64,000 nt of DNA from an uncultured Nitrospiraceae bacterium (GCA_963727805.1 CAVSHF010000003.1:896001-960000); one strand, 5' to 3'. Shown: positions 1 to 64,000, counted from the stretch's first letter. A program made the numbers and translations. Notes: generated by a model not told the origin, from the letters alone.

Positions 1-231
1 ATTTCTGAACAATACGATGAAAAGTGCTCCACGGGAGAACGTCCATAATCTGAGCAAAAAGGGTCTTGCCTGTATTCATTGGTGCCTCCGGAACAACATG
101 TTCCGAAACCATCACTGATATGCAGATGCAATTTCAAATCGACACCACCTTTTTTGCTCAGATTGCGATTGTTAATCATATGCTTATGGGCTGCTTATTC
201 ATTTTTAACCGGACACTAATGATATTTAGCT

Positions 232-259
232 AATAATCAGACTAATCAGTCTGATTATT
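232..259. repeat. Perfect 12-bp inverted repeat AATAATCAGACT-aatc-AGTCTGATTATT
   Basis: Read directly; intergenic; function unknown. Confidence 0.7.
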
Positions 260-725
260 GTTGACGTGCAACAAAACCTGTAGTATTTCTATTTAGCTAG
301 TAAACGGCTGTCACAACAGTTCTTTCGTGGTTGACAACAGTGCTACAGGGAAATGACGGAAAATCTCTGCAAGACATAGGCCTGTCTGACCGTCGAGATA
401 TTTTACATCAGCGTACTCGCCTGTTAAGACGTAAACCTATTGCTTCATCACAAATTATATCTACCTGCGCATTGCCCTTATCTTAGCGGTGTTTTATCAT
501 GGCTCTAATTGCAAGGATAGTCAGCATTGCAAATGAGCATTTAACTGAATATTTCGTCCCATTTTATTTATAGCAATTTTAGCGGTTCCACGAATAAATA
601 TGCAAAAATAAGATGAGATGAAAACTGCGTATTTAGGCGTGAAGTATGCTAAATGCGTTAACTGTGTTGCTGTGTCGTGGTGTCCGTACACGTGATTCGT
701 TATGCATTCCTTTTGCTACAGGTAT

Positions 726-1361
726 TTATTCTTGGATGGAGCGTTCCTTTGTTTTTCTTCTCCTTTGGATATTTCGATAAAGAAAGAACCCGGTGATGCA
801 ACTAACCATCATGAAGAAAATTAAATACTCATTTCTGCTAATGTCAATTCCTATATCTTTCAGACTGTGGCCACCCACATAGCCTATTGAAACCCACAAT
901 GCAATGGTGACGGTGACAGTACAGGCATCTGTTAATAAGAATTTCAATGGATGCATCTTCATGATGCCGGAGACAATAAATATCTGAACCCTTATCCCGA
1001 TTATGTGCCTACCGAACAAGATAACCCAACTACCTTTTTTCTTGAATTGGTTTTCAAGTTCGGTGAGTTTTTCAGGAGATAGAAACCTATGAAACCATCT
1101 GTGGCAGACAACCATGCGACCATATTTTCTGCCAAAAGAATAGATCATAAAATCTGCTATTAGGACTCCCATATAAACAACAAACAAAGCAGGCAAGATT
1201 TGTACCGATTTGGCTTGAATTAAGAAACCACACAGAATAAATATAGCATCTTCAGGGAAAAAGGGGACTCCCATGCCGCCGAGAATCAATAAGACAAAAA
1301 GCCAAATATAGGGGGAAGTTTCTATAAGGGAATCTATTATTTGGTAAATTCCTTCAAACAT
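726..1361 (-). CDS. dedA: DedA/SNARE-associated family membrane protein
   Basis: GVPFFPED, YSFGRKYG and FGRHIIGIR motifs; hydrophobic helices. Confidence 0.9.
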   Translation of the reverse strand: MFEGIYQIIDSLIETSPYIWLFVLLILGGMGVPFFPEDAIFILCGFLIQAKSVQILPALFVVYMGVLIADFMIYSFGRKYGRMVVCHRWFHRFLSPEKLTELENQFKKKGSWVILFGRHIIGIRVQIFIVSGIMKMHPLKFLLTDACTVTVTIALWVSIGYVGGHSLKDIGIDISRNEYLIFFMMVSCITGFFLYRNIQRRRKTKERSIQE

Positions 1362-1964
1362 GGTTTGCCGCCTATGGTTTTATTATACCCAAATCTATTT
1401 TGAGCAGTACGTCTTATCCCCACCGTAGGCTTATAGGTCACGTTGGTAAGCAGAGGTACATTACAGTTGCCGACAGCCTTATGGACGTTTAATTCTAAAA
1501 TAACAAATGGGTGTGATGGGTTGTAGCAGGCATTGACCACAGTAAGTACTGTTGCAGTAAGACCCGTCTTCAAGACTTTGCATCTTTCGCCCCGTACTGG
1601 TTTATGGCCATTTTGGAGGGTGCACTTACAACAGAGATTTATGAGAAAACTAAGAGAAATGAAGAGCAGTTTGAAAATTATCGCAGCTGTATTCTGCCCG
1701 CGAATTGATAAAATGATATCCCCCCATCTGGTATGCTCAGGCACTAACAAACGCCCAATATAATCATTTCGGGTTTTCCGCGCAATACTTTAATTATTCA
1801 ACGTGATAAGTATGGCTCTGTGGAATATGTGAATTGGCCGCCATTTAACTTCAGGAAGCGGTTGAAGCAGGGAGTTTCGCGATTCGCAGACACCAAACAT
1901 GCCCTTTAGACCACAAATACTTTAATCCACCGAAGCTGAGCCACGGCCTAGAAGCTTCCCTCTA

Positions 1965-1991
1965 TAAAGTACTGTATATAATTCCCGATAA
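1965..1991 (+). promoter_or_regulatory. Sigma-28 (FliA)-type promoter upstream of cheW
   Basis: TAAA-N15-CCCGATAA vs consensus TAAA-N15-GCCGATAA, ahead of a chemotaxis gene. Confidence 0.7.
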
Positions 1992-2183
1992 TAAGTCATA
2001 CGCGTTCCACCAATGCCGTCCTGGGAGGACCATCATGTCTAGTGCTCAGTGGCGCTGCAGATGGAGGCAGGTCCACGTGACTTTCATTTATTTGAATATA
2101 GTGAAGCCCCTGAAATGTTTTGTCTTGTCGCTACTTAAAAAAGATTGCTAAAATTTTACTGAGACTTAATGGGGAGGAGTATA

Positions 2184-2675
2184 GTGGAAACAACGAGGAC
2201 TTCGAACGAATTGCTTCAATTAGTTACTTTTACGCTCAATGCTACCGAATATGCACTGGACATTCACGGCATTCAAGAGGTCAATAGGATGGGACAAATT
2301 ACTCCGTTGCCTGATTCTGCCAAGTGTATCGAGGGGATCATTAATCTCAGAGGTAAAATCGTGCCTATAATCAACCTGAGATCAAAATTTGGTCTTGAAT
2401 CGCAGATCGATGCTAGCCAATCGAGAATAATCGTAGTTGAGGCTGGCAGAACTGTCGGCATGATTGTGGATTCCGTCTCAGAGGTATTGCGCATATCGCC
2501 AGATATGATCGAAGCACCGCCGGATATTGCCGTTGAAGGTACATCACGATACCTGACCGGCATTATAAAATTGCCTGACCGACTCATCAGCATGCTGGAT
2601 ATTGGTGAGTTAATAGGCAGCGACAAGATGCAGCCTTTATCTTTGACGTATAACGAGTCTTCATTGGTACAATAA
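2184..2675 (+). CDS. cheW: Chemotaxis coupling protein CheW
   Basis: LQLVTF, GIINLRGKIVPIINLR, GMIVDSVSEV; GTG at 2184 chosen because GGAGG lies at 2173-2177 (ORF track starts 2169). Confidence 0.92.
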   Translation: METTRTSNELLQLVTFTLNATEYALDIHGIQEVNRMGQITPLPDSAKCIEGIINLRGKIVPIINLRSKFGLESQIDASQSRIIVVEAGRTVGMIVDSVSEVLRISPDMIEAPPDIAVEGTSRYLTGIIKLPDRLISMLDIGELIGSDKMQPLSLTYNESSLVQ

Positions 2676-2856
2676 GTGGAGATTGCAAATCTGAAGACGA
2701 AGAGGAATCGACAAAGCATTCAATCAGTATTGGGTTAAAGGCGGCGGACAGAACTGTCGATCTGAGTAATACATGATACAATAATTATCAAGGAGTGACA
2801 AAACAAAAAATAAAAAAAAATTTACTTGTTTTATATATTTCTAAACTAAAACAAAT

Positions 2857-2874
2857 CCCCCCCCACCCCCCCCC
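2857..2874. repeat. C8-A-C9 homopolymer tract upstream of hybrid kinase
   Basis: Read directly. Confidence 0.85.
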
Positions 2875-2955
2875 TAGCTGCCAAAAGGTAATTTTATTGA
2901 TAAGTACCTTTGTATTAGGTAAAACACGGAGCTCTATCTAGTAGTAAAGTGAACT

Positions 2956-5900
2956 ATGCCCAATAACCCGAAAACCAGTCAGGATTACACCAACGAGGAA
3001 CTTCAGCAGAAATTTGCCGAAGTGACTTCCCTTAATTCTGCATTTCAGGCCATAACAGCAAGTCTAGACATGGCTCACGTTATCGATACCGCCCTTGACC
3101 AGATCCTAGCTACAGCGAAGCCCGATTTTGCAATGGTGTTTCTGAGGAGTGGGAATGAACTCAGCGTTACGGGAAGTCGCCATAGAGATTCCTCCCACGT
3201 TTCTTTACAGATGCCAGTCCACATAGTTGGAAAGTGTCTATGCGGGCTTGCTGTTTCTGAAGGCCGTCCGATCTACTCATTCGACATACATAATGATCTA
3301 CGCTGCGTCTGGAATGAGTGCAAGAATTATGGCATTCAGTCAGCTGCATCACTTCCTCTTCAAATCCGCGGGGACATTATTGGCGTTCTGACTATCGCCT
3401 CTCTAGTGCCTAGAGACTTTTCGCAGCGAAGGGAATTTCTGGAGATGATCGCTGGCCAGATTGCTGTCGGTATTAATAATGCCCAGCTGTATGAACGAAT
3501 CCAAAAACAGGCGGCCATCCAGCAGGAGCTTATTATTGAAAAGGATCGGCTACAGGCGGATCTCCTAACGAATGAGAAACGTTTCAGACAAGTGGCTGAG
3601 AGCACAGGCGTATGGATTTGGGAAGTGGACACTGATGGAATATATCAATATGCCAGTCCTGAAGTTCAAAAAATTCTTGGGTATTCTGTTGGTGAAATTG
3701 TCGGTGAAAAGTATTTCTATGATCTTTATGACCCAGACCTGCGAGAAGAGTTAAAGACGGCAGCATTTGAAGTTTTCGCTCGAAAGGAACCTTTCAGAGG
3801 GTTTTTAAATCCGACCGTCCACAAAGATGGCAGGATAGTCATGCTGGAGACTAGTGGCCTACCAATACTTGATGCGCAAAGCACACTCATAGGGTACCGT
3901 GGCTCGGCTCTTGATATCACAGAACGCAAGATGACTGAAGAGGCTCTTCGACGCACTCAGTTTTCTGTTGATCGGGCCCGCGAGGCCGTATTTCTGGTTA
4001 AATCGGACGCAGGATTGGCCTATGTTAATGATACTGCCTGCCGTTCTCTGGGGTATACAAAAGAAGAACTTCTGACCATGACCGTGTTTGATTTTGACCC
4101 AGAGTTCCCCAGAGATCAATGGGAGGAAATTTGGGTCAGAAATAGCGGAGTTGAATCCTATTTGACTGAAACCGTACATAAAACTAAGGATGGGCGTATC
4201 TTTCCTGTTGAATTAGTTGCCAATCCTCTTGTATTTGGCGGGAAGGAATATCGTGTTGTGTATGCCCGAGATATCACGGAACGCAAGCAGGCAGAAAAAG
4301 CACTTCGGGAGGGTGAGCGAAAGTATCGTGAACTCGTCGAGAATGCAAACAGCATTATTTTGAGGTGGGATCGGGAAGGTCGAATAACTTTCATGAATGA
4401 ATTTGGACTGCGCTTTTTTGGCTTTTCGACTGATGAGGTCATTGGGCATCATGTCATAGGCACTGTTGTCCCCTTGAACGAAACAAGCGGACGTGATATG
4501 CGGTCGCTGATGGATCAGATCTGTGCTAATCCGAAGGAATTTGAGCGTAATATAAATGAAAATGTCCGTAAAAGCGGTGAGAGGGTCTGGATAGACTGGA
4601 CCAACAAGACTGTACTCGATGCTAAAGGGCAGCTCATCGAGATTCTGAGCGTTGGCTCTGATATTACCGAGCGCAGGAAGCTGGAAGAACGCCTTACCAG
4701 ACTCAACAAATGTTTGCTGAGTTTCGGAGCCGATCCCATCGAAAATATCAACAAATTAGTGAGGTTGTGCGGAGAGCAGTTAGCCGCAACATGTGCTCTA
4801 TACAATAGGTTGGATGAAGGGATATTATACTCACTCGGCCAATGGAATACTCCGCCTGGTTTTCTTTTTAAGAATACTCCGGAAGGACACATTTGCTACG
4901 ACGTTATCCGGGACTCTTTATCAGAAGTTAAGGTCATGCGCAATCTCCACGAAACGCTCTATGCGACAACTGATCCGAATATACTTCTATATGGGTTGAA
5001 GACGTACATTGGGAAAGCCGTATCGTTCGGGAAAGAGCCGCACGGTTCACTTTGCGTCGTGTATCAGTCAGATCAGTATTTCACTGATAAAGATAAGGCA
5101 TTCCTGGAAATCGTAGCATCGGCCATCGGGGTTGAGGAAATGCGCAGGGAAGCAGAGAAGTCGCTCATTGAGAGCGAGCAACGCTTTAAAACGCTGGTTG
5201 AAGCATCTTTTGAAGGGATTGCATTGTCAGACTGTGGAGTTTTCGTGGATGTAAGCGATCGACTGGCAAGAATGCTTGGTTATGAACGCAATGAACTCAT
5301 TGGGAAAGCCGTCTTGCAAGTGGTATCTCCTGAGCGTCACGCTATAGTTGAACATTCGATCAAAAATGGTCTTATTGAACCTCTTGAGCATTTTATGCTC
5401 AGGAAAGATGGGACCGTCTTTCCGGCAGAAATACGGCTGAAAATGATACAGGTCGGAGGCCGAGATTTGCGGATGTCTGCAATCCGCGATATTACTGAAC
5501 ACAAGCAGGCGGAAAAGGAAAAAGCTAAGCTTGAATCACAATTACTGCAAGCTCAAAAGATGGAGGCAGTGGGTCAGCTTGCTGGCGGGATAGCCCATGA
5601 CTTTAATAATATTCTTACTGCGATTATAGGCTATGGATCGCTTCTTCAGACGAAATTAAACGATGACACTCTCTTGAGAGACTACATCAAAGAAATACTG
5701 GATGCTGCTAATAGAGCGACCGAAGTCGCCAGAAGCCTTCTTGCCTTCAGCAGAAAGCAAATAATGGATACCAGGCCTATCGACATAAATGACATTGTCC
5801 GACGCATGAATAAATTACTTTCCAGGCTCATCGGTGAAGATATCGAAATAAGTACCGTGTTGGCCAGCAAAAAAATCCTCTGTATGGTTGATACCGGTCA

Positions 5901-6678
5901 GATAGAACAGGTGCTCATGAATCTCACAACTAATGCCAGGGACGCGATGCCCAATGGGGGTAGGCTCATCTTACGTACGGAAGTTGTTGAAGTGGATGAT
6001 TCCCTCATCCAGAATCTTGGCTACGGTAAGCCGGGAAAGTATGCGCTTCTTTCCGTATCGGACACCGGTATTGGGATAAAACAAGAAAATATGGCGAAGA
6101 TCTTCGACCCCTTTTTTACTACCAAGAAGACTGGGAAGGGCACAGGTCTCGGGCTGGCTATGGTATACGGAATTATTAAGCAGCACGGAGGATATATCAA
6201 TGTCTACAGTGAACCCGACAAAGGAGCTATCTTTAGGATATATCTTCCGGCAACTCAGACAAAAGAAGAACTCCTCGTTAATAGATCTATCGAAACGCCA
6301 CTGACAGGCGGCACTGAAACCGTCCTTGTGGCAGAAGATGATGAGAAATTGCGCAAACTCTCAGAAATCGTCCTCACACAAAATGGTTATAAAGTGATTC
6401 TTGCACGAGATGGGGAACAGGCAGTACAAAAGTTTATCGAATATAAGGATAGAATTCAGCTTGTCATCATCGACATGATCATGCCTAAGAAAAGCGGTAA
6501 AGATACGTACGAAGAAATAAAAGCAATCAGACCTGACATAAAGGTACTATTTTCAAGTGGATATACTGGGGATCGGATTGAAAGCTTATTTTTTGGTAAG
6601 GAAGACTTGCATTTCATTAACAAGCCGGTCTCACCCAAGGATCTACTGAGAAAGGTGAGAGAAGTACTGGATAATTGA
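2956..6678 (+). CDS. Hybrid sensor histidine kinase (GAF, multiple PAS, GAF, PAS, HisKA, HATPase, REC)
   Basis: DITERK PAS ends, [13 protein letters not shown]-box, NARDAM N-box, GTGLGL G2-box, LVAEDD/DMIMP/KP receiver. Confidence 0.95.
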   Translation: MPNNPKTSQDYTNEELQQKFAEVTSLNSAFQAITASLDMAHVIDTALDQILATAKPDFAMVFLRSGNELSVTGSRHRDSSHVSLQMPVHIVGKCLCGLAVSEGRPIYSFDIHNDLRCVWNECKNYGIQSAASLPLQIRGDIIGVLTIASLVPRDFSQRREFLEMIAGQIAVGINNAQLYERIQKQAAIQQELIIEKDRLQADLLTNEKRFRQVAESTGVWIWEVDTDGIYQYASPEVQKILGYSVGEIVGEKYFYDLYDPDLREELKTAAFEVFARKEPFRGFLNPTVHKDGRIVMLETSGLPILDAQSTLIGYRGSALDITERKMTEEALRRTQFSVDRAREAVFLVKSDAGLAYVNDTACRSLGYTKEELLTMTVFDFDPEFPRDQWEEIWVRNSGVESYLTETVHKTKDGRIFPVELVANPLVFGGKEYRVVYARDITERKQAEKALREGERKYRELVENANSIILRWDREGRITFMNEFGLRFFGFSTDEVIGHHVIGTVVPLNETSGRDMRSLMDQICANPKEFERNINENVRKSGERVWIDWTNKTVLDAKGQLIEILSVGSDITERRKLEERLTRLNKCLLSFGADPIENINKLVRLCGEQLAATCALYNRLDEGILYSLGQWNTPPGFLFKNTPEGHICYDVIRDSLSEVKVMRNLHETLYATTDPNILLYGLKTYIGKAVSFGKEPHGSLCVVYQSDQYFTDKDKAFLEIVASAIGVEEMRREAEKSLIESEQRFKTLVEASFEGIALSDCGVFVDVSDRLARMLGYERNELIGKAVLQVVSPERHAIVEHSIKNGLIEPLEHFMLRKDGTVFPAEIRLKMIQVGGRDLRMSAIRDITEHKQAEKEKAKLESQLLQAQKMEAVGQLAGGIAHDFNNILTAIIGYGSLLQTKLNDDTLLRDYIKEILDAANRATEVARSLLAFSRKQIMDTRPIDINDIVRRMNKLLSRLIGEDIEISTVLASKKILCMVDTGQIEQVLMNLTTNARDAMPNGGRLILRTEVVEVDDSLIQNLGYGKPGKYALLSVSDTGIGIKQENMAKIFDPFFTTKKTGKGTGLGLAMVYGIIKQHGGYINVYSEPDKGAIFRIYLPATQTKEELLVNRSIETPLTGGTETVLVAEDDEKLRKLSEIVLTQNGYKVILARDGEQAVQKFIEYKDRIQLVIIDMIMPKKSGKDTYEEIKAIRPDIKVLFSSGYTGDRIESLFFGKEDLHFINKPVSPKDLLRKVREVLDN

Positions 6679-6761
6679 CATCCTCCACGGTCTGAATACC
6701 GAGGCTTCCCGTCTCATACAGCAAGTTGAGACCTTAATTCATGTTTCTTAGAGTGGCCTGA
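6675..6761 (-). mobile_element. IS200/IS605-family right-end relic, copy 1 (TnpB reRNA-like)
   Basis: Minus strand ends ...GGAAGCCTCGGTATTCAGACCGTGGAGGATGTCAA (subterminal hairpin + TCAA); aligns with copies at 13206 and 56857. Confidence 0.75.
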
Positions 6762-6878
6762 TGAAGCGGCCGAGATGCTGAAAGATACATATTATTCTTT
6801 TTATTAAGGAGCAAAGGACGTTCCGGATAAAAAATACGGCCAACATTAGAGCAGTCAGTGCCGTATGCAGAATACTTA

Positions 6879-8171
6879 TTAGAACCTGTATGTAATGCTT
6901 AGCGAGGCAATATGCAGATGAGACTTATACTCGCCGTTGGCAGCTGTCGTTGCATTGAAAGTGCCATCGTTGGGGTTGTCGTCGATGGTATTATTTTTTG
7001 TACGCTTTTGAAGGATTTGATATCCATATCCTGCTGCAAGACTCAGAGATTTCAGCTTTATCTCACTTCCGATCGTAAAGAGATGACCATCTGAATCGGG
7101 GATCGCTGGCTCAAACGTACTCGCCGGAACCGCACCGCGTTGATAAAGATATCCGCCGAGAAGAGCAACAGGCTTTGTCAGTTGGTATTTTAGGCCGATC
7201 ATGCCAGACCACGTATCGCGCCAATTCCGTTCCGAAATAACATCAGAACTGCCGACCACGGGTTGGCCCAACTGCAGGTCGAGTTGCTTGAACAATGACC
7301 ACTGCTCCCATCGTGTTGCAATCTCGAAAGTTAAAGGATAAAGCTGTTTAAAATAAATACCGGCATATGCTTGGGCAGGAAGGTCCAGCTTTGTAGTTGC
7401 GGATGTATTTGGAAACAACGGCCCGAGTATTGGAGCAACGGCGGCAGGGATGCCAAAGGTTACATTCCCATCGAGATCTGTACGAACTCTACTGCGATAG
7501 GAAAGGCCAATATTCACGTCTTTGGTCGGCTCTAATAAAAGACCGGCGTTAAATCCGAGACCGGAGCCAGTAGCATGGAATTTCTGGGTGCCGTCCGGCA
7601 GCGCAAGTCCTGGTACTGAGAAGTTAAGATGACGTTCAAGAGTCGTGTCCACATACATATAAACCAACCCGCCAGCCACTGTGATCCATGGAGCAAGACA
7701 AACCGATGCAACCGGATTAAAGGCAATGCTGGTCAATTTCGAATTTGTGGCGATATAACGACCTTCCCAGTTATCGGGCCATTTTGTCCCCAATCCAAAT
7801 GGACTAAAAACCCCAAATCCTACGCTGAATTTGTCATTCACAGCTTGGGTGACGTAGAAGGTTGACGGAAAGAAGACCTGTGACTCTGTTTTTGTGGTCT
7901 GTCCTGTCAAAGCACTTTTAAACTCTCGTGTGGGGCTGATAAGCGTTGTTTCGGCCTCAACCTGGGTACCCGTCAATTGATTGATGAGTGACGGATTATA
8001 GAAGATGGCAGAGGGATTATCCGAATGCGCTATAGTTGCCGCAGCTTGCGCTGTGCTAGAACTGTCCTGTGTGAAGATGCCGAACCCTGAACTGAACGAG
8101 TCGGTGACACTAATTGCGAGCACCGACACTATGATCAAGATCAGAATTGTTATACGATGTCTTTTTGTCAT
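6879..8171 (-). CDS. fadL: OmpP1/FadL family outer-membrane long-chain fatty acid/hydrophobic compound transporter
   Basis: Signal peptide, DNPSAIFYNP hatch motif, SPFGLGTKW, IPDSD, C-terminal YRF. Confidence 0.9.
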   Translation of the reverse strand: MTKRHRITILILIIVSVLAISVTDSFSSGFGIFTQDSSSTAQAAATIAHSDNPSAIFYNPSLINQLTGTQVEAETTLISPTREFKSALTGQTTKTESQVFFPSTFYVTQAVNDKFSVGFGVFSPFGLGTKWPDNWEGRYIATNSKLTSIAFNPVASVCLAPWITVAGGLVYMYVDTTLERHLNFSVPGLALPDGTQKFHATGSGLGFNAGLLLEPTKDVNIGLSYRSRVRTDLDGNVTFGIPAAVAPILGPLFPNTSATTKLDLPAQAYAGIYFKQLYPLTFEIATRWEQWSLFKQLDLQLGQPVVGSSDVISERNWRDTWSGMIGLKYQLTKPVALLGGYLYQRGAVPASTFEPAIPDSDGHLFTIGSEIKLKSLSLAAGYGYQILQKRTKNNTIDDNPNDGTFNATTAANGEYKSHLHIASLSITYRF

Positions 8172-8266
8172 GGTCCCCCCCTTGGCAGTGCAAATTTATA
8201 CCGCATTGCTAAAAAGCGTGCTGAGGTATTATATTCTATATCGACAAGTTAACGAAATTCTTTACC

Positions 8267-9091
8267 GTGGAGGAGCGGGTGACGTCTAAGATTACTGGAT
8301 ATCTGATGGAAAGTTGTGACGAGGCTATAAGGCTGGACAAAAAAACCGAGGAGACCGTTGTTGAAAAGCAAGCTACTTGGGCTGGCTTGAAGTCCGGAAT
8401 GAGTGTTGCCGATGTGTGCTGTGGCTCCGGGAAGACTACGTCGGTTCTTCACAGGATCGTTTGCCCAACTGGTCAAGCCATTGGAATAGATGCCTCAGAG
8501 CAAAGAATTGCATATGCCCGCAAACACTATGGAAAAGCGCGACTTGATTTTGTCTGCAGGGATATCAAAGGACCTGTAGCGGATATCGGCAAATTTGATC
8601 TTGTGTGGGTAAGATTCGCCCTTGAATATTTCCGCGAGGAAGCCTTTGACTTAGTCAGCAATATCTCGTCCCTTGTCCGGCCAGGGGGCATCTTGTGCCT
8701 AATCGATCTTGATCACAACTGCCTTAATCATTATCAGATGCCGGAGAGGCTGGAGCGGACCGTATTTGATATATCTAGACAACTCACGATGAAGGCGAAC
8801 TTTGATCCGTACTCCGGCAGGAAACTTTATTCACACTTATATCGTCTCGGGTATGCAGATATTGAGGTCGATATCGGTGCTCACCATTTAATTGTAGGGG
8901 AACTCAAAGAGCACGAGGCTTATAACTGGCTGAAAAAGGTGGAAATGATATTCCACAAATTAAACTATAGCTTTCCAGAATATCCAGGTGGACATCAAGA
9001 ATTTCATGATGAGTTTTGGAGTTTCTTCATGGCTCCAGAGAGGTTTACGTATACCCCGATTATTTGTTGCCGGGGTAGACGTCCGGAATAG
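8267..9091 (+). CDS. Class I SAM-dependent methyltransferase
   Basis: VADVCCGSGK motif I, GIDAS, FDLVWVRF, VRPGGILCL. Confidence 0.9.
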   Translation: MEERVTSKITGYLMESCDEAIRLDKKTEETVVEKQATWAGLKSGMSVADVCCGSGKTTSVLHRIVCPTGQAIGIDASEQRIAYARKHYGKARLDFVCRDIKGPVADIGKFDLVWVRFALEYFREEAFDLVSNISSLVRPGGILCLIDLDHNCLNHYQMPERLERTVFDISRQLTMKANFDPYSGRKLYSHLYRLGYADIEVDIGAHHLIVGELKEHEAYNWLKKVEMIFHKLNYSFPEYPGGHQEFHDEFWSFFMAPERFTYTPIICCRGRRPE

Positions 9092-11015
9092 ATATTGGCC
9101 GATCTACGAGACTCGCTTCGTATTCGTTATGAAGATATCGGAGAAAGGCGTCTGTTACTTCGCTATCGTAGTGTTTGTCTCTCTGCTCCTCAAGCAGTTT
9201 GACTGCTTTTTCAAAAGGAATCGGCTCACGGTAATGTCTCTTGGCTGTTACCGCTTCAAAGAAATCTGCTACAGCTATAATACGCGCTCCTAATGGAATC
9301 TCATCACCCTTAAGCCCTCTTGGATATCCAGAACCATCAATCTTTTCGTGATGAGCACCAGCTATTTCAGGGACATCCTTGTAAAGCCCTTCAAAGCCGA
9401 TCCGTCTCAATATTACCATGGTTTTTTCGGCATGAGTTTGAATCTCTTTATACTCCAGGGGAGAAAGAGGCCCCGTTTTCTTCAGGATTACATCGTCGAT
9501 TCCAATCTTGCCGTAATCATGAAGCAGAGATGCTACGCGTATCGTTTCTGTCATGTCGGCTGGGATATTCATTTCTCTACAAATACCCATAGCGAAGACC
9601 GTTACCTTTTCAGAGTGACCGGCCGTGAGAAAGTCCCTGGCGTCGATAGACGCAGCCAGTGTTGCCAGAATATCATGGAACTGTTTTTTTCGTGCCACAT
9701 TTAGGGAATAATTATGCATTGCTATGGCGATTTCAGGACATATCCCCATAAGGAGATTCAGGTCGCTTTGCAATAATGGACGATTGGTCGTCACATTGTC
9801 GACCGCGAGAACTCCTATGCTTTCCTCTTCGTAGATAATTGGACAGCAGCAGAAAGCCTTTGTTCCCATGGCCTTCGCAAAGGCAAGACTACGATCTGAA
9901 AGGGTTTGAGCAATTTCACCGATGTCATTAATCAAAAAAGGCTTCTGATCGTAGAATGCACGGACAAAAACGCCCGTGGAGGATTTATTAAGTTGAAAGC
10001 TCGCATCCTTAAGCGAATTAATCTGTTCATCCTGATACCCAAATCCTGCGCTGAATATCAGCTGAGTTTTGTCATCATTAGCAAGCATGATCATGCCTCG
10101 CTCGTAATCAAGACGATTCGAAAGTATGTGTACGACCTTATCCAAAATATCCGTAGTTGACTGCTGCTTGCTCAGTGCTAATCCTATTTCGTTAACAACT
10201 AAAGCATTATTATAATTCACTTTAATTTGTTCCATTAGCTGGTCCTGTGAACCTCTGATATGATCGAGTGCCGTTAATAGTTCGTCGTGCTCCAAACTCA
10301 TTACATTCATATTCAAAAGCAGGATGATACCAAAGGCAATCGGCACTAGCGTCATTAGCGTGAACGCGGGATAGGAAAGACTGCTCAAGAAGCAAGCAGT
10401 CGCGAGGAGAAGCGTTGCTGCATTCCGATATTTCTTCCTGCTATCGGACTGCACCTCTGTCCATGATATTTCGTACTTGCAAACAGCATCCCCCTTGAAC
10501 ATACATTGCGGATGTTCTATTTTTGGCATCTTATGTCCGAAAGCCATAGTTATTGCCTCGAAGTAACCAAGGCGATTTTCACACTGGAAAGGCCGTTCCT
10601 GGTATTCAGCTTTTGGAGTAACCGTTATTTCGACAATATTGGGTGCAATCCGCTTTGCCTGACACGTAGCGCTTCTTACAAACTGCGGCATCCATTTGCC
10701 GACGAGCTCATAAGCCCTTGCGGGACCGACAAGGCCAAGGATATAAGGCCGGAGAACTCCTACTGCATCTGGAGAATTTCCATAACGACCAGCCTCTCTT
10801 GCGATGTTGTCATTACCCGAAAGCTTTACGAGTCGGTCATAAAATCGATCTATCTGCTCCTGTGTAAACCAGTGCCCTTCATCATTGACCTGGTAAGGTT
10901 CCATCCCCGCATAGTGAAGCAATTCTCCGATGTCTATGTAGGTGTATTTATTCTTTATGAATTTGACATAAGTATTTATGATCCGACTATTGTAGATGCC
11001 CAGATTATCTGTCAT
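9060..11015 (-). CDS. HD-GYP cyclic-dinucleotide phosphodiesterase with N-terminal V4R/H-NOX-like domain, TM hairpin and GAF
   Basis: GHSEKV, HDYGK, HHEKIDGSGYP; CENRLG...EHPQCMFKGDAVC V4R-type Cys pattern; GAF CPIIYEEESIGVLAVDN. Confidence 0.9.
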   Translation of the reverse strand: MTDNLGIYNSRIINTYVKFIKNKYTYIDIGELLHYAGMEPYQVNDEGHWFTQEQIDRFYDRLVKLSGNDNIAREAGRYGNSPDAVGVLRPYILGLVGPARAYELVGKWMPQFVRSATCQAKRIAPNIVEITVTPKAEYQERPFQCENRLGYFEAITMAFGHKMPKIEHPQCMFKGDAVCKYEISWTEVQSDSRKKYRNAATLLLATACFLSSLSYPAFTLMTLVPIAFGIILLLNMNVMSLEHDELLTALDHIRGSQDQLMEQIKVNYNNALVVNEIGLALSKQQSTTDILDKVVHILSNRLDYERGMIMLANDDKTQLIFSAGFGYQDEQINSLKDASFQLNKSSTGVFVRAFYDQKPFLINDIGEIAQTLSDRSLAFAKAMGTKAFCCCPIIYEEESIGVLAVDNVTTNRPLLQSDLNLLMGICPEIAIAMHNYSLNVARKKQFHDILATLAASIDARDFLTAGHSEKVTVFAMGICREMNIPADMTETIRVASLLHDYGKIGIDDVILKKTGPLSPLEYKEIQTHAEKTMVILRRIGFEGLYKDVPEIAGAHHEKIDGSGYPRGLKGDEIPLGARIIAVADFFEAVTAKRHYREPIPFEKAVKLLEEQRDKHYDSEVTDAFLRYLHNEYEASLVDRPISIPDVYPGNK

Positions 11016-11036
11016 TAAATGGCCTCAATAGTACCA

Positions 11037-13097
11037 TTATTCATCATTGTGATGCCTCTGGCCTAATATACTCTCCATATACTTGATAAATGGTTCTGTC
11101 CCCTCCGCAGTAGTTATAGCCCATAAGTTATATATCTTTTCAAAAGGTATCGATTTTTGCATGGCATAATTGGCAGGGAAAATCATCACAGGCACATCGT
11201 TTTCAACATAAAAATGAGCGAGTTCAGAAAGCGCTGAATATAAGAGCTTGACGTCAAGACTTTCGAGCATAACAAACACTTTAATGCAGTTGGTCACATT
11301 GGACATGTTCAAGCCTGTATCGGTCACAGTGACAGCTATCAGTGCTTGTAGGCATCCGTCGACTCGTATGGAAAAGAGATGCCGTTCTCGCTTAAACCCC
11401 ACCTCACGGTATTGATCATTCAAGCCCTCAGCCTCAAGTGTATCGGGTGTGATATCAAGTGCATGCACCATAAGTCCACAATATTTATGCTCATAGAAGC
11501 GCTGGAATTCTATGATGTCAGAGGCTTGAGCTGTAGCCAACTCCCCGACCGTCTTGATCGGAAATCCTGGTTTCAACATATGGAAAAAAGCAAAAGGATC
11601 GATAGAGCAACATCTGGGATTGTTCAATAACTCCTTGAAACCGCCGAAGATTCTGTGCGGGAATCTGTTCTCAGGACGGTAATAAGATATAACGTAATGC
11701 ATGTGACTGGAGTTAAGTAAATAGAAGTTGTTCACATATTGACTTATCTGATTCAGGACGGCCAATCCGGCTTTTAGGCCATTCGACTTAGCCGCATGGT
11801 GGTGGAATAGCCATGTATTCTCATAAGCGCGAAGCATGGCTATGTGTCCGAGTATCTCGCCTCGATCCTGATACGTGAAATGCCGTGCGATGCTAGGACC
11901 GTCAATATATAGTTTTTTATACGTCTGTTTAAAAGATTCTTTGTGTTCGTGCATACTTGCGTATTTCTCGGGATAAATAAAGCCCACTTCGAAAAAAAAT
12001 TGCCATAGTGAATCTAGATCCACCTTGTTGCATGTAAACGCCCTTTTGTCTTGCATCTGTTGTAGGAGCGAGGAAAGGCAAACCTGGTCCTGCATGTCAA
12101 TATCCAAAAAGGCTATACCCGTCTTTACAGAGGCTTTTTCTTCATTGTCACTGATCAAAGATCTATGGACAACCTGAACCCGACAGCGTAGCGTCAGGTT
12201 GTTGGCGAGTTCGATTTTTAATTCTGGTATCACAAGACCAACCATGAGAACCGAACTGTCGTAATACTCCTTGACACTGAATCCAGACCCCGATATTCCA
12301 TCGACACAAAGATTTATCATTTTCCCGGTAAGCGGATGAGTAAAATATATACTTGGTGCAGGCTGCGGGAGGTATCGGGGGCTTCTACTAGTCTTCGACC
12401 GAAAGCGAGGGTGGTTAGAGGCTAATGGTCTCAATATAAGGCGTCTCTGAAGAGTTTCCGCTGTTTGCCGCACTATCATGCAGTCGCCGGAATAAAGTAT
12501 ATCCTTATCATTCTTAAGTATGGTATAGATTTTGTCCTTATCGTTAATCCAGAGAAAAGATTGAGGAGGCGCCGGGCTGACTTCAACACAGAATGTTTCG
12601 GCGCTGAAATCGATGAGTGTCCCCTTAAACAACCCGCTGCTCTGTAATAGCTCAACTGTGACGCCAGTACAAGGATGCCTCTTCACATTGCGCGAACTGA
12701 TTTCGACCCCTTTTTCCGGCAAAATAAAACTTGCCCCCTCGTTAGATATATTTTGAGGTTCGGCAGGGATTGAAATAAACTTCAAACCGTCTGTCACCAG
12801 AAGTTCGACAAAATAGTAGGATCTCCTATCGCGTTGAACATTGCCGGGGGATACCCAAACGCAGCTGACTATATCATCAATGCACGGCAGAGGTTGCGCT
12901 TGGACAGTTATAACGGTATCGAATCTGATATGTCTGAATATTGCAAGAATCATGCCGTCTTGGAAGTGGATATAATTGAGGATATTGGTGAGTTGTTTTT
13001 TGAGGATATCTTTCCCCTCGAGCCTATGGCCGCATTTAAAGCGTCCATCGATTGCATCAAACTTGTCCAAGGCCCCTCCAGACACAAATCTTAACAA
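11037..13097 (-). CDS. PilZ-domain-containing protein (two PilZ-like units plus a C-terminal possible acyltransferase/GNAT-like domain)
   Basis: RNVKRH...DFSAETF and RSPRY...GISGSGF PilZ-like motifs; the C-terminal fold call is inference. Confidence 0.7.
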   Translation of the reverse strand: MLRFVSGGALDKFDAIDGRFKCGHRLEGKDILKKQLTNILNYIHFQDGMILAIFRHIRFDTVITVQAQPLPCIDDIVSCVWVSPGNVQRDRRSYYFVELLVTDGLKFISIPAEPQNISNEGASFILPEKGVEISSRNVKRHPCTGVTVELLQSSGLFKGTLIDFSAETFCVEVSPAPPQSFLWINDKDKIYTILKNDKDILYSGDCMIVRQTAETLQRRLILRPLASNHPRFRSKTSRSPRYLPQPAPSIYFTHPLTGKMINLCVDGISGSGFSVKEYYDSSVLMVGLVIPELKIELANNLTLRCRVQVVHRSLISDNEEKASVKTGIAFLDIDMQDQVCLSSLLQQMQDKRAFTCNKVDLDSLWQFFFEVGFIYPEKYASMHEHKESFKQTYKKLYIDGPSIARHFTYQDRGEILGHIAMLRAYENTWLFHHHAAKSNGLKAGLAVLNQISQYVNNFYLLNSSHMHYVISYYRPENRFPHRIFGGFKELLNNPRCCSIDPFAFFHMLKPGFPIKTVGELATAQASDIIEFQRFYEHKYCGLMVHALDITPDTLEAEGLNDQYREVGFKRERHLFSIRVDGCLQALIAVTVTDTGLNMSNVTNCIKVFVMLESLDVKLLYSALSELAHFYVENDVPVMIFPANYAMQKSIPFEKIYNLWAITTAEGTEPFIKYMESILGQRHHNDE

Positions 13098-13175
13098 GCA
13101 ATCGCGGTCATTCTGCTAACAAAGAATCGCGTAAGCTGCCTTTTATTTTAGGGGAAGGGGGTAGTTAAGTCAACA

Positions 13176-13199
13176 TTATGTACGTTGTTATGTACGTTG
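13176..13199. repeat. 12-bp tandem duplication (TTATGTACGTTG)x2
   Basis: Read directly; 6 bp from the IS605 right end. Confidence 0.85.
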
Positions 13200-13205
13200 T
13201 ATGCT

Positions 13206-13422
13206 TTGATGTTCTCCCCGGCCTGAAGGCCGTGAATTCCCGACTCATGCAGTAAGTCGACACCTTAGTTCGTGTTTCTTCGAGTGGCCTGACGTGCCAT
13301 CTCTCCGCATGCTAACGGGACGCGTCCCATCCCTAGAATATTATTTGCGGCATGCACATCCGCATGCTCTTTGCTTCCGCATGCTTGACTGCGGTGTACT
13401 GCCTGCAATGGCCGAGTTATCC
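13206..13422 (-). mobile_element. tnpB: IS200/IS605 relic, copy 2: 3' fragment of tnpB plus right end/reRNA
   Basis: Minus strand translates RPLQAVHRSQACGSKEHADVHAANNILGMGRVPLACGE (TnpB Zn-finger tail + RuvC-III), then CGGCC-TTCA-GGCCG hairpin and terminal TCAA. Confidence 0.85.
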
Positions 13423-13612
13423 TACTAAATCTGCCTTATTCTCTCACGTTTTCGGCTGCTTTAACGTAATCCTTAAAGTTAATTGTAAACGTCTCTCCAC
13501 ACCACATCGCGTCTTTGGCGTTGATAAGTATGTTTTTTTTAACTCGGTCGTTAGTGCAGGGTCTTCCATAAAACAACTGTTGCGGGTTTTAATCGGTATT
13601 GATTACATACAT

Positions 13613-13816
13613 CTATTTCATGTCCATAGTGTAATACAAGCTATCCTCCCATATAACCAATTTCTGTTCACTCATCCTGATGGACATCAGTTTAATCCGC
13701 TTGCCCTGCTCATTGCACAGGGTATAGGCCCCTAATATCTTCGTAGTGTAGCCCTTCTCCATGGCGTATTTTTCGAATATCTTCCACGCATCGCTTAATG
13801 ATATGACCATTTTCAT
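13613..13816 (-). CDS. Small hypothetical protein (67 aa)
   Basis: ORF with AAGGGGG RBS-like motif; no recognised domain. Confidence 0.5.
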   Translation of the reverse strand: MKMVISLSDAWKIFEKYAMEKGYTTKILGAYTLCNEQGKRIKLMSIRMSEQKLVIWEDSLYYTMDMK

Positions 13817-14296
13817 TGATTCCCCCTTTCAGAAAAACCTCGCAAAAACAGTAACAGTATTTGAGCTAACCCTTTTGGCGATTATTGAACGCGGACGCCC
13901 ATGAATGCACCAAATGATGTGCTGCATATGTGTTGTGCTAGCCTATAGCAGGTTTATTAAGTTTCAATTAAGAATTAATTAAATTATCTTCATTTTCACC
14001 TTAAACATGCGGATTTATATCTGGAACATTGCATGAAGCTGTATTGACCGTAGACCGTAGAATGATATCAGGAAGTAGTTACTTGCAATTTTTTAATTTG
14101 GAACCAACTTTGCCCCATCCCGAGGGTGGTAGTTTTCTGTTACAAGGGTTCAGGCAAACACCGAAACGAATGCATGAATACTGCCGCAATAGATCTCCCG
14201 AATGAATCCAGGATCGTTGTCTAAAATTATGCGGTATATACAAAAGTCATAAAAGTCGCTATATTGATATGAAATAGCTCATAACACGGAGGTAAG

Positions 14297-14524
14297 ATGG
14301 CAATAAAGAAAAAGATATCGACTGCAAAGGAAGCAAAGGAGACCAAGCCCAAAAAGCTTGTGAAAAAGACATCACCGAAGAAGCAGAAAGATCTCAAAGC
14401 GGGTGGCCATTACCAATGTGGCGTCTGCGGCCTTGCCGTAACCGTCAACGAGGTGTGCGGGTGCGTCGATTTTTGTGACATAATCTGTTGCGGCGAACAG
14501 ATGAAGTCTTTGAAGCACAAATAA
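14297..14524 (+). CDS. Small Lys-rich/Cys-rich protein (desulforedoxin-like CxxC...CCG motif)
   Basis: GGAGG RBS; YQCGVCG...CGCVDFCDIICCGEQM. Confidence 0.75.
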   Translation: MAIKKKISTAKEAKETKPKKLVKKTSPKKQKDLKAGGHYQCGVCGLAVTVNEVCGCVDFCDIICCGEQMKSLKHK

Positions 14525-14538
14525 AAGGAGGAGGGAAG

Positions 14539-14910
14539 ATGAAACAATCGACAGTTACTCTTTTGGCAGTTTTTGTTGCTGTGGCTATCGCAGTGGTTGC
14601 CTTCGCGGCGTCAAATGGCGTAATGGACGTTAAGCCAGGAGATGAGATTTATGTTTGTGCATGCGGTGAGACCTGTCCCTGCGATACTATGTCGAGGAAT
14701 CCCGGCAAATGCAGCTGTGGGAAGGATATGGTAAAAGTAACCGTCACGAAAGTCGAAAATGGTATGGTCTATGTTGACGGTGGGAAAAAAGTCTACAAGC
14801 AGAAGGGAAAATATACATGCGCATGCGGTGATCAGTGCAAATGTGACACGATCAGCCAAAACCCTGGCAAGTGCAGCTGTGGGAAAGATATGGTCCCTGC
14901 AAAGCCATAG
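14539..14910 (+). CDS. Secreted Cys-rich protein with two heavy-metal-binding-like repeats
   Basis: AGGAGG RBS, signal peptide, two YxCACGxxCxCDTxSxNPGKCSCGKDMV repeats. Confidence 0.8.
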   Translation: MKQSTVTLLAVFVAVAIAVVAFAASNGVMDVKPGDEIYVCACGETCPCDTMSRNPGKCSCGKDMVKVTVTKVENGMVYVDGGKKVYKQKGKYTCACGDQCKCDTISQNPGKCSCGKDMVPAKP

Positions 14911-14924
14911 AAAGTTTTTTGCGG

Positions 14925-14955
14925 AGGAGGCTGGCTTCTGCCCAGCCTCCTTTTT
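14925..14955 (+). terminator. Rho-independent terminator
   Basis: AGGAGGCTGG/CCAGCCTCCT stem followed by T-run. Confidence 0.85.
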
Positions 14956-15237
14956 ATCTGCTGCACTGAGACAATTGCTTCAATCCCCTTCGATGAACAT
15001 CTGCATACTGCTGAATAATAGAGTATGATTGGAAGATTTCAGTATTGAACTTAAAAGACTCGGCGCCTGAAAGGATATTTAACCGCGACAGGACATTAGG
15101 TCCACGTTCCGGGTCTGGCACGCCTTGATTACTGCATTTGAAATTCATTCTGCGCTCGGGAAATCTGTCTCCTCCTTGATACCGAAATGATATGGTAAAA
15201 CGTGCGCAAAGTCGCTGCATTACTAGCCTTAGATACT

Positions 15238-16248
15238 TCAGCTGCCAATCAAGTCGACTACCACTCGTCCAACTATTTTCCCGGTAAGCATCATTTTGAT
15301 TTTTTCCTCAAGTCCGTCAAGACTGCAATTCACAACGGCCTCTGAAAGGCGCTGCGGTTTCCAGGCATTCGCAAGTCTCCGCCAGACCTCCATCCGCAGA
15401 TCATAAGGACACTGTGCAGAGTCGATACCGATCAGGCTAACTCCACGGAGAATAAAAGGGTATACGTTTAGCGGCAGGTCGGGCGAGCCCGCCATCCCGC
15501 AGCAGGCGACCACACCACCGTACCTCATGCTCTTCAGCACAGCAGCTAGAGTAAGCCCGCCCACCACATCAATAGCGGCAGCCCAACGTTCTGATAAGAG
15601 TGCCTTTTCGGCTCCGGCTGTTAATTGTTCACGGTTGATAATAGCTGTAGCGCCGAGGCTTTTTAAATAATCAGCATGTTCCATCTTGCCAGTAGCTGCA
15701 ATTACCCTGTACCCTTCAGCCGCAAGGATGGAGACGGCAATGCTACCGACTCCGCCAGTCGCTCCTGTTACAAGGATTTCACCATCACTCGGTTTGAGCC
15801 CTGCCCTCTTGATTTTCAAAACCGAAAGGGCAGCTGTTAATCCGGCCGTGCCCAGTGCCATGCTCTCCCATAGTGTGAGTCCATCAGGAAGCCGGACAGC
15901 CCACTTGACAGGAATCTGGATATATTGCCCCCAGCCGCCAGCGGTATTCATGCCCAGGTCATTGCCAGTTACGATAACCTTTTCACCTTGTGCAAAGGTT
16001 CCGTCGCGGCAAAGGCTTACTTCGCCTGCAGCATCTATCCCCGGTGTATGTGGAAACTTTCGTGTCACTCCTGGATGCCCGCTGGCTGAAAGGGCGTCCT
16101 TGTAATTTAGTGATGAGTAATGAACCCGCACGACTAGATCACCAGAAGGCAGATCATCCAGCGTTTGTTCACGAATCTCTCGGATTACCTGATTGGTTGC
16201 GGTTTTGTTCACTATAAACGATTTAAAAGCAACCTTTTCGTTTATCAT
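15238..16248 (-). CDS. acuI: YhdH/YhfP (AcuI-like) NADPH quinone oxidoreductase / acryloyl-CoA reductase, MDR family
   Basis: YSSLNYKDAL, PGIDAAG, GTAGLTAALS, VTGATGGVGS, PFILRGVSLIGIDS; ATG 16248 preferred over track start 16314. Confidence 0.88.
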   Translation of the reverse strand: MINEKVAFKSFIVNKTATNQVIREIREQTLDDLPSGDLVVRVHYSSLNYKDALSASGHPGVTRKFPHTPGIDAAGEVSLCRDGTFAQGEKVIVTGNDLGMNTAGGWGQYIQIPVKWAVRLPDGLTLWESMALGTAGLTAALSVLKIKRAGLKPSDGEILVTGATGGVGSIAVSILAAEGYRVIAATGKMEHADYLKSLGATAIINREQLTAGAEKALLSERWAAAIDVVGGLTLAAVLKSMRYGGVVACCGMAGSPDLPLNVYPFILRGVSLIGIDSAQCPYDLRMEVWRRLANAWKPQRLSEAVVNCSLDGLEEKIKMMLTGKIVGRVVVDLIGS

Positions 16249-16765
16249 ATAAAGACCTTGAACACCGAGATTCCCAAATTCTTTATGCTTGTACAAATGA
16301 GCATACGTCGACACCTCGAGATCTCATAAGCTTTGTTAGTAACCACCTGTAGCTTATGGGATCAGACCATTGTTCACCGTTCCAACGCATCCTATATGTT
16401 ACATCATTTCAATTTTGAGATAATTAGTTATATTGCGAATAATACCTCAAGGAGATGGCTCTTAGGCCATCGTAATCAGCCCTCCGCTTATTAACTTATA
16501 GCATTAGACTGGTCTGCTCCAGATCATTTTACCACAGTCGAAGTCATACAGAGCGACTCGCTATAATCATTAAATAATCAACAGGTTACATCATGCTCGG
16601 TAAGAGCATGCTTATCCTGGATACTATATTCTCATTTTTTACATGTCCTATATATGCATTGCGATAAAAGATGGATTTGCATATTGCCTGTTGCACTAAA
16701 CATTACTTACCGAAAGCCTCTTGTGGGATCCAGCACCTTCTTCAAGATCAATCAAGAGTTGTAGC

Positions 16766-16792
16766 TAAAGTTAAGCGCAAACGTGCCGACAA
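16766..16792 (+). promoter_or_regulatory. Sigma-28-type promoter of the hemerythrin gene
   Basis: TAAA(GTT)-N15-GCCGACAA. Confidence 0.65.
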
Positions 16793-16961
16793 TATATAAA
16801 TAGGGACAGTAGGTTCCTATGGCAGGACTTTTTGAATTCTTTATCACGGAGGAGTTATGGCATTAATAGTTTGGTCAAATGATTTGAGTGTTAACATGAA
16901 GTTCCCCCGAAATGACGGACACCCCGAAAGGTTAGGTACAATATAACCTTGGAGGTGTCAA

Positions 16962-17264
16962 ATGCAGGAACGTGGTGGAAGAAGGAAGTACGACAAGCAG
17001 TTCAAGGAAGAAGCAGTCAAGCTTGTAACAGAGGGTGGCAGGACAGTAGCTGATGTAGCCCGGAGTCTTGGGATACATGAGAATCTGTTACACACATGGA
17101 AACGACAGCTCAAGGACGATCCAGCTGGCAGTTTTCCTGGCAAGGGGCATCAGAAGTCCCAGGATGAAGAGCTACGCAGACTGCAGAAAGAGAACGCCAG
17201 TCTGAAAGAGGATAAAGAAATCCTAAAAAAAGCGTTGGCCATCTTCTCAAAACACCCCAAATGA
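16962..17264 (+). CDS. IS3 transposase OrfA (HTH)
   Basis: RRKYDKQFKEEAVKL...VARSLGI; A7G slippery site at 17225-17232. Confidence 0.93.
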   Translation: MQERGGRRKYDKQFKEEAVKLVTEGGRTVADVARSLGIHENLLHTWKRQLKDDPAGSFPGKGHQKSQDEELRRLQKENASLKEDKEILKKALAIFSKHPK

Positions 17265-18124
17265 AATACTGGTTTATGGACCAGCATAGCTCCTCGCATG
17301 GGGTGCAGAAGATGTGCCGGGAAATAAGAGCATCAAGGAGCGGATATTACAGGTGGAAGAAAGAGCCTCAGAGCAAAAGGCAGAAGGAAAACGAGAAGAT
17401 ACTTTTGGGAATAAGAGAATCGCATAAGAACAGTGGCAAGGCCTATGGGAGTCCACGGATAACCGATGATCTGCGTGACAACGGGGCAAAATGTGGAGAA
17501 AACCGAGTGGCGCGCATTATGAGAGCTAATGGGATAGTCGGCAAAGCAAAGAAGAAATTCAAGGCGACGACGAACTCCAAGCATAATCTGCCGGTTGCGG
17601 AGAATCTTCTAGAGCAAAACTTTATGGCAGAGAGACCCAATACAAAATGGGTCGCGGATATAACTTATGTTTGGACAATGGAAGGCTGGTTATATCTGGC
17701 GGTGGTATTGGATCTTTATTCCCGTCAGGTTGTGGGATGGGCCATGAGTGATCGTCTAAAGTCAGGCTTTGTTATAGAAGCTTTGAGGCAGGCGGTAGGT
17801 CGTCGCGGTCCAGATCCAGGCTGTATATTTCATTCAGACAGAGGCGTTCAGTACGCTTGTGAGGATTTCAGAGCCGAATTAAAGGCATATGGTTTTATCC
17901 AGAGCATGAGCAGGAAGGGCAATTGTTATGACAATGCTGTTGCCGAGAGCTTCTTCCATACGCTAAAGACAGAGCATGTATATGATTACAGATATGAAAC
18001 ACGGGCAGAGGCACGGCAGAGTATTTTTGTATGGATCGAAATGGTCTATAATCGGAGGAGGAAGCATTCAGCACTTGGGAACCTTTCGCCGGTATCCTTT
18101 GAGCTGATGGCTTTAGCAGCCTAA
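17261..18124 (+). CDS. IS3 transposase OrfB (DDE integrase core)
   Basis: WVADITY, HSDRGVQY, DNAVAESFFHTLK; -1 frame relative to OrfA, ATGA overlap. Confidence 0.95.
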   Translation: MKYWFMDQHSSSHGVQKMCREIRASRSGYYRWKKEPQSKRQKENEKILLGIRESHKNSGKAYGSPRITDDLRDNGAKCGENRVARIMRANGIVGKAKKKFKATTNSKHNLPVAENLLEQNFMAERPNTKWVADITYVWTMEGWLYLAVVLDLYSRQVVGWAMSDRLKSGFVIEALRQAVGRRGPDPGCIFHSDRGVQYACEDFRAELKAYGFIQSMSRKGNCYDNAVAESFFHTLKTEHVYDYRYETRAEARQSIFVWIEMVYNRRRKHSALGNLSPVSFELMALAA

Positions 18125-18375
18125 CTTAACTGGGTGTCCGAAATATCGGGGGAAGACCAACATCCATTCTATTGACGAGCAACACAGAAAACTTGTGGCA
18201 CTTGTGAATAATCTTAACGATGCTATGAGTTCTGGAAAAGGGCAGCAGATCATGGGCAAAATCCTTGATGATTTGGTTGCTTATACCAAGACACATTTTG
18301 CAACTGAAGAGCGGCTTATGACAACCCATACGTACCCCGGATACCTACTCCATAAGAAAGAGCATGACAATTTAA

Positions 18376-19855
18376 CCCAGAATCGTCATTAGCCAACAAT
18401 TTCTAATGGCCGCCATTAGGAATTGGTCTGGATAAGTTACTGAAAAAGCGATAAGATATTGCAATGCCTTTGGCACAAGCGGAAGCGAAAATGGTGTAAG
18501 GAATCTATTCATGGCACGAGAGCTTGAGCTGAGCTTTAGCGACAAAGAAATAACCCCATGGGGCGGCATGGCGTTGATGAATCGGATGCTTGGGAAAATG
18601 GACTTTCGTGGAGCATTAAAGCGGGCTGCACTGCCGATGCAAGGTTCCAATCGTGGGTATGCACCTGAGCAACTGATAGAACAGTTTCTAATAAGTGTGT
18701 GGTGCGGAGCCAACCGATTTGAGCATCTTGAAGTCACTCGGCACGATGAAGCAATACGGAAGATATTTGATTACAGACGTATGGCCGGGCATAAGTCAGT
18801 TCAAAGATATTTCAGGAAGTTTGGGCAAGCAACAAACCAGAGAGTGTTTCAGGAGCTCTATCAGTGGTTTTTCCAACGACTGCATTTTGATAATTTCACC
18901 TTGGATTTGGACTCAACGGTTATGAGTCGGTACGGGCAACAGGAAGGAGCGCGGCGTGGCTATAATCCTCAGAAGCCAGGGAGAAACTCCCATCATCCAC
19001 TGCTGGCATTTGTTGCGGATTGTCGAATGGTGGCCAACTGCTGGCTGAGATCTGGCGATGCCCATACGGCAAATAACTTTGAGGGATTTCTGCAAGACAC
19101 TCTGGAACACCTTGCCGGCAAGAAGGTTGGTCTGTTGCGTGCAGATAGCGGATTTTGCCAGAAGACTATACTGGAGTATCTTGAGGAACCGCAACATACA
19201 ATCCCCTATATTATTGCCACACGACTACATGCGCCTGTACAGCGCATGCTTGCGGCGCATCGGCAGTGGGTTGAGGTTGAAGACGGCATAGAAGTGGCTT
19301 CGGTTCTCTATACAGGCAATGGCTGGGGTAAAGAGCGCAGGATGGTCATGGTGCGACAACGGATTTCCAGAAGGCCGAAGGCAACTGGCAAAGTGCTGAG
19401 ATTGTTTGCAGAGGAAGTGGAGATCAGGGACTATCGCTATGGCTGTTTTGTTACGAGTCTAGAGCTTCCGGCACACCTTGTGTGGAAAATCTATCGGATG
19501 CGGGCAGATGCTGAGAACCGGATCAAGGAACTGAAGTATGACTTTGGTGCTGACAGTTTCAATATGCAAAGTTTCAGCGCCACTGAAACAGCAATGAACT
19601 GCGTCATGCTTGCCTATAATCTGATGAGTCTGTTTCGGCAGGTAGTCTTGTGCAGTAAGGTTCAACCAACTTTAAAGACGATGCGATACAAGGTATTTGC
19701 TGCTGGCGGCTACTTAGTCAAAGATGGTAATAGACGTATTCTTAAGCTTTGCCTGGCGATGCGGCGACGGCAATGGTTTGAAGGGCTCTGGGGCAAATCA
19801 AAGGATTTTGATCTGCCTGTTTCATTCACTTCACATCTCTAATGACAATTCTGGG
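18376..19855 (+). mobile_element. IS1380-family insertion sequence (1480 bp)
   Basis: 17-bp TIRs CCCAGAATCGTCATTAG / CTAATGACAATTCTGGG (16/17); AT-rich flanks TTTAA and TTAAA. Confidence 0.92.
18511..19842 (+). CDS. IS1380-family DDE transposase
   Basis: TPWGG, TLDLDST, LLRADSGF, YRMRADAENRIKELK. Confidence 0.93.
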   Translation: MARELELSFSDKEITPWGGMALMNRMLGKMDFRGALKRAALPMQGSNRGYAPEQLIEQFLISVWCGANRFEHLEVTRHDEAIRKIFDYRRMAGHKSVQRYFRKFGQATNQRVFQELYQWFFQRLHFDNFTLDLDSTVMSRYGQQEGARRGYNPQKPGRNSHHPLLAFVADCRMVANCWLRSGDAHTANNFEGFLQDTLEHLAGKKVGLLRADSGFCQKTILEYLEEPQHTIPYIIATRLHAPVQRMLAAHRQWVEVEDGIEVASVLYTGNGWGKERRMVMVRQRISRRPKATGKVLRLFAEEVEIRDYRYGCFVTSLELPAHLVWKIYRMRADAENRIKELKYDFGADSFNMQSFSATETAMNCVMLAYNLMSLFRQVVLCSKVQPTLKTMRYKVFAAGGYLVKDGNRRILKLCLAMRRRQWFEGLWGKSKDFDLPVSFTSHL

Positions 19856-20060
19856 TTAAACTCGGCAGGTGGTGAGCTTGCACCAGGATTTCAAAGAGGG
19901 AAAGCCGGTTATCACCGTGGCGCTTATGAGTTTTCTCAAGGACTGGCTCGGCAAGCATATTAAAGGCACTGATCAAAAATACAGCCCCTTCCTGATCAAC
20001 AAAGGAGTATCATAGTCTAATTTCCCTGGGGAACTGCCCCAGAAATTTTGTCTGGTAAAA

Positions 20061-20110
20061 GCCCTGTGAGCCGCCTTTGCTAAAATAAGTGAGGGGAGGC
20101 TCATAAGGGC
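20061..20110. terminator. Long GC-rich hairpin between convergent genes (probable terminator)
   Basis: GCCCTGTGAGCC...GGCTCATAAGGGC inverted repeat. Confidence 0.5.
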
Positions 20111-20273
20111 GTTGCATTAACATGATTGCGGAAATATTTAGATCATGGCCCAGATGCTATAGTGGCTATTAACATTAATACGTAGTGGTCTCCATTTTAT
20201 AAAGGGAGCAGCCTCTTCTCGTGCTGGCGCCGTAAATCTTTTTTAAGAATATCTCCTGATGTGAATTTCTCAA

Positions 20274-20474
20274 TCAATTCTTTTCCATGTCCGCTTCAGG
20301 CTCGAAGGCGTCTACGTCGATCACTTCCCTGATATGCTTATTCTGCGTAAGGATGCTCCTGATGATGCGCTCGACATATTTGGGATGCTCCCCTTTTGCG
20401 GCCACAGATTGACCTACCTCGACGATAAAATTACACTCGATGAGGATTGTCGATTCCTTCATCTTGTTAATCAT
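20274..20474 (-). CDS. Small hypothetical protein downstream of skp
   Basis: ORF 16 bp after the skp stop, GAGG upstream. Confidence 0.5.
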   Translation of the reverse strand: MINKMKESTILIECNFIVEVGQSVAAKGEHPKYVERIIRSILTQNKHIREVIDVDAFEPEADMEKN

Positions 20475-20490
20475 GGCAATTCAGATCCTC

Positions 20491-21039
20491 TCATTTCTTG
20501 CCGCTTTTGTGCTGCGACTCATCATATTTCCTTATCACCTTATCGGTGATGTCAATCGCCTTGTCCGCAAAGACCACGATGGCCTCATTGTTCTCAAGAA
20601 TGAGGTTATATTTATCCTCTGCTGCCATGACCTGAATGATTTCCCTGAGGCCCACGAGAACGCTGCGGATGAGCTCGTTTTCTTTTTTCCCGATTTCACC
20701 CTGAGAATCCGCAACAGTCCGTTGGTACTCACGTGTACGGCGCTCGAGTTCATCCTGCTTGTTCTTTATTGCTACTGCGGAAATTACGTCTCCCTGTTTC
20801 TCAAGGTCGGTTTTTAATTTCTCGATATTCGTGCCCATTTCATCAAGGACTCCCTGTTTACTTTTGGCAAAAGCCTCGAGTTCTGCTTTTGCCTTCATTC
20901 CCTGCTCCGATCCTGTGACCGCTTTTTTGAGATCGACTATGCCGATCTTCATCGATATGTCAGACGCGAGTGCAGGGGATGCTGCAAAAACAAACAAGGA
21001 CAAAACCAGAATTCCCTTAAATACAATATTCTTCATCAT
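20491..21039 (-). CDS. skp: OmpH/Skp periplasmic chaperone
   Basis: Signal peptide, KIGIVDL, long coiled coil, DITDKVI; GGAGG before ATG 21039/21036. Confidence 0.9.
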   Translation of the reverse strand: MMKNIVFKGILVLSLFVFAASPALASDISMKIGIVDLKKAVTGSEQGMKAKAELEAFAKSKQGVLDEMGTNIEKLKTDLEKQGDVISAVAIKNKQDELERRTREYQRTVADSQGEIGKKENELIRSVLVGLREIIQVMAAEDKYNLILENNEAIVVFADKAIDITDKVIRKYDESQHKSGKK

Positions 21040-21315
21040 TTCCTCCGTTTGATTATTCTCTTGCGAAATAGCTCTTACCCAATTATTTACATTGACAAAT
21101 AATTGTGAAACCGCCGTAAAGACATTATGAATAATTGTGAACACAGCCTACTCTCCCGAAGATATCGCAGTCTTTCAACAATGTATAGCTTGGGCAGTAT
21201 TTAGCTGATTAAAACCACTGCAAGTCGTGATCATACGGTCGTCTGCATGACTTATCACTTCGCATAACTTTCATCCTTCTTGTCTGCATGTAATTTATGC
21301 CCATTGAAAACGATT

Positions 21316-21705
21316 TCATCTATTATTCTCTTCGCCCTCATGCCTTTTCTTCCGCTCTGCTACGATTTTATTGAACGTTTCAAGCTGATCCGGACGCAGT
21401 ATCGTACGCACCCTATCCTGTGATCGCTGCAGTATCTCCTCGATCTGCGGCCGATACTGTTTTCGCACGCTCCTCATCTGAGCATGCGTTTCCAGTACAA
21501 TGGTGCGCAACTGTTCCAGTTGGACCGCATCCAGATTGAGTTTCTGGTTGAGCCGCGTCACGATAATTTCGCTTGTCATACCGGATTCGCCTTTCATAAT
21601 GCTTTCGATCTTCTGCTGATCGATTCCATGCATAACAAGCGCACCCGCCATTCCCCCCAGCACAAAGATAAGGACCACGCTGACAATAACTTTCCATCCT
21701 CTCAT
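21316..21705 (-). CDS. Periplasmic Spy/CpxP-like protein of the ECF operon
   Basis: N-terminal TM, LNLDAVQ and ILRPDQ LTxxQ-like motifs. Confidence 0.7.
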   Translation of the reverse strand: MRGWKVIVSVVLIFVLGGMAGALVMHGIDQQKIESIMKGESGMTSEIIVTRLNQKLNLDAVQLEQLRTIVLETHAQMRSVRKQYRPQIEEILQRSQDRVRTILRPDQLETFNKIVAERKKRHEGEENNR

Positions 21706-21706
21706 C

Positions 21707-22018
21707 TCATTCTCCCGTTAAAGAAGCCACAAGCATTGTTTCTTCATTATTTATTCCCGCAATCGAACTTAGGTCCACCAACTGTTTATGTTCCGCCATG
21801 AATGTCCATATACCGAGTAGCAGAACAGCGGAGACAAAGGCCGGCATAAGGCGCCATGCCCACGAAAAGAAAGTCTTCCGCTTTTCACGCTGTGCCTTGA
21901 TCTTCGCCATTAATCGGGTTTCAAACCCATGTTCTATTTTTGTATTGTAGGGTTGGACTTTGCGCGCAGCTTCAAAAAGCCTGTCGATCCTGTCATCATC
22001 ACCATTATTTTCCATCAT
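21707..22018 (-). CDS. Probable membrane anti-sigma factor
   Basis: Overlaps the ECF stop; FETRLMAKI then a single TM helix. Confidence 0.7.
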   Translation of the reverse strand: MMENNGDDDRIDRLFEAARKVQPYNTKIEHGFETRLMAKIKAQREKRKTFFSWAWRLMPAFVSAVLLLGIWTFMAEHKQLVDLSSIAGINNEETMLVASLTGE

Positions 22019-22568
22019 TACCCTCCATGATTCTTTTCAGTTCCTTTCGTGCCCTGAATGCACGAACTTTAACATTGGACTCGCTCCAGCCGGTAAGCAA
22101 CGCAGTTTCCCGCACAGTTTTTTCTTCCAGGTTCAGCAGCGTTATTACCATCCTATCTTCAGGGCGCAGTTTGGTCATCGCAGACCTTAGAACAGCCCAT
22201 GCCTCTTGGCCAGACAGGTTCTCTGCAGGCGACGGATCTCCCAGAGAGAAAGCAACGCTGTCCAATGATACATCATACCGTCTGCGGCTTTGCTTGCGCA
22301 GCACATCATAACAGACATTGACGGCTATTTTTGTCAACCAGTGCTCAAAAGGGGCATCCCCGCGAAATTTATTTAGGCTTTGATAAGCCTTGATAAACGC
22401 CTCCTGGCAGATATCGTCCAACTCGTCGCTATCCCTGACAAACCGTGCAGAAAGTCTCAATACTTTTTGTTTATATCGCCGGACCAGTTCGGCGAATGCC
22501 TCTTCATCACCCGAAAGTGTAGCTTTGACGAGACGTTCATCTGTGGACACCTGTTGCGGTGTGTTCAT
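22005..22568 (-). CDS. ECF RNA polymerase sigma factor
   Basis: GDEEAFAELVRRY, DICQEAFIKAY, FEHWLTKIAVN, NVKVRAFRARKEL; ATG 22568 (track extension to 22958 is spurious). Confidence 0.92.
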   Translation of the reverse strand: MNTPQQVSTDERLVKATLSGDEEAFAELVRRYKQKVLRLSARFVRDSDELDDICQEAFIKAYQSLNKFRGDAPFEHWLTKIAVNVCYDVLRKQSRRRYDVSLDSVAFSLGDPSPAENLSGQEAWAVLRSAMTKLRPEDRMVITLLNLEEKTVRETALLTGWSESNVKVRAFRARKELKRIMEGNDGK

Positions 22569-22642
22569 CTTATCTCCATGTCCTTCCCGTCCTTCGCCCC
22601 GACAAGTCGAAACAAGTGCCAGTCGCTCTTCACTCCCACCCT

Positions 22643-23038
22643 TTACTGTTTGACCTGTGAAAGTTTCCTGGACTGCTTCTGCGTCAGTACCCTCCACATA
22701 GCCTGTATCGGGTGTGCTAGCTGTACTGCAACCTTGGCGTTCTTTGCGCCGATTGCAGATTAATCGACTGGTCCGTGATGGATCATAACCCTCAATACAT
22801 ACATCTCGGCATACTGTTCCATCGATTGAAGTGATGGCCGATATTCCTGCATGGCATCCTTCAACTACCTTCTGGTCACCCATTGCACCAAGCGTCTTAA
22901 CCATGCCGTGATTATGTATCATCACATGTTGAGGCCCATAAACTGCCTGTAATAACATATAAATTCATATGCCAAGCCTGCAATTGCCACCATCGCCGAC
23001 ACTAAAAGAACAAGTATACCACCACTGTATCTCTTCAT
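22643..23038 (-). pseudogene. Decayed Spy/CpxP-family gene, first in the ECF operon
   Basis: AGGAGG + signal peptide MKRYSGGILVLLVSAMVAIAGLAY, frameshifts, then LKDAMQEYRP...VD*SAIGAKNAKVA...VLTQKQ with internal TAA at 22760-22762. Confidence 0.7.
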
Positions 23039-23217
23039 GTAAGCTCCTCCTTTGTCAAGAAGCAAGACGATGAAAGCGATCGTGAGGTTACAATAAGCAA
23101 GCAAGATTATTCTGTTGAAAGTAAGCGACATATCGAAAGCCGTGGACGCAATCTTTACCAAGAGGTGTTTGAATTTCATCATCAGTTCCTTCACGTTTTA
23201 GTCTCTTTTTAATTATG

Positions 23218-23245
23218 AGACGGCCGGGTCAAGCAAAAGGTTACA
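23218..23245 (-). promoter_or_regulatory. ECF-type promoter TGTAACC-N16-CGTCT (ECF operon)
   Basis: Same -35/-10 and spacing as 24303-24330. Confidence 0.75.
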
Positions 23246-23375
23246 ATATGCGTAAGCGATCACGACGTGATGAGGGAAAAGGAATGATTAATCAGCTGCC
23301 AATCTAATGGCTTGAAGGACAGTCAGCGTTGTGTATGAGTCCTTACTTCAACAGCAATATTTTGACGTGAATATC

Positions 23376-23413
23376 AAAAGGGGAAGGGCTTCAGGACATC
23401 CCTTCCCCTTTTT
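23376..23413. terminator. Bidirectional Rho-independent terminator
   Basis: AAAAGGGGAAGGG...CCCTTCCCCTTTT stem with A/T runs. Confidence 0.85.
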
Positions 23414-23427
23414 TGGGAGTTTGCGAG

Positions 23428-23940
23428 TCATACCTTCGAGGACAGCAACGTACCTATTATGGCATCCGAAGCTCCCGTTGAACCAGAAACAATGCTGCTA
23501 CTGTTAGTGTAATTCTGGGACGCTAAGCCTTGCGCGCCGTGATGGTGGTGATGATGATGGCCCTTTTGGATACCGGAAAGGTCAGATCCCAGTGTGTTTT
23601 CCGCGTTTTGTATTAGCTTTTGATTGCCCGACTGTATCGCGCTTTGAAGGTTTGTCAGGTCCTGATTAAGGGTCTGAAGAGTGGTTGCTTTTGTGCCAGG
23701 AGCGGGACTGGCACCCGTTGTGTTGTTGCTTGTTCCACCGGCCGAATTCAGCAGAGAGGAAATATCACTCTGGAAAGTGGCTGCAGCCTTTTGTAGTGCA
23801 TCTTGTGAGATAGTGACTTGATCCTTATTACCCGAACTCTGAGAGCCTTGAGCAGCAGTAAGGGACTGGTTAAGGTTCTGGAGATCAGTCTTCATCGTCT
23901 GCCAAAGTGTTTGGCCGGCACTGACCGGTTGAATCGACAT
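23428..23940 (-). CDS. Ser/Thr/Gln-rich helical protein with His7 tract
   Basis: AGGAGG RBS before ATG 23940; KGHHHHHHHG. Confidence 0.75.
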   Translation of the reverse strand: MSIQPVSAGQTLWQTMKTDLQNLNQSLTAAQGSQSSGNKDQVTISQDALQKAAATFQSDISSLLNSAGGTSNNTTGASPAPGTKATTLQTLNQDLTNLQSAIQSGNQKLIQNAENTLGSDLSGIQKGHHHHHHHGAQGLASQNYTNSSSIVSGSTGASDAIIGTLLSSKV

Positions 23941-23978
23941 ATATTTCACCTCCTTTCGTAATAATTCTTAAACTTTCT

Positions 23979-23994
23979 TACAATTTATGTGCCA
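23979..23994 (-). promoter_or_regulatory. Possible sigma-54 promoter
   Basis: TGGCAC-ATAAA-TTGTA (consensus TGGCAC-N5-TTGCW; conserved C missing). Confidence 0.4.
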
Positions 23995-24302
23995 TCAAAT
24001 TCATAATATCCATTAACTTATAAATAATGTTATAAAACAAGCCGTTGGTGTGCTCCACTGAAACAATTCTTAGGTTAGCAACCAAGCACATTCTTCCATT
24101 TCATAAGACCACTAGGAATTTTTTTCCATCTATCGAGAAAGGATCACTGCACTGTCAGCAAGCAGCTCGGTCCTTAGAACTTTTCTAATTGTCGCCGGTT
24201 CATCAATCTTTTTCATTCCTCTCCACAATATAACGGCATCTAAAAAGTTATCTGGCAACCGCAAAGTTTTTGCCTTCAAGTGTACTGTCGACGGCAATGC
24301 GT

Positions 24303-24330
24303 TGTAACCTCTTACGGATCATTTCCGTCT
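24303..24330 (+). promoter_or_regulatory. ECF-type promoter TGTAACC-N16-CGTCT (Spy-like gene)
   Basis: Matches 23218-23245. Confidence 0.75.
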
Positions 24331-24371
24331 TTAGTTTATATGGGGCATTTAATTTTAAAGGAGGAAGTGCA

Positions 24372-24914
24372 ATGAGAGGGATTAGACGTTTTTCGGTGTT
24401 GGCTGCAGCCGTTTCGCTCGCTATGTTGCTTGGAGGAAGCATGGGGTCCAATGTGTATGCGGAAAGTGGACATGACGGCCACCAGAAGCAGTTTATGAAT
24501 AAAGAGAAGGCCGAGCACGGCAAACAGGGGAGGCACTGCGGGCATCACAAATGGGACCTGTTTAAGGGGCTCAACCTTAACGCAGCTCAAAAAGAACAGA
24601 TCAAAGGCATCATGAAGGGACATCACAAAGAGTTCATCGAGGGTAAGATTGCCGTTCTGCAGGCAAAACAGAACCTGATGACGGCAACGACCAGCGCCAC
24701 ATTTGATCAAACGGCTGTGCAGAGGGCATTCGGCGATGTTTCAGCGGCACAGGAGAAGATGATAATTTTACGCGCAAAAGTCTTCAGTGAGGTGATGCCG
24801 ATATTAACGCCTGACCAGAAGGCTGTAGTGTCTGGCCGGCTAGCGAAGTCCAAGCTTCGCATGCAAAAGGTCATCTCAAAGCTTGAATCAAAGCTAAAAT
24901 CACCGACTGAATAA
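24372..24914 (+). CDS. Spy/CpxP family periplasmic chaperone
   Basis: AGGAGG RBS, signal peptide, LNLNAAQKEQI and ILTPDQK motifs. Confidence 0.88.
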   Translation: MRGIRRFSVLAAAVSLAMLLGGSMGSNVYAESGHDGHQKQFMNKEKAEHGKQGRHCGHHKWDLFKGLNLNAAQKEQIKGIMKGHHKEFIEGKIAVLQAKQNLMTATTSATFDQTAVQRAFGDVSAAQEKMIILRAKVFSEVMPILTPDQKAVVSGRLAKSKLRMQKVISKLESKLKSPTE

Positions 24915-25062
24915 CCCACAGCCATTGAGTATGCCGGGGGAATAAGGGCATAACATAGGGGATGTCAGATGCAACCATCCCCTTGTACTCAATATTGTCT
25001 GGTAGCTTGCAAGGATCATAAAAGGCATGGAAATGAAAGGAGTTGAAGGATCATAAACGCAG

Positions 25063-25503
25063 ATGGACAAACACAAGAGCAATACTTCGCATTTTGCAGC
25101 AGCTGTTATCCTTGTTGTGGAGGATGATCCAGTGCAGAGAGATATCCTCCAGATAATCCTTGCTGATGAGGGGTACCAGACGCATGTTGCGTCATCGGCT
25201 GAGGAGGCGCTAAAGGTGGCGAAAGCGTTAAAGCCGGATGTCGTTTTGACAGATCTTCGCATGCACAAAATGAATGGTATAGAACTCATGGAAGAACTCA
25301 GATCACAAGGGGATGCGCCGGAGGTGATTATAATGTCTGCCTCTGGCACCCCCCTCATAATAGAGGAATCGGTAGGAAAGGGGGCGTTCAGTTTTATACA
25401 AAAACCTCTTGATATACCTCAAGTTTTATTGAACATAAATCGGGCCTTAGGGATAAGTGCTCGATTAAAATATCCGGATCAAAAATCTCAACGTTTATAT
25501 TGA
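25063..25503 (+). CDS. Single-domain response regulator
   Basis: ILVVEDD, DVVLTDLRM, IMSA, QKP. Confidence 0.88.
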   Translation: MDKHKSNTSHFAAAVILVVEDDPVQRDILQIILADEGYQTHVASSAEEALKVAKALKPDVVLTDLRMHKMNGIELMEELRSQGDAPEVIIMSASGTPLIIEESVGKGAFSFIQKPLDIPQVLLNINRALGISARLKYPDQKSQRLY

Positions 25504-25518
25504 GAACAGGAGGTCGCC

Positions 25519-25965
25519 GTGCGCATCAGAATGAACTTAAATATAACAATGCAAGCACTTGCGTTCTCAGTTTATATTCTTTTTGTGGCGGTTTTTTTTA
25601 TTCCGTCGGTTACGGCTCAAATCGACAATGCGTCCAACATCAACAAATCCCCCGAGGAAATAGTATCCCAGCTGAGGGAGCGACTTCACCTAACTGAAGA
25701 GCAGACAACAATGATTCGTCCTATCATCGAGGAAAGTTACACCAAACGTCGCGATATTTTCAATAGCAATGCAGATGGGAAAGCAATGAAAAGTGCTTTA
25801 CAGCAGGTTCAGTGGACAACCGATATTAAACTTGGGCAGATTCTGACAAAAGAACAGATGGAATCATATCAAAACCTCTCCGAAGAACAGAGGGATAAGA
25901 CACAGAGCAATGATACGCACCGAGGCCGGGGTGGCGAGCGTGGCGGAGGAATGCGAAGCTTTTAG
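25519..25965 (+). CDS. Exported LTxxQ (Spy-like) helical protein
   Basis: AGGAGG RBS, signal peptide, LHLTEEQ and ILTKEQ, RG-rich tail. Confidence 0.75.
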   Translation: MRIRMNLNITMQALAFSVYILFVAVFFIPSVTAQIDNASNINKSPEEIVSQLRERLHLTEEQTTMIRPIIEESYTKRRDIFNSNADGKAMKSALQQVQWTTDIKLGQILTKEQMESYQNLSEEQRDKTQSNDTHRGRGGERGGGMRSF

Positions 25966-26052
25966 CTACTGCGACTGTTACGCACGAAATCTGTTGTGTA
26001 AATATATCTGCAGGAGCAGCGTCATAAACAACTATAATTGTGAGGGCAGATC

Positions 26053-26703
26053 ATGTTCAGGATTATAGTCAACGTCTCTATATTGACTATCGTTGCCATT
26101 TACGTGACATCAACGAACGTGTCAGCACAAATGGCCAGTAAAGTGTTCGGCACACAATATATACAAATCGCTTCCTTAAGCGATTCGGCGTTGGTATCTC
26201 ATTCAGTCCCAGACGGCGATAGATCGTGGACGAATAAGCCATTGTTAGCGAAAGATTACAATGAACAGGGCGTCACATATTCGAAACAAGGTCAATATGA
26301 CCTTGCAATTTTGGAATTCAATAAAGCCCTTGAGATTGACCCTACGTTAACGGATGCCTACAATAATCGAGGCATTACTTATTCAAAAAAAGGCCAATAT
26401 GATTCGGCCATTTCTGATTTCTCAAAGGCCTTGGAGATAGAGCCCAAAGATACCAAAGTCCTTTATAATCGTGGCATTACTCATGCAATAGAGGGTCAGT
26501 TTGACCTTGCCCTGTCTGATCTAAGCAAATGTCTGGAACTTTCTCCAAACAATGCCGATGCCTATGACTTCAGAGGCATTATATATGAAGGGTTGGCATG
26601 TTTAGATTGGGTACAAGCCTGTAAATTCGGGCATTGCGACAAGTTAAATGATGCTAAGAGAGGGGGGCTTTGCTCTGACCTTAGCACAATAAATAATATG
26701 TGA
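26053..26703 (+). CDS. Tetratricopeptide repeat protein, probably exported
   Basis: Repeated AYNNRG...YDxAIxDFxKALEIxP. Confidence 0.88.
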   Translation: MFRIIVNVSILTIVAIYVTSTNVSAQMASKVFGTQYIQIASLSDSALVSHSVPDGDRSWTNKPLLAKDYNEQGVTYSKQGQYDLAILEFNKALEIDPTLTDAYNNRGITYSKKGQYDSAISDFSKALEIEPKDTKVLYNRGITHAIEGQFDLALSDLSKCLELSPNNADAYDFRGIIYEGLACLDWVQACKFGHCDKLNDAKRGGLCSDLSTINNM

Positions 26704-27012
26704 TGATCGTAAACTTGATTGTAGTAACCACAGCTACAGCAACACTTTTTTGATGGATTCTTTTATACCTTCATACAAGGCCTCGGTATAGAATAATAAG
26801 GAGGCAGTGAATCAAGGAAATAATCAGGAGTGACTGTAAATACATCTACGCAGCAACTGCACAATTTTTGGTTAATGCTGAAGTGAGGACGAGATACATT
26901 CCTGAACAAAAGAGAAAATCGTTGATAAAATAATATTAATGACAAGCAATTGAGATCCAACGATGGGGTGGCATATAAATAAACGAAACGTTCCACGCAA
27001 AGGAGGTTGGAA

Positions 27013-27411
27013 ATGAAAAAGGGGTTTGCTGTTGTTGTTATTGCTGTCTTGGTCCTGCTTTCAGTAAGTATGCTATCTGGAGATGCAGCCGCACGAGTCT
27101 TTGTCAGAGGAGGTGTATGGATTGGTCCTGGATGGGGTCCATGGTGGGGTCCTTCCTATTATCCCTACTATCCTTACAATCCGTACTATGAAGCTCCACC
27201 CGTTGTCATCCAGCAGCGGCCGACATATAGCGAGCCAACACCACAACCAGAGGAGCAGAGTTACTGGTATTTTTGCACGAAGCCACAAGGCTACTATCCA
27301 TACGTAAAAAAGTGTCCTGGCGGTTGGCTGAAGGTAGTTCCTCCTTCTGCTCCACCCGATCAGAGGATGGATAATACACCGTATCCGGATTTGCCGGATC
27401 AGAGGAGGTGA
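27013..27411 (+). CDS. Secreted Pro/Tyr-rich protein
   Basis: AGGAGG RBS, signal peptide, YWYFC..PQGYYPYVKKCPGGW motif. Confidence 0.8.
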   Translation: MKKGFAVVVIAVLVLLSVSMLSGDAAARVFVRGGVWIGPGWGPWWGPSYYPYYPYNPYYEAPPVVIQQRPTYSEPTPQPEEQSYWYFCTKPQGYYPYVKKCPGGWLKVVPPSAPPDQRMDNTPYPDLPDQRR

Positions 27412-27415
27412 AGAC

Positions 27416-27979
27416 ATGATGAAGCGCAGAGGAAGTGTCTTTTCATTTTTTATGGTCTTACTTGTGCTGCTGACGATAGGCGGGTGTGCGACCGTCCCAC
27501 CTGGTCCCAGCGTAATGTCATTACCACCCCCAGGGAAACCGTTTGAGGAATTCCAGGCCGATGACGCCACTTGCAGGCAGTGGGCAGCACAACAGATTGG
27601 ACAGAGTCCGCAGGAGACGGTCACCCAGAATACCGCCACAGGGGCAGTTGTTGGTACGGCCATCGGCGCTGGTCTCGGTGCCGCCATCGGGGCTGCGTCG
27701 GGACATATGGGGACTGGCGCAGCCATCGGAGCTGGGAGTGGACTTCTCGTTGGAACAGCGTCAGGAGCCAATGCGGGGCAAGTATACGGCCGGGAGGCGC
27801 AACGCCGATATGATAACGCATATATTCAATGCATGTATGCCAAGGGGAACCAGGTGCCCGGAGCGGGACCGACTTATCAGTCTCGCCGCGTCCGGAGAAT
27901 TCCGCCACCTCCACCCCCAGATCTCGGCTCTGAGCCTCCAATCTATGAGGCTCCTCCTGCGCTGCCTCCAATGCAATAG
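27416..27979 (+). CDS. Glycine-zipper lipoprotein
   Basis: Lipobox-like IGGC, GAVVGTAIGAGLGAAIG zipper, YIQCMYAKG, Pro-rich tail. Confidence 0.85.
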   Translation: MMKRRGSVFSFFMVLLVLLTIGGCATVPPGPSVMSLPPPGKPFEEFQADDATCRQWAAQQIGQSPQETVTQNTATGAVVGTAIGAGLGAAIGAASGHMGTGAAIGAGSGLLVGTASGANAGQVYGREAQRRYDNAYIQCMYAKGNQVPGAGPTYQSRRVRRIPPPPPPDLGSEPPIYEAPPALPPMQ

Positions 27980-28333
27980 CGGGGCTTGACGAGCGGAGTT
28001 TGTGGATTATTGCATGACAAGGAAGGACAGGGCGAATATCCTGTACTGCACCGGCTGGATGCTATCGAACACAAGAAAGCGATTTGACAGGGTGCACTGT
28101 AATCTTCCATCCACCGATTGTGACTGTCAAGCAGCGGGGAGGGCTGAGGCCCTTCCCGCTTTGCATAATATATATTTTTTTTAACTTGGCATATTTGCCC
28201 ATAACGGAGTGAAGAATGACCGGATTCTGCAAGGACAGGTCATATGTTTGACAATGGAGACTGACTCTTGTATGGAGTGCAAAATCAAGAGAAATCCAAT
28301 GCTTTGTCGTTCCGTTTATCTCCTAAAGCGCAG

Positions 28334-29386
28334 TCATTGAGCACTTACCTTGGCCACTTCTTTTTGGAGATTGCCAGCCCTAACCCCGATGAGCCGGACC
28401 TTTTTATTCTTGAGCTCCACACGCCCCAGGCATTCGAAAGCGGCTTTCCGTATTCCCTCGATGGAATCCACAGCACAGTCGAGAGTTTTTGCCCTGGTCA
28501 CTGTTTTGAAGTTGTCGTACCTGACTTTGACAGTAATGGTCTTTCCCTTGTGTCCCGTCCGCAACAAATCTTTTGAAACTTCACGGCAAAGTTGAGCCAG
28601 ATTTTTAGCGATCTCCTGCCAGTTGTCGATGTCTGCCTGGAATGTCGTTTCCCTGCTTGATGATTTCGGCTCCCAGTGGGTGATCACAGGGCTTTCGTCG
28701 ATCCCGCGTGACGCATTGTAAAGATAGTTTCCGTATGAAATACCGAATTCTTCCACGAGCTTGTCAAGCGCAACGGCGGCAAGCTCTCCGATCGTGTTGA
28801 CGTTGATCCCTTTGAGATGGGCTTCCGTCTTGGGACCAACTCCCCAGAGCTTTCTTACTGGAAGCCGCCATATCTTGGTCTCGATGTCTGCCGGGGTGAT
28901 AATCGTGAGCCAATCTGGCTTATGCATGTCTGAAGCGATTTTGGCCAGGAGCTTATTAGTTGCAATGCCTATCGAGCAAGACAGGTTCGTAGCCTCGCGG
29001 ATCTTCCCCTTGATCTCATGTGCTATCTCTTCAGACGACGCATGCAGTTCCGAAATATCGAGAAATGCTTCATCAATGCCGACATCTTCAAGATACGGCG
29101 TAAACTCCCGGAGTATCGCCTTAAAGATATGCGAGACCCGCACATATTCTTCATAATCGACAGGCAGAAAGATAGCGTCGGGGCAGAGCTTATACGCAGT
29201 CCGAAGCGGCATTGCAGAATGAATACCGTATTTCCTCGCTTCGTACGAAGCGGTTGAAACAACTCCTCGTTTCGTGGGATCGCCTGATCCGCCTATAACG
29301 ACAGGTTTCCCTATCAGACTGGGATTTCGCTGCTGTTCGACAGCGGCAAAAAAGGCATCCATGTCCATATGCAATATCCGTCTCAT
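28334..29386 (-). CDS. dinB: DNA polymerase IV (Y family)
   Basis: ILHMDMDAFFAAVE, ASYEAR, GIDEAFLD, AKIASD. Confidence 0.96.
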   Translation of the reverse strand: MRRILHMDMDAFFAAVEQQRNPSLIGKPVVIGGSGDPTKRGVVSTASYEARKYGIHSAMPLRTAYKLCPDAIFLPVDYEEYVRVSHIFKAILREFTPYLEDVGIDEAFLDISELHASSEEIAHEIKGKIREATNLSCSIGIATNKLLAKIASDMHKPDWLTIITPADIETKIWRLPVRKLWGVGPKTEAHLKGINVNTIGELAAVALDKLVEEFGISYGNYLYNASRGIDESPVITHWEPKSSSRETTFQADIDNWQEIAKNLAQLCREVSKDLLRTGHKGKTITVKVRYDNFKTVTRAKTLDCAVDSIEGIRKAAFECLGRVELKNKKVRLIGVRAGNLQKEVAKVSAQ

Positions 29387-29556
29387 ACACCATTTATTGT
29401 ACTCCGCGCATTAAAACACGACAAGGCTGGTCAGAACTTTCTATTCCTCCCGTTTCTGTAGGTCCTACCTTGATAACACGGATGATTCCGGAAAGTGCAT
29501 ACGGTTTCTGGAAAGTTACTGCTTTGTCAAAGTCAAGCCAGAAGACGGCCCGGTGC

Positions 29557-29578
29557 GTCAATTAGAAGTCAATTAGAA
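29557..29578. repeat. 11-bp tandem duplication (GTCAATTAGAA)x2
   Basis: Read directly. Confidence 0.8.
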
Positions 29579-29580
29579 TG

Positions 29581-30603
29581 TCATCTTACATTAAGATTTG
29601 TCGGTGGTGAAGGTCTTACCGGAGTTATCTGTTTTGCCTGCCCGGAATCGGAATTTATAATTAATGAAGACTCATCTATAGCCTCAAATGAGGAACCCGT
29701 GACGCGCCCCAGTTCGTGGAGCACGTCATTGTTCCATCCGGGATCTGGCGCTCCCGATATATACCACGATGACCCATTGTCAGCTAAGATCATCCCGTAC
29801 TTTTTGAGTGCCGTGAGGATGACTTGCGTATCCTTTGAAAAACCGGACATGTCAAAATTCGCCTTCAACCGAAACCGCTGACCCATCGGAGGATATTGCT
29901 GCCCTGTCAGACTTGATGCTTGATGACGGGCAGGCCACATGAATGCATTACGAGTCTGGGGTACTGTAAAACGCACGGCATGCTTTATCTCACCGGCTAC
30001 CACTTCGTCATACCTCACCAATCCAGGCAGGATAGAAAGTCCGGCCGCGTCGGCAGAAGTCCAGGTTGAAGGGCGTAGGGCATTGGAGCTTAGGTTGAAG
30101 ATGGCTCCCGAGCCCGCCTGCCATGTGCCATCTGCCTGTGGGTAGGCTGAATAGAGCTCATAGAGAATGCAATGATCTTTGTCCACGACCAGAACATGCC
30201 TGTCCCCGGTAGACTGAGGACCTCCTTCGATCGGCGCATCAGGCGGGATCGGGTACGGACCCGGATCACTTTCGTCGGCGTAGCCAAAAGCTATGACTAC
30301 TTTTGGCTGTGTACCGTCTACTACAGTATATGGAATACCAATGGGACCGCCATTCCATAATCCTGACCCGAAATCTGCATGGAGGCCGCTGTTTGCTCCG
30401 ATGGTTGTAATATAGTTTTGCGAATTAGCATCAACCGGCAAGGTGTCAACAGGCGTATTCCATACATTGTCAGCTGGGAAGACAAGACATCCTGCAACGG
30501 ATGGGGATGCGAAGGCATCGGCAACAAACGCGAACGGAACTAGCGCAATTATGATAACAGAGCGAATATCTTTGATGGATTTGAACGCATGTGAGATGTT
30601 CAT
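29581..30603 (-). CDS. Secreted hypothetical protein ending in an FN3-like start (PSPPTNLNV)
   Basis: AGGAGG RBS, signal peptide, 340-aa ORF. Confidence 0.8.
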   Translation of the reverse strand: MNISHAFKSIKDIRSVIIIALVPFAFVADAFASPSVAGCLVFPADNVWNTPVDTLPVDANSQNYITTIGANSGLHADFGSGLWNGGPIGIPYTVVDGTQPKVVIAFGYADESDPGPYPIPPDAPIEGGPQSTGDRHVLVVDKDHCILYELYSAYPQADGTWQAGSGAIFNLSSNALRPSTWTSADAAGLSILPGLVRYDEVVAGEIKHAVRFTVPQTRNAFMWPARHQASSLTGQQYPPMGQRFRLKANFDMSGFSKDTQVILTALKKYGMILADNGSSWYISGAPDPGWNNDVLHELGRVTGSSFEAIDESSLIINSDSGQAKQITPVRPSPPTNLNVR

Positions 30604-30674
30604 TCGGCCTCCTAATCATTATATCGGTGGTTATGCTGCATAACATAATAATCTCACAATCACAGATTTCAAGG

Positions 30675-30690
30675 GGTGACAGGCATCACA
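30675..30690. promoter_or_regulatory. Crp/Fnr-family-like site GGTGA-N6-TCACA
   Basis: Near consensus TGTGA-N6-TCACA; similar sites at 37069-37084 and 59208-59223. Confidence 0.4.
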
Positions 30691-30831
30691 ATATTGAAGT
30701 ATCTTCAGTTCGAATAAATTACGGCACCCATCCTCAGTGAACGTATGAATTGAGAATCATGATCCCATCAAAACAATGACAGTGTTCGTTCGGATGCCAA
30801 CTATGAATCACTCGACAAGAAAAGCTTTTTG

Positions 30832-31827
30832 CTATTTTTTGACGTGAACTATTGCGACCCTATTCTGCCCGCTACAAGCTAGGTACAAATCCCCTTCCTC
30901 GGTCGCCACCATATTCCGAACCACCCCGCCCCCTGAGGGAATTGTCCATGTTGAAAAAGATTCCACCTTAGGGTCAAATCTCACGACTGTGTTGGGCGTA
31001 ACACCAGACTCACTATACCATATTATACCGTCCTGTGTAGCTGTGATAGCATAAGGTTTTGACTTAGCTCCGCCCGGTGACCTCCATTCCCTGATCTTCC
31101 TGCTGCCAGGATTCAGACTGCCAAGAATTCCGCGTGCATAATCGGTATAGTAAATTAAGTCATCAGGTGCAACCACAATCCGTCTTGGCCGCGCTCCTTC
31201 CGGCAGCATATATTCTGATATGTCGAACGTGTCGGGATTGATTTCCGCGATTTTGTTGGTCCCAAACTCACAAAAAAAAGGGTTCTGTTTTGAATTTAGG
31301 GCAATACCGTAGGGCAGTGAGTTTGGAGACGGTGAATGTTTCAACTGGATGCGTCCGGTGATGGGATCTAAACGACCAACGAAATTACCTCGTTGCACCG
31401 TAAACCAAATTATACCTTTTTTGTCGATAACCAGAGAATGAGGATCGCTGGCCGATCTGTCAGGCAACGGATATTCTTTCACCTCACCCGTTGCCGGATT
31501 GAGCTTCCCGATATAGCCCTTATAATTTGCAGTAAACCAGATGATGCCATCTTTATCGGCTGCCAAGCCATGAGGCCCCGAGTCAGGAGTCAGCAAGTGA
31601 TACTCTTTTATCGTTCCTATCTTAGAATCGAGTCGACCGAGGGTATTGGCCATGATGCCCGTATACCAAAGGGCTCCATCGGGAGCTACAGCAGGATCGT
31701 GAGGGAATGTGTTCGCCGAAGGAACAGTCCATTCTTTAAAGGTCACTTCATGAGAGGCCGCAAAAACTAGTGAGACAGAAACTAATATTATTACAATAAT
31801 GGACAATAACCCCTTGAATTCCATCAA
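30832..31827 (-). CDS. Vgb (virginiamycin B lyase)-family beta-propeller protein, exported
   Basis: Repeated PHxLxxDxxGxIWFT...IGxLxP blades. Confidence 0.85.
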   Translation of the reverse strand: MMEFKGLLSIIVIILVSVSLVFAASHEVTFKEWTVPSANTFPHDPAVAPDGALWYTGIMANTLGRLDSKIGTIKEYHLLTPDSGPHGLAADKDGIIWFTANYKGYIGKLNPATGEVKEYPLPDRSASDPHSLVIDKKGIIWFTVQRGNFVGRLDPITGRIQLKHSPSPNSLPYGIALNSKQNPFFCEFGTNKIAEINPDTFDISEYMLPEGARPRRIVVAPDDLIYYTDYARGILGSLNPGSRKIREWRSPGGAKSKPYAITATQDGIIWYSESGVTPNTVVRFDPKVESFSTWTIPSGGGVVRNMVATEEGDLYLACSGQNRVAIVHVKK

Positions 31828-31828
31828 G

Positions 31829-32584
31829 TTAACCCTCCTGCGCTATCGCCTTTAATACTCGCAGATAATTTCTGATCCGTTTGGCATTGGTCCCAATATC
31901 GCTTACTCCGACCCTTGAAACGGAACGCACATCAATGCGGCTGCCTTTTGCATCCGGAGAGATACGTATTGCTACATCGTCTTTAAACCCAAACCAAAAC
32001 GTTGTGTCAGTCGCCTCGATGATTCCATTTGCCAGGTTTACATTAACTATTTCCCAGCCCATCTTTGACGCCACTGCGACCGCGCGATCAAAGGCCTTGA
32101 CTGGAGGCAAAGCAAGCATCAGAGGCATTATGTCGGGATATGCTTTGTGTTGCTGTGCTGCAACATCAGGCCCACCATATGCCACGGGATTTGAAGCATT
32201 GCGCCGCACTTTTAAAATTGCGGCAAACTCGGGTGGATTTTCAGTATCTGTTGTGATGTCATGAATGGATGGCACATGGTGAGCAGTTAGCCACATCGAC
32301 AGCGGGACGCCCAATGCTAATATGCAAATGACTACCCCAATCAAAAAAAATGCTAGGGCATTTTTCCTTTTCTTGATTGCAGATAGAATTACACCGATCA
32401 CAGATACGATGACAACCATGGATTCTGCGTATGCGGCCCATTTCAAAATTATCAAGCCCGTATGGAAATCCCACCATCCCCGGCGATTTCCTAACCCTGC
32501 CAGCATGGCAATAAAAGCACAACATAAAGCCAAGCTTGCAGCAAGAAGCGAAAAAGTGAGACGGGATCTGTTTCGGTAAGACAT
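31829..32584 (-). CDS. DUF1499-type membrane protein
   Basis: IHDITTD, IEATDTTFWFGFKDDV, DVRSVSRVGVSDIGTNAKRI; ATG 32584. Confidence 0.85.
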   Translation of the reverse strand: MSYRNRSRLTFSLLAASLALCCAFIAMLAGLGNRRGWWDFHTGLIILKWAAYAESMVVIVSVIGVILSAIKKRKNALAFFLIGVVICILALGVPLSMWLTAHHVPSIHDITTDTENPPEFAAILKVRRNASNPVAYGGPDVAAQQHKAYPDIMPLMLALPPVKAFDRAVAVASKMGWEIVNVNLANGIIEATDTTFWFGFKDDVAIRISPDAKGSRIDVRSVSRVGVSDIGTNAKRIRNYLRVLKAIAQEG

Positions 32585-32603
32585 TCCCTTTAGCAGTATC
32601 TTC

Positions 32604-32906
32604 CTATGCAGGAAGCTTGGCTGCCAAAACATCGACCTTTTCGATGCTCGGCGGTTGAGAAAAAAGCTCATTGGCACGCGCCATCAATGCGGCAGCAACT
32701 TGGCCAGCGAGGTGCGCTTGACGTCCTGCTTCATCGGGGAAGGCATCGAAAATACCGAATGTGGACGGTCCAAGTCGGATTGCAAACCATGCAGTTGTTG
32801 CTTTCTCCTGTTGAACCAATTGCAGTCCTCCACGCAAGAAGCTTTCAACATCTTTCTCTTTTCCCGGTTTTGCTTCCAGCCGAACAAATAACGCGACATT
32901 AACCAT
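32604..32906 (-). CDS. Antibiotic-biosynthesis monooxygenase (ABM) family protein
   Basis: LEAKPGKE, FGIFDAFPDEAGRQAHL. Confidence 0.88.
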   Translation of the reverse strand: MVNVALFVRLEAKPGKEKDVESFLRGGLQLVQQEKATTAWFAIRLGPSTFGIFDAFPDEAGRQAHLAGQVAAALMARANELFSQPPSIEKVDVLAAKLPA

Positions 32907-33037
32907 GTTATTTCTCCTTTCGTTAAATCTAGTCTCTGTAAGAGACGTCAGCGCCTTTTATGGCCATTACAAATTACTGGACGTCTGTTGCCTACTATAT
33001 TCCTTCATACCTGCAGCCTCTCCGCGTGTACAAATAT

Positions 33038-33241
33038 CTATAGCTTATGAGATTCTCTCCGCAGCATAAGAGCGAGCCCAACCGTAATTAGAAAACCAGG
33101 GACACTAAACCATATCGGAACAAGCCAGCCGTTCACGGTAATGTCCCAGCCAAAAAACAGCCTTAGGAGATGCATCAAGGAAATAACAGCAAATACCACA
33201 ACAGCGACATTTGTAAAGGGCTTCATTATTTCATTACCCAT
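33038..33241 (-). CDS. Small two-TM membrane protein
   Basis: Two hydrophobic helices, HLLRL motif. Confidence 0.7.
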   Translation of the reverse strand: MGNEIMKPFTNVAVVVFAVISLMHLLRLFFGWDITVNGWLVPIWFSVPGFLITVGLALMLRRESHKL

Positions 33242-33382
33242 GCTTTGAAGATATCAACATTACTTATAGATTGCCAGTCACCTAACTATATGTAAAAGCT
33301 TAGTTGGAATATTCAAGTTTTTTTCACTCTTCGTGAATCTAACTTGATCCTTAGAGAAAAGGGCAAACTGTTTGCGAAAGGC

Positions 33383-34333
33383 TTAGTAGGCACTCGCTTT
33401 ATTCAACAGCTCTATTGAAGAATGATCCAGCTTAAGTTTTACCGACTCGACCAGGTCAGTTAGCTGTCCCAGGCTTGTCACACTGGCAATGGGTGCAGTG
33501 ATGCTAGGCCGCGCCATCAGCCAGGCAAGGGATACTCTCGCCGGCGTTGAGTTATGTCGTTTTGCCGCTTGATCCAGAGCCCCAATGATCCGGATCCCGC
33601 GAACAGTAAGATATTTCCTGACGAACTCACTTCTTGCACTCTTCGACAAATCCTTTTCGAACCGGTATTTGCCGGTCAGAAATCCGCTGGCCAACGAGAA
33701 GTAGGTAATTACACCCAATTCCTTTTCCGTGCAGAGAGTTTCAAGATTCGTTTCGTAGTCGGCGCGATCATAGAGATTATAAAGCGGCTGCAGACTCTGA
33801 TAACTGGGATATCCATGCTGTTTGCTAACCTGCAATGCCTGTGATAGTCGATCTGCGGTAAAATTCGAGGCGCCGATGACCCTAACCTTTCCCTGCTTGA
33901 TCAATTGCGCATATGCTTCAAAGGTTTCTTCCATAGGCGTATCGGGATCATCAAAGTGGGACTGATACAGATCGATGTAGTCCGTCTGAAGTCGTTTTAG
34001 CGATGCCTCTACTGCACGCAATATATATTGTTTTGAGAGCCCTTTTTTATGAGATCCCATTACACTTCCAACCTTGGTGGAGATGACAACTTTTCCCCTA
34101 TTCATGCCGTTCTTTAGCCAATTGCCGATAATGGTCTCGGATTCTCCGCCTTTGTTACCCGTTACCCACCTTGAATACGAATCTGCAGTGTCAATAAAAT
34201 TGAATCCTGACGCCACGAACGCGTCCAATATCTTAAACGCTGTCCGCTGATCCACCGTCCACCCAAAGACGTTGCCCCCAAGGACTATTGGAGACACTGC
34301 CAAGATAGAATGCCCAAGTCGCCGTTTTTTCAT
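33383..34333 (-). CDS. Aldo/keto reductase
   Basis: FIDTADSY, STKVG, LQTDYIDLYQSH, IGASNF, LASGFLTGKY. Confidence 0.93.
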   Translation of the reverse strand: MKKRRLGHSILAVSPIVLGGNVFGWTVDQRTAFKILDAFVASGFNFIDTADSYSRWVTGNKGGESETIIGNWLKNGMNRGKVVISTKVGSVMGSHKKGLSKQYILRAVEASLKRLQTDYIDLYQSHFDDPDTPMEETFEAYAQLIKQGKVRVIGASNFTADRLSQALQVSKQHGYPSYQSLQPLYNLYDRADYETNLETLCTEKELGVITYFSLASGFLTGKYRFEKDLSKSARSEFVRKYLTVRGIRIIGALDQAAKRHNSTPARVSLAWLMARPSITAPIASVTSLGQLTDLVESVKLKLDHSSIELLNKASAY

Positions 34334-34368
34334 CGACTCCCCCGATATTCAGAGTTCGAGTTTAAAGT

Positions 34369-34914
34369 TTATGGTTCTGCGCCATAGAAGTAATAGATAG
34401 CTTTATAAGGTACTCGTATCTTTTTGCCTGCCTGCTCCTCTCCGCATCCTTCAGTAGGAGCCTTTCCTCCGACAGTTTCAACACGCTGAATCCTTTCTAC
34501 ATGGCTAAAGACACCCGATCCTGAATTGGATTTTGCCTTTAACAGCAGCCATTGAATGGAATTTGTGTCGGGCCCATTGTATAGCGCCTCAAATGCACCC
34601 ACCACCTTACTTCCATCATTGGCTTCCCAAGTCGGCCCTGCATAGTGTTTGCCTATCCGTTTGTCCGAGCTGTCGAAAAGTTCAGCCTCAGGCGCCGTAA
34701 AAACCCATCGAAACTTTGACGGATCGGTTTGATTTTTACGGCACTCATATATTTGGACGCCGATGCCGCGTGCCTCAACCGATAACTTCTGACTTGATGA
34801 AACTTTCAGTGCGTCAGGAACTACCGGGACTGTTGCAGCAATTGCAGTTTCATAGCCGGCACAGAGTGAGACAAGTGCTGCGACTATTATTGGGGTTACT
34901 TTTTGTTTTGCCAT
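34369..34914 (-). CDS. DUF3455-type secreted protein
   Basis: GVQIYEC, PEAEL, GKHYAGPTWE, TVGGKAP; GGAGG before ATG 34914. Confidence 0.85.
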   Translation of the reverse strand: MAKQKVTPIIVAALVSLCAGYETAIAATVPVVPDALKVSSSQKLSVEARGIGVQIYECRKNQTDPSKFRWVFTAPEAELFDSSDKRIGKHYAGPTWEANDGSKVVGAFEALYNGPDTNSIQWLLLKAKSNSGSGVFSHVERIQRVETVGGKAPTEGCGEEQAGKKIRVPYKAIYYFYGAEP

Positions 34915-35014
34915 CGTTATCTCCTCCGCAACTTGATAACCTTCGGTATGCCTTGCATCGATGCATTCATTGTCGACGTCATGATTCTCCCCGCCGTAGA
35001 TCAGAAAAGTCCTC

Positions 35015-35923
35015 TCAGCCGCGGTACTTGATAAAAGTGCCCTTTTCGAACTCATCGAAGGCGACCCGCAACTCTTCCTGGGTATTCATTACAATTGGCC
35101 CATACCATGCTACCGGTTCGCCGACTGGTCTGCCCGATACTAGAAGAAAGCGGACTGATGATTGTTCTGTCTTCACCTCAACTTCTTCTCCATTACGTTC
35201 ATAAAGGACAAGGGACTCTGCACCGAATCTACAGTCTCTCTTAATGTCGAAGTAATTCTCGCCTATCGCTTCATGGGAGAAGGGGTTCCGCTCATTGTCA
35301 AAATATGCACTCCCGGCTATTACATAGGCAAAAACCGCATGACCCGGTGGCACCGAATGAATAAAAGTCGTGCCTGCAGGCATTGAGACGTCGAAGTATT
35401 GCGGCTCAGCGACAATGTCATGCACGGGCCCAGTAACTCCGTCGATAGTTCCACAAATTACCTTCACCTCGGCTCCTGAAGCTAGGCCTTTCTCCGGAAT
35501 CTCGTTGTGTGTAATGCCACGATAACGCGGATCCATCATCTTGTGTTTTGCCGGCAGGTTGGCCCAGAGCTGAAAACCCTGTAGAATTTTATCTCTGCTG
35601 CCTTTTGGCATCTCTTGGTGAATTATCCCGCTGCCCGCCGTCATCCACTGAACGTCCCCAGGCGAAATGATTCCGCTATTTCCCATGCTGTCGCCATGCT
35701 CTACTGTCCCTTGCAAGACATAAGTAATAGTCTCGATTCCCCGGTGCGGATGCCACGGAAATCCGGCAAGATAATGGTCAGGATTATTAGAATAGAAATC
35801 ATCAAGTAGCAGAAATGGATCCAGTTCCGGGACCTGATAGTATCCGAACGCACGCTTAAGATGAACGCCAGCTCCTTCAACTGTGGGTTTACTCTTCCAT
35901 ACTTTTTGTATTTTCTTTACCAT
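35015..35923 (-). CDS. Pirin family protein
   Basis: DPFLLLD, GFPWHPHRGIET, QWMTAGSGIIHQE, GPIVMNT. Confidence 0.94.
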   Translation of the reverse strand: MVKKIQKVWKSKPTVEGAGVHLKRAFGYYQVPELDPFLLLDDFYSNNPDHYLAGFPWHPHRGIETITYVLQGTVEHGDSMGNSGIISPGDVQWMTAGSGIIHQEMPKGSRDKILQGFQLWANLPAKHKMMDPRYRGITHNEIPEKGLASGAEVKVICGTIDGVTGPVHDIVAEPQYFDVSMPAGTTFIHSVPPGHAVFAYVIAGSAYFDNERNPFSHEAIGENYFDIKRDCRFGAESLVLYERNGEEVEVKTEQSSVRFLLVSGRPVGEPVAWYGPIVMNTQEELRVAFDEFEKGTFIKYRG

Positions 35924-36170
35924 GGGTCAGATATCCTCCTGGCAAATGTGATTCTTCTTATTAAATTCTATCAACTTCAGCGGAAATTGCGACAAGCAGC
36001 GATAAGTTCGATCTACGTACTTGCAACAACGCAGCACATCCTGTTTCATTGGATTATGAACCAACATTGACCTTCTTTTACAAAATCAGCTTATGCGTAT
36101 AATTAACTTAACATGGTGATTGCTGATCGCTTAGGTATTTTAATCTCGCATTAGCACAAGGGAGGTTGGT

Positions 36171-37040
36171 GTGATTAATGATTGGCTATCAAATGCATAC
36201 GAGGGCATGTCTCGGCGGCAATTTCTCGCTCGTATCAGCGCAATGGGAGTAGGCTTGACAGGTTTCGCAACCGCCTCAAGTTCGTTGGCGGGCGAGCTTA
36301 TTACTACGCCCACTGCAGGGATCACTGTGGCCGATGGTAAGGTGATCTCCCGTGATTTCCCGATCCCCATTTATGAGGCATTTCCGTCGGCTCATGGGAA
36401 ATATCCGATTCTGATCGTCATTCCTGAAATATTCGGCATGCATGAGCATATTAAAGATGTCGCTCGCCGTTTTGCCAAGGAGGGGTTCCTGAGCATCACC
36501 TTTGAACCTTATGCTCGGGAGGGAGGAGTATTGAACCTTCCCGATATACCATCCGTACGGAAGGTGGCAGATTCGGTTCCCGACAAAAGAGTAATGTCTG
36601 ATCTGGACGCCATAGTGTCTTATGCCAAGCAACATAAGGCCGGGCTCAGACATCGGATAGGCGTTACAGGTTTCTGCAGAGGCGGCATGTACACCCTGCT
36701 CTATGCTGCCCACAATCATGAGTTGAACGCCGCCGTTGCCTGGTACGGTCAGCTCAGACCTGACAAGAAACGGGGTGTCCGCACAGTCGGTCCGCTCGAG
36801 ATCGCAACGCACATCAACTGTCCCATCCTCGGTTTGTATGGCGGAGACGATGTCGGCATACCGGTATCTGATGTCAGGGAAATAGAGACTATCCTCAAAG
36901 AAGCTGGTAAAACCGCCGAGTTCGTGATTTACCCAGGGGCACCACACGCATTTTTCGCGGACTATCGCCCCAGCTACCGGCCCGATGCAGCTAGGGATGC
37001 ATGGAGGCGTTGCGTCACTTGGTTCCTCAAATATCTTTAA
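36171..37040 (+). CDS. Dienelactone hydrolase family protein with Tat signal
   Basis: SRRQFL, EIFG, GFCRGG nucleophile, HAFFADYRPSY. Confidence 0.92.
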   Translation: MINDWLSNAYEGMSRRQFLARISAMGVGLTGFATASSSLAGELITTPTAGITVADGKVISRDFPIPIYEAFPSAHGKYPILIVIPEIFGMHEHIKDVARRFAKEGFLSITFEPYAREGGVLNLPDIPSVRKVADSVPDKRVMSDLDAIVSYAKQHKAGLRHRIGVTGFCRGGMYTLLYAAHNHELNAAVAWYGQLRPDKKRGVRTVGPLEIATHINCPILGLYGGDDVGIPVSDVREIETILKEAGKTAEFVIYPGAPHAFFADYRPSYRPDAARDAWRRCVTWFLKYL

Positions 37041-37203
37041 ATATATGGTGAGCTGTCATGACATTTTTTATGATGTGCCTCACGATATAGACAAATACAC
37101 CTTGCACCCTCACTTTTAGCAATTCCGTCGGTCACGCGCTATGGTATCATTAATAGTCTTATACATTCAGTTGGGGAGAAGGACAATATCTTATAAGTAA
37201 ATT

Positions 37204-37605
37204 ATGGATCGAGAAAACACTAGAAGACATGAACGCGTAGAGACAAACGTGAAAGTGAAATTGCCAGGCGATACGATGTGGACCGAGTGTGCGACCTCCA
37301 ATGTGAGTGGCAGCGGCCTTTTCTTCGAAGCGGCCCGGCAATTGAGTGTCGGGGATTTTGTTGCCCTTCAGTTTATGCTCCAGTCCAAAGCCGGCACCGC
37401 TTCAAACGTTCACTTTTTCGCTTCCGCCCAGGTCATCAGGGTTATTCCGAAAGCTGATATTTACCAGATCGCCGTTAAGTTCATTCTCGATGATGATTTA
37501 AAAAAAGAGATACTTAAAATGATAATGATGATCAAGAGCCAAAATCTCAGAGTAACTCATCCCACAATTAGCAACAAGTTATTCGGAAAGATCAAACCAG
37601 AGTAA
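37204..37605 (+). CDS. Stand-alone PilZ-domain protein
   Basis: RRHER and NVSGSG motifs. Confidence 0.88.
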   Translation: MDRENTRRHERVETNVKVKLPGDTMWTECATSNVSGSGLFFEAARQLSVGDFVALQFMLQSKAGTASNVHFFASAQVIRVIPKADIYQIAVKFILDDDLKKEILKMIMMIKSQNLRVTHPTISNKLFGKIKPE

Positions 37606-37724
37606 GGCCTCGTATTTGCGCGATTCTAATTCTCCGCTTCCCTATGTCGGCTGCCCATTTGCTTGTTAATTTCCAGATGCATCAAGAGCCTTGTCGTACC
37701 TTGCATCTTTTTCTGCAACACTGA

Positions 37725-40220
37725 CTATGATATCAGATCGCTTTGTGCAGGGATTGTGAAATAAAATGTCGAACCCGTGCCCGGTTGCGATTCCAACCAA
37801 ATCCTTCCGCTATGCCGCTCTATTACCTTCTTGCAGATTGCCAGGCCTATTCCAGTTCCTGGATATTCTTTTCTGTTATGCAGTCGCTGAAAGAGCGAAA
37901 ATATTCGCTCAAAATATTCAGACGCGATGCCGATGCCGTTATCACGGATGGAAAAGACCCATTCGTTTCCTTGCTTATGAGCCGAAATATGGATGCGGGG
38001 CGCCTGGTCGCCGCAAAACTTGATAGAGTTGCCTATAAGATTCTGGAAAAGTTGCACAAGCTGGATGTCATCCCCCATCACTACTGGCAGCGCGTCCCGC
38101 GTAACCACCGCACCGCTCTGTTCAATACCCACCAGCAAATTTGACAGCGCACGATCAAGCGCAACCTCACTGGATACGGGCTTGAATTGCCTACCCCAGG
38201 ATCCCACCCGCGAATAGGCAAGAAGATCGGTGATTAAGCTCTGCATCCGGTCGACTCCGTCCACCGCATAATTGATGAAATCGTCGGCGTTCTGATCAAG
38301 TCTGCCTTTATAGCGTCTCTCCAAAAGTTGAACGAAACTTGATACCATTCGGAGCGGCTCCTGCAAGTCGTGCGACGTTATATAGGCGAATTGTTCCAGT
38401 TCTGTATTGGAACGGGCCAATTCCTCCACAGCCTGTGTTAGCCTCTCCTCCGCGCGTTTGCGTTCAGTAATGTCTCTAAAAGTTACAACTGCTCCAACAA
38501 GTTTGCCGTCTTCCTTAATAGGAGTACTGGTATATGCGACCGGAAAAGATGAATGGTCCTTTCTCCAAAAGACCTCATCACTCACATGATGAACAGAACC
38601 CTCCTTAACCGTTTTGTATATTGGGCATTCATCTTCTGCATATGGACTTCCATCTACTTTTGTGTGATGAAACATTGCGTGGCTCTGCTGATTCAGTAGT
38701 TCCTCAATTGCATACCCAAGCATTTCAGCAGCAACAGGATTAACAAAGGTATAATTTCCGTCTGAATCCAATCCGAATATCCCCTCTCCCGCTGAGTTTA
38801 AAAGCAGTTCCTTCTCAATCTTAAGTCGTTCAATTTTCTGCTCTGCCTGCTTGCGCTCATCAATTTCGAGGGATAGTTGTGTATTGGATTCATTTAATTC
38901 AGCGGTCCGTTCCTTAACCCGTAATTCTAATTCCTCATGCGATCTCCTGAGAGCTTCTTCCATTTTCTTGCGCTCGGTGATATCCATATTAATCCCTAAA
39001 ATGCCCAGGATTGTTTCTCCATCAAATATGGGAGAAATTATGTTGTGGAACGATCTTTCTTCGCCTCCGACAAAATAATTCACGTCACCATATACAGTTC
39101 CACCGGCCAAGGCTCTCCTGTTATTTTCCTGCCATATTGACAGGATATCAGCGTCTATACTCACATCTTCAGGCCGTTTTCCAATAATATTACCCCAACT
39201 TTTTATGCTTGTTGAGTTCTGCATGATATATCGGCTATCTTTACCTATCATCCAGAAATCAAAAGGTAAACTTTCAATAGCAGTCCTAAATCTGTATTCG
39301 CTCTCGCGAAGAGTCTGTTCTGTCTTCTTGCGCTCCGTGATGTCCTGAATGTGGGTGACGATGTATAGCGGCCTGCCTTGGATGTCGCTCACCAAAGCCG
39401 TGCTCATGTCGCCCCAGATGACAGTGCCATCTTTTCGGATATAGCGTTTCTCCATGCGGAACGTCGGCATCTCGCCGCTGATGACCCGCTGCACGCCCGG
39501 AAGGTTCACTACCAAATCCTCACGATGCGTAATCTCGGCGAAACTGCGTCCCAGCAACTCTGCCTCGGAGAAGCCCAACATTCGGCAAAAAGCGGAATTA
39601 ACCTTCAGGAGCCTACTATCGGGGGAGGTCAAAGCCATAGCGATGGCGCCATTCTCAAACGCCGCTCGAAACCGCTCCTCGCTTTCCCTTAGAGTTTCTT
39701 CCGCCCTCTTGCGCTCGGTTATGTCACGGACAACAGATACGGACCCAATGATATTACCACTGGCATCCTTAACCGGAGTAGAACTGACTTGGCGATATCG
39801 CAACTCCCCACTTCTGGGAGTTCGTATTATCTGTTCCTCATTCCTTACGACCTCACCTTTGAGTGCTCGTAGCGGTGGAGCCTCCTCAACAGGCCGTTGC
39901 GTACCATCAGGACGATACACTTCAACACTCTGAGCCAGCCTTTCCACGTCAATTCCACCTGCGGTGTCCAGACCGAACTCTTGGAGAGCAGATGCATTTG
40001 CCAAAGTAAATCTCTTTTGCGTGTCAGCATACCAAATCTCATCGCTAATGCTGTTTACCAGAGCCGCTAGTCTATCTCTATCCTCTCGAACGGATCGCGA
40101 GAATTGCTGCATTTCAGAGCGCTCCATGTATTCGACCTGTTGACGAAGTAGTTTTAATTCATCAATGAGTTGAGCTTTCGTCTTTTTTTTATCATCCACG
40201 CTCGTCTCCGTAATATGCAC
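37725..40220 (-). CDS. Multi-PAS sensor histidine kinase (Cph1-like kinase core)
   Basis: Four PAS/PAC units, SHDLQEPLR, QNLIGNSIKF, GTGIGLAICKK. Confidence 0.94.
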   Translation of the reverse strand: MHITETSVDDKKKTKAQLIDELKLLRQQVEYMERSEMQQFSRSVREDRDRLAALVNSISDEIWYADTQKRFTLANASALQEFGLDTAGGIDVERLAQSVEVYRPDGTQRPVEEAPPLRALKGEVVRNEEQIIRTPRSGELRYRQVSSTPVKDASGNIIGSVSVVRDITERKRAEETLRESEERFRAAFENGAIAMALTSPDSRLLKVNSAFCRMLGFSEAELLGRSFAEITHREDLVVNLPGVQRVISGEMPTFRMEKRYIRKDGTVIWGDMSTALVSDIQGRPLYIVTHIQDITERKKTEQTLRESEYRFRTAIESLPFDFWMIGKDSRYIMQNSTSIKSWGNIIGKRPEDVSIDADILSIWQENNRRALAGGTVYGDVNYFVGGEERSFHNIISPIFDGETILGILGINMDITERKKMEEALRRSHEELELRVKERTAELNESNTQLSLEIDERKQAEQKIERLKIEKELLLNSAGEGIFGLDSDGNYTFVNPVAAEMLGYAIEELLNQQSHAMFHHTKVDGSPYAEDECPIYKTVKEGSVHHVSDEVFWRKDHSSFPVAYTSTPIKEDGKLVGAVVTFRDITERKRAEERLTQAVEELARSNTELEQFAYITSHDLQEPLRMVSSFVQLLERRYKGRLDQNADDFINYAVDGVDRMQSLITDLLAYSRVGSWGRQFKPVSSEVALDRALSNLLVGIEQSGAVVTRDALPVVMGDDIQLVQLFQNLIGNSIKFCGDQAPRIHISAHKQGNEWVFSIRDNGIGIASEYFERIFSLFQRLHNRKEYPGTGIGLAICKKVIERHSGRIWLESQPGTGSTFYFTIPAQSDLIS

Positions 40221-40523
40221 AACGATCTAGCATGCATTCATAGATTGTCGATGCAAAGAAGGTGCACTGCCCCATCTCCCCGTTGTTTTTTGGCGACTGA
40301 ATTCTATTCAATATGCGAATTTCCGTCTATAGTTTTTTGAGCAGGATCTTTGTGAATATTCCATCACAGTTGATCTCTTGAGACTTATTTGCACTCCAGC
40401 AAGTTTTTTATCCACACCGTTAAAATGATTACAGGAATTCCCCATTCGTAAAGATATTTCTCCATGGTTTCCTCCATATTCAATCTTCATATATATGCTG
40501 TATCGTAGCGGAGGGGATACTGT

Positions 40524-40829
40524 TTATTCTATGTGTGATTTCGCTGTTCTAATTGCAAGGTCTTTGTCTTTTGTAATTAATTGCCACTCCATTCCTGAGG
40601 AGTGTATGCCAGCTTTCTTGTCTTGACCCCGGCAGATATACCAGTGTCCAAAACGCTCAACAGTAGAAAACGGGTGATTCTCCGTGCAGAGAAGTCCGCA
40701 AGGCTTAATCTCTTCGAAGAAAATAGTCTCAGCAGGTTTTTCATCAAAAGATAAGTTAGCCGGTATTACTATCTGAGATACGTCCAATCCTTCCGCTTCT
40801 CTTTCATCCAACCATTCTGACATCGTCAT
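40524..40829 (-). CDS. Hypothetical protein
   Basis: GAGGTG RBS; 101-aa ORF. Confidence 0.65.
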   Translation of the reverse strand: MTMSEWLDEREAEGLDVSQIVIPANLSFDEKPAETIFFEEIKPCGLLCTENHPFSTVERFGHWYICRGQDKKAGIHSSGMEWQLITKDKDLAIRTAKSHIE

Positions 40830-41088
40830 TTCAGCACCTCACAATCCATGGCTTCCCTTAGTCAGCTTTTTTAGTTTATCGGCATTGAATTCGATCCACC
40901 ATTGGCGTCCAATTTTGATCCGCTCATCATCATGCTAACTGCTTTTACAGCAATGTGCTCCGCTGTCCTAAGTTGGCTCAAAGTTGACTGCCTATAATGC
41001 CAAATAGTGGGTCAAACGGCCGGGCCTGCTCTGTTGGCAAACCCTCTCATATTTTACCTCCATGTGGGATCAGGAATCCTATAGTTGC

Positions 41089-41532
41089 TCAATCTGATGT
41101 AACTTTAGCACGCACTTTATTATATGCCTCCTCAAGCTTGTCTTCTGCATCCTGTATCTTTTGTTTTGCCTTTTCCCATTTTGACTTGGTTTTTGCTTCC
41201 AGATGATTCATGTCTTTCTTTAACTCCGCGCGTTTCACCTTCAACTCATTCATTTCCTGTTTCACTTCGGCCTTTGCCTTTGAGCCAATCTCCTTCGTTT
41301 TTCCTTCAAGTTCATCTATTTTTTTGTCCAACACGTCAAGTCTCTCTTTCGCTCTCTTTTTAAAGTCTTCCTTCTCTTTAGAGAACTTATCCTTTGTTGA
41401 TGTCTCCCCTGTTTTTTTCTCCACAGTAGGTTTTCCTTCTTCTCCTCGGACATTTTTCATAAATCCGGGGGAAAAAAGCACCGTGAGAAACGAAATGCAG
41501 ACCACGACAAACAAATATCTATTCCTTTCCAT
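41089..41532 (-). CDS. Exported Lys/Glu-rich coiled-coil protein
   Basis: AGGAGG RBS, signal peptide, charged heptads. Confidence 0.8.
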   Translation of the reverse strand: MERNRYLFVVVCISFLTVLFSPGFMKNVRGEEGKPTVEKKTGETSTKDKFSKEKEDFKKRAKERLDVLDKKIDELEGKTKEIGSKAKAEVKQEMNELKVKRAELKKDMNHLEAKTKSKWEKAKQKIQDAEDKLEEAYNKVRAKVTSD

Positions 41533-41717
41533 CTTCTCCTCCTTATTCCTTTAGTATAAAAATACTCTCATTTCCATCACGTTCGTCAGTAACATCGTCC
41601 AAATCATGTTAATCCGCATTACCGGCAACAAAAGTCCCGACTTCGTACTATGCCATTCATTTATTTAATGGTACCCAATTTTCAGCTCATGACAAAGGGA
41701 GATTGAACTGAACCCTA

Positions 41718-41867
41718 TTATTCTCTGTGTCCGGTCGGCGCTATCTTCAGATAGTACTCGATCAGCTCAGCCTTCAGGATATGGTCAATAGGGTACAGAA
41801 CTTTCTTGAGGTTAGATAACTCAATCTTTCGCTTGCCAACTTCAGCTATGTGAGAATCCCTTTGCAT
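41718..41867 (-). pseudogene. ligD: 5' fragment of a LigD-type NHEJ polymerase-domain gene
   Basis: MQRDSHIAEVGKRKIELSNLKKVLYPIDHILKAELIEYYLKIAPT, then abrupt stop. Confidence 0.75.
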
Positions 41868-41962
41868 GGCTAAACACTCTTATTTGTCGTCAGCCAAAAT
41901 CTTACATCAAATTCAGGTTTGTACTGATATATATTCTTATCTTTAAGCATTATACTTAAATC

Positions 41963-42127
41963 ATGATGCTAGTTAAAAAAGACAGGTACAATCACCTCCA
42001 TTACTCAGACAGTGGCATGGTCGGCAAGAGCAATGATACCAACGGAGCTGAAAATGATGGAAGTGACTGGCTATTTTTAGTAGTCGCATCCCTAGTACTT
42101 TCTATTATTATATTTTACACAAGTTAA
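41963..42127 (+). CDS. Possible 54-aa protein with C-terminal TM helix
   Basis: Ends DWLFLVVASLVLSIIIFYTS; no clear RBS. Confidence 0.3.
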   Translation: MMLVKKDRYNHLHYSDSGMVGKSNDTNGAENDGSDWLFLVVASLVLSIIIFYTS

Positions 42128-42305
42128 GAAACCATCCAACCCGTCTGCCCCGTTTCTCAGATTTGGAATTGCTCGGGGCCTTGTTAGTAGGGTAACTTTT
42201 CATGTCGTGTAATTTCTTCCACTGCCGGCTTTAGCTGTTTGATCGAAGGACCATAGCAGTAATCCTCTGCCATCTAATTTGTTTTACAATAAATAATTTT
42301 TCAAT

Positions 42306-42334
42306 GAGTAATTTTAAAAAGAGTAATTTTAAAA
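42306..42334. repeat. Direct repeat GAGTAATTTTAAAA x2 upstream of MFS gene
   Basis: Read directly, 15-bp period. Confidence 0.8.
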
Positions 42335-42375
42335 TTGATTTTTAGAAGGGTATAGTGTAAATTAAAAGTCTTTCA

Positions 42376-43572
42376 ATGCCCATGAATAAGAATCAAAGAG
42401 CCATTCTGCTTGGTTTATCTGCCGCAACATTTCTTGGTCCTTTAACCCAAACGATCTATACACCGAGTTTACCTGAAATAGGGACGTTTTTCACGGTTGG
42501 CCCCGTTTTGATCAATCTCACCATCTCTCTGTATACCATTATACTGGCCGCAGGCAATTTCATCGTCGGCCCCCTTGCAGACATATATGGCAGAAGAGCG
42601 ACATTGCTGCCGGGACTGCTGATCTTTATCGTCGGCTCAGTTATATGCTTTTTTTCCGACTCCTATATGCTTTTTTTACTCGGCAGGACATTGCAGGCAC
42701 TAGGCATCAGTACCAGCTTGGTTGTAGCTGCTGCAGTGATTGGGGATATCTTTGCGCCCAAAGATTGCGGCCAAGCGATGAGCACTTATCAGACCCTTCT
42801 TTACCTTGGACCGGTAATAGGACCTGTGCTAGGAAGTTTTATCAGCGCATATTCACATTGGCAGTGGGCCTTTGCTATCGTTGCAGCAGCGGGAATAGTT
42901 ACGTTGGCTTACAACACATTGGTCTTGCAAGAAACCCTTGAAAGAGGGCTTACTCCCGGGAAGATTTCAATTAAAACCTTTAAGCGGATTTTAGCTAACA
43001 AGGCTGCCCTTGCCATAATCTTGTTGGCGTTCAGCCAGTTTTATGGGTATTATGTTTTTCTAGTTTTTTTGCCGATTCTGCTCACTTCGATGTTCAATAT
43101 ATCAATGGCTTCCAAAGGACTCTTCTTTGTGCCCCTTACTGCCGGTATCATGCTAGGCACTTTTCTGGGTGGTAGATTGCAGATGATATGCAGCCGAACA
43201 CGCATAGTAGTGGCCGCGTCCTATGGTCTTGGAATTACCGTGCTCTGCTTTGCACTGCTCCTTATCTCAAGTCGATTGAGCACGTTGCTCCTAATCACGC
43301 TTCTCTCTGCCTATGGACTACTCCTTGGCTGCAGCCTTCCTGCTCAATCGGCTGCCATGGTGAACCTCTTTAAGCGTGAGAAGGCGACGGCCATAGGCCT
43401 TTATAATTTTCTCAGGTTCGTCGGGGCATCGGTTGGTCCAATAGCAGGTGAAGTTATTCGGGATATGGCCGGCGACCGCGTGCTGTTTGTTTCACTCGGA
43501 GTCATGTTAATTGCTGCGGCTCTCGCAATACACAAGTATTTCCATGATCCGTATGACCACCTATATTCATAG
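42376..43572 (+). CDS. MFS drug:H+ antiporter (DHA1/Bcr-like)
   Basis: IYTPSLP, GPLADIYGRR, GRTLQALG, GPVIGPVLG; about 12 TMs. Confidence 0.92.
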   Translation: MPMNKNQRAILLGLSAATFLGPLTQTIYTPSLPEIGTFFTVGPVLINLTISLYTIILAAGNFIVGPLADIYGRRATLLPGLLIFIVGSVICFFSDSYMLFLLGRTLQALGISTSLVVAAAVIGDIFAPKDCGQAMSTYQTLLYLGPVIGPVLGSFISAYSHWQWAFAIVAAAGIVTLAYNTLVLQETLERGLTPGKISIKTFKRILANKAALAIILLAFSQFYGYYVFLVFLPILLTSMFNISMASKGLFFVPLTAGIMLGTFLGGRLQMICSRTRIVVAASYGLGITVLCFALLLISSRLSTLLLITLLSAYGLLLGCSLPAQSAAMVNLFKREKATAIGLYNFLRFVGASVGPIAGEVIRDMAGDRVLFVSLGVMLIAAALAIHKYFHDPYDHLYS

Positions 43573-43682
43573 ATCACTGTGATCCAGCGTAGCGCGTTGT
43601 TGGGGTATCCTGGGATGTGTAAATTCGGATTGAGAAAACTCAATCAGTCAAAGACCTGATAATGCATGGTACCCACAGTATT

Positions 43683-43741
43683 TGTTAACAAAAAGTATGA
43701 GCCGTGAGCTCCATCGCGTCAGCTCCATGCCTTTGTTAACT
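43683..43741 (-). mobile_element. Integron attC site (59 bp) of a yciI gene cassette (cassette about 43689-44213)
   Basis: AGTTAAC-5nt-CATGGAGC...GCTCATA-6nt-GTTAACA with extrahelical G; inverse core complements the cassette 5' end GTTAGCTGGG at 44214-44205. Confidence 0.75.
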
Positions 43742-43769
43742 GGGATTAAGTTTGATTAGCAGCTTGGGG

Positions 43770-44138
43770 CTAGACATAGACTATACTCCCGTCCTCAGTC
43801 TTTGTCGGACGAACTTCAATTCTTGCAGTTGTTCCGTATTCAAATTCGCAGTTACCTTTTGCGATGACAATAGCATCGTTGAGGGCTTCGGCAAAGATGT
43901 CGTAATAACCAACAATAACTTCTCTGGCTGCATTGATAGGCTGGTCCTTCCATGTTCCTTTTGAGCTTGGAATAATCTCGCCTTCCCTGAGCTGCGGCTG
44001 AGCAGATTTCAATTTTCCTTCTTTTGTTAGGTTCCCGATGTATTCTTCACATTCTTTCAGAAACCGCTGCTGCTGTTCGGGTGACCATGCCGCCTGATAA
44101 TCGATATCATTGCGGACAAGCAGTATAAATTCCTTCAT
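43770..44138 (-). CDS. YciI/DGPF-family protein
   Basis: AGGAGG RBS, MKEFILL, (D)QP..AAREVIVGYY, IEVRP. Confidence 0.8.
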   Translation of the reverse strand: MKEFILLVRNDIDYQAAWSPEQQQRFLKECEEYIGNLTKEGKLKSAQPQLREGEIIPSSKGTWKDQPINAAREVIVGYYDIFAEALNDAIVIAKGNCEFEYGTTARIEVRPTKTEDGSIVYV

Positions 44139-44464
44139 GATGCTGCCTCCTTTTTGAGTCACCAGTTATTGTTTGATTATCTTCACGCTGTCCCCCATAT
44201 GGTCCCCAGCTAACACATAAACTATGCGTCAAGTTCCGAGGGATCCGCTGAAGGACAAAGCATGGCCGGGAAAGTCTTGCAACCTCTGTACCACTTTCTT
44301 TACAATGGAGCAAATGACCTATAAGTGATTGTCCTGACTAGAACTATTGCGCAAATAAATACTTCGTAAAAATCCTATGCCAGCCGATTATTGCCCAAAT
44401 CACTCATTTTCTGGGTGGTTTCACCACTTTTTGTCCCGATGCGAGATAAGAAGCAGCCGATGTA

Positions 44465-45040
44465 TTACTGCTGTCTACCGGGGAGGTTAGATTTCAATAT
44501 ATGACTCAGGATTTCATTTAAGCTAGAATAGAGTCTAAATCCATTATTTGTGTATTCCCTGTTCCACGGAAATAGCAATCCCGTAGCCTTTGCCCCACTC
44601 TCCAATGCTTTTTCCAAGACCTGCGGGGCGTCATCTACGACCACATCAGTGGACATATTGAATAGGCAGGTCTTCTGAAAGGAAAGATGGAGATCATCAT
44701 ACACAAGACCGTGCTTGTTCAGCCATCTCTCCGTTGGCCTTCTGTGATCGGGGGATCTATGACTTGCTATGGTGATGTAGTAGCCATTTTCTCTTAAAGA
44801 AGCTAGAAATTGCTTTGCTTCTGGATAAGGCATATACTTGTCGCTATCTTGGCTTGAATGTACAATGTTAACTGCCTTGTAGAAATCATGTTTCGAACAA
44901 TATCCCTCCCAGATATCCCAGTTTTTCCAAGCGTCAGGGGTAGGGAAATTCTTGTTTAGCTTTGCTAGTTCTACATAAAAAGCATCACAGAACTGCCAAA
45001 GCGTATTATCGATGTCGACTATTGCAGTTTTGGGTATCAT
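44465..45040 (-). CDS. HAD-superfamily 5'(3')-nucleotidase (NT5C-like)
   Basis: IVDIDNTL, ITIASHR, VVVDDAP, FPWN. Confidence 0.85.
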   Translation of the reverse strand: MIPKTAIVDIDNTLWQFCDAFYVELAKLNKNFPTPDAWKNWDIWEGYCSKHDFYKAVNIVHSSQDSDKYMPYPEAKQFLASLRENGYYITIASHRSPDHRRPTERWLNKHGLVYDDLHLSFQKTCLFNMSTDVVVDDAPQVLEKALESGAKATGLLFPWNREYTNNGFRLYSSLNEILSHILKSNLPGRQQ

Positions 45041-45460
45041 TATTCCACCTCATTTATTATAACTAACCTCTGCTCTAGATCAATAATCCGAAATCATTTA
45101 AAGATATAATCTGATCTTCTGATCGTAATTATAAAATGGAGTTAATGCCAGAATGCTTCAACAAATATCAAACCTCTATACTATACTCCATCCATTCTCT
45201 TTTGCTCCCAGAAATCCTCGCTTTTTCAACCTGGGGTCCTTTTATAATCTGCTGCTATTTTTTATGCAGATGCCCAATCTACCTGTAATAGTTCCGAAAG
45301 TACTTTTTCGGCTTCTTCCAAAGTGTCCGCTCGCATACGATGTAACTTTGGAGGCAGCTATTTGATATTTTGGGATCTGATAAGCATACTCCTGTAATTT
45401 CCAGTATGTTCCCATTTATTCAAGCAAATTAATAGTATTCTTGAGCTTTTTTCTGAGCCA

Positions 45461-45510
45461 TTGACAAAGGTTATATTAAAGTATACCCTTGTAACTAGGA
45501 ACAGTTCCGA
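45461..45510 (+). promoter_or_regulatory. Sigma-70 promoter and 7-1-7 operator-like palindrome of the Fur-family gene
   Basis: TTGACA-N17-TACCCT; TAGGAAC-A-GTTCCGA at 45496-45510. Confidence 0.55.
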
Positions 45511-45512
45511 AT

Positions 45513-45956
45513 ATGAAGCACCACCCAGAACCTCATGAAATTGAACTGAAGTTGATAGCTGGGCTCGGGGAAAATGGCTATAAGATGACACCACAGAGGC
45601 TTGAGGTCATCAACCTCCTGGCGCATGATCGATCACATCCTGGGGCCATGGATATGTTGCATAAGTTCAAGAAAACGGCACCAAAGATAAGCATGTCAAC
45701 AGTCTATTACACTCTAGACATCCTGGAAAAGGAGGGGCCAATACAGGAACTTGACTTTTACAACAGGGACAACCGCTATGACGTTAACATGTCGAGTCAT
45801 ATCAATCTCATTTGCAGGAAGTGAGGAAATATTGAGGACTTTGACGAACCGTTGCCCTTCTCTTCGGAAATGATAGAGGGCAAGACCGGTTTTCGATCTG
45901 AAGAAATGAGGCTTGCAATTTTCGGATACTGTAAAGGGTGCAGGAGCAACAAATAG
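45513..45956 (+). pseudogene. Fur/PerR-family regulator with in-frame TGA at 45822-45824
   Basis: MTPQRL, SHP, STVYYTL, HINLICRK*GNIEDF...GYCKGC; frame continues 43 codons past the TGA. Confidence 0.85.
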
Positions 45957-46250
45957 CAATAAAGTTTTTCTTAAAAAATAGTTTTGAATAATTTCCTAAA
46001 TTCAGATTCGACATATCGTTAATTTCATGAAGGCGGATCCAGCATATGGCAAGGGGATCGCCGAGGCGTTGGGTATCCCGCTGGGCGAACTACCCAAATA
46101 GGCATAGAGATATCCAAGCACCAGGGAGGTCAGGGATCTCTGGAGGTACTTACCAGAGCAACTGTTTCGAGGACATATTCATAAACATAATGATTATAAT
46201 GACAAGGAACCGGTGGATTCCATCGGTTTCAAAAAAGGAGGTACAAACTA

Positions 46251-46640
46251 ATGACAGGTTATGTTGGTCCTATTGAGAAAGCGACTTTGGATAACGGCTT
46301 CTTCCGTCAAGTTCTATTCACCGGCAAATACAGCCAGCTCGTGGTAATGTGTTTGCAAGCAAATGAAGAAATCGGCAACGAAGTACACCCCAACGTCGAC
46401 CAGTTCTTCCGTATTGAAGAGGGGAATGCTAAATTCATCTTCAATGACAAGGAGGAGCATCTTGTTGGAGACGGTGATGCTGTTGTTGTGCCGGCAGGTA
46501 CATACCACAACGTGATTAACATGTCTGCGACCAAACCACTTAAGCTGTACACTATCTACACCCCTCCGAATCATCCTGACGGGACGGTGCATAAAACAAA
46601 AGCTGATGCAGATGCTGCTGAGGCTGCGGAACATCACTGA
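46251..46640 (+). CDS. Cupin domain protein
   Basis: AGGAGG RBS, EIGNEVH...DQFFRIEEG, VPAGTYHNV, PPNHP. Confidence 0.92.
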   Translation: MTGYVGPIEKATLDNGFFRQVLFTGKYSQLVVMCLQANEEIGNEVHPNVDQFFRIEEGNAKFIFNDKEEHLVGDGDAVVVPAGTYHNVINMSATKPLKLYTIYTPPNHPDGTVHKTKADADAAEAAEHH

Positions 46641-46704
46641 GAACCTTCGACGTGCACTCGCCATGCTCATTGATTTTTGATGGGCAAAAGCAGTCTTATT
46701 TTGA

Positions 46705-46732
46705 ATGCTCCCTCCCAACCGGGGGGGAGTAT
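46705..46732. terminator. GC-rich hairpin downstream of cupin
   Basis: ATGCTCCCTCCC-aacc-GGGGGGGAGTAT. Confidence 0.45.
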
Positions 46733-47284
46733 CGAAGAAAGCGTGTCTACTTCCGGTGACAATATCTTCAAAGAATAGCGTGATCCCAGTATTGAGTTGG
46801 AATGAATAACACCGGATCTTTAGACCGGGCTATCGTCATGTGGCTCCTTCCCCTCGTCCAGTCCGAAATGTGCCCGACAGCTCCCGCGCTGTGCAGGCTA
46901 AAGCCTTGCTCCACTTATTTGTAAGTTTCGCAAGCAGTTGGTATAGATGCGACTGAGATGTGGTAGGTGTTATGGCCAGCTAAAGAAGTAATCATTTTCA
47001 TCAAGAGTGACTGTGGAAAGAGAAAAAGCCAGCCTATCATATCTATGTGTACACGATTGATTTGACCGCCCTGTTGCTTATATTTAATAGCGGCCTCGGC
47101 CTTTGTGAACTTCTCTGTCTTTGCTTCGACTACTTGATTTGAATGGCTTATTCATATGCACCCTAAGAGTAAATCTTGCCACATTGCCGATTTTTTTAAG
47201 ATACCTGCTTTTAATACCACTTAATACATGGCATATCGCGACGACTCCCGAAAATCTGGGATAATAAGTCATCCTGCCCGAATT

Positions 47285-47806
47285 TCATATTCTTGCTTCT
47301 TGATTTAACCATGGGCAATCTGCAAGTTTTCGTTTTCCAAATAATTTGTACAAATTGGTCGTCAATTGATCTGTTGAAAAAGGCCGCACCAGAATAGCAC
47401 TTACAATTTCACTCATAATGATAAGGGCAATTTCCATCTTGGCTGTGTTGTTCGAGACTACTAACAGAATTTTCACTCCTGGTAGTCGCTTCTTTATATC
47501 TGTCAGCATTTCCATCGTTGATTCCTCTCCGATATATTGATCTACGAAGAGAAATGCATCTGATTCTTCACGGAAAGACCGCAGAAAATCCGATACATTA
47601 TAGAATGGCTTAACAGTAATAGAGTCATTGAACTCCGACAGACCACTTTGTGTCATGTGGGCTATATCTTGTTCCACACAGAGATATAAATTTCGTTTCA
47701 AGCTTTTTCCGACCTCCTCTTTTTCCAGCTCGATTGCCAAATCGAGCTTGGTTAAAATGTATCCACAGAAACGAACGTCCTCCTGATTGTCTGCCAGCCT
47801 ACTCAT
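47285..47806 (-). CDS. Degenerate receiver-like protein
   Basis: LFVDQ, KILLVVS, LVRPFS resemble REC strands; acidic pocket and Lys altered. Confidence 0.5.
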   Translation of the reverse strand: MSRLADNQEDVRFCGYILTKLDLAIELEKEEVGKSLKRNLYLCVEQDIAHMTQSGLSEFNDSITVKPFYNVSDFLRSFREESDAFLFVDQYIGEESTMEMLTDIKKRLPGVKILLVVSNNTAKMEIALIIMSEIVSAILVRPFSTDQLTTNLYKLFGKRKLADCPWLNQEARI

Positions 47807-48014
47807 CAGTCCAATTTGTCAGGATCTATTCTATGAGTGTATACTTTGCTCCCTCAGGCTAATAATTCTTCCAAGTATCAACTGCTGTGAACCTTCCGGA
47901 AAATATTATTTTGATGCCGTGCGTAATTACATCCGTTAAGATCTCCAGATCGCCAATAACAAGCATGCACATTTCGCATCATCCTTCTCCAAAACTTACC
48001 TCCGATGCGACTCC

Positions 48015-50567
48015 TTATACATCTAGTGTCGTTCTCAACTTCCACAGTAAATTTTTGGGTGATATTGGCTTATTTATCACATTGACTTTATCCTTAAGCA
48101 TCATTTCTTTGTCTATTCTATCCGCCGTATATCCACTCAAAAAAAGGATTTTCGTCTGTGGCTTAATTTTTCTTATTTCTTCATATACTGCCTTGCCATT
48201 TTTTTTAGGCATGATCATATCAAGTAAGACTAGCTGAATCCTCTCTTTATTACCGAGAAACTTGTTAATAGCTTCTTCGCCATCCTGAGCTAGAATTACT
48301 TCGTATCCATATTGCGTGAGCACTATTTCGTAGAGATTCCGTAATTTCTCATCGTCTTCCGCCACTAAAATGGTCTCTGTCCCGCCAATTAACTGCTGTC
48401 CAATTGTGGTTTTATCAGGAACTTCCTCCTTTGATTCAGTTGCCGGAAGATATATCCGAAAGGTCGTCCCTTTGTCAGGCTCGCTATAGACATTAATGAA
48501 CCCCCCGTGCTGATTCACTATGCCGTAGACCATCGCTAGCCCAAGACCCGTGCCCTTAGCAGGCTCCTTAGTAGTAAAAAATGGCTCGAAAATCTTTGCC
48601 ATCGTCTCCTGGTTCATTCCAATGCCGGTGTCCGATACTGCAATAAGAACGTATTGCCCAGGGTTACCGCAACCATGAGAGACAACGAAGGAATTATCGA
48701 TGTTTATGATTTCGGTACTAATCGTGAATCTTCCACCTTTCGGCATAGCGTCCCTCGCATTGGTAGCAAGATTCATGAGTACCTGCTCTATCTGGCCGGC
48801 GTCAACAATACTCCGTGCATCCTGGCAAGTTAGTATAGTGCTCACATCGATATCCGCACCGATAAGCCTGGTAAGTAACTTCTCAACTTTCCCGATAATG
48901 TCATTAACATTAATTGACCGGGGATTCATTATCTGTTTCCTGCTGAACGCCAGTAGGCTACGAGTTACTTCAGCCGCCCTATCAGCAGCTACTAGTACCT
49001 GGTCGACATATGCCCTTAGAGGATGATTCTCACTCATCTTGTTCTGCACGAGAGACCCGTAGCCCATTATTGTGCAAAGGATATTGTTAAAATCATGAGC
49101 AATTCCTCCGGCTAACTGCCCAACTGCTTCCATTTTCTGAGCCTGAAGAAGCTGCTTTTCAAGCCGTTTATATTCAGTTATATCGCGTATTATTCCACGG
49201 TATGCCACAATATCCCCTTGTTCATCCCTTACAGATGTCGACGTGGACATAACGGTCAATTTTTTCCCATCTTTCCTTTTCAGTTCTATTTCATAATCTT
49301 TCACAAAACCATACAACTCCAACATATCCCTGTACTTCATCCTGGCACTCGGATCGAAGTAAAGGTCTTTAGCAAGGTCAATCTTTAAGAATTCATCTTT
49401 GGAAGAATATCCGAATAGATCGAGGCCTGCTGGGTTCATATCTAAAAATTTCCCTTCAGGAGTGCTGATAAAAATAACATCTTTGGATTCCTCAAAAAGA
49501 CTGCGATATCTTTCTTCTGATTTGCGTAAAGCCTCTTCCATCTTCTTCCGCTCTGTCACATCTTTAAAATCTTCAATAATACCGATTAGATTGCCAGCAG
49601 CATCATAATGGGGGATAGCAGTTAAAATGCAGTCAATTTTGTTCCCATCAGGTCGCTCTATAACGAACTCCTCTTCAAAGCGTTCCTCTCCACTTAAGAT
49701 TCTTGTTGCCGCGCAAAAAGCTGTGTTGTAACGAGGGCAATGGAACATTTCATAACACTTTTTTCCAATCACCTCTCTCTCCCCTATATTGAGAAGGTTT
49801 AAAAAAGTATTATTTACTTTAATCTGATTGTAATTCTTATCTAATACACGCATTGCATCAACCGCACTATTAAAAATCTGATGCAGTTCTGTGTATGCAC
49901 GGTTTATTTCATCTTCTGCCCGTTTTCTTGCAGTAATGTCTATTCCCGTTCCCACAATAAATTTATTGCCTTCTGAGTTGAAGAACCTACCTGAAAAATA
50001 ATAAGGGATACCCGGTCCATTTCTTGGAAGCAGATCAGCTTCCACATCCGCCGTGCCGTGAGTGAAAACTTCCTGAACTTTTTCTGAAATATATTCTTTA
50101 TACGTCGAGGGGAAAAAAGCCTCAGGTTGCATCATTGCTATTTCTTGGGTTGTAAATCCGGTGATTTTTTCAAGATTATTATTCCAACGTATAATCCTTT
50201 TCTTATCGTCAAAAAGATAAAAAATGCCGGGCAGTGAATTTATTACTGCTTCGGATAAATCTTTTTCTTTTTGCAGGCTTTCTTCCGATTTTTTGACAGA
50301 TTGGAAAAGCGGTGCAATCAATGCTACGCCAACAACCATGCATATTGAAGTCCCCAGTGAAAATAATTCGCCTAGCACTTCAGGCGGATTACCTGTAGTT
50401 GTTGATACGAGCCTGAAAAGCTCGTTGCTTCTCCTGAGAGCTCCAATAGTAATTGCGGCAGCAATAAGTATCCATGCATTGCGCCTACCTGTAATTCTGA
50501 TCATTCTGATAGACAGGTAGGCCGCAGTAAACTGAAGCATAGCGGACAATGCCATAATTACTATCAT
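48015..50567 (-). CDS. Membrane-bound hybrid histidine kinase (3 TM, 3 PAS, HisKA, HATPase, REC)
   Basis: [35 protein letters not shown]. Confidence 0.95.
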
Positions 50568-50590
50568 CTTGTACCTTCAGGCCTAAGCAT

Positions 50591-51097
50591 CTAGGAAATC
50601 ATTGGCATTACTTCTGATTTTCCCATCAGCCTGTCAACGTCAACAAGTATTATAAGCCTGCCCTCGAGTTTTGCGATCCCTGTTATGAATTCCGTGTTCA
50701 CATCAGATGCCATCGTCGGGGTGGGCTCAACTATACTGGCTGGAATCCGCAACACCTCCGAGACTGAATCAACCACCAGGCCGATCGTGATCCCTTGTAT
50801 ATCCATGATCATTATCCGTGTTTGTGAGTCATTCTCTTTTTCGGGCAGACCGAATATTTTCCTGAGGTTTATGATGGGCATAACCCTCCCCCTGAGGTTG
50901 ATTACTCCTTCTACATAAGACGGAGCATTCGGCACCCGAGTTATTTCTTTCGTCCTGTTTATTTCCTGTACCTTGAGGATATTGACTGCGTAGTTCTCAT
51001 TGCCTAGTCCAAAGGTTACGAGTTGCAGAAGTTCGCTTCTTTGCCCCGGTGAGCCAACAAGCTTCAGTGCATGCTCTGAAGCTATTAATGTGTCCAT
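50591..51097 (-). CDS. cheW: Chemotaxis coupling protein CheW
   Basis: LQLVTF, GVINLRGRVMPIINLR, GLVVDSVSEV. Confidence 0.94.
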   Translation of the reverse strand: MDTLIASEHALKLVGSPGQRSELLQLVTFGLGNENYAVNILKVQEINRTKEITRVPNAPSYVEGVINLRGRVMPIINLRKIFGLPEKENDSQTRIMIMDIQGITIGLVVDSVSEVLRIPASIVEPTPTMASDVNTEFITGIAKLEGRLIILVDVDRLMGKSEVMPMIS

Positions 51098-51130
51098 TTT
51101 ATGCCTCCAGAATGCTCTTTTCGTCTGAGT

Positions 51131-52798
51131 TTAATTCATGCCGCTGCTGCGACCGTTCCCATTGCCGTTAACCCTAAAGCGGCCGGCTTCAGTTTTTAAA
51201 TCTGTCGACAGCTTCGATAAATTTGTTGCCTCCTGTGCAATCTGATACGAGCCGCTACTCGTCTCTTTCGATACTGCCGCTATAACTTCTATATCGCAGC
51301 TTATCTGCTCGGATACTGTTGACATCTCCTCAGTTGCAGAGGCTATTTGTTGCACCATGGACTGAAGACTGTTTACACTGTTTACTATCATATTGAGGGC
51401 GCTTCCTGCATGTGTCGCAAGTTCAACCCCTGATTGTACTTTTTTTGTTCCCTCTCCCATTGATGTGACAGCCTTTTCTGTCTCGTCCTGTATCGCTTTG
51501 ATCATATTGCCTATCTCTGACGTTGACTGTGCAGTCTTTTCGGCAAGCTTTCTAACCTCATCGGCAACAACCGCAAAGCCTCTCCCCTGTTCTCCTGCTC
51601 GTGCCGCTTCTATGGCAGCATTGAGGGCAAGCAGGTTTGTTTGGTCTGCTATGTCCTTGATTACACTGACGATCTCACCTATCTGCACAGACCGGTCGCC
51701 GAGGGACGTCATTAGCTTGGCCAGATCTGCCACCGTCCTTGCAATTTCCTGCACTTCATTGACAGTCTTCCTCACCACTTCAGCACCATCCTCTGCTGTT
51801 TGCAACGTGTCCGTTGATGAAGATGCTATATTGGCGCTGTTTTTTGCTATGTCGATAACAGTTTGTGACATTTGAGCAGATGCTGTCGCAACCTGGTTGG
51901 CTTTACTAGACTGTTCGTCTACTCTCTTTGTTATCTGAGTCACTGTCGCCGAAAGCTCTTCCGATGACGAAGCGACATGACTGGAGGTGTCCGAAAACTT
52001 TCCTATCATGTCACTTAACGAATGTTTCATCGCATTCAAGGATTTTGCCAAGGCACCTGTCTCATCTCTTATCGTTGCATCCAAGTCATCTGAGGTCAAG
52101 TCGCCCTTAGCAATTTTGTCAGCAACATCAATGCCTTTCTGCAAAGGTTTAGTAATGCTGCGCGCTATTAAAAATGAAATCGTCAAACTAAACATGATGG
52201 CAATACCACCAATTGCAAGGAGTATCAAGCGGGCATTGCCATAATCTGCAACTGCCTCTTCATACCTTATTTTGCTGCGATCTTCCTGGTATTTGATTAG
52301 CTTGTCGATTTCATCCGAGATCTTTTGGGTAAGAGGGATGGCTTCTGTTAAAAGTACAGCGTTAGCTTCGGCCATTTTATGGGCATTTTTTAGTTCAATA
52401 AACTTATTATTGGCTGCCTTTGCAGGAACTATGGCATCTTCGATATGAGCGACCAAATCAGTATTGTCTTTCGAACTATCCATGTTTTTGATTGTGGCAA
52501 TTGCTTCTCTATACTTTTTCCTCTCCGCATCTATTTTTTCTCTTTCTGCATTAAATGCTTCATTCGTCGTCACCAATGAAATAATGCGTGTACCACTTAA
52601 AATATTGGCAATAGCCAGTCCAGCATCATTGGCAAGCTTCACTTTTACATTATTAACAGTGACGATCCTATTCAGATGTTCATTTATCTGTCCCATCTGA
52701 TAAATCCCAAGAACCAACATTACGACTGTCAACAATAGCACTACTCCGAATCCCACTCCCAACTTGATTTTGATCTTCAAATTCTTAAACATTGACAT
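51131..52798 (-). CDS. Methyl-accepting chemotaxis protein (four-helix sensor, HAMP)
   Basis: Two TMs, [48 protein letters not shown]. Confidence 0.96.
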
Positions 52799-52907
52799 CC
52801 TCCTTTAACATCACTTCACCACACATTTTCATGTCATAATCTCCCGCTCGAACCTGTTAATTATTTTGGCTCTGATATTCTTATCGGGCAAATCTTTTTA
52901 ATCAGGA

Positions 52908-52922
52908 TAGGGGAATCCCTTA
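52908..52922. promoter_or_regulatory. Palindromic NarL/FixJ-type box upstream of MCP
   Basis: TAGGGGAATCCCTTA, 12/15 identical to 53822-53836. Confidence 0.45.
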
Positions 52923-53002
52923 GAATAAGATGCTATTTACCTGAAAGATGACACAGAAAAATGGTAGAGATTGAAAAAATAGTTAACGATAAAGGGAGGA
53001 GG

Positions 53003-53656
53003 CTATTTTTCTACGGAGGTCAAACCCTCTCGGATAGCATATTTAACAAGGCCAGCGACATTGGTAATGCCTAACTTATTCATGATCTTGAGGCGGTATG
53101 TCTCCACAGTCTTTATGCTCAGGTTGAGTTCACCAGCGATATCCTTTGTAGATTTCCCTTCCGAAATGAACTGAAGGACCATCCGTTCCTTCGCCGAAAG
53201 TCTCGGAACCTTCAAATCATCAGTATATGAATTTACCCCAACAAAATCCCTTATTACACTGTCTGCTATTTCAGCGCTCAGGTATATTTGCCCTTCCATA
53301 ACACTCCTTATTGCTTTGACAAGCTCCTCGAATGCACATTCCTTTGTCAGATAACCTGAGGCTCCTGCCATGAACATCTCCGAAGCAATTCCTTTATCAG
53401 AATGTACTGAGAGTCCGATAACCTTGATCTTGGGATTTTCATTGAGAATTTGACGGCAAGCTTCCACGCCATTTAAATCAGGCATGGTGACATCTAAGAT
53501 CGCGACATCAGGTGACAATTCTCGGGTTGACTTTATTGATTCCCACCCATTGTTAGCCTCACCCACCACCTGTAAATCGGCGTATTTTTCAAGAAGCGTT
53601 TTTATACCTTCTCGAACGATACGGTGGTCATCAGCTAATAGAATTCTTATGCTCAG
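53003..53656 (-). CDS. NarL/FixJ-family response regulator (REC + LuxR HTH), apparent CTG start
   Basis: (L)SIRILLADDH upstream of track start, LDVTMP, GKSTKDIAGELNLSIKTVETYR. Confidence 0.92.
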   Translation of the reverse strand: MSIRILLADDHRIVREGIKTLLEKYADLQVVGEANNGWESIKSTRELSPDVAILDVTMPDLNGVEACRQILNENPKIKVIGLSVHSDKGIASEMFMAGASGYLTKECAFEELVKAIRSVMEGQIYLSAEIADSVIRDFVGVNSYTDDLKVPRLSAKERMVLQFISEGKSTKDIAGELNLSIKTVETYRLKIMNKLGITNVAGLVKYAIREGLTSVEK

Positions 53657-53821
53657 ATTAATGCCCCCCAGCTTAATCAGTGCCGTTAGTTACTCAAAAG
53701 AAAAGAGATCGATACCCGTTATCCGTTGCCCTTCTTTTTCATGCTAATGATGTTCCTCGGCAAAAAAGCCATGACAATAAACGATATATATAACAATATC
53801 ATGAAATCTTATTCGTTGCAA

Positions 53822-53836
53822 TAAGGTATTCCCTTA
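53822..53836. promoter_or_regulatory. Palindromic NarL/FixJ-type box upstream of the response regulator
   Basis: TAAGGTATTCCCTTA. Confidence 0.45.
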
Positions 53837-53890
53837 TAACTATCTTCGATAATCCTTACCCGGACAATATGCTATGCTCCTCTTTTATTG

Positions 53891-56617
53891 TTAATTATTT
53901 AATGCTTGAAGATTCCATGGAACTGTCACAAGGACCGTAGTTCCTGAATTAATAACCGATTGTATATCGATCTGACCGCCCATAGTATTTAACCGTTCAG
54001 ATATGTTTAAAATGCCGAATCCTTCATTGCTACCATTCGGTCTAATCTCAGTGGTGTCAAATCCCATTCCATCGTCTTTAACTGCTATTTTTATTTCCTT
54101 AGCATCTCGCAGAACCGATATGCTTGCTGTTTCGGCTTTTGCGTGCTTCACGACATTGACCATCAACTCACGTACAATATTAAAAAGAAGGATGCGCGTT
54201 GCATCATCAAGCGGCCTTTTATCCCCGTCAGTTTGAAAGTAAAACCTGACATCATATCTCCCTTGAAACTGCTCCACAAGCCGCTGCACTGCTGCATCAA
54301 ACCCTAATTCGTATAGCATAGGTGGACTGAGATCCACCGTCAAGGTTCGCACGAATTGGATTGCCTGATCGATAAGCTCCCGAATTTGCTGGATTTCATC
54401 GCATGCCTCTGCTGAGTGAATCGACTCGGCTAATGCTCCCAACTCTATTCTTATAAGAGCGAGAATTTGTCCGATATTTTCATGAAGTCCGGTTGCAATG
54501 CGGCGTCTCTCGCGCTCCTCGGTTAAAGATAGCTGAGTCACAAGCGCTTTCAGATGTTTTTCGTGGGCTGTAATGGTTTCCTTGGACCGTCTGAGGTCGG
54601 AAACCAAAACCGCCAACGACTCATTCACTCGGACGAGCTCTTTAGTCCTCTCCTTCACCCGCTCTTCCAATGTATCGTACGCTATTTTAAGCCCTTCCTC
54701 GGCCTGCTTGCGCTTACTGATATCCAGTATGGTCCCAATAATTGCTGGTCTATTTTTGTAGAAGACTCTGGAGCCGTATACCTCAACGTTTATGATTTCT
54801 TTAGTTTTCTTTATTAGTTTGAATTCATAATGAGCAGTTGTTATTTCGCCTCCTATTCGTCTTCTCATATTTTCTAAGATAATTGACAAATCATCCGGAT
54901 GCGCAACTGTGTTGATAAATTTCTCATCCAGACATTCATCCACTGAATAACCGACCATTTTTACAAACTGTGGGTTTACATATTTCATCGCGCTGTCCTG
55001 TATGAGATAAATGCCCACGAGTGCATTTTCAGCGAAACTCTTGAACATATCTTCAGATTCCTTTAGCTGCTCTTCTGCAAGCTTCCGCTCAGAGATATCT
55101 CTGCCGACAGACTGGTATTCAATAATGTCCCCGCGATCGTCGAAAATCGCACGATTCGTCCATTGATGCCAGTGCATATTCCCATCAGGAAACAGTAGGC
55201 GGCCTTCTGAGACGTTGTGAGGCTTGTCCTTTGTCAATGATTCAATCTGCCTTATCACTGCCTGACGGTCTTCCTCGTGAATGAGTGAATAGAAAGAATT
55301 ACCTAACAGATCCTCCGGCCTAGCTCCTAATGCCTTGATCAGTGCTCCATTCACATAGGTCAGTATACCGCCAGGGAGATGACGACTAACATACTCCGTC
55401 TGATTTTCAATGATATCCCGATAGCGCTCCTCACTTTTCCGCAACATATCGGCAATCCGGATTCGCTCCGCGATCTCCGCTTGAATCTTCTCTTGCATTT
55501 TTTTCCGTGCGGTGACATCTCTGCCTATCTCTATCCCAGCAATGATTTCTCCCTTGGCATTCTTGAGGGAGGAAGCAGTGATTTCGATACATTTTACCCC
55601 TTCGGGTACCTGAATCGTTCTTTCAACCCTATGTATCTGTCCATCCTGGAAAGCCATTGCCACGGGACAGCCTCCGCATTTCGATACATTGTATTCATAA
55701 GTCAGATAACAATACTCACCGACATGGTCTCCAGAAAGCTCCTTCTGAGCGGCATTCTGATATATAATCCTGTAATCAAGATCCTGAATGGTAACGGCAT
55801 CACCCATGCTGGCCAAGATGGCATCTGTTTTTGACTTTTCATCTTCAAGTTGGTTCACAGCTGCGGACAGTCCGCTTCGCAACTCACCCCAGTATGTGCC
55901 GAGCAATAATGGAATAGCCCATATATGGAGATTATGCCTGATCGGCGCATAAACGTTGACATAGCGATCATGAGCACTAATATTGAAAATCATGAGGAAT
56001 TCGTCAAGGAAGAAGAACAAAAAGCCCAAGATTAATGTGTTTTGGACCTTGGTCCCTCGCCTTTTTGTAGACAAAAATATCCACAGAGCATACCCCATAA
56101 AAATAGAGGCTGCCATTCTATCAGCCCACTCTCCCCAGAATGTGTGGAATGTCGCTCCCGGGTCATCTTTCAAATAAGCTGGCCACTGAAGGGCAATTGC
56201 AACGTATAAAATAAAGGTAATCGCTGATGAAATGATTACAAATCTGCGGGATATATTCTTCTTCTTAACCAGATAATTCATAAATGCAAAGGCAATCAGA
56301 ATGCATGACATCATCGTGGCAGCATGCTCTAGTGGCGGATAAAATTTATACATGAACTCAAAAGATATATACCCTCTTAAACTTCCGTATTCGGCCGTAA
56401 GCATGAGCAACTCTCTAGCCATTCCAATGACCGAAGCAATTCCTATATAAATGTCCTTTTGCGATTTGGTCTTCACCCATTCTTTGTATGCGACCCAAGC
56501 AAGAATGCTCCAGAAGAATGTGGGTAGTAGGAAGCGCACAGCCACTGGGCCGGGGGCCCCACCAGTGAGACCACCAAACTCGGCAAGAATTGCAAGTATT
56601 TCTTTGGCTAAAATCAT
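53891..56617 (-). CDS. Multi-TM, 3-PAS sensor kinase with HisKA_3 (NarX/UhpB-type) core
   Basis: EERERRRIATGLHENIGQ, RELMVNVVKHA, DDGMGF, GFGILNISER; ATG 56617 preferred, ORF open to 56749. Confidence 0.92.
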   Translation of the reverse strand: MILAKEILAILAEFGGLTGGAPGPVAVRFLLPTFFWSILAWVAYKEWVKTKSQKDIYIGIASVIGMARELLMLTAEYGSLRGYISFEFMYKFYPPLEHAATMMSCILIAFAFMNYLVKKKNISRRFVIISSAITFILYVAIALQWPAYLKDDPGATFHTFWGEWADRMAASIFMGYALWIFLSTKRRGTKVQNTLILGFLFFFLDEFLMIFNISAHDRYVNVYAPIRHNLHIWAIPLLLGTYWGELRSGLSAAVNQLEDEKSKTDAILASMGDAVTIQDLDYRIIYQNAAQKELSGDHVGEYCYLTYEYNVSKCGGCPVAMAFQDGQIHRVERTIQVPEGVKCIEITASSLKNAKGEIIAGIEIGRDVTARKKMQEKIQAEIAERIRIADMLRKSEERYRDIIENQTEYVSRHLPGGILTYVNGALIKALGARPEDLLGNSFYSLIHEEDRQAVIRQIESLTKDKPHNVSEGRLLFPDGNMHWHQWTNRAIFDDRGDIIEYQSVGRDISERKLAEEQLKESEDMFKSFAENALVGIYLIQDSAMKYVNPQFVKMVGYSVDECLDEKFINTVAHPDDLSIILENMRRRIGGEITTAHYEFKLIKKTKEIINVEVYGSRVFYKNRPAIIGTILDISKRKQAEEGLKIAYDTLEERVKERTKELVRVNESLAVLVSDLRRSKETITAHEKHLKALVTQLSLTEERERRRIATGLHENIGQILALIRIELGALAESIHSAEACDEIQQIRELIDQAIQFVRTLTVDLSPPMLYELGFDAAVQRLVEQFQGRYDVRFYFQTDGDKRPLDDATRILLFNIVRELMVNVVKHAKAETASISVLRDAKEIKIAVKDDGMGFDTTEIRPNGSNEGFGILNISERLNTMGGQIDIQSVINSGTTVLVTVPWNLQALNN

Positions 56618-56856
56618 AACGCTGGTTTGAAGAATGAGATACAAGACAACTCCATCATCATCGTTTCCCCAAGCACCCAGTATACCACTTCCTGAAATCA
56701 CACAACAAAAGGAGCCCTCCACGCTCAGATTCTGGTCCTGAGAGAACACGCTGCAAGTTGTGGCGTCTCTTTACTTCACAACAAAATCTCAGCAACTTAG
56801 GTCCGCTAGAGATTGGGAGAACGGCTTAGCTTGTTAGCAGGATGTTACAGTCTTTT

Positions 56857-57009
56857 TTGACATTCTCCCCGGCCTAAAGGCCGAGAATTCCCGACTCATG
56901 CAGAGAGTCAAGACCTTAGTCAGTATCTATCCGAGTGGCCTGCCCGCTCCATATCGCCGCTCGCCTATAGGGCGAGTCCCACTCCTGGTGTATTTTGCGT
57001 GAAGTGCAT
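56857..57009 (-). mobile_element. IS200/IS605 right-end relic, copy 3 (decayed tnpB tail + reRNA-like end)
   Basis: CAGGCCACTCG...TGCATGAGTCGGGAATT.CGGCC-TTTA-GGCCGGGGAGAATGTCAA; aligns with copy 2. Confidence 0.82.
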
Positions 57010-57058
57010 TTTGCGCTGGAAAGTATCAGTCATTATATTGATGAGCAATCTCCTTCTA

Positions 57059-57430
57059 TCACAAAACACTCTGCTGGCCTTGTAGAAGGTCACCGATCTT
57101 CCTGTTGAGTTCGTTGATGTCTCTCTTTATTTTATGGATGTGGGTCCTTTTGATATACCCCAGCTGTTCTGTCAGGACAAGTCTTTTGTGGATCTCCTCG
57201 AGACTATTGAGTGCCATGAAAATAGAATCATTTCTGTACTTTCTATTTTTCATCATAAATCCCTCGGCGAGGTGACATGGAACTGAATGGGTCATTCTAT
57301 TCAACGTACTGCAGACATCGCTGGAGCCTGACGAAGAGAGGTCAACGGTCATCTCATGTATTGTCTCTGCCAGCTCCAGTCCTTCCTGCCATATCTTATA
57401 CTCTTCAAGATTTTTCATCAGCTGGTTCAT
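57059..57430 (-). CDS. Four-helix-bundle (23S rRNA IVP/S23-like) protein, divergent
   Basis: LEEYKIWQEGLELA, SVPCHLAEG, SLEE, LGYI; AGGAGG before ATG 57430. Confidence 0.8.
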   Translation of the reverse strand: MNQLMKNLEEYKIWQEGLELAETIHEMTVDLSSSGSSDVCSTLNRMTHSVPCHLAEGFMMKNRKYRNDSIFMALNSLEEIHKRLVLTEQLGYIKRTHIHKIKRDINELNRKIGDLLQGQQSVL

Positions 57431-57576
57431 ACTACAATCTTCCTCCTGAGATAGGGTTAGCAAAGTTTTTCCTCTTAATCCAAAAATATAAGACTACATA
57501 AAACATATACGTGTTGGCTGAAGCCTGCTCCTCAGTAAACTGATCGGCGATTATATCGGCTATGCTGATTCCTTCC

Positions 57577-57765
57577 TCAAACAGCTTTCAGACAATCTTC
57601 TCTCCAAAGACAATTGGCTTGATTGCATTCGTGCACATAACGCGTTGCATAACAATCATTATTGCCCTCTGCCCTCTGAATGGATCGGATGAACTCAATT
57701 TTGTTCTGCCTTCCGACTTTTACTCCCTTCGTTTTTGCAATTGTTCTAATAGCCTGCATCTTCAT
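57577..57765 (-). CDS. Small SAP-like domain protein with Cys motif
   Basis: IRTIAKTKGV...IRSIQRAEGNNDCY...CLWREDC. Confidence 0.8.
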   Translation of the reverse strand: MKMQAIRTIAKTKGVKVGRQNKIEFIRSIQRAEGNNDCYATRYVHECNQANCLWREDCLKAV

Positions 57766-58478
57766 GCGTGATCCCCCTATTTTTCAGACGAAATAGGTTT
57801 TATTTCCATAGTGGCATATATAACCTCGCACTGTGTCAAAGCATAGATTTTCGCGATTGAACATAGTTGAATGTATTTAAAGCAATATCGTCCCATCTCA
57901 TCGATGCCTGGAATAAATGTATAGTTTGCTACGTATGCTCGTAAAGCATAAACTACTAATATCCTGCATACTCATGATAATGATATAAATATATTATGTT
58001 TAAATGGACTTTAAATATATCCGATATCGTCTGATATTATTGTAGGAGACAAGGAAGTATCCTGTCAGTGCTTGTCTGACATACGACTGCATACGACTTT
58101 ACAAGAAGGGCCTCGCACAAAAGTAATCCTTGAGCGCAAGGCTATCTATTCAAAGAATTGTGGCTACTGAAGTTTTAAAATAAACATAGTGCTCAGAGGC
58201 AAGAATGTATTTTGGGAAACGATGTCTCTACCTCAGCATTGAAAGTTGCCATGATTGCTCTAACAACAACAAACATCAGATTGACATTTCATACCGCGCG
58301 CTTTAGATATCGTACCTAAACCCGGAATTTTACGGCGCTTCCTGATAATATTTGAAAATTAAGCATCAGTAAAAGGTTATATGATGCGGTATGCGCCCCT
58401 GTTAGCTCCTACTTGGGGCACGATTACTGATAAATTAGTGAAACCTGACACCATATTGACAGGCAGTCTGCTCGGTTA

Positions 58479-59015
58479 TTACTTCGGCCGTGAGATGCTA
58501 CGAACACTGTACAGCTCAAAGCGCTTTGCCCACCTAAAGGCTGTCGTATTACAAATACCAAGAATTTTAGCTGCCGAACAAAAAGTATTGCCTTCGGCCA
58601 GAAGAGTTTTGAGCTTATTGACATCAAAAGAGAGACGGACGCCTGGAATACCCTTGATCACTGTAATCCCATGTTTTCGCGCGAGCTTATATATAATCGC
58701 AGACTTGACGCCAAGACCTTTGGCGATTTCAGGTGCCGTAAGTCCGGCTTCCGTCATGCGACGGATTTTTTCGATTTTGTATTGCAGGGTCTCATCCGTG
58801 GGCACAGGTATCCGGGCCCTTAACCTAATCCTCCTGACAAGCTCAGATGTACATCCTACCATTCTGGCAATGACAGTATTCCTGAACTTAGGCAAAAGGG
58901 GAACAATTCGAGCGCTTACGCTGCCAGGCCTGAAGTTTTTCGCAATCGACCCCTTAGGCCTGCCTGGTTTGCGCTTGATTTGCTTTATTGTGTATGGGAA
59001 GTGTCTATTTTGCAT
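58479..59015 (-). CDS. Basic DNA-binding protein: AT-hook plus three HTH-like units
   Basis: KRKPGRPKGS; IARMVGCTSELV, EIAKGLGVKSAII, AAKILGICNTTA. Confidence 0.65.
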   Translation of the reverse strand: MQNRHFPYTIKQIKRKPGRPKGSIAKNFRPGSVSARIVPLLPKFRNTVIARMVGCTSELVRRIRLRARIPVPTDETLQYKIEKIRRMTEAGLTAPEIAKGLGVKSAIIYKLARKHGITVIKGIPGVRLSFDVNKLKTLLAEGNTFCSAAKILGICNTTAFRWAKRFELYSVRSISRPK

Positions 59016-59580
59016 AGCTTTTTTTATTTTGTATCGACAGCTATTATGACATAGACGTTATTCTGGCATTGAAGTTTTATGGTCATTATTACCCCCATCC
59101 ACCGGCGAGATTATATCATCATAACTATATTAACTATATTATGATATCAAACTTTTGGACCGTAAAACATACAAAATTGCAAGTCAATAAGGTGAATTTG
59201 CATATATCGTGATGACTGTCACAATATGCCACTTCCTATATTGGTCGGCCAGATGCTCAATGCGTTCCATCGATCCGACTTCCTCAACCAAGGCGATGCA
59301 TCGGAGGGAGAAAGATAACTCATTGAAAGAAAAATCGGGAATTGCATTTTAACCGATGACCTGCTGATTACTAATTATCTGCATTTCTTTTATCTTATTG
59401 TTTTACTTGTTTTATTTGATCTGCGTCATGCCACTACTGGCACAGCTTTTTTTCGCACTGAGCATTCGAACTGGTCCTTTAAGCGAGGGACAAGATCGCT
59501 TCAAATGGATGTTCGAATCAGCATAATGAATCGCTGAAAAATGATAAGGTAAGATATATTCTGTTTGTTACAATGAATCA

Positions 59581-59925
59581 ATGAAATTAAAAATAAATAT
59601 GTTGAAGCAGATAAAGAAGGTTATGTCAGTACATATGCCTCCATTCACGAAATCAAAGAAAGGGCAAACTCAGGTATTTGATGAAGTTATTAAAGAGACT
59701 GAAAAAGGGTTACTGATATCTGTGCCCATAGTTGATCATCTCCGACGAATCCGTGAGCACGCCCAGAATCGATATACTTTTGATTATCGGTGCAAAGGGC
59801 TTAAAATCATCATCGAAAACATGCCAGAAATTAGCATCATAGCTTATTATTCAGATGACCGAGATGGAAGTATCGGCACAGACACCGCGCAGCCGCCCTT
59901 TGATAAGATACTACGATTTTCCTAA
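59581..59925 (+). CDS. Hypothetical protein
   Basis: 114-aa ORF in AT-rich DNA; no recognised motif. Confidence 0.45.
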   Translation: MKLKINMLKQIKKVMSVHMPPFTKSKKGQTQVFDEVIKETEKGLLISVPIVDHLRRIREHAQNRYTFDYRCKGLKIIIENMPEISIIAYYSDDRDGSIGTDTAQPPFDKILRFS

Positions 59926-60009
59926 GTTGCCATTTAAAAATAGCATGAAAGTCTGGTTATAGTTTAAGCTTTGGTTGTCTTGGTATAACCTATTGGTTAT
60001 ATAGGACAT

Positions 60010-60516
60010 TTAAGCAGCAGTTTTTCTCTGAACGCATATGATATTCCACTCCTTTAGTTTATCAATGGTCAAATTTATGGCTTTCTCGATGTTGTCATTA
60101 ACAATGTCAGACATTTCAAGTCCAAAGGTGTGATCGGCCGCGGCCGGCTGGATGCCGATCAGGCAAAGATGGGAAGGCATGGATCCCCTCAGGTTGGCAG
60201 CTGTAAGGAGATCGGCAAGACCGAGATTATGCAGCGAAACCTTCGGGAAGATGAGAGCCGCTATTTCGTTGTCTTCGATGATTCCTACATAGCCCGGCTC
60301 TTTACCGAAATCCATGGCGTCGACGATGAGGACTTTATCGACGCTTTCGAAAAGAGGGAGGAGGTCGAGGCCCAGCGTACCGCCATCAACGATCTGAATC
60401 CCAGGAGAACAGGCATATCGCTCTTTGATGGTATTGACCACGTGGACCCCGACCTGCTCATCTTTAAGCAGAATATTTCCCAGTCCTAAAAGTGCTGCTG
60501 ACAAATTAATGACCAT
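60010..60516 (-). CDS. hyaD: Hydrogenase maturation protease
   Basis: LGLGNILLKDE, DGGTLG, IVDA, SLHNLGL, IGIQP. Confidence 0.93.
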   Translation of the reverse strand: MVINLSAALLGLGNILLKDEQVGVHVVNTIKERYACSPGIQIVDGGTLGLDLLPLFESVDKVLIVDAMDFGKEPGYVGIIEDNEIAALIFPKVSLHNLGLADLLTAANLRGSMPSHLCLIGIQPAAADHTFGLEMSDIVNDNIEKAINLTIDKLKEWNIICVQRKTAA

Positions 60517-61150
60517 CCTCCATATTTTTATAACCGCTAAACATAGAGCTCATCAAACCATTCCTCTCGATGAGGTCATTGTGCCACGAGATGTATATAT
60601 GAACGATCACGAAAAGGCCGATGACCCACATAATCAAGTGGTGGACAAGCCTCAGATAGGCAACATTCATCAACCCCAGCGACCAGCCCCCGAGCATTGT
60701 CCAAATCGCTCCACCCCCATGAGCCAACGACAACATGGCAAAGCCTGTGACTATCTGGAAGATGTAAAGACAGAACAGGAACGTGTACGAAAGTCCGGCC
60801 AACCCGGTATGTCCCGGATAGTGCGGCAGGTCCTTCCTGCAAAAAGCGTAAAACGATGCCGTACAAACCGTGTTGTCAAACCTCTCTTTGGACGTCGGGA
60901 TAAACTGGTTGAGCTTTGCATACTTGTTGCCCGCAAACCACCAGTACATCCTCACTAAGACGCAGACCGTAAAGAGAAAGGCCGCGACAAAGTGAACGAA
61001 CCGCATGTAAGCCATGATCAGTGAATCGGCATCTCCATCCAAGAAGGGGGCGCCGATGTAAAACCCCGTTACGGATAGCACCACGATGCTCAACGCAATC
61101 AGCCAGTGCGCCACTCGTACCGGGAACTCCCAAACATAGATTCGACTCAT
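60506..61150 (-). CDS. hyaC: [NiFe]-hydrogenase b-type cytochrome subunit
   Basis: VWEFPVRVAHW, RFVHF, RLVHH, VHIY, SSMFSGYK. Confidence 0.95.
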   Translation of the reverse strand: MSRIYVWEFPVRVAHWLIALSIVVLSVTGFYIGAPFLDGDADSLIMAYMRFVHFVAAFLFTVCVLVRMYWWFAGNKYAKLNQFIPTSKERFDNTVCTASFYAFCRKDLPHYPGHTGLAGLSYTFLFCLYIFQIVTGFAMLSLAHGGGAIWTMLGGWSLGLMNVAYLRLVHHLIMWVIGLFVIVHIYISWHNDLIERNGLMSSMFSGYKNMEDGH

Positions 61151-61160
61151 GGCGGCCTCC

Positions 61161-62858
61161 TTATTTCACTTCGACTTTAAAAAGCTCTTTATGTTCTGCG
61201 TCAAAGAGATGAATTGCGCAGGCCATGCAGGGATCAAAGGAATGGATTGTCCTCTGGATCTCAATAGGCTTGGAGGGGTCCGCAATCGGCGTTCCGATAA
61301 GGGCAGCTTCAAACGGACTCTTCTGGCCTTTCGGGTCTCTCGGTCCGGCATTCCACGTTGTGGGGACGACGGCCTGGTAATTCTCGATCTTCCCATCTTT
61401 TATGACAATATAATGAGCGAGGGTGCCCCTCGGTGCATCGTGGAATCCGACGCCTTTGGCTTCTGCAGGCCAGGTTGAAGGGTCCCACTTGTCCGTATTG
61501 GCGGTTTTCAGGTCACCCTTTTTCATGTTTGCAGCAAGCTCGCCGATCCAGTCATTTAACTTTCCGGCGATAATCGCTGTCTCAATGCCCCTTGCAGCGG
61601 TCCGGCCGAGTGTCGAGAAAAGTGCTGCCGGTCCGACTCCCAGCTTGCCAAGAACCATGTCGACGGTTTCCTTGACCTGTTTTTGTCCCGACGCATAGGC
61701 CACGAGGCATCTGGCGAGAGGACCCACTTCCATGGCCTGATCATCATATCTTGGCGTCTTAACCCAGCTGTATTTCTTGCTAGTGTCGAGAGACTCATAA
61801 GGAGGCTTGGGTCCTGTATAGTTGGGGGTTGTTTCGCCCACATACGGATGCTTCGCCTTCGAATCGCCGCCCGAATAGCTGTACCACGAATTGTTGATGT
61901 ATTCAGTGATCTTCGCCGCATCGACAGGATATATCTTGCTCAAATCCTTGTCTTTGATGACTCCCGCTGGGAAAAAGAATTTCCCACTCGCATCGGGGAA
62001 CTCACCGCACGCCAGGAAATTGTTAAAACTCCCGTGGCCAGCCCAATCCTTGTAGAACGAAGCGATCGCGAGTAGATCGGGGATATACACCTTGTTCACA
62101 AAATCAACTGACTTCTGGGCGACTTCATTGAGGAATGCAATGCTTCCCGCATTGATGGCGTTCTGGCTGTTCGGGTCAACTGGAATGGACATACCACCGA
62201 CGAGGAATGTCTGCGGATGCGGATTTTTGGCTCCCAACAGTGCATGAGCACGGATAATGTCTCTCTGCCAGTCGAGTGCTTCGAGGTAATGGGCAACAGC
62301 CATTAGGTTCGCTTCGGGAGGCAGCTTATATTCCTTGTGTCCCCAGTATCCGTTGGCGAAGATGCCGAGCTGGCCGCTCTCGACAAAGGCCTTGAGCTTG
62401 GCGGCGACAGACTTGAAGTAACTAACCGATGAGTTGTTCGGCCAATCTGAAATAGATGAAGCGAGGGCTGCAGTCTTTGCGGGGTCGGCCTTTAACGCGC
62501 TTACGACATCGACCCAGTCAAGGGCGTGCAGATGATAAAAATGGATTACATGGTCATGCACAGACTGGAATCCCATGATCAGGTTTCTGATTATGCGGGC
62601 GTTGTCGGGGATCGTAATGTTAAGTGCGTTTTCAACAGCCCTTATTGACGCAAGGGCATGGACCGTAGTGCAGACGCCACAAAAACGGGAAACAAAGGTC
62701 CAGGCATCTCTTGGGTCTCTGCCCTTCATCATGACTTCGACACCCCTCCACATTGTGCCCGATGCCCAGGCATCTACAATTTTGCCGCCATCGACCTGCG
62801 CTTCAACTCTTAAATGTCCTTCTATTCTTGTTATTGGATCAACGATTATTTTAGCCAT
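61161..62858 (-). CDS. hyaB: Group 1 [NiFe]-hydrogenase large subunit
   Basis: DPITRIEGH, RFCGVC (L1), FDPCMACAIH (L2) plus cleavable tail. Confidence 0.97.
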   Translation of the reverse strand: MAKIIVDPITRIEGHLRVEAQVDGGKIVDAWASGTMWRGVEVMMKGRDPRDAWTFVSRFCGVCTTVHALASIRAVENALNITIPDNARIIRNLIMGFQSVHDHVIHFYHLHALDWVDVVSALKADPAKTAALASSISDWPNNSSVSYFKSVAAKLKAFVESGQLGIFANGYWGHKEYKLPPEANLMAVAHYLEALDWQRDIIRAHALLGAKNPHPQTFLVGGMSIPVDPNSQNAINAGSIAFLNEVAQKSVDFVNKVYIPDLLAIASFYKDWAGHGSFNNFLACGEFPDASGKFFFPAGVIKDKDLSKIYPVDAAKITEYINNSWYSYSGGDSKAKHPYVGETTPNYTGPKPPYESLDTSKKYSWVKTPRYDDQAMEVGPLARCLVAYASGQKQVKETVDMVLGKLGVGPAALFSTLGRTAARGIETAIIAGKLNDWIGELAANMKKGDLKTANTDKWDPSTWPAEAKGVGFHDAPRGTLAHYIVIKDGKIENYQAVVPTTWNAGPRDPKGQKSPFEAALIGTPIADPSKPIEIQRTIHSFDPCMACAIHLFDAEHKELFKVEVK

Positions 62859-62871
62859 TTTTCATCTCCCT

Positions 62872-63939
62872 TTATTTTTCTTTATTTTTGCCTTTTGTGG
62901 CTGTCCTGATAGCTGCGTGAGCCGCTACGGCGGCCACTGCAACTGCCGCTATACCAAGGCCGATCTTGTCAGCGTTGGCCATAACACTCGCGCCAGGTAC
63001 CTTGGGCATTCTCTTGTAGAACGGATATGCCGCGTCCCAGTTCCCCGGTGTCGAGCAGGCAATGCAGCCATGTCCGGCCATTACCGGCCAGCTCGTACCA
63101 CCGTTCCACCTGATTGTCGGACAGTTCTGATGTGCCATCGGGCCCTTGCAGCCCATCTCGTAAAGACACCATCCCTGCTTGGCCCCTTCGTCTCCCCACG
63201 CCTTCACAAACTGCCCGGCATCAAAATGCGGACGCCTCTCACAGTTGTTGTGGATCAGTTTTCCAAAAGCAAACTTCGGACGGCCATTGCTATCCAGGGC
63301 GGGTAATGCACCAAAAGTGAGGAAATGTACTACGGTGGCGGTGAAGTTCTCTACGTTCATCGGACAACCGGCGATGTTGACGACTGTGCCGCCGATAGCT
63401 TCCTGAATACCAACATATCCACCCGGGTTTGGGGCGGCTGCGGAGAGCCCGCCGAAACAGGCACAGTTGCCTACAGCGATATTCGCCATTGCGCCGGCCG
63501 CGACTTCCTTGAGGATAGCCATCGAGGACTTCCCGGCAACGCAGCAATAGACTCCGCCGTCCTTCGAAGAGACTGCTCCCTCATAAACAGCGATATACTG
63601 CCCCTTCTTGTTTTTCAGAATGTCCTGCAGCGATTTCTCAGCGGCTGTTCCACAAGGGGCCATGAGAGTCTCATGGTAATCAAGCGAGATGATATCAAGC
63701 ACAATCTGCCCGATAGTCGGCTTTGTCGCCCTCAAGACTGATTCGGAATCACCGGTACATTCCGCAAAGTGCATCCAGACAACCGACGGTCTCTGCTTCT
63801 TTTCCAGGGCTTCGGCGATCTGCGGGACCGCTGAAGAGCTCAAACCTAAAGTCGCAGCTGTTCCAGCGCAAAACTTCAGGAAGTCCCTGCGCGACACCCC
63901 TCGTCGCGTCAGATAAGAATAAATGCTCTCGTTCTCCAT
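62872..63939 (-). CDS. hyaA: Group 1 [NiFe]-hydrogenase small subunit (Tat signal, C-terminal anchor)
   Basis: SRRDFLK, ECTGDSES, GCP, HNNCERR, WCLYEMGCKGP, GHGCIAC. Confidence 0.97.
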   Translation of the reverse strand: MENESIYSYLTRRGVSRRDFLKFCAGTAATLGLSSSAVPQIAEALEKKQRPSVVWMHFAECTGDSESVLRATKPTIGQIVLDIISLDYHETLMAPCGTAAEKSLQDILKNKKGQYIAVYEGAVSSKDGGVYCCVAGKSSMAILKEVAAGAMANIAVGNCACFGGLSAAAPNPGGYVGIQEAIGGTVVNIAGCPMNVENFTATVVHFLTFGALPALDSNGRPKFAFGKLIHNNCERRPHFDAGQFVKAWGDEGAKQGWCLYEMGCKGPMAHQNCPTIRWNGGTSWPVMAGHGCIACSTPGNWDAAYPFYKRMPKVPGASVMANADKIGLGIAAVAVAAVAAHAAIRTATKGKNKEK

Positions 63940-64000
63940 ACCCGTCCTCCTGTGACGAAATTTAACTCTACAATATAGAGTTAATGATGTCGATATCCAT

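Follow-up and report, generated by a model that had tools for sequence, protein, structure and literature searches.

In Xanthomonas, the gene of the lipid-signal synthase RpfF is situated beside that of the membrane sensor RpfC, with the HD-GYP protein RpfG as output. Likewise, a lipid-signal synthase adjoins a membrane sensor in the methyl-ester quorum sensing of Ralstonia (PhcB/PhcS), where PhcB is the methyltransferase making the signal (PMC8578825). Fusion of second-messenger domains to GNAT-fold enzymes has been described for the PilZ proteins Nas343 and Nas354 and for the cAMP-activated NasP, all of them producing N-acyl amino acids that are proposed to be cellular messengers (PMC4897644). 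In PixB from Myxococcus xanthus (MXAN_2604), PilZ domains are fused N-terminally to a GNAT, with c-di-GMP being bound despite degenerate second motifs and proposed to boost the transferase (PMC8316039).

From a window of 64,000 nucleotides (the whole stretch of DNA analyzed; GCA_963727805.1 CAVSHF010000003.1:896001-960000) of an uncultured Nitrospiraceae bacterium, a four-gene cassette at positions 6879..13097 can be deduced, with the following features:

6879..8171, minus strand: outer-membrane channel of FadL/OmpP1/TodX type from a subfamily enriched with the cassette, accessory (430 aa; Pfam, co-occurrence)
8267..9091, plus strand: SAM-dependent methyltransferase of class I, belonging to a family specific to the cassette (274 aa; Pfam, invariant motifs)
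9060..11015, minus strand: putative membrane-anchored sensor phosphodiesterase with H-NOX-fold domain, hydrophobic segment, GAF and HD-GYP (651 aa)
10458..10994, minus strand: heme-less H-NOX-fold (V4R-like) domain of the sensor, residues 8-186 (predicted structure, alignment)
10290..10421, minus strand: hydrophobic stretch of the sensor, residues about 199-242, putative transmembrane hairpin (hydropathy)
9714..10163, minus strand: GAF domain of the sensor, residues 285-434 (Pfam)
9156..9650, minus strand: HD-GYP domain of the sensor, residues 456-620, catalytic motifs present (Pfam, motif scan)
11037..13097, minus strand: PilZN-like/PilZ/PilZ plus tandem-GNAT protein, predicted c-di-GMP-regulated acyltransferase (686 aa from TTG 13097)
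12051..13013, minus strand: three beta-barrels of the latter, residues 29-349, YcgR/MrkH/Alg44-like (predicted structure, fold search)
11112..12047, minus strand: tandem GNAT of the latter, residues 351-662 (predicted structure, fold search)

The four genes and their spacings are real as given in the first-pass annotation, with gaps of 21 bp (PilZ-GNAT/HD-GYP) and 95 bp (fadL/methyltransferase) and an overlap of 32 bp. Likelier starts are TTG 13070 for the 686-aa protein (677 aa, equal in length to the 97%-identical P0001) and GTG 8279 for the methyltransferase, both with SD-like GGAGG. Rfam searches of the 64-kb window and four loci gave no riboswitch at gathering score, and a promoter scan was uninformative (15 sites versus 12.5 expected). 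In three metatranscriptomes, only 5-6% of words were shared, and the short contigs lying over all four genes were 90-99% alike; these contigs are not evidence of expression of the four genes. A fourth RNA run spans the stretch, the listed indels lying only outside the four ORFs.

The model of the 686-aa protein (pLDDT 89, pTM 0.85) consists of three PilZ-type barrels followed by the tandem GNAT. For its enzyme-like C-terminus of roughly 330 aa, the first-pass annotation had made the proposal of a signal synthase dependent beforehand on an acyltransferase fold, and exactly such a fold is predicted at residues 351-662. Double-GNAT structures match residues 350-669 (Foldseek E 3.5e-9 to 1e-6; VIA Z 10-13), with HisAT (9emd) being the best match (Z 13.1, rmsd 4.3, 263 aligned) and Ta0821, NMT and GlmA further leading ones. 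Structurally, the HisAT/NAT16 double-GNAT enzymes come closest to the C-terminal half (Z 13). N-acylation of a free amino acid is catalysed by HisAT, which can use myristoyl- and palmitoyl-CoA (PMC12219266). Since HisAT/NAT16-type matches overall (258-266 residues aligned) show an identity of only 7-8% at an rmsd of 4.3-6.0, the HisAT substrate cannot be transferred; across the GNATs matched, structural identity ranges over 7-13%. Conserved are FxYPxK (373-378), YExxWxxHHHA (425-435), YxRxxNxFP (472-480) and GxNxS (595-599). Within the first GNAT half, a canonical Q/RxxGxG CoA loop cannot be clearly made out: the position expected for Q/RxxGxG/A after beta-4 reads S-xxx-K/R-A-G, with G444 in 115/115 sequences. 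N477, from GNAT topology presumably the motif-B Asn, is present in 111/115 and also kept in the divergent group described below.

The tandem-GNAT family (401 clusters at 50% identity, E up to 1e-30) is without a Pfam match at cut-off in 69 GNAT-region members (best weak rows DUF2828 and PanZ-GNAT, 2-3 members), without an NCBIfam match for the 686-aa protein and without a PDB sequence match for the full family profile at E up to 10. ESM Atlas places it in unnamed clusters; Acetyltransf_1 comes up in only one of these, for 18% of its members and as a lead of 0.85. Specifically, FeeM/NAS and LuxI families gave neither Pfam/NCBIfam matches in the 69 members nor PDB sequence matches, and FeeM, LuxI and ornithine-lipid synthases are not among the top fold matches listed, a listing that does not argue against them.

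Of the two PilZ-like motif pairs reported initially, both are present, but three barrels are predicted and neither pair is fully canonical. Barrel 2 bears R136xxxR140 (both Arg kept in 109 and 112 of 115) and DxSxxF, barrel 3 R238xxR241 (105 and 115 of 115) and D267xSxxG272 (107, 111 and 114 of 115); in all four full-length divergent proteins scanned, the barrel adjoining the GNAT is canonical. Pfam PilZ stays under cut-off (E 6e-4), and the predicted barrels match MrkH, Alg44 and YcgR at Z 11-12.7 and rmsd 1.7-2.5 (YcgR 5y6f Z 12.3; Alg44 4rt0 Z 11.1, rmsd 2.5, 106 aligned). Compared to this protein, the motif arginines of PixB, R121 and R331, are 210 rather than about 100 residues apart according to the published positions, its GNAT is Pfam-detectable in contrast to the tandem GNAT, and the sections on PixB describe no sensor/methyltransferase/FadL cassette (PMC8316039). 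In Nas343 and Nas354, one FeeM-type domain is followed by one PilZ domain, and their genes do not belong to an operon (PMC4897644), whereas in the present protein the predicted tandem GNAT lies C-terminal to the PilZ barrels and is accompanied by tailoring enzymes and a cognate sensor. A term search of a bioRxiv PilZ survey (10.1101/2020.02.11.943704) returned no GNAT passage.

In the 651-aa sensor, Pfam identifies GAF (E 3e-14, confirming the earlier assignment) and HD_5 (E 8e-39). The HD/HHE/GYP set is intact as proposed, with GHS (H467), HD (499-500), HHE-x5-GYP (555-565) and a last Asp at 584, and of 48 relatives 44, 46, 40 and 32 fit the four strict patterns. The postulated transmembrane hairpin coincides with a hydrophobic stretch, but as a single long segment (213-242) exceeds the hydropathy threshold, this topology is only putative. 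At the N-terminus, where a V4R-type Cys pattern had been noted, Pfam V4R is weak (E 0.056, under cut-off) and the predicted fold (pLDDT 91) is a full H-NOX one (4u99 Z 17.1, rmsd 2.5, 170 aligned; Foldseek TM about 0.7). C145, H168 and C171 of a predicted zinc site occur in 52/52 and C179 in 51/52 sequences, aligning with So H-NOX H161/C164/C172; the glycine hinge G76/G150 is retained and D45-x2-HWF-x-Q52 is invariant. The heme-propionate motif of H-NOX, YxSxR, is absent from residues 131-136, and no conserved His is found at residues 96-115 of 52 aligned sequences, the region of the proximal His in helix F. As the corresponding His103 is absolutely conserved in heme-binding H-NOX (PMC7108781), heme-NO sensing is rejected, and the domain is regarded as a pocket devoid of heme and not as a sensor of NO. 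With H-NOX NO/O2 sensors it shares the predicted fold, zinc site, glycine hinge and coupling to kinases or c-di-GMP enzymes (PMC7108781), while differing by the missing proximal His/YxSxR, a fused membrane anchor and GAF and its tie to biosynthetic genes. Across the family, the sensor input is constant and outputs vary (HD-GYP, HD-GYP-PilZ, PAS-HD-GYP, PAS-HK-REC, HK-REC-HK), with kinase output in many lineages. Synthase fold and sensor domain distinguish the cassette from the Phc and Rpf systems, as does the combination of sensor and phosphodiesterase in one protein and the presence of predicted c-di-GMP receptor domains on the putative synthase itself.

The methyltransferase (Methyltransf_25 E 2e-15) shows invariant DxxxGxG, WxRFxLEY and LDLDxN motifs, and in the PDB it is matched mainly by enzymes acting on small molecules (3mgg E 1e-17, juvenile-hormone-acid MT E 2.5e-14, phosphoethanolamine MT). 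Its profile is unrelated to that of the GNAT. In a weakly supported quick-mode tree the phyla intermix, which is no proof of transfer. The channel belongs to FadL/Toluene_X (E 9e-61; 206 bits versus a cut-off of 29.7), has an N-terminal hydrophobic signal segment (4-30) and scores far under the enterobacterial FadL equivalog cut-off. FadL-like genes are common (168/301 host-phylum genomes), and the close subfamily is found in 8/12 cassette genomes versus 2/289 others with a partly circular profile. FadL is missing from 18/35 well-flanked loci with adjacent sensor, 14/14 without adjacent sensor and 5/5 divergent loci. Hence, FadL is a dedicated yet dispensable partner. Relatives elsewhere lie beside ketosynthase, methyltransferase and 7TM kinase (locus L263), more distant ones beside PilZ-HMG-CoA-reductase and 7TM kinase (L266), and the second fadL of the host genome adjoins no cassette genes. 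In Sinorhizobium, long-chain AHLs enter the cell via FadL (PMC9938287).

The four genes have stayed neighbours across at least four bacterial phyla, carriers being mostly anaerobes (Thermodesulfovibrionia, Desulfobacterales, Geobacterales and anammox Brocadiales) and including the cultured Thermodesulfovibrio sp. N1 and Geobacter sp. AOG1. In the host phylum, one and the same set of 12/301 genomes contains GNAT, methyltransferase and close sensor domain. In a second phylum (251 genomes), the close sensor domain is present in 21/23 genomes with close GNAT, and some GNAT match in 24/25 with close sensor domain; in all these counts related genomes are no independent cases, and part of the genomes sampled had gone into the profiles themselves. 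The methyltransferase adjoins the GNAT in 67/80 loci, with 12/13 misses at contig ends, and is missing from the contiguous loci L228, L229, L230, L236 and L262. An adjacent sensor is lacking at 27/80 loci, 22 of which have it elsewhere in the genome. In three genomes the GNAT is located behind ftsZ and the methyltransferase on another contig, distant sensor-domain relatives are present in genomes without GNAT, and the same-genus genome G208 is devoid of any cassette gene. In a sister subfamily of five divergent loci, the three genes remain adjacent at mean identities to the main group of 22% (GNAT), 30% (methyltransferase) and 21% (sensor), demonstrating co-divergence, and B12-radical-SAM genes (5/5) and NAD-epimerase/SDR (2/5) are added, which encode small-molecule tailoring enzymes. 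Acyl-carrier protein or fatty-acid genes are no regular neighbours at the loci surveyed. The predicted co-occurrence of the genes in other genomes is thus found far above background, though less strictly for FadL, missing from 4/12 cassette genomes; GNAT, methyltransferase and sensor domain form the constant part, with HD-GYP as one output among several.

With moderate confidence, we propose that the two enzymes, gated by c-di-GMP, produce a lipophilic signal that is both acylated and methylated and is sensed by the heme-less domain. Binding of c-di-GMP to the PilZ barrels would control the predicted acyltransferase, whose first GNAT half would transfer an acyl group onto an amine, with an N-acyl amino acid or amine as favoured product. 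This might be tailored by the methyltransferase, preferably to a carboxyl ester, and in some lineages by B12-radical-SAM enzymes. FadL would move the product through the outer membrane, probably inward, and the H-NOX-fold domain would bind it, tune the HD-GYP phosphodiesterase and feed back on c-di-GMP, negatively if the signal activates the phosphodiesterase and c-di-GMP the synthase. The 11 GGDEF-motif and nine HD-GYP-motif ORFs of the host are in line with such a loop, and if the enzymes are a synthase, the linked, co-occurring synthase and receptor genes of quorum sensing are found. The closed loop initially envisaged fits the HD-GYP lineages but, as kinase output in many others would leave it open or indirect, is limited to part of the family.

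Chance neighbourhood of the four genes is hardly credible and, for the three-gene core, refuted, as linkage is conserved across phyla: the abundance of FadL-like genes and the separated genes in the three ftsZ genomes would suit it, but the adjacency of methyltransferase and GNAT, the matching genome profiles in two phyla and a linkage persisting through rearrangement and deep divergence do not. Alternatively, GNAT and methyltransferase might modify proteins, for example the sensor in an adaptation circuit, with the sensor reading an outside hydrophobic cue admitted by FadL. Protein-acylating tandem GNATs (NMT, VipF, Eis-like) indeed rank high in the fold search, co-divergence of three genes equally fits direct protein contact, some Syntrophobacter copies carry by eye an N-terminal kinase-like extension, and the PixB sections give its substrate as unknown (PMC8316039). 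Nevertheless, the small-molecule enzymes matched by the methyltransferase, its weak or partial CheR and PCMT scores and the SDR and B12-radical-SAM neighbours, suiting a small molecule, make this unlikely.

The same gene logic would also fit a foreign hydrophobic compound that enters via FadL, is recognised by the H-NOX-fold domain and, at high c-di-GMP, is neutralised through acylation and methylation. This would be in line with the patchy presence, including the lack of all genes in G208, and with the binding of foreign small molecules reported for the fold relatives VirS and DmpR/PoxR. However, it would be unusual for three PilZ barrels to regulate a detoxifying enzyme, B12-radical-SAM partners are as a rule biosynthetic, and efflux or catabolic genes do not recur among the neighbours, leaving this reading quite doubtful. 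Improbable, finally, is a zinc-thiolate redox sensor accompanied by enzymes that, controlled by c-di-GMP, produce a structural amino-lipid or modify the envelope, with no diffusible signal. The predicted zinc ligands correspond to C139, H161, C164 and C172 of Shewanella oneidensis H-NOX, heme-free Vibrio cholerae H-NOX senses oxidation at this site (PMC7108781) and the hosts are mostly anaerobes, but it would be left unexplained why the domain is so strictly paired with two particular enzymes and co-diverges with them, as would the dedicated FadL and invariant pocket-side residues such as D45, H48, W49, F50, Q52, E140, Q144 and R148.

A description of the cassette was not found in the literature searched (mostly openly accessible papers). 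To our knowledge, the signals exchanged between cells are ill-defined in sulfate reducers, Geobacterales, anammox bacteria and Nitrospirota. Returning to the proposed lipid-signal loop, the cassette may, somewhat more tentatively, represent an undescribed cross-phylum autoinducer system of mostly anaerobes, in which a c-di-GMP-gated tandem-GNAT synthase, methyltransferase and optional B12-radical-SAM enzyme make a new acylated, methylated lipid signal, and an H-NOX domain would have traded heme for this signal, wired in the present host directly to a phosphodiesterase for c-di-GMP, by which the messenger and the extracellular signal would control each other within a single loop. Being a compact, expressible set of candidate synthase, tailoring enzyme, channel and receptor, it makes the question addressable by direct LC-MS and phosphodiesterase experiments. 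Moreover, two unannotated families are defined, a predicted tandem GNAT without Pfam model and a heme-less sensor domain of predicted H-NOX fold that is reused on phosphodiesterases and kinases.

All four open reading frames of the cassette, together with the strands and spacings put forward in the first-pass annotation, were recovered on re-checking the window:

6879-8171, minus strand, fadL
8267-9091, plus strand, methyltransferase gene
9060-11015, minus strand, 651-aa HD-GYP sensor protein
11037-13097, minus strand, 686-aa PilZ-GNAT protein

Clear Pfam matches were obtained for FadL, methyltransferase, GAF and HD-GYP, and the top protein matches stem from Thermodesulfovibrionales, so that the bacterium probably belongs to this group of nitrospirotes. 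The host genome encodes this PilZ protein once, and likewise the methyltransferase and the N-terminal sensor domain. A second fadL (63% identical; G000:C5:993114-994379) is located amid transposase-like genes and has no cassette partners. Converging on the window's fadL are genes for CheW and a GAF-PAS hybrid histidine kinase (2169-6678), an arrangement not kept beside the cassette elsewhere. Beyond the other end of the cassette lie an exported-looking 140-aa protein with two Cys-rich repeats and a weak metallothionein match (14488-14910) and, ahead of it, a short frame rich in Cys at about 14298-14500; positions 16962-19842 hold a pair of IS3-like transposase genes plus a transposase-like ORF of 443 aa that recurs just upstream of the window.

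The 686-aa protein matches Pfam PilZ only below the cut-off and its C-terminal half belongs to no Pfam or NCBIfam family. A structure model based on an alignment of 115 sequences, in which the window protein was joined by 114 of 120 listed hits, was confident (pLDDT 89, pTM 0.85) and predicts the following elements:

residues 29-134, beta-barrel 1
residues 136-226, beta-barrel 2
residues 235-349, beta-barrel 3
residues 351-508, GNAT fold 1
residues 519-662, GNAT fold 2

Hence, the acyltransferase fold suspected in the enzyme-like C-terminus is borne out by a predicted tandem GNAT matching double-GNAT enzymes, with HisAT as best structural match (Z 13.1, rmsd 4.3, 263 aligned residues, 8% identity), followed by Ta0821, glucosamine acetyltransferases, VipF and NMT. 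HisAT is described as acylating free histidine and accepting long acyl-CoAs, and in double-GNATs one half is active as a rule (PMC12219266). Conserved positions cluster in the first GNAT half, where H418 and W429 are invariant and H432-H434, R474 and N477 near-invariant among the 115 sequences; H433, R474 and N477 are kept even in a distant subfamily, as are the FxYPxK motif and, in the second half, a GxNxS loop. No canonical Q/RxxGxG loop was evident on inspecting the alignment for motifs. The barrels match YcgR, MrkH and Alg44 in fold searches. Within the same alignment, barrel 2 shows RxxxR but DxSxxF and barrel 3 DxSxxG but RxxR, while the GNAT-adjacent barrel of the distant subfamily bears canonical PilZ motifs. 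The protein likely binds c-di-GMP, as is described for PixB despite degenerate motifs (PMC8316039). Several Syntrophobacteraceae copies (L014:8384-12001, L040:8252-12013, L047:9098-12037; also P0122, P0136 and P0077) carry an N-terminal extension of 300-550 aa, which by eye resembles NERD plus a Ser/Thr kinase.

For residues 1-190 of the sensor protein (52 sequences, pLDDT 91), a full H-NOX fold is predicted, closest to S. oneidensis H-NOX (Z 17.1), VirS (Z 13.8) and DmpR (Z 9.0). G150 aligns with the hinge glycine of the S. oneidensis protein, and G76 is also invariant. The H-NOX motif YxSxR is absent from the domain, and no counterpart of the proximal histidine was found in the 52-sequence alignment. 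As both are missing, the domain is, by alignment and model, not a heme H-NOX, though it would work like an H-NOX scaffold. The proximal histidine is reported as absolutely conserved across 598 H-NOX sequences (PMC7108781). For the V4R-type N-terminus proposed earlier, Pfam V4R stays below the cut-off. The Cys/His pattern is conserved, with C145, H168, C171 and C179 lining up with the zinc ligands of S. oneidensis H-NOX as given in PMC7108781. Of the presumed transmembrane hairpin, the hydrophobic stretch following this domain was found, with a single segment over threshold, so that hairpin topology is only deduced. GAF and then HD-GYP follow, the latter with its motif set intact. Variants elsewhere include distant heme-less sensor domains on histidine kinases in two genomes without GNAT (L256, L257), sensor or GNAT genes duplicated in one locus or genome (L066, L070, L236/L237, L254), a sensor-GAF protein of 494 aa that lacks an output domain (L254:8692-10176) and Geobacterales HD-GYP sensors ending in a C-terminal PilZ.

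A scan of species genomes gave at least 541 relatives among at least 601 candidate stretches. In the best 80 loci, a selection biased toward close relatives and spanning Nitrospirota, Thermodesulfobacteriota, Planctomycetota (Brocadiales) and Campylobacterota, the GNAT gene is adjoined by the methyltransferase in 67, the sensor domain in 53 and fadL in 21 (tblastn), and 12 of the 13 loci without methyltransferase are cut by contig ends. Gene order is largely that of the window; five loci (L006, L018, L039, L052, L077) are rearranged yet still linked. B12-radical-SAM genes (7/80) are the sole other family recurring across lineages, htpX and rpsA flanks being confined to one Desulfobacterales group; acyl carrier and fatty-acid genes are not among the recurrent neighbours. 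Where no sensor adjoins (27 loci), 22 genomes encode one elsewhere, mainly in frames of 950-1050 aa; proteins of this size examined by Pfam are hybrid kinases. The methyltransferase is absent from five contiguous loci (L228, L229, L230, L236, L262). In three genomes (L267, L269, L271), GNAT lies directly behind ftsA-ftsZ-like genes and the methyltransferase on other contigs.

Profile searches, in which the sampled genomes are incomplete, related by kinship and in part contributed to the profiles, found GNAT in 12, the methyltransferase in 13 (E up to 1e-30) and the sensor in 12 (strong) plus 2 (weak) of 301 host-phylum genomes. The expected co-occurrence holds for these three proteins, which fall in the same 12 genomes (strong sensor matches); the close FadL subfamily is lacking in four of them. 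The sole genome of the same genus has none of the three. Among 251 genomes of a second phylum (that of G308), GNAT is close in 23, distant in five and a fragment in one. A close sensor domain occurs in 25, accompanied by close GNAT in 21, distant GNAT in two, a fragment in one and none in one; of 19 with a close methyltransferase, 17 have close GNAT and two matches lie at contig ends. Weak sensor matches alone occur in 23 more genomes, three adjoining distant GNAT.

FadL-like genes as such are common (168/301 host-phylum genomes), whereas the close subfamily (>570 bits; next score 396) occurs in six cassette genomes and two with the adjacent gene split or cut versus 2/289 others, the profile including five of these eight copies but not that of G112, which is unlinked. 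Of 49 well-flanked loci, 35 have an adjacent sensor, and 17 of these carry fadL, against 0 of the 14 without. FadL is a dedicated but dispensable part of the cassette. In Sinorhizobium, uptake of long-chain AHL via FadL is described (PMC9938287). Two further loci contain fadL. In L266:7010-15000 (G114:C3), behind fadL come a 656-aa PilZ-HMG-CoA-reductase fusion, a kinase of 7TM-GAF-HK-REC-HK architecture and a receiver protein; this repeats the cassette's scheme of a channel and a membrane sensor with a PilZ-gated enzyme, though the enzyme differs. L263:275-10011 (G184:C40) has the look of a further lipid-signal locus, its close-subfamily fadL being accompanied by genes for a FabF-like ketosynthase, a 7TM-GAF kinase, receiver kinases and an unrelated methyltransferase.

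In a deep sister subfamily (L223-L227, five genomes), a 950-aa multi-PilZ tandem GNAT, the methyltransferase and a sensor-domain kinase are all adjacent, at mean identities to the main group of 22% (GNAT), 30% (methyltransferase) and 21% (sensor), compared to 48-59% within that group. FadL was found at none of the five loci; each has one or two B12-radical-SAM genes (no NCBIfam family at cut-off; best PhpK-like, 322 of 600 bits) and two have an NAD-epimerase/SDR gene. Across 67 loci, pairwise identity in any one of the three proteins goes with that in the others (Spearman 0.53-0.70 inside the main group), a correlation that common ancestry by itself could produce.

The individual parts of the cassette have precedents, namely PixB and RpfF/RpfG as well as NAS-PilZ and NasP (PMC4897644) and PhcB/PhcS (PMC8578825); our literature search for the cassette, the tandem-GNAT family and the heme-less receptor found no description. 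Modification of proteins by the two enzymes seems improbable to us, quenching of a foreign compound somewhat more so, and redox sensing combined with lipid synthesis is the least probable of these alternatives. The simplest account, to which we give an even chance, is that synthase and receptor of a lipophilic ligand are paired here, as the input domain is tied to two specific enzymes, the output is exchanged, and enzymes for small-molecule tailoring and a channel for hydrophobic solutes are optional. GNAT and methyltransferase would make the ligand and the heme-less H-NOX-fold domain would receive it, with B12-radical-SAM and SDR enzymes and FadL as possible optional partners. The closed c-di-GMP loop of the first-pass annotation fits the HD-GYP output in the window but not the kinase output of many relatives, and because the output is so often a kinase, such a loop would be lineage-specific.
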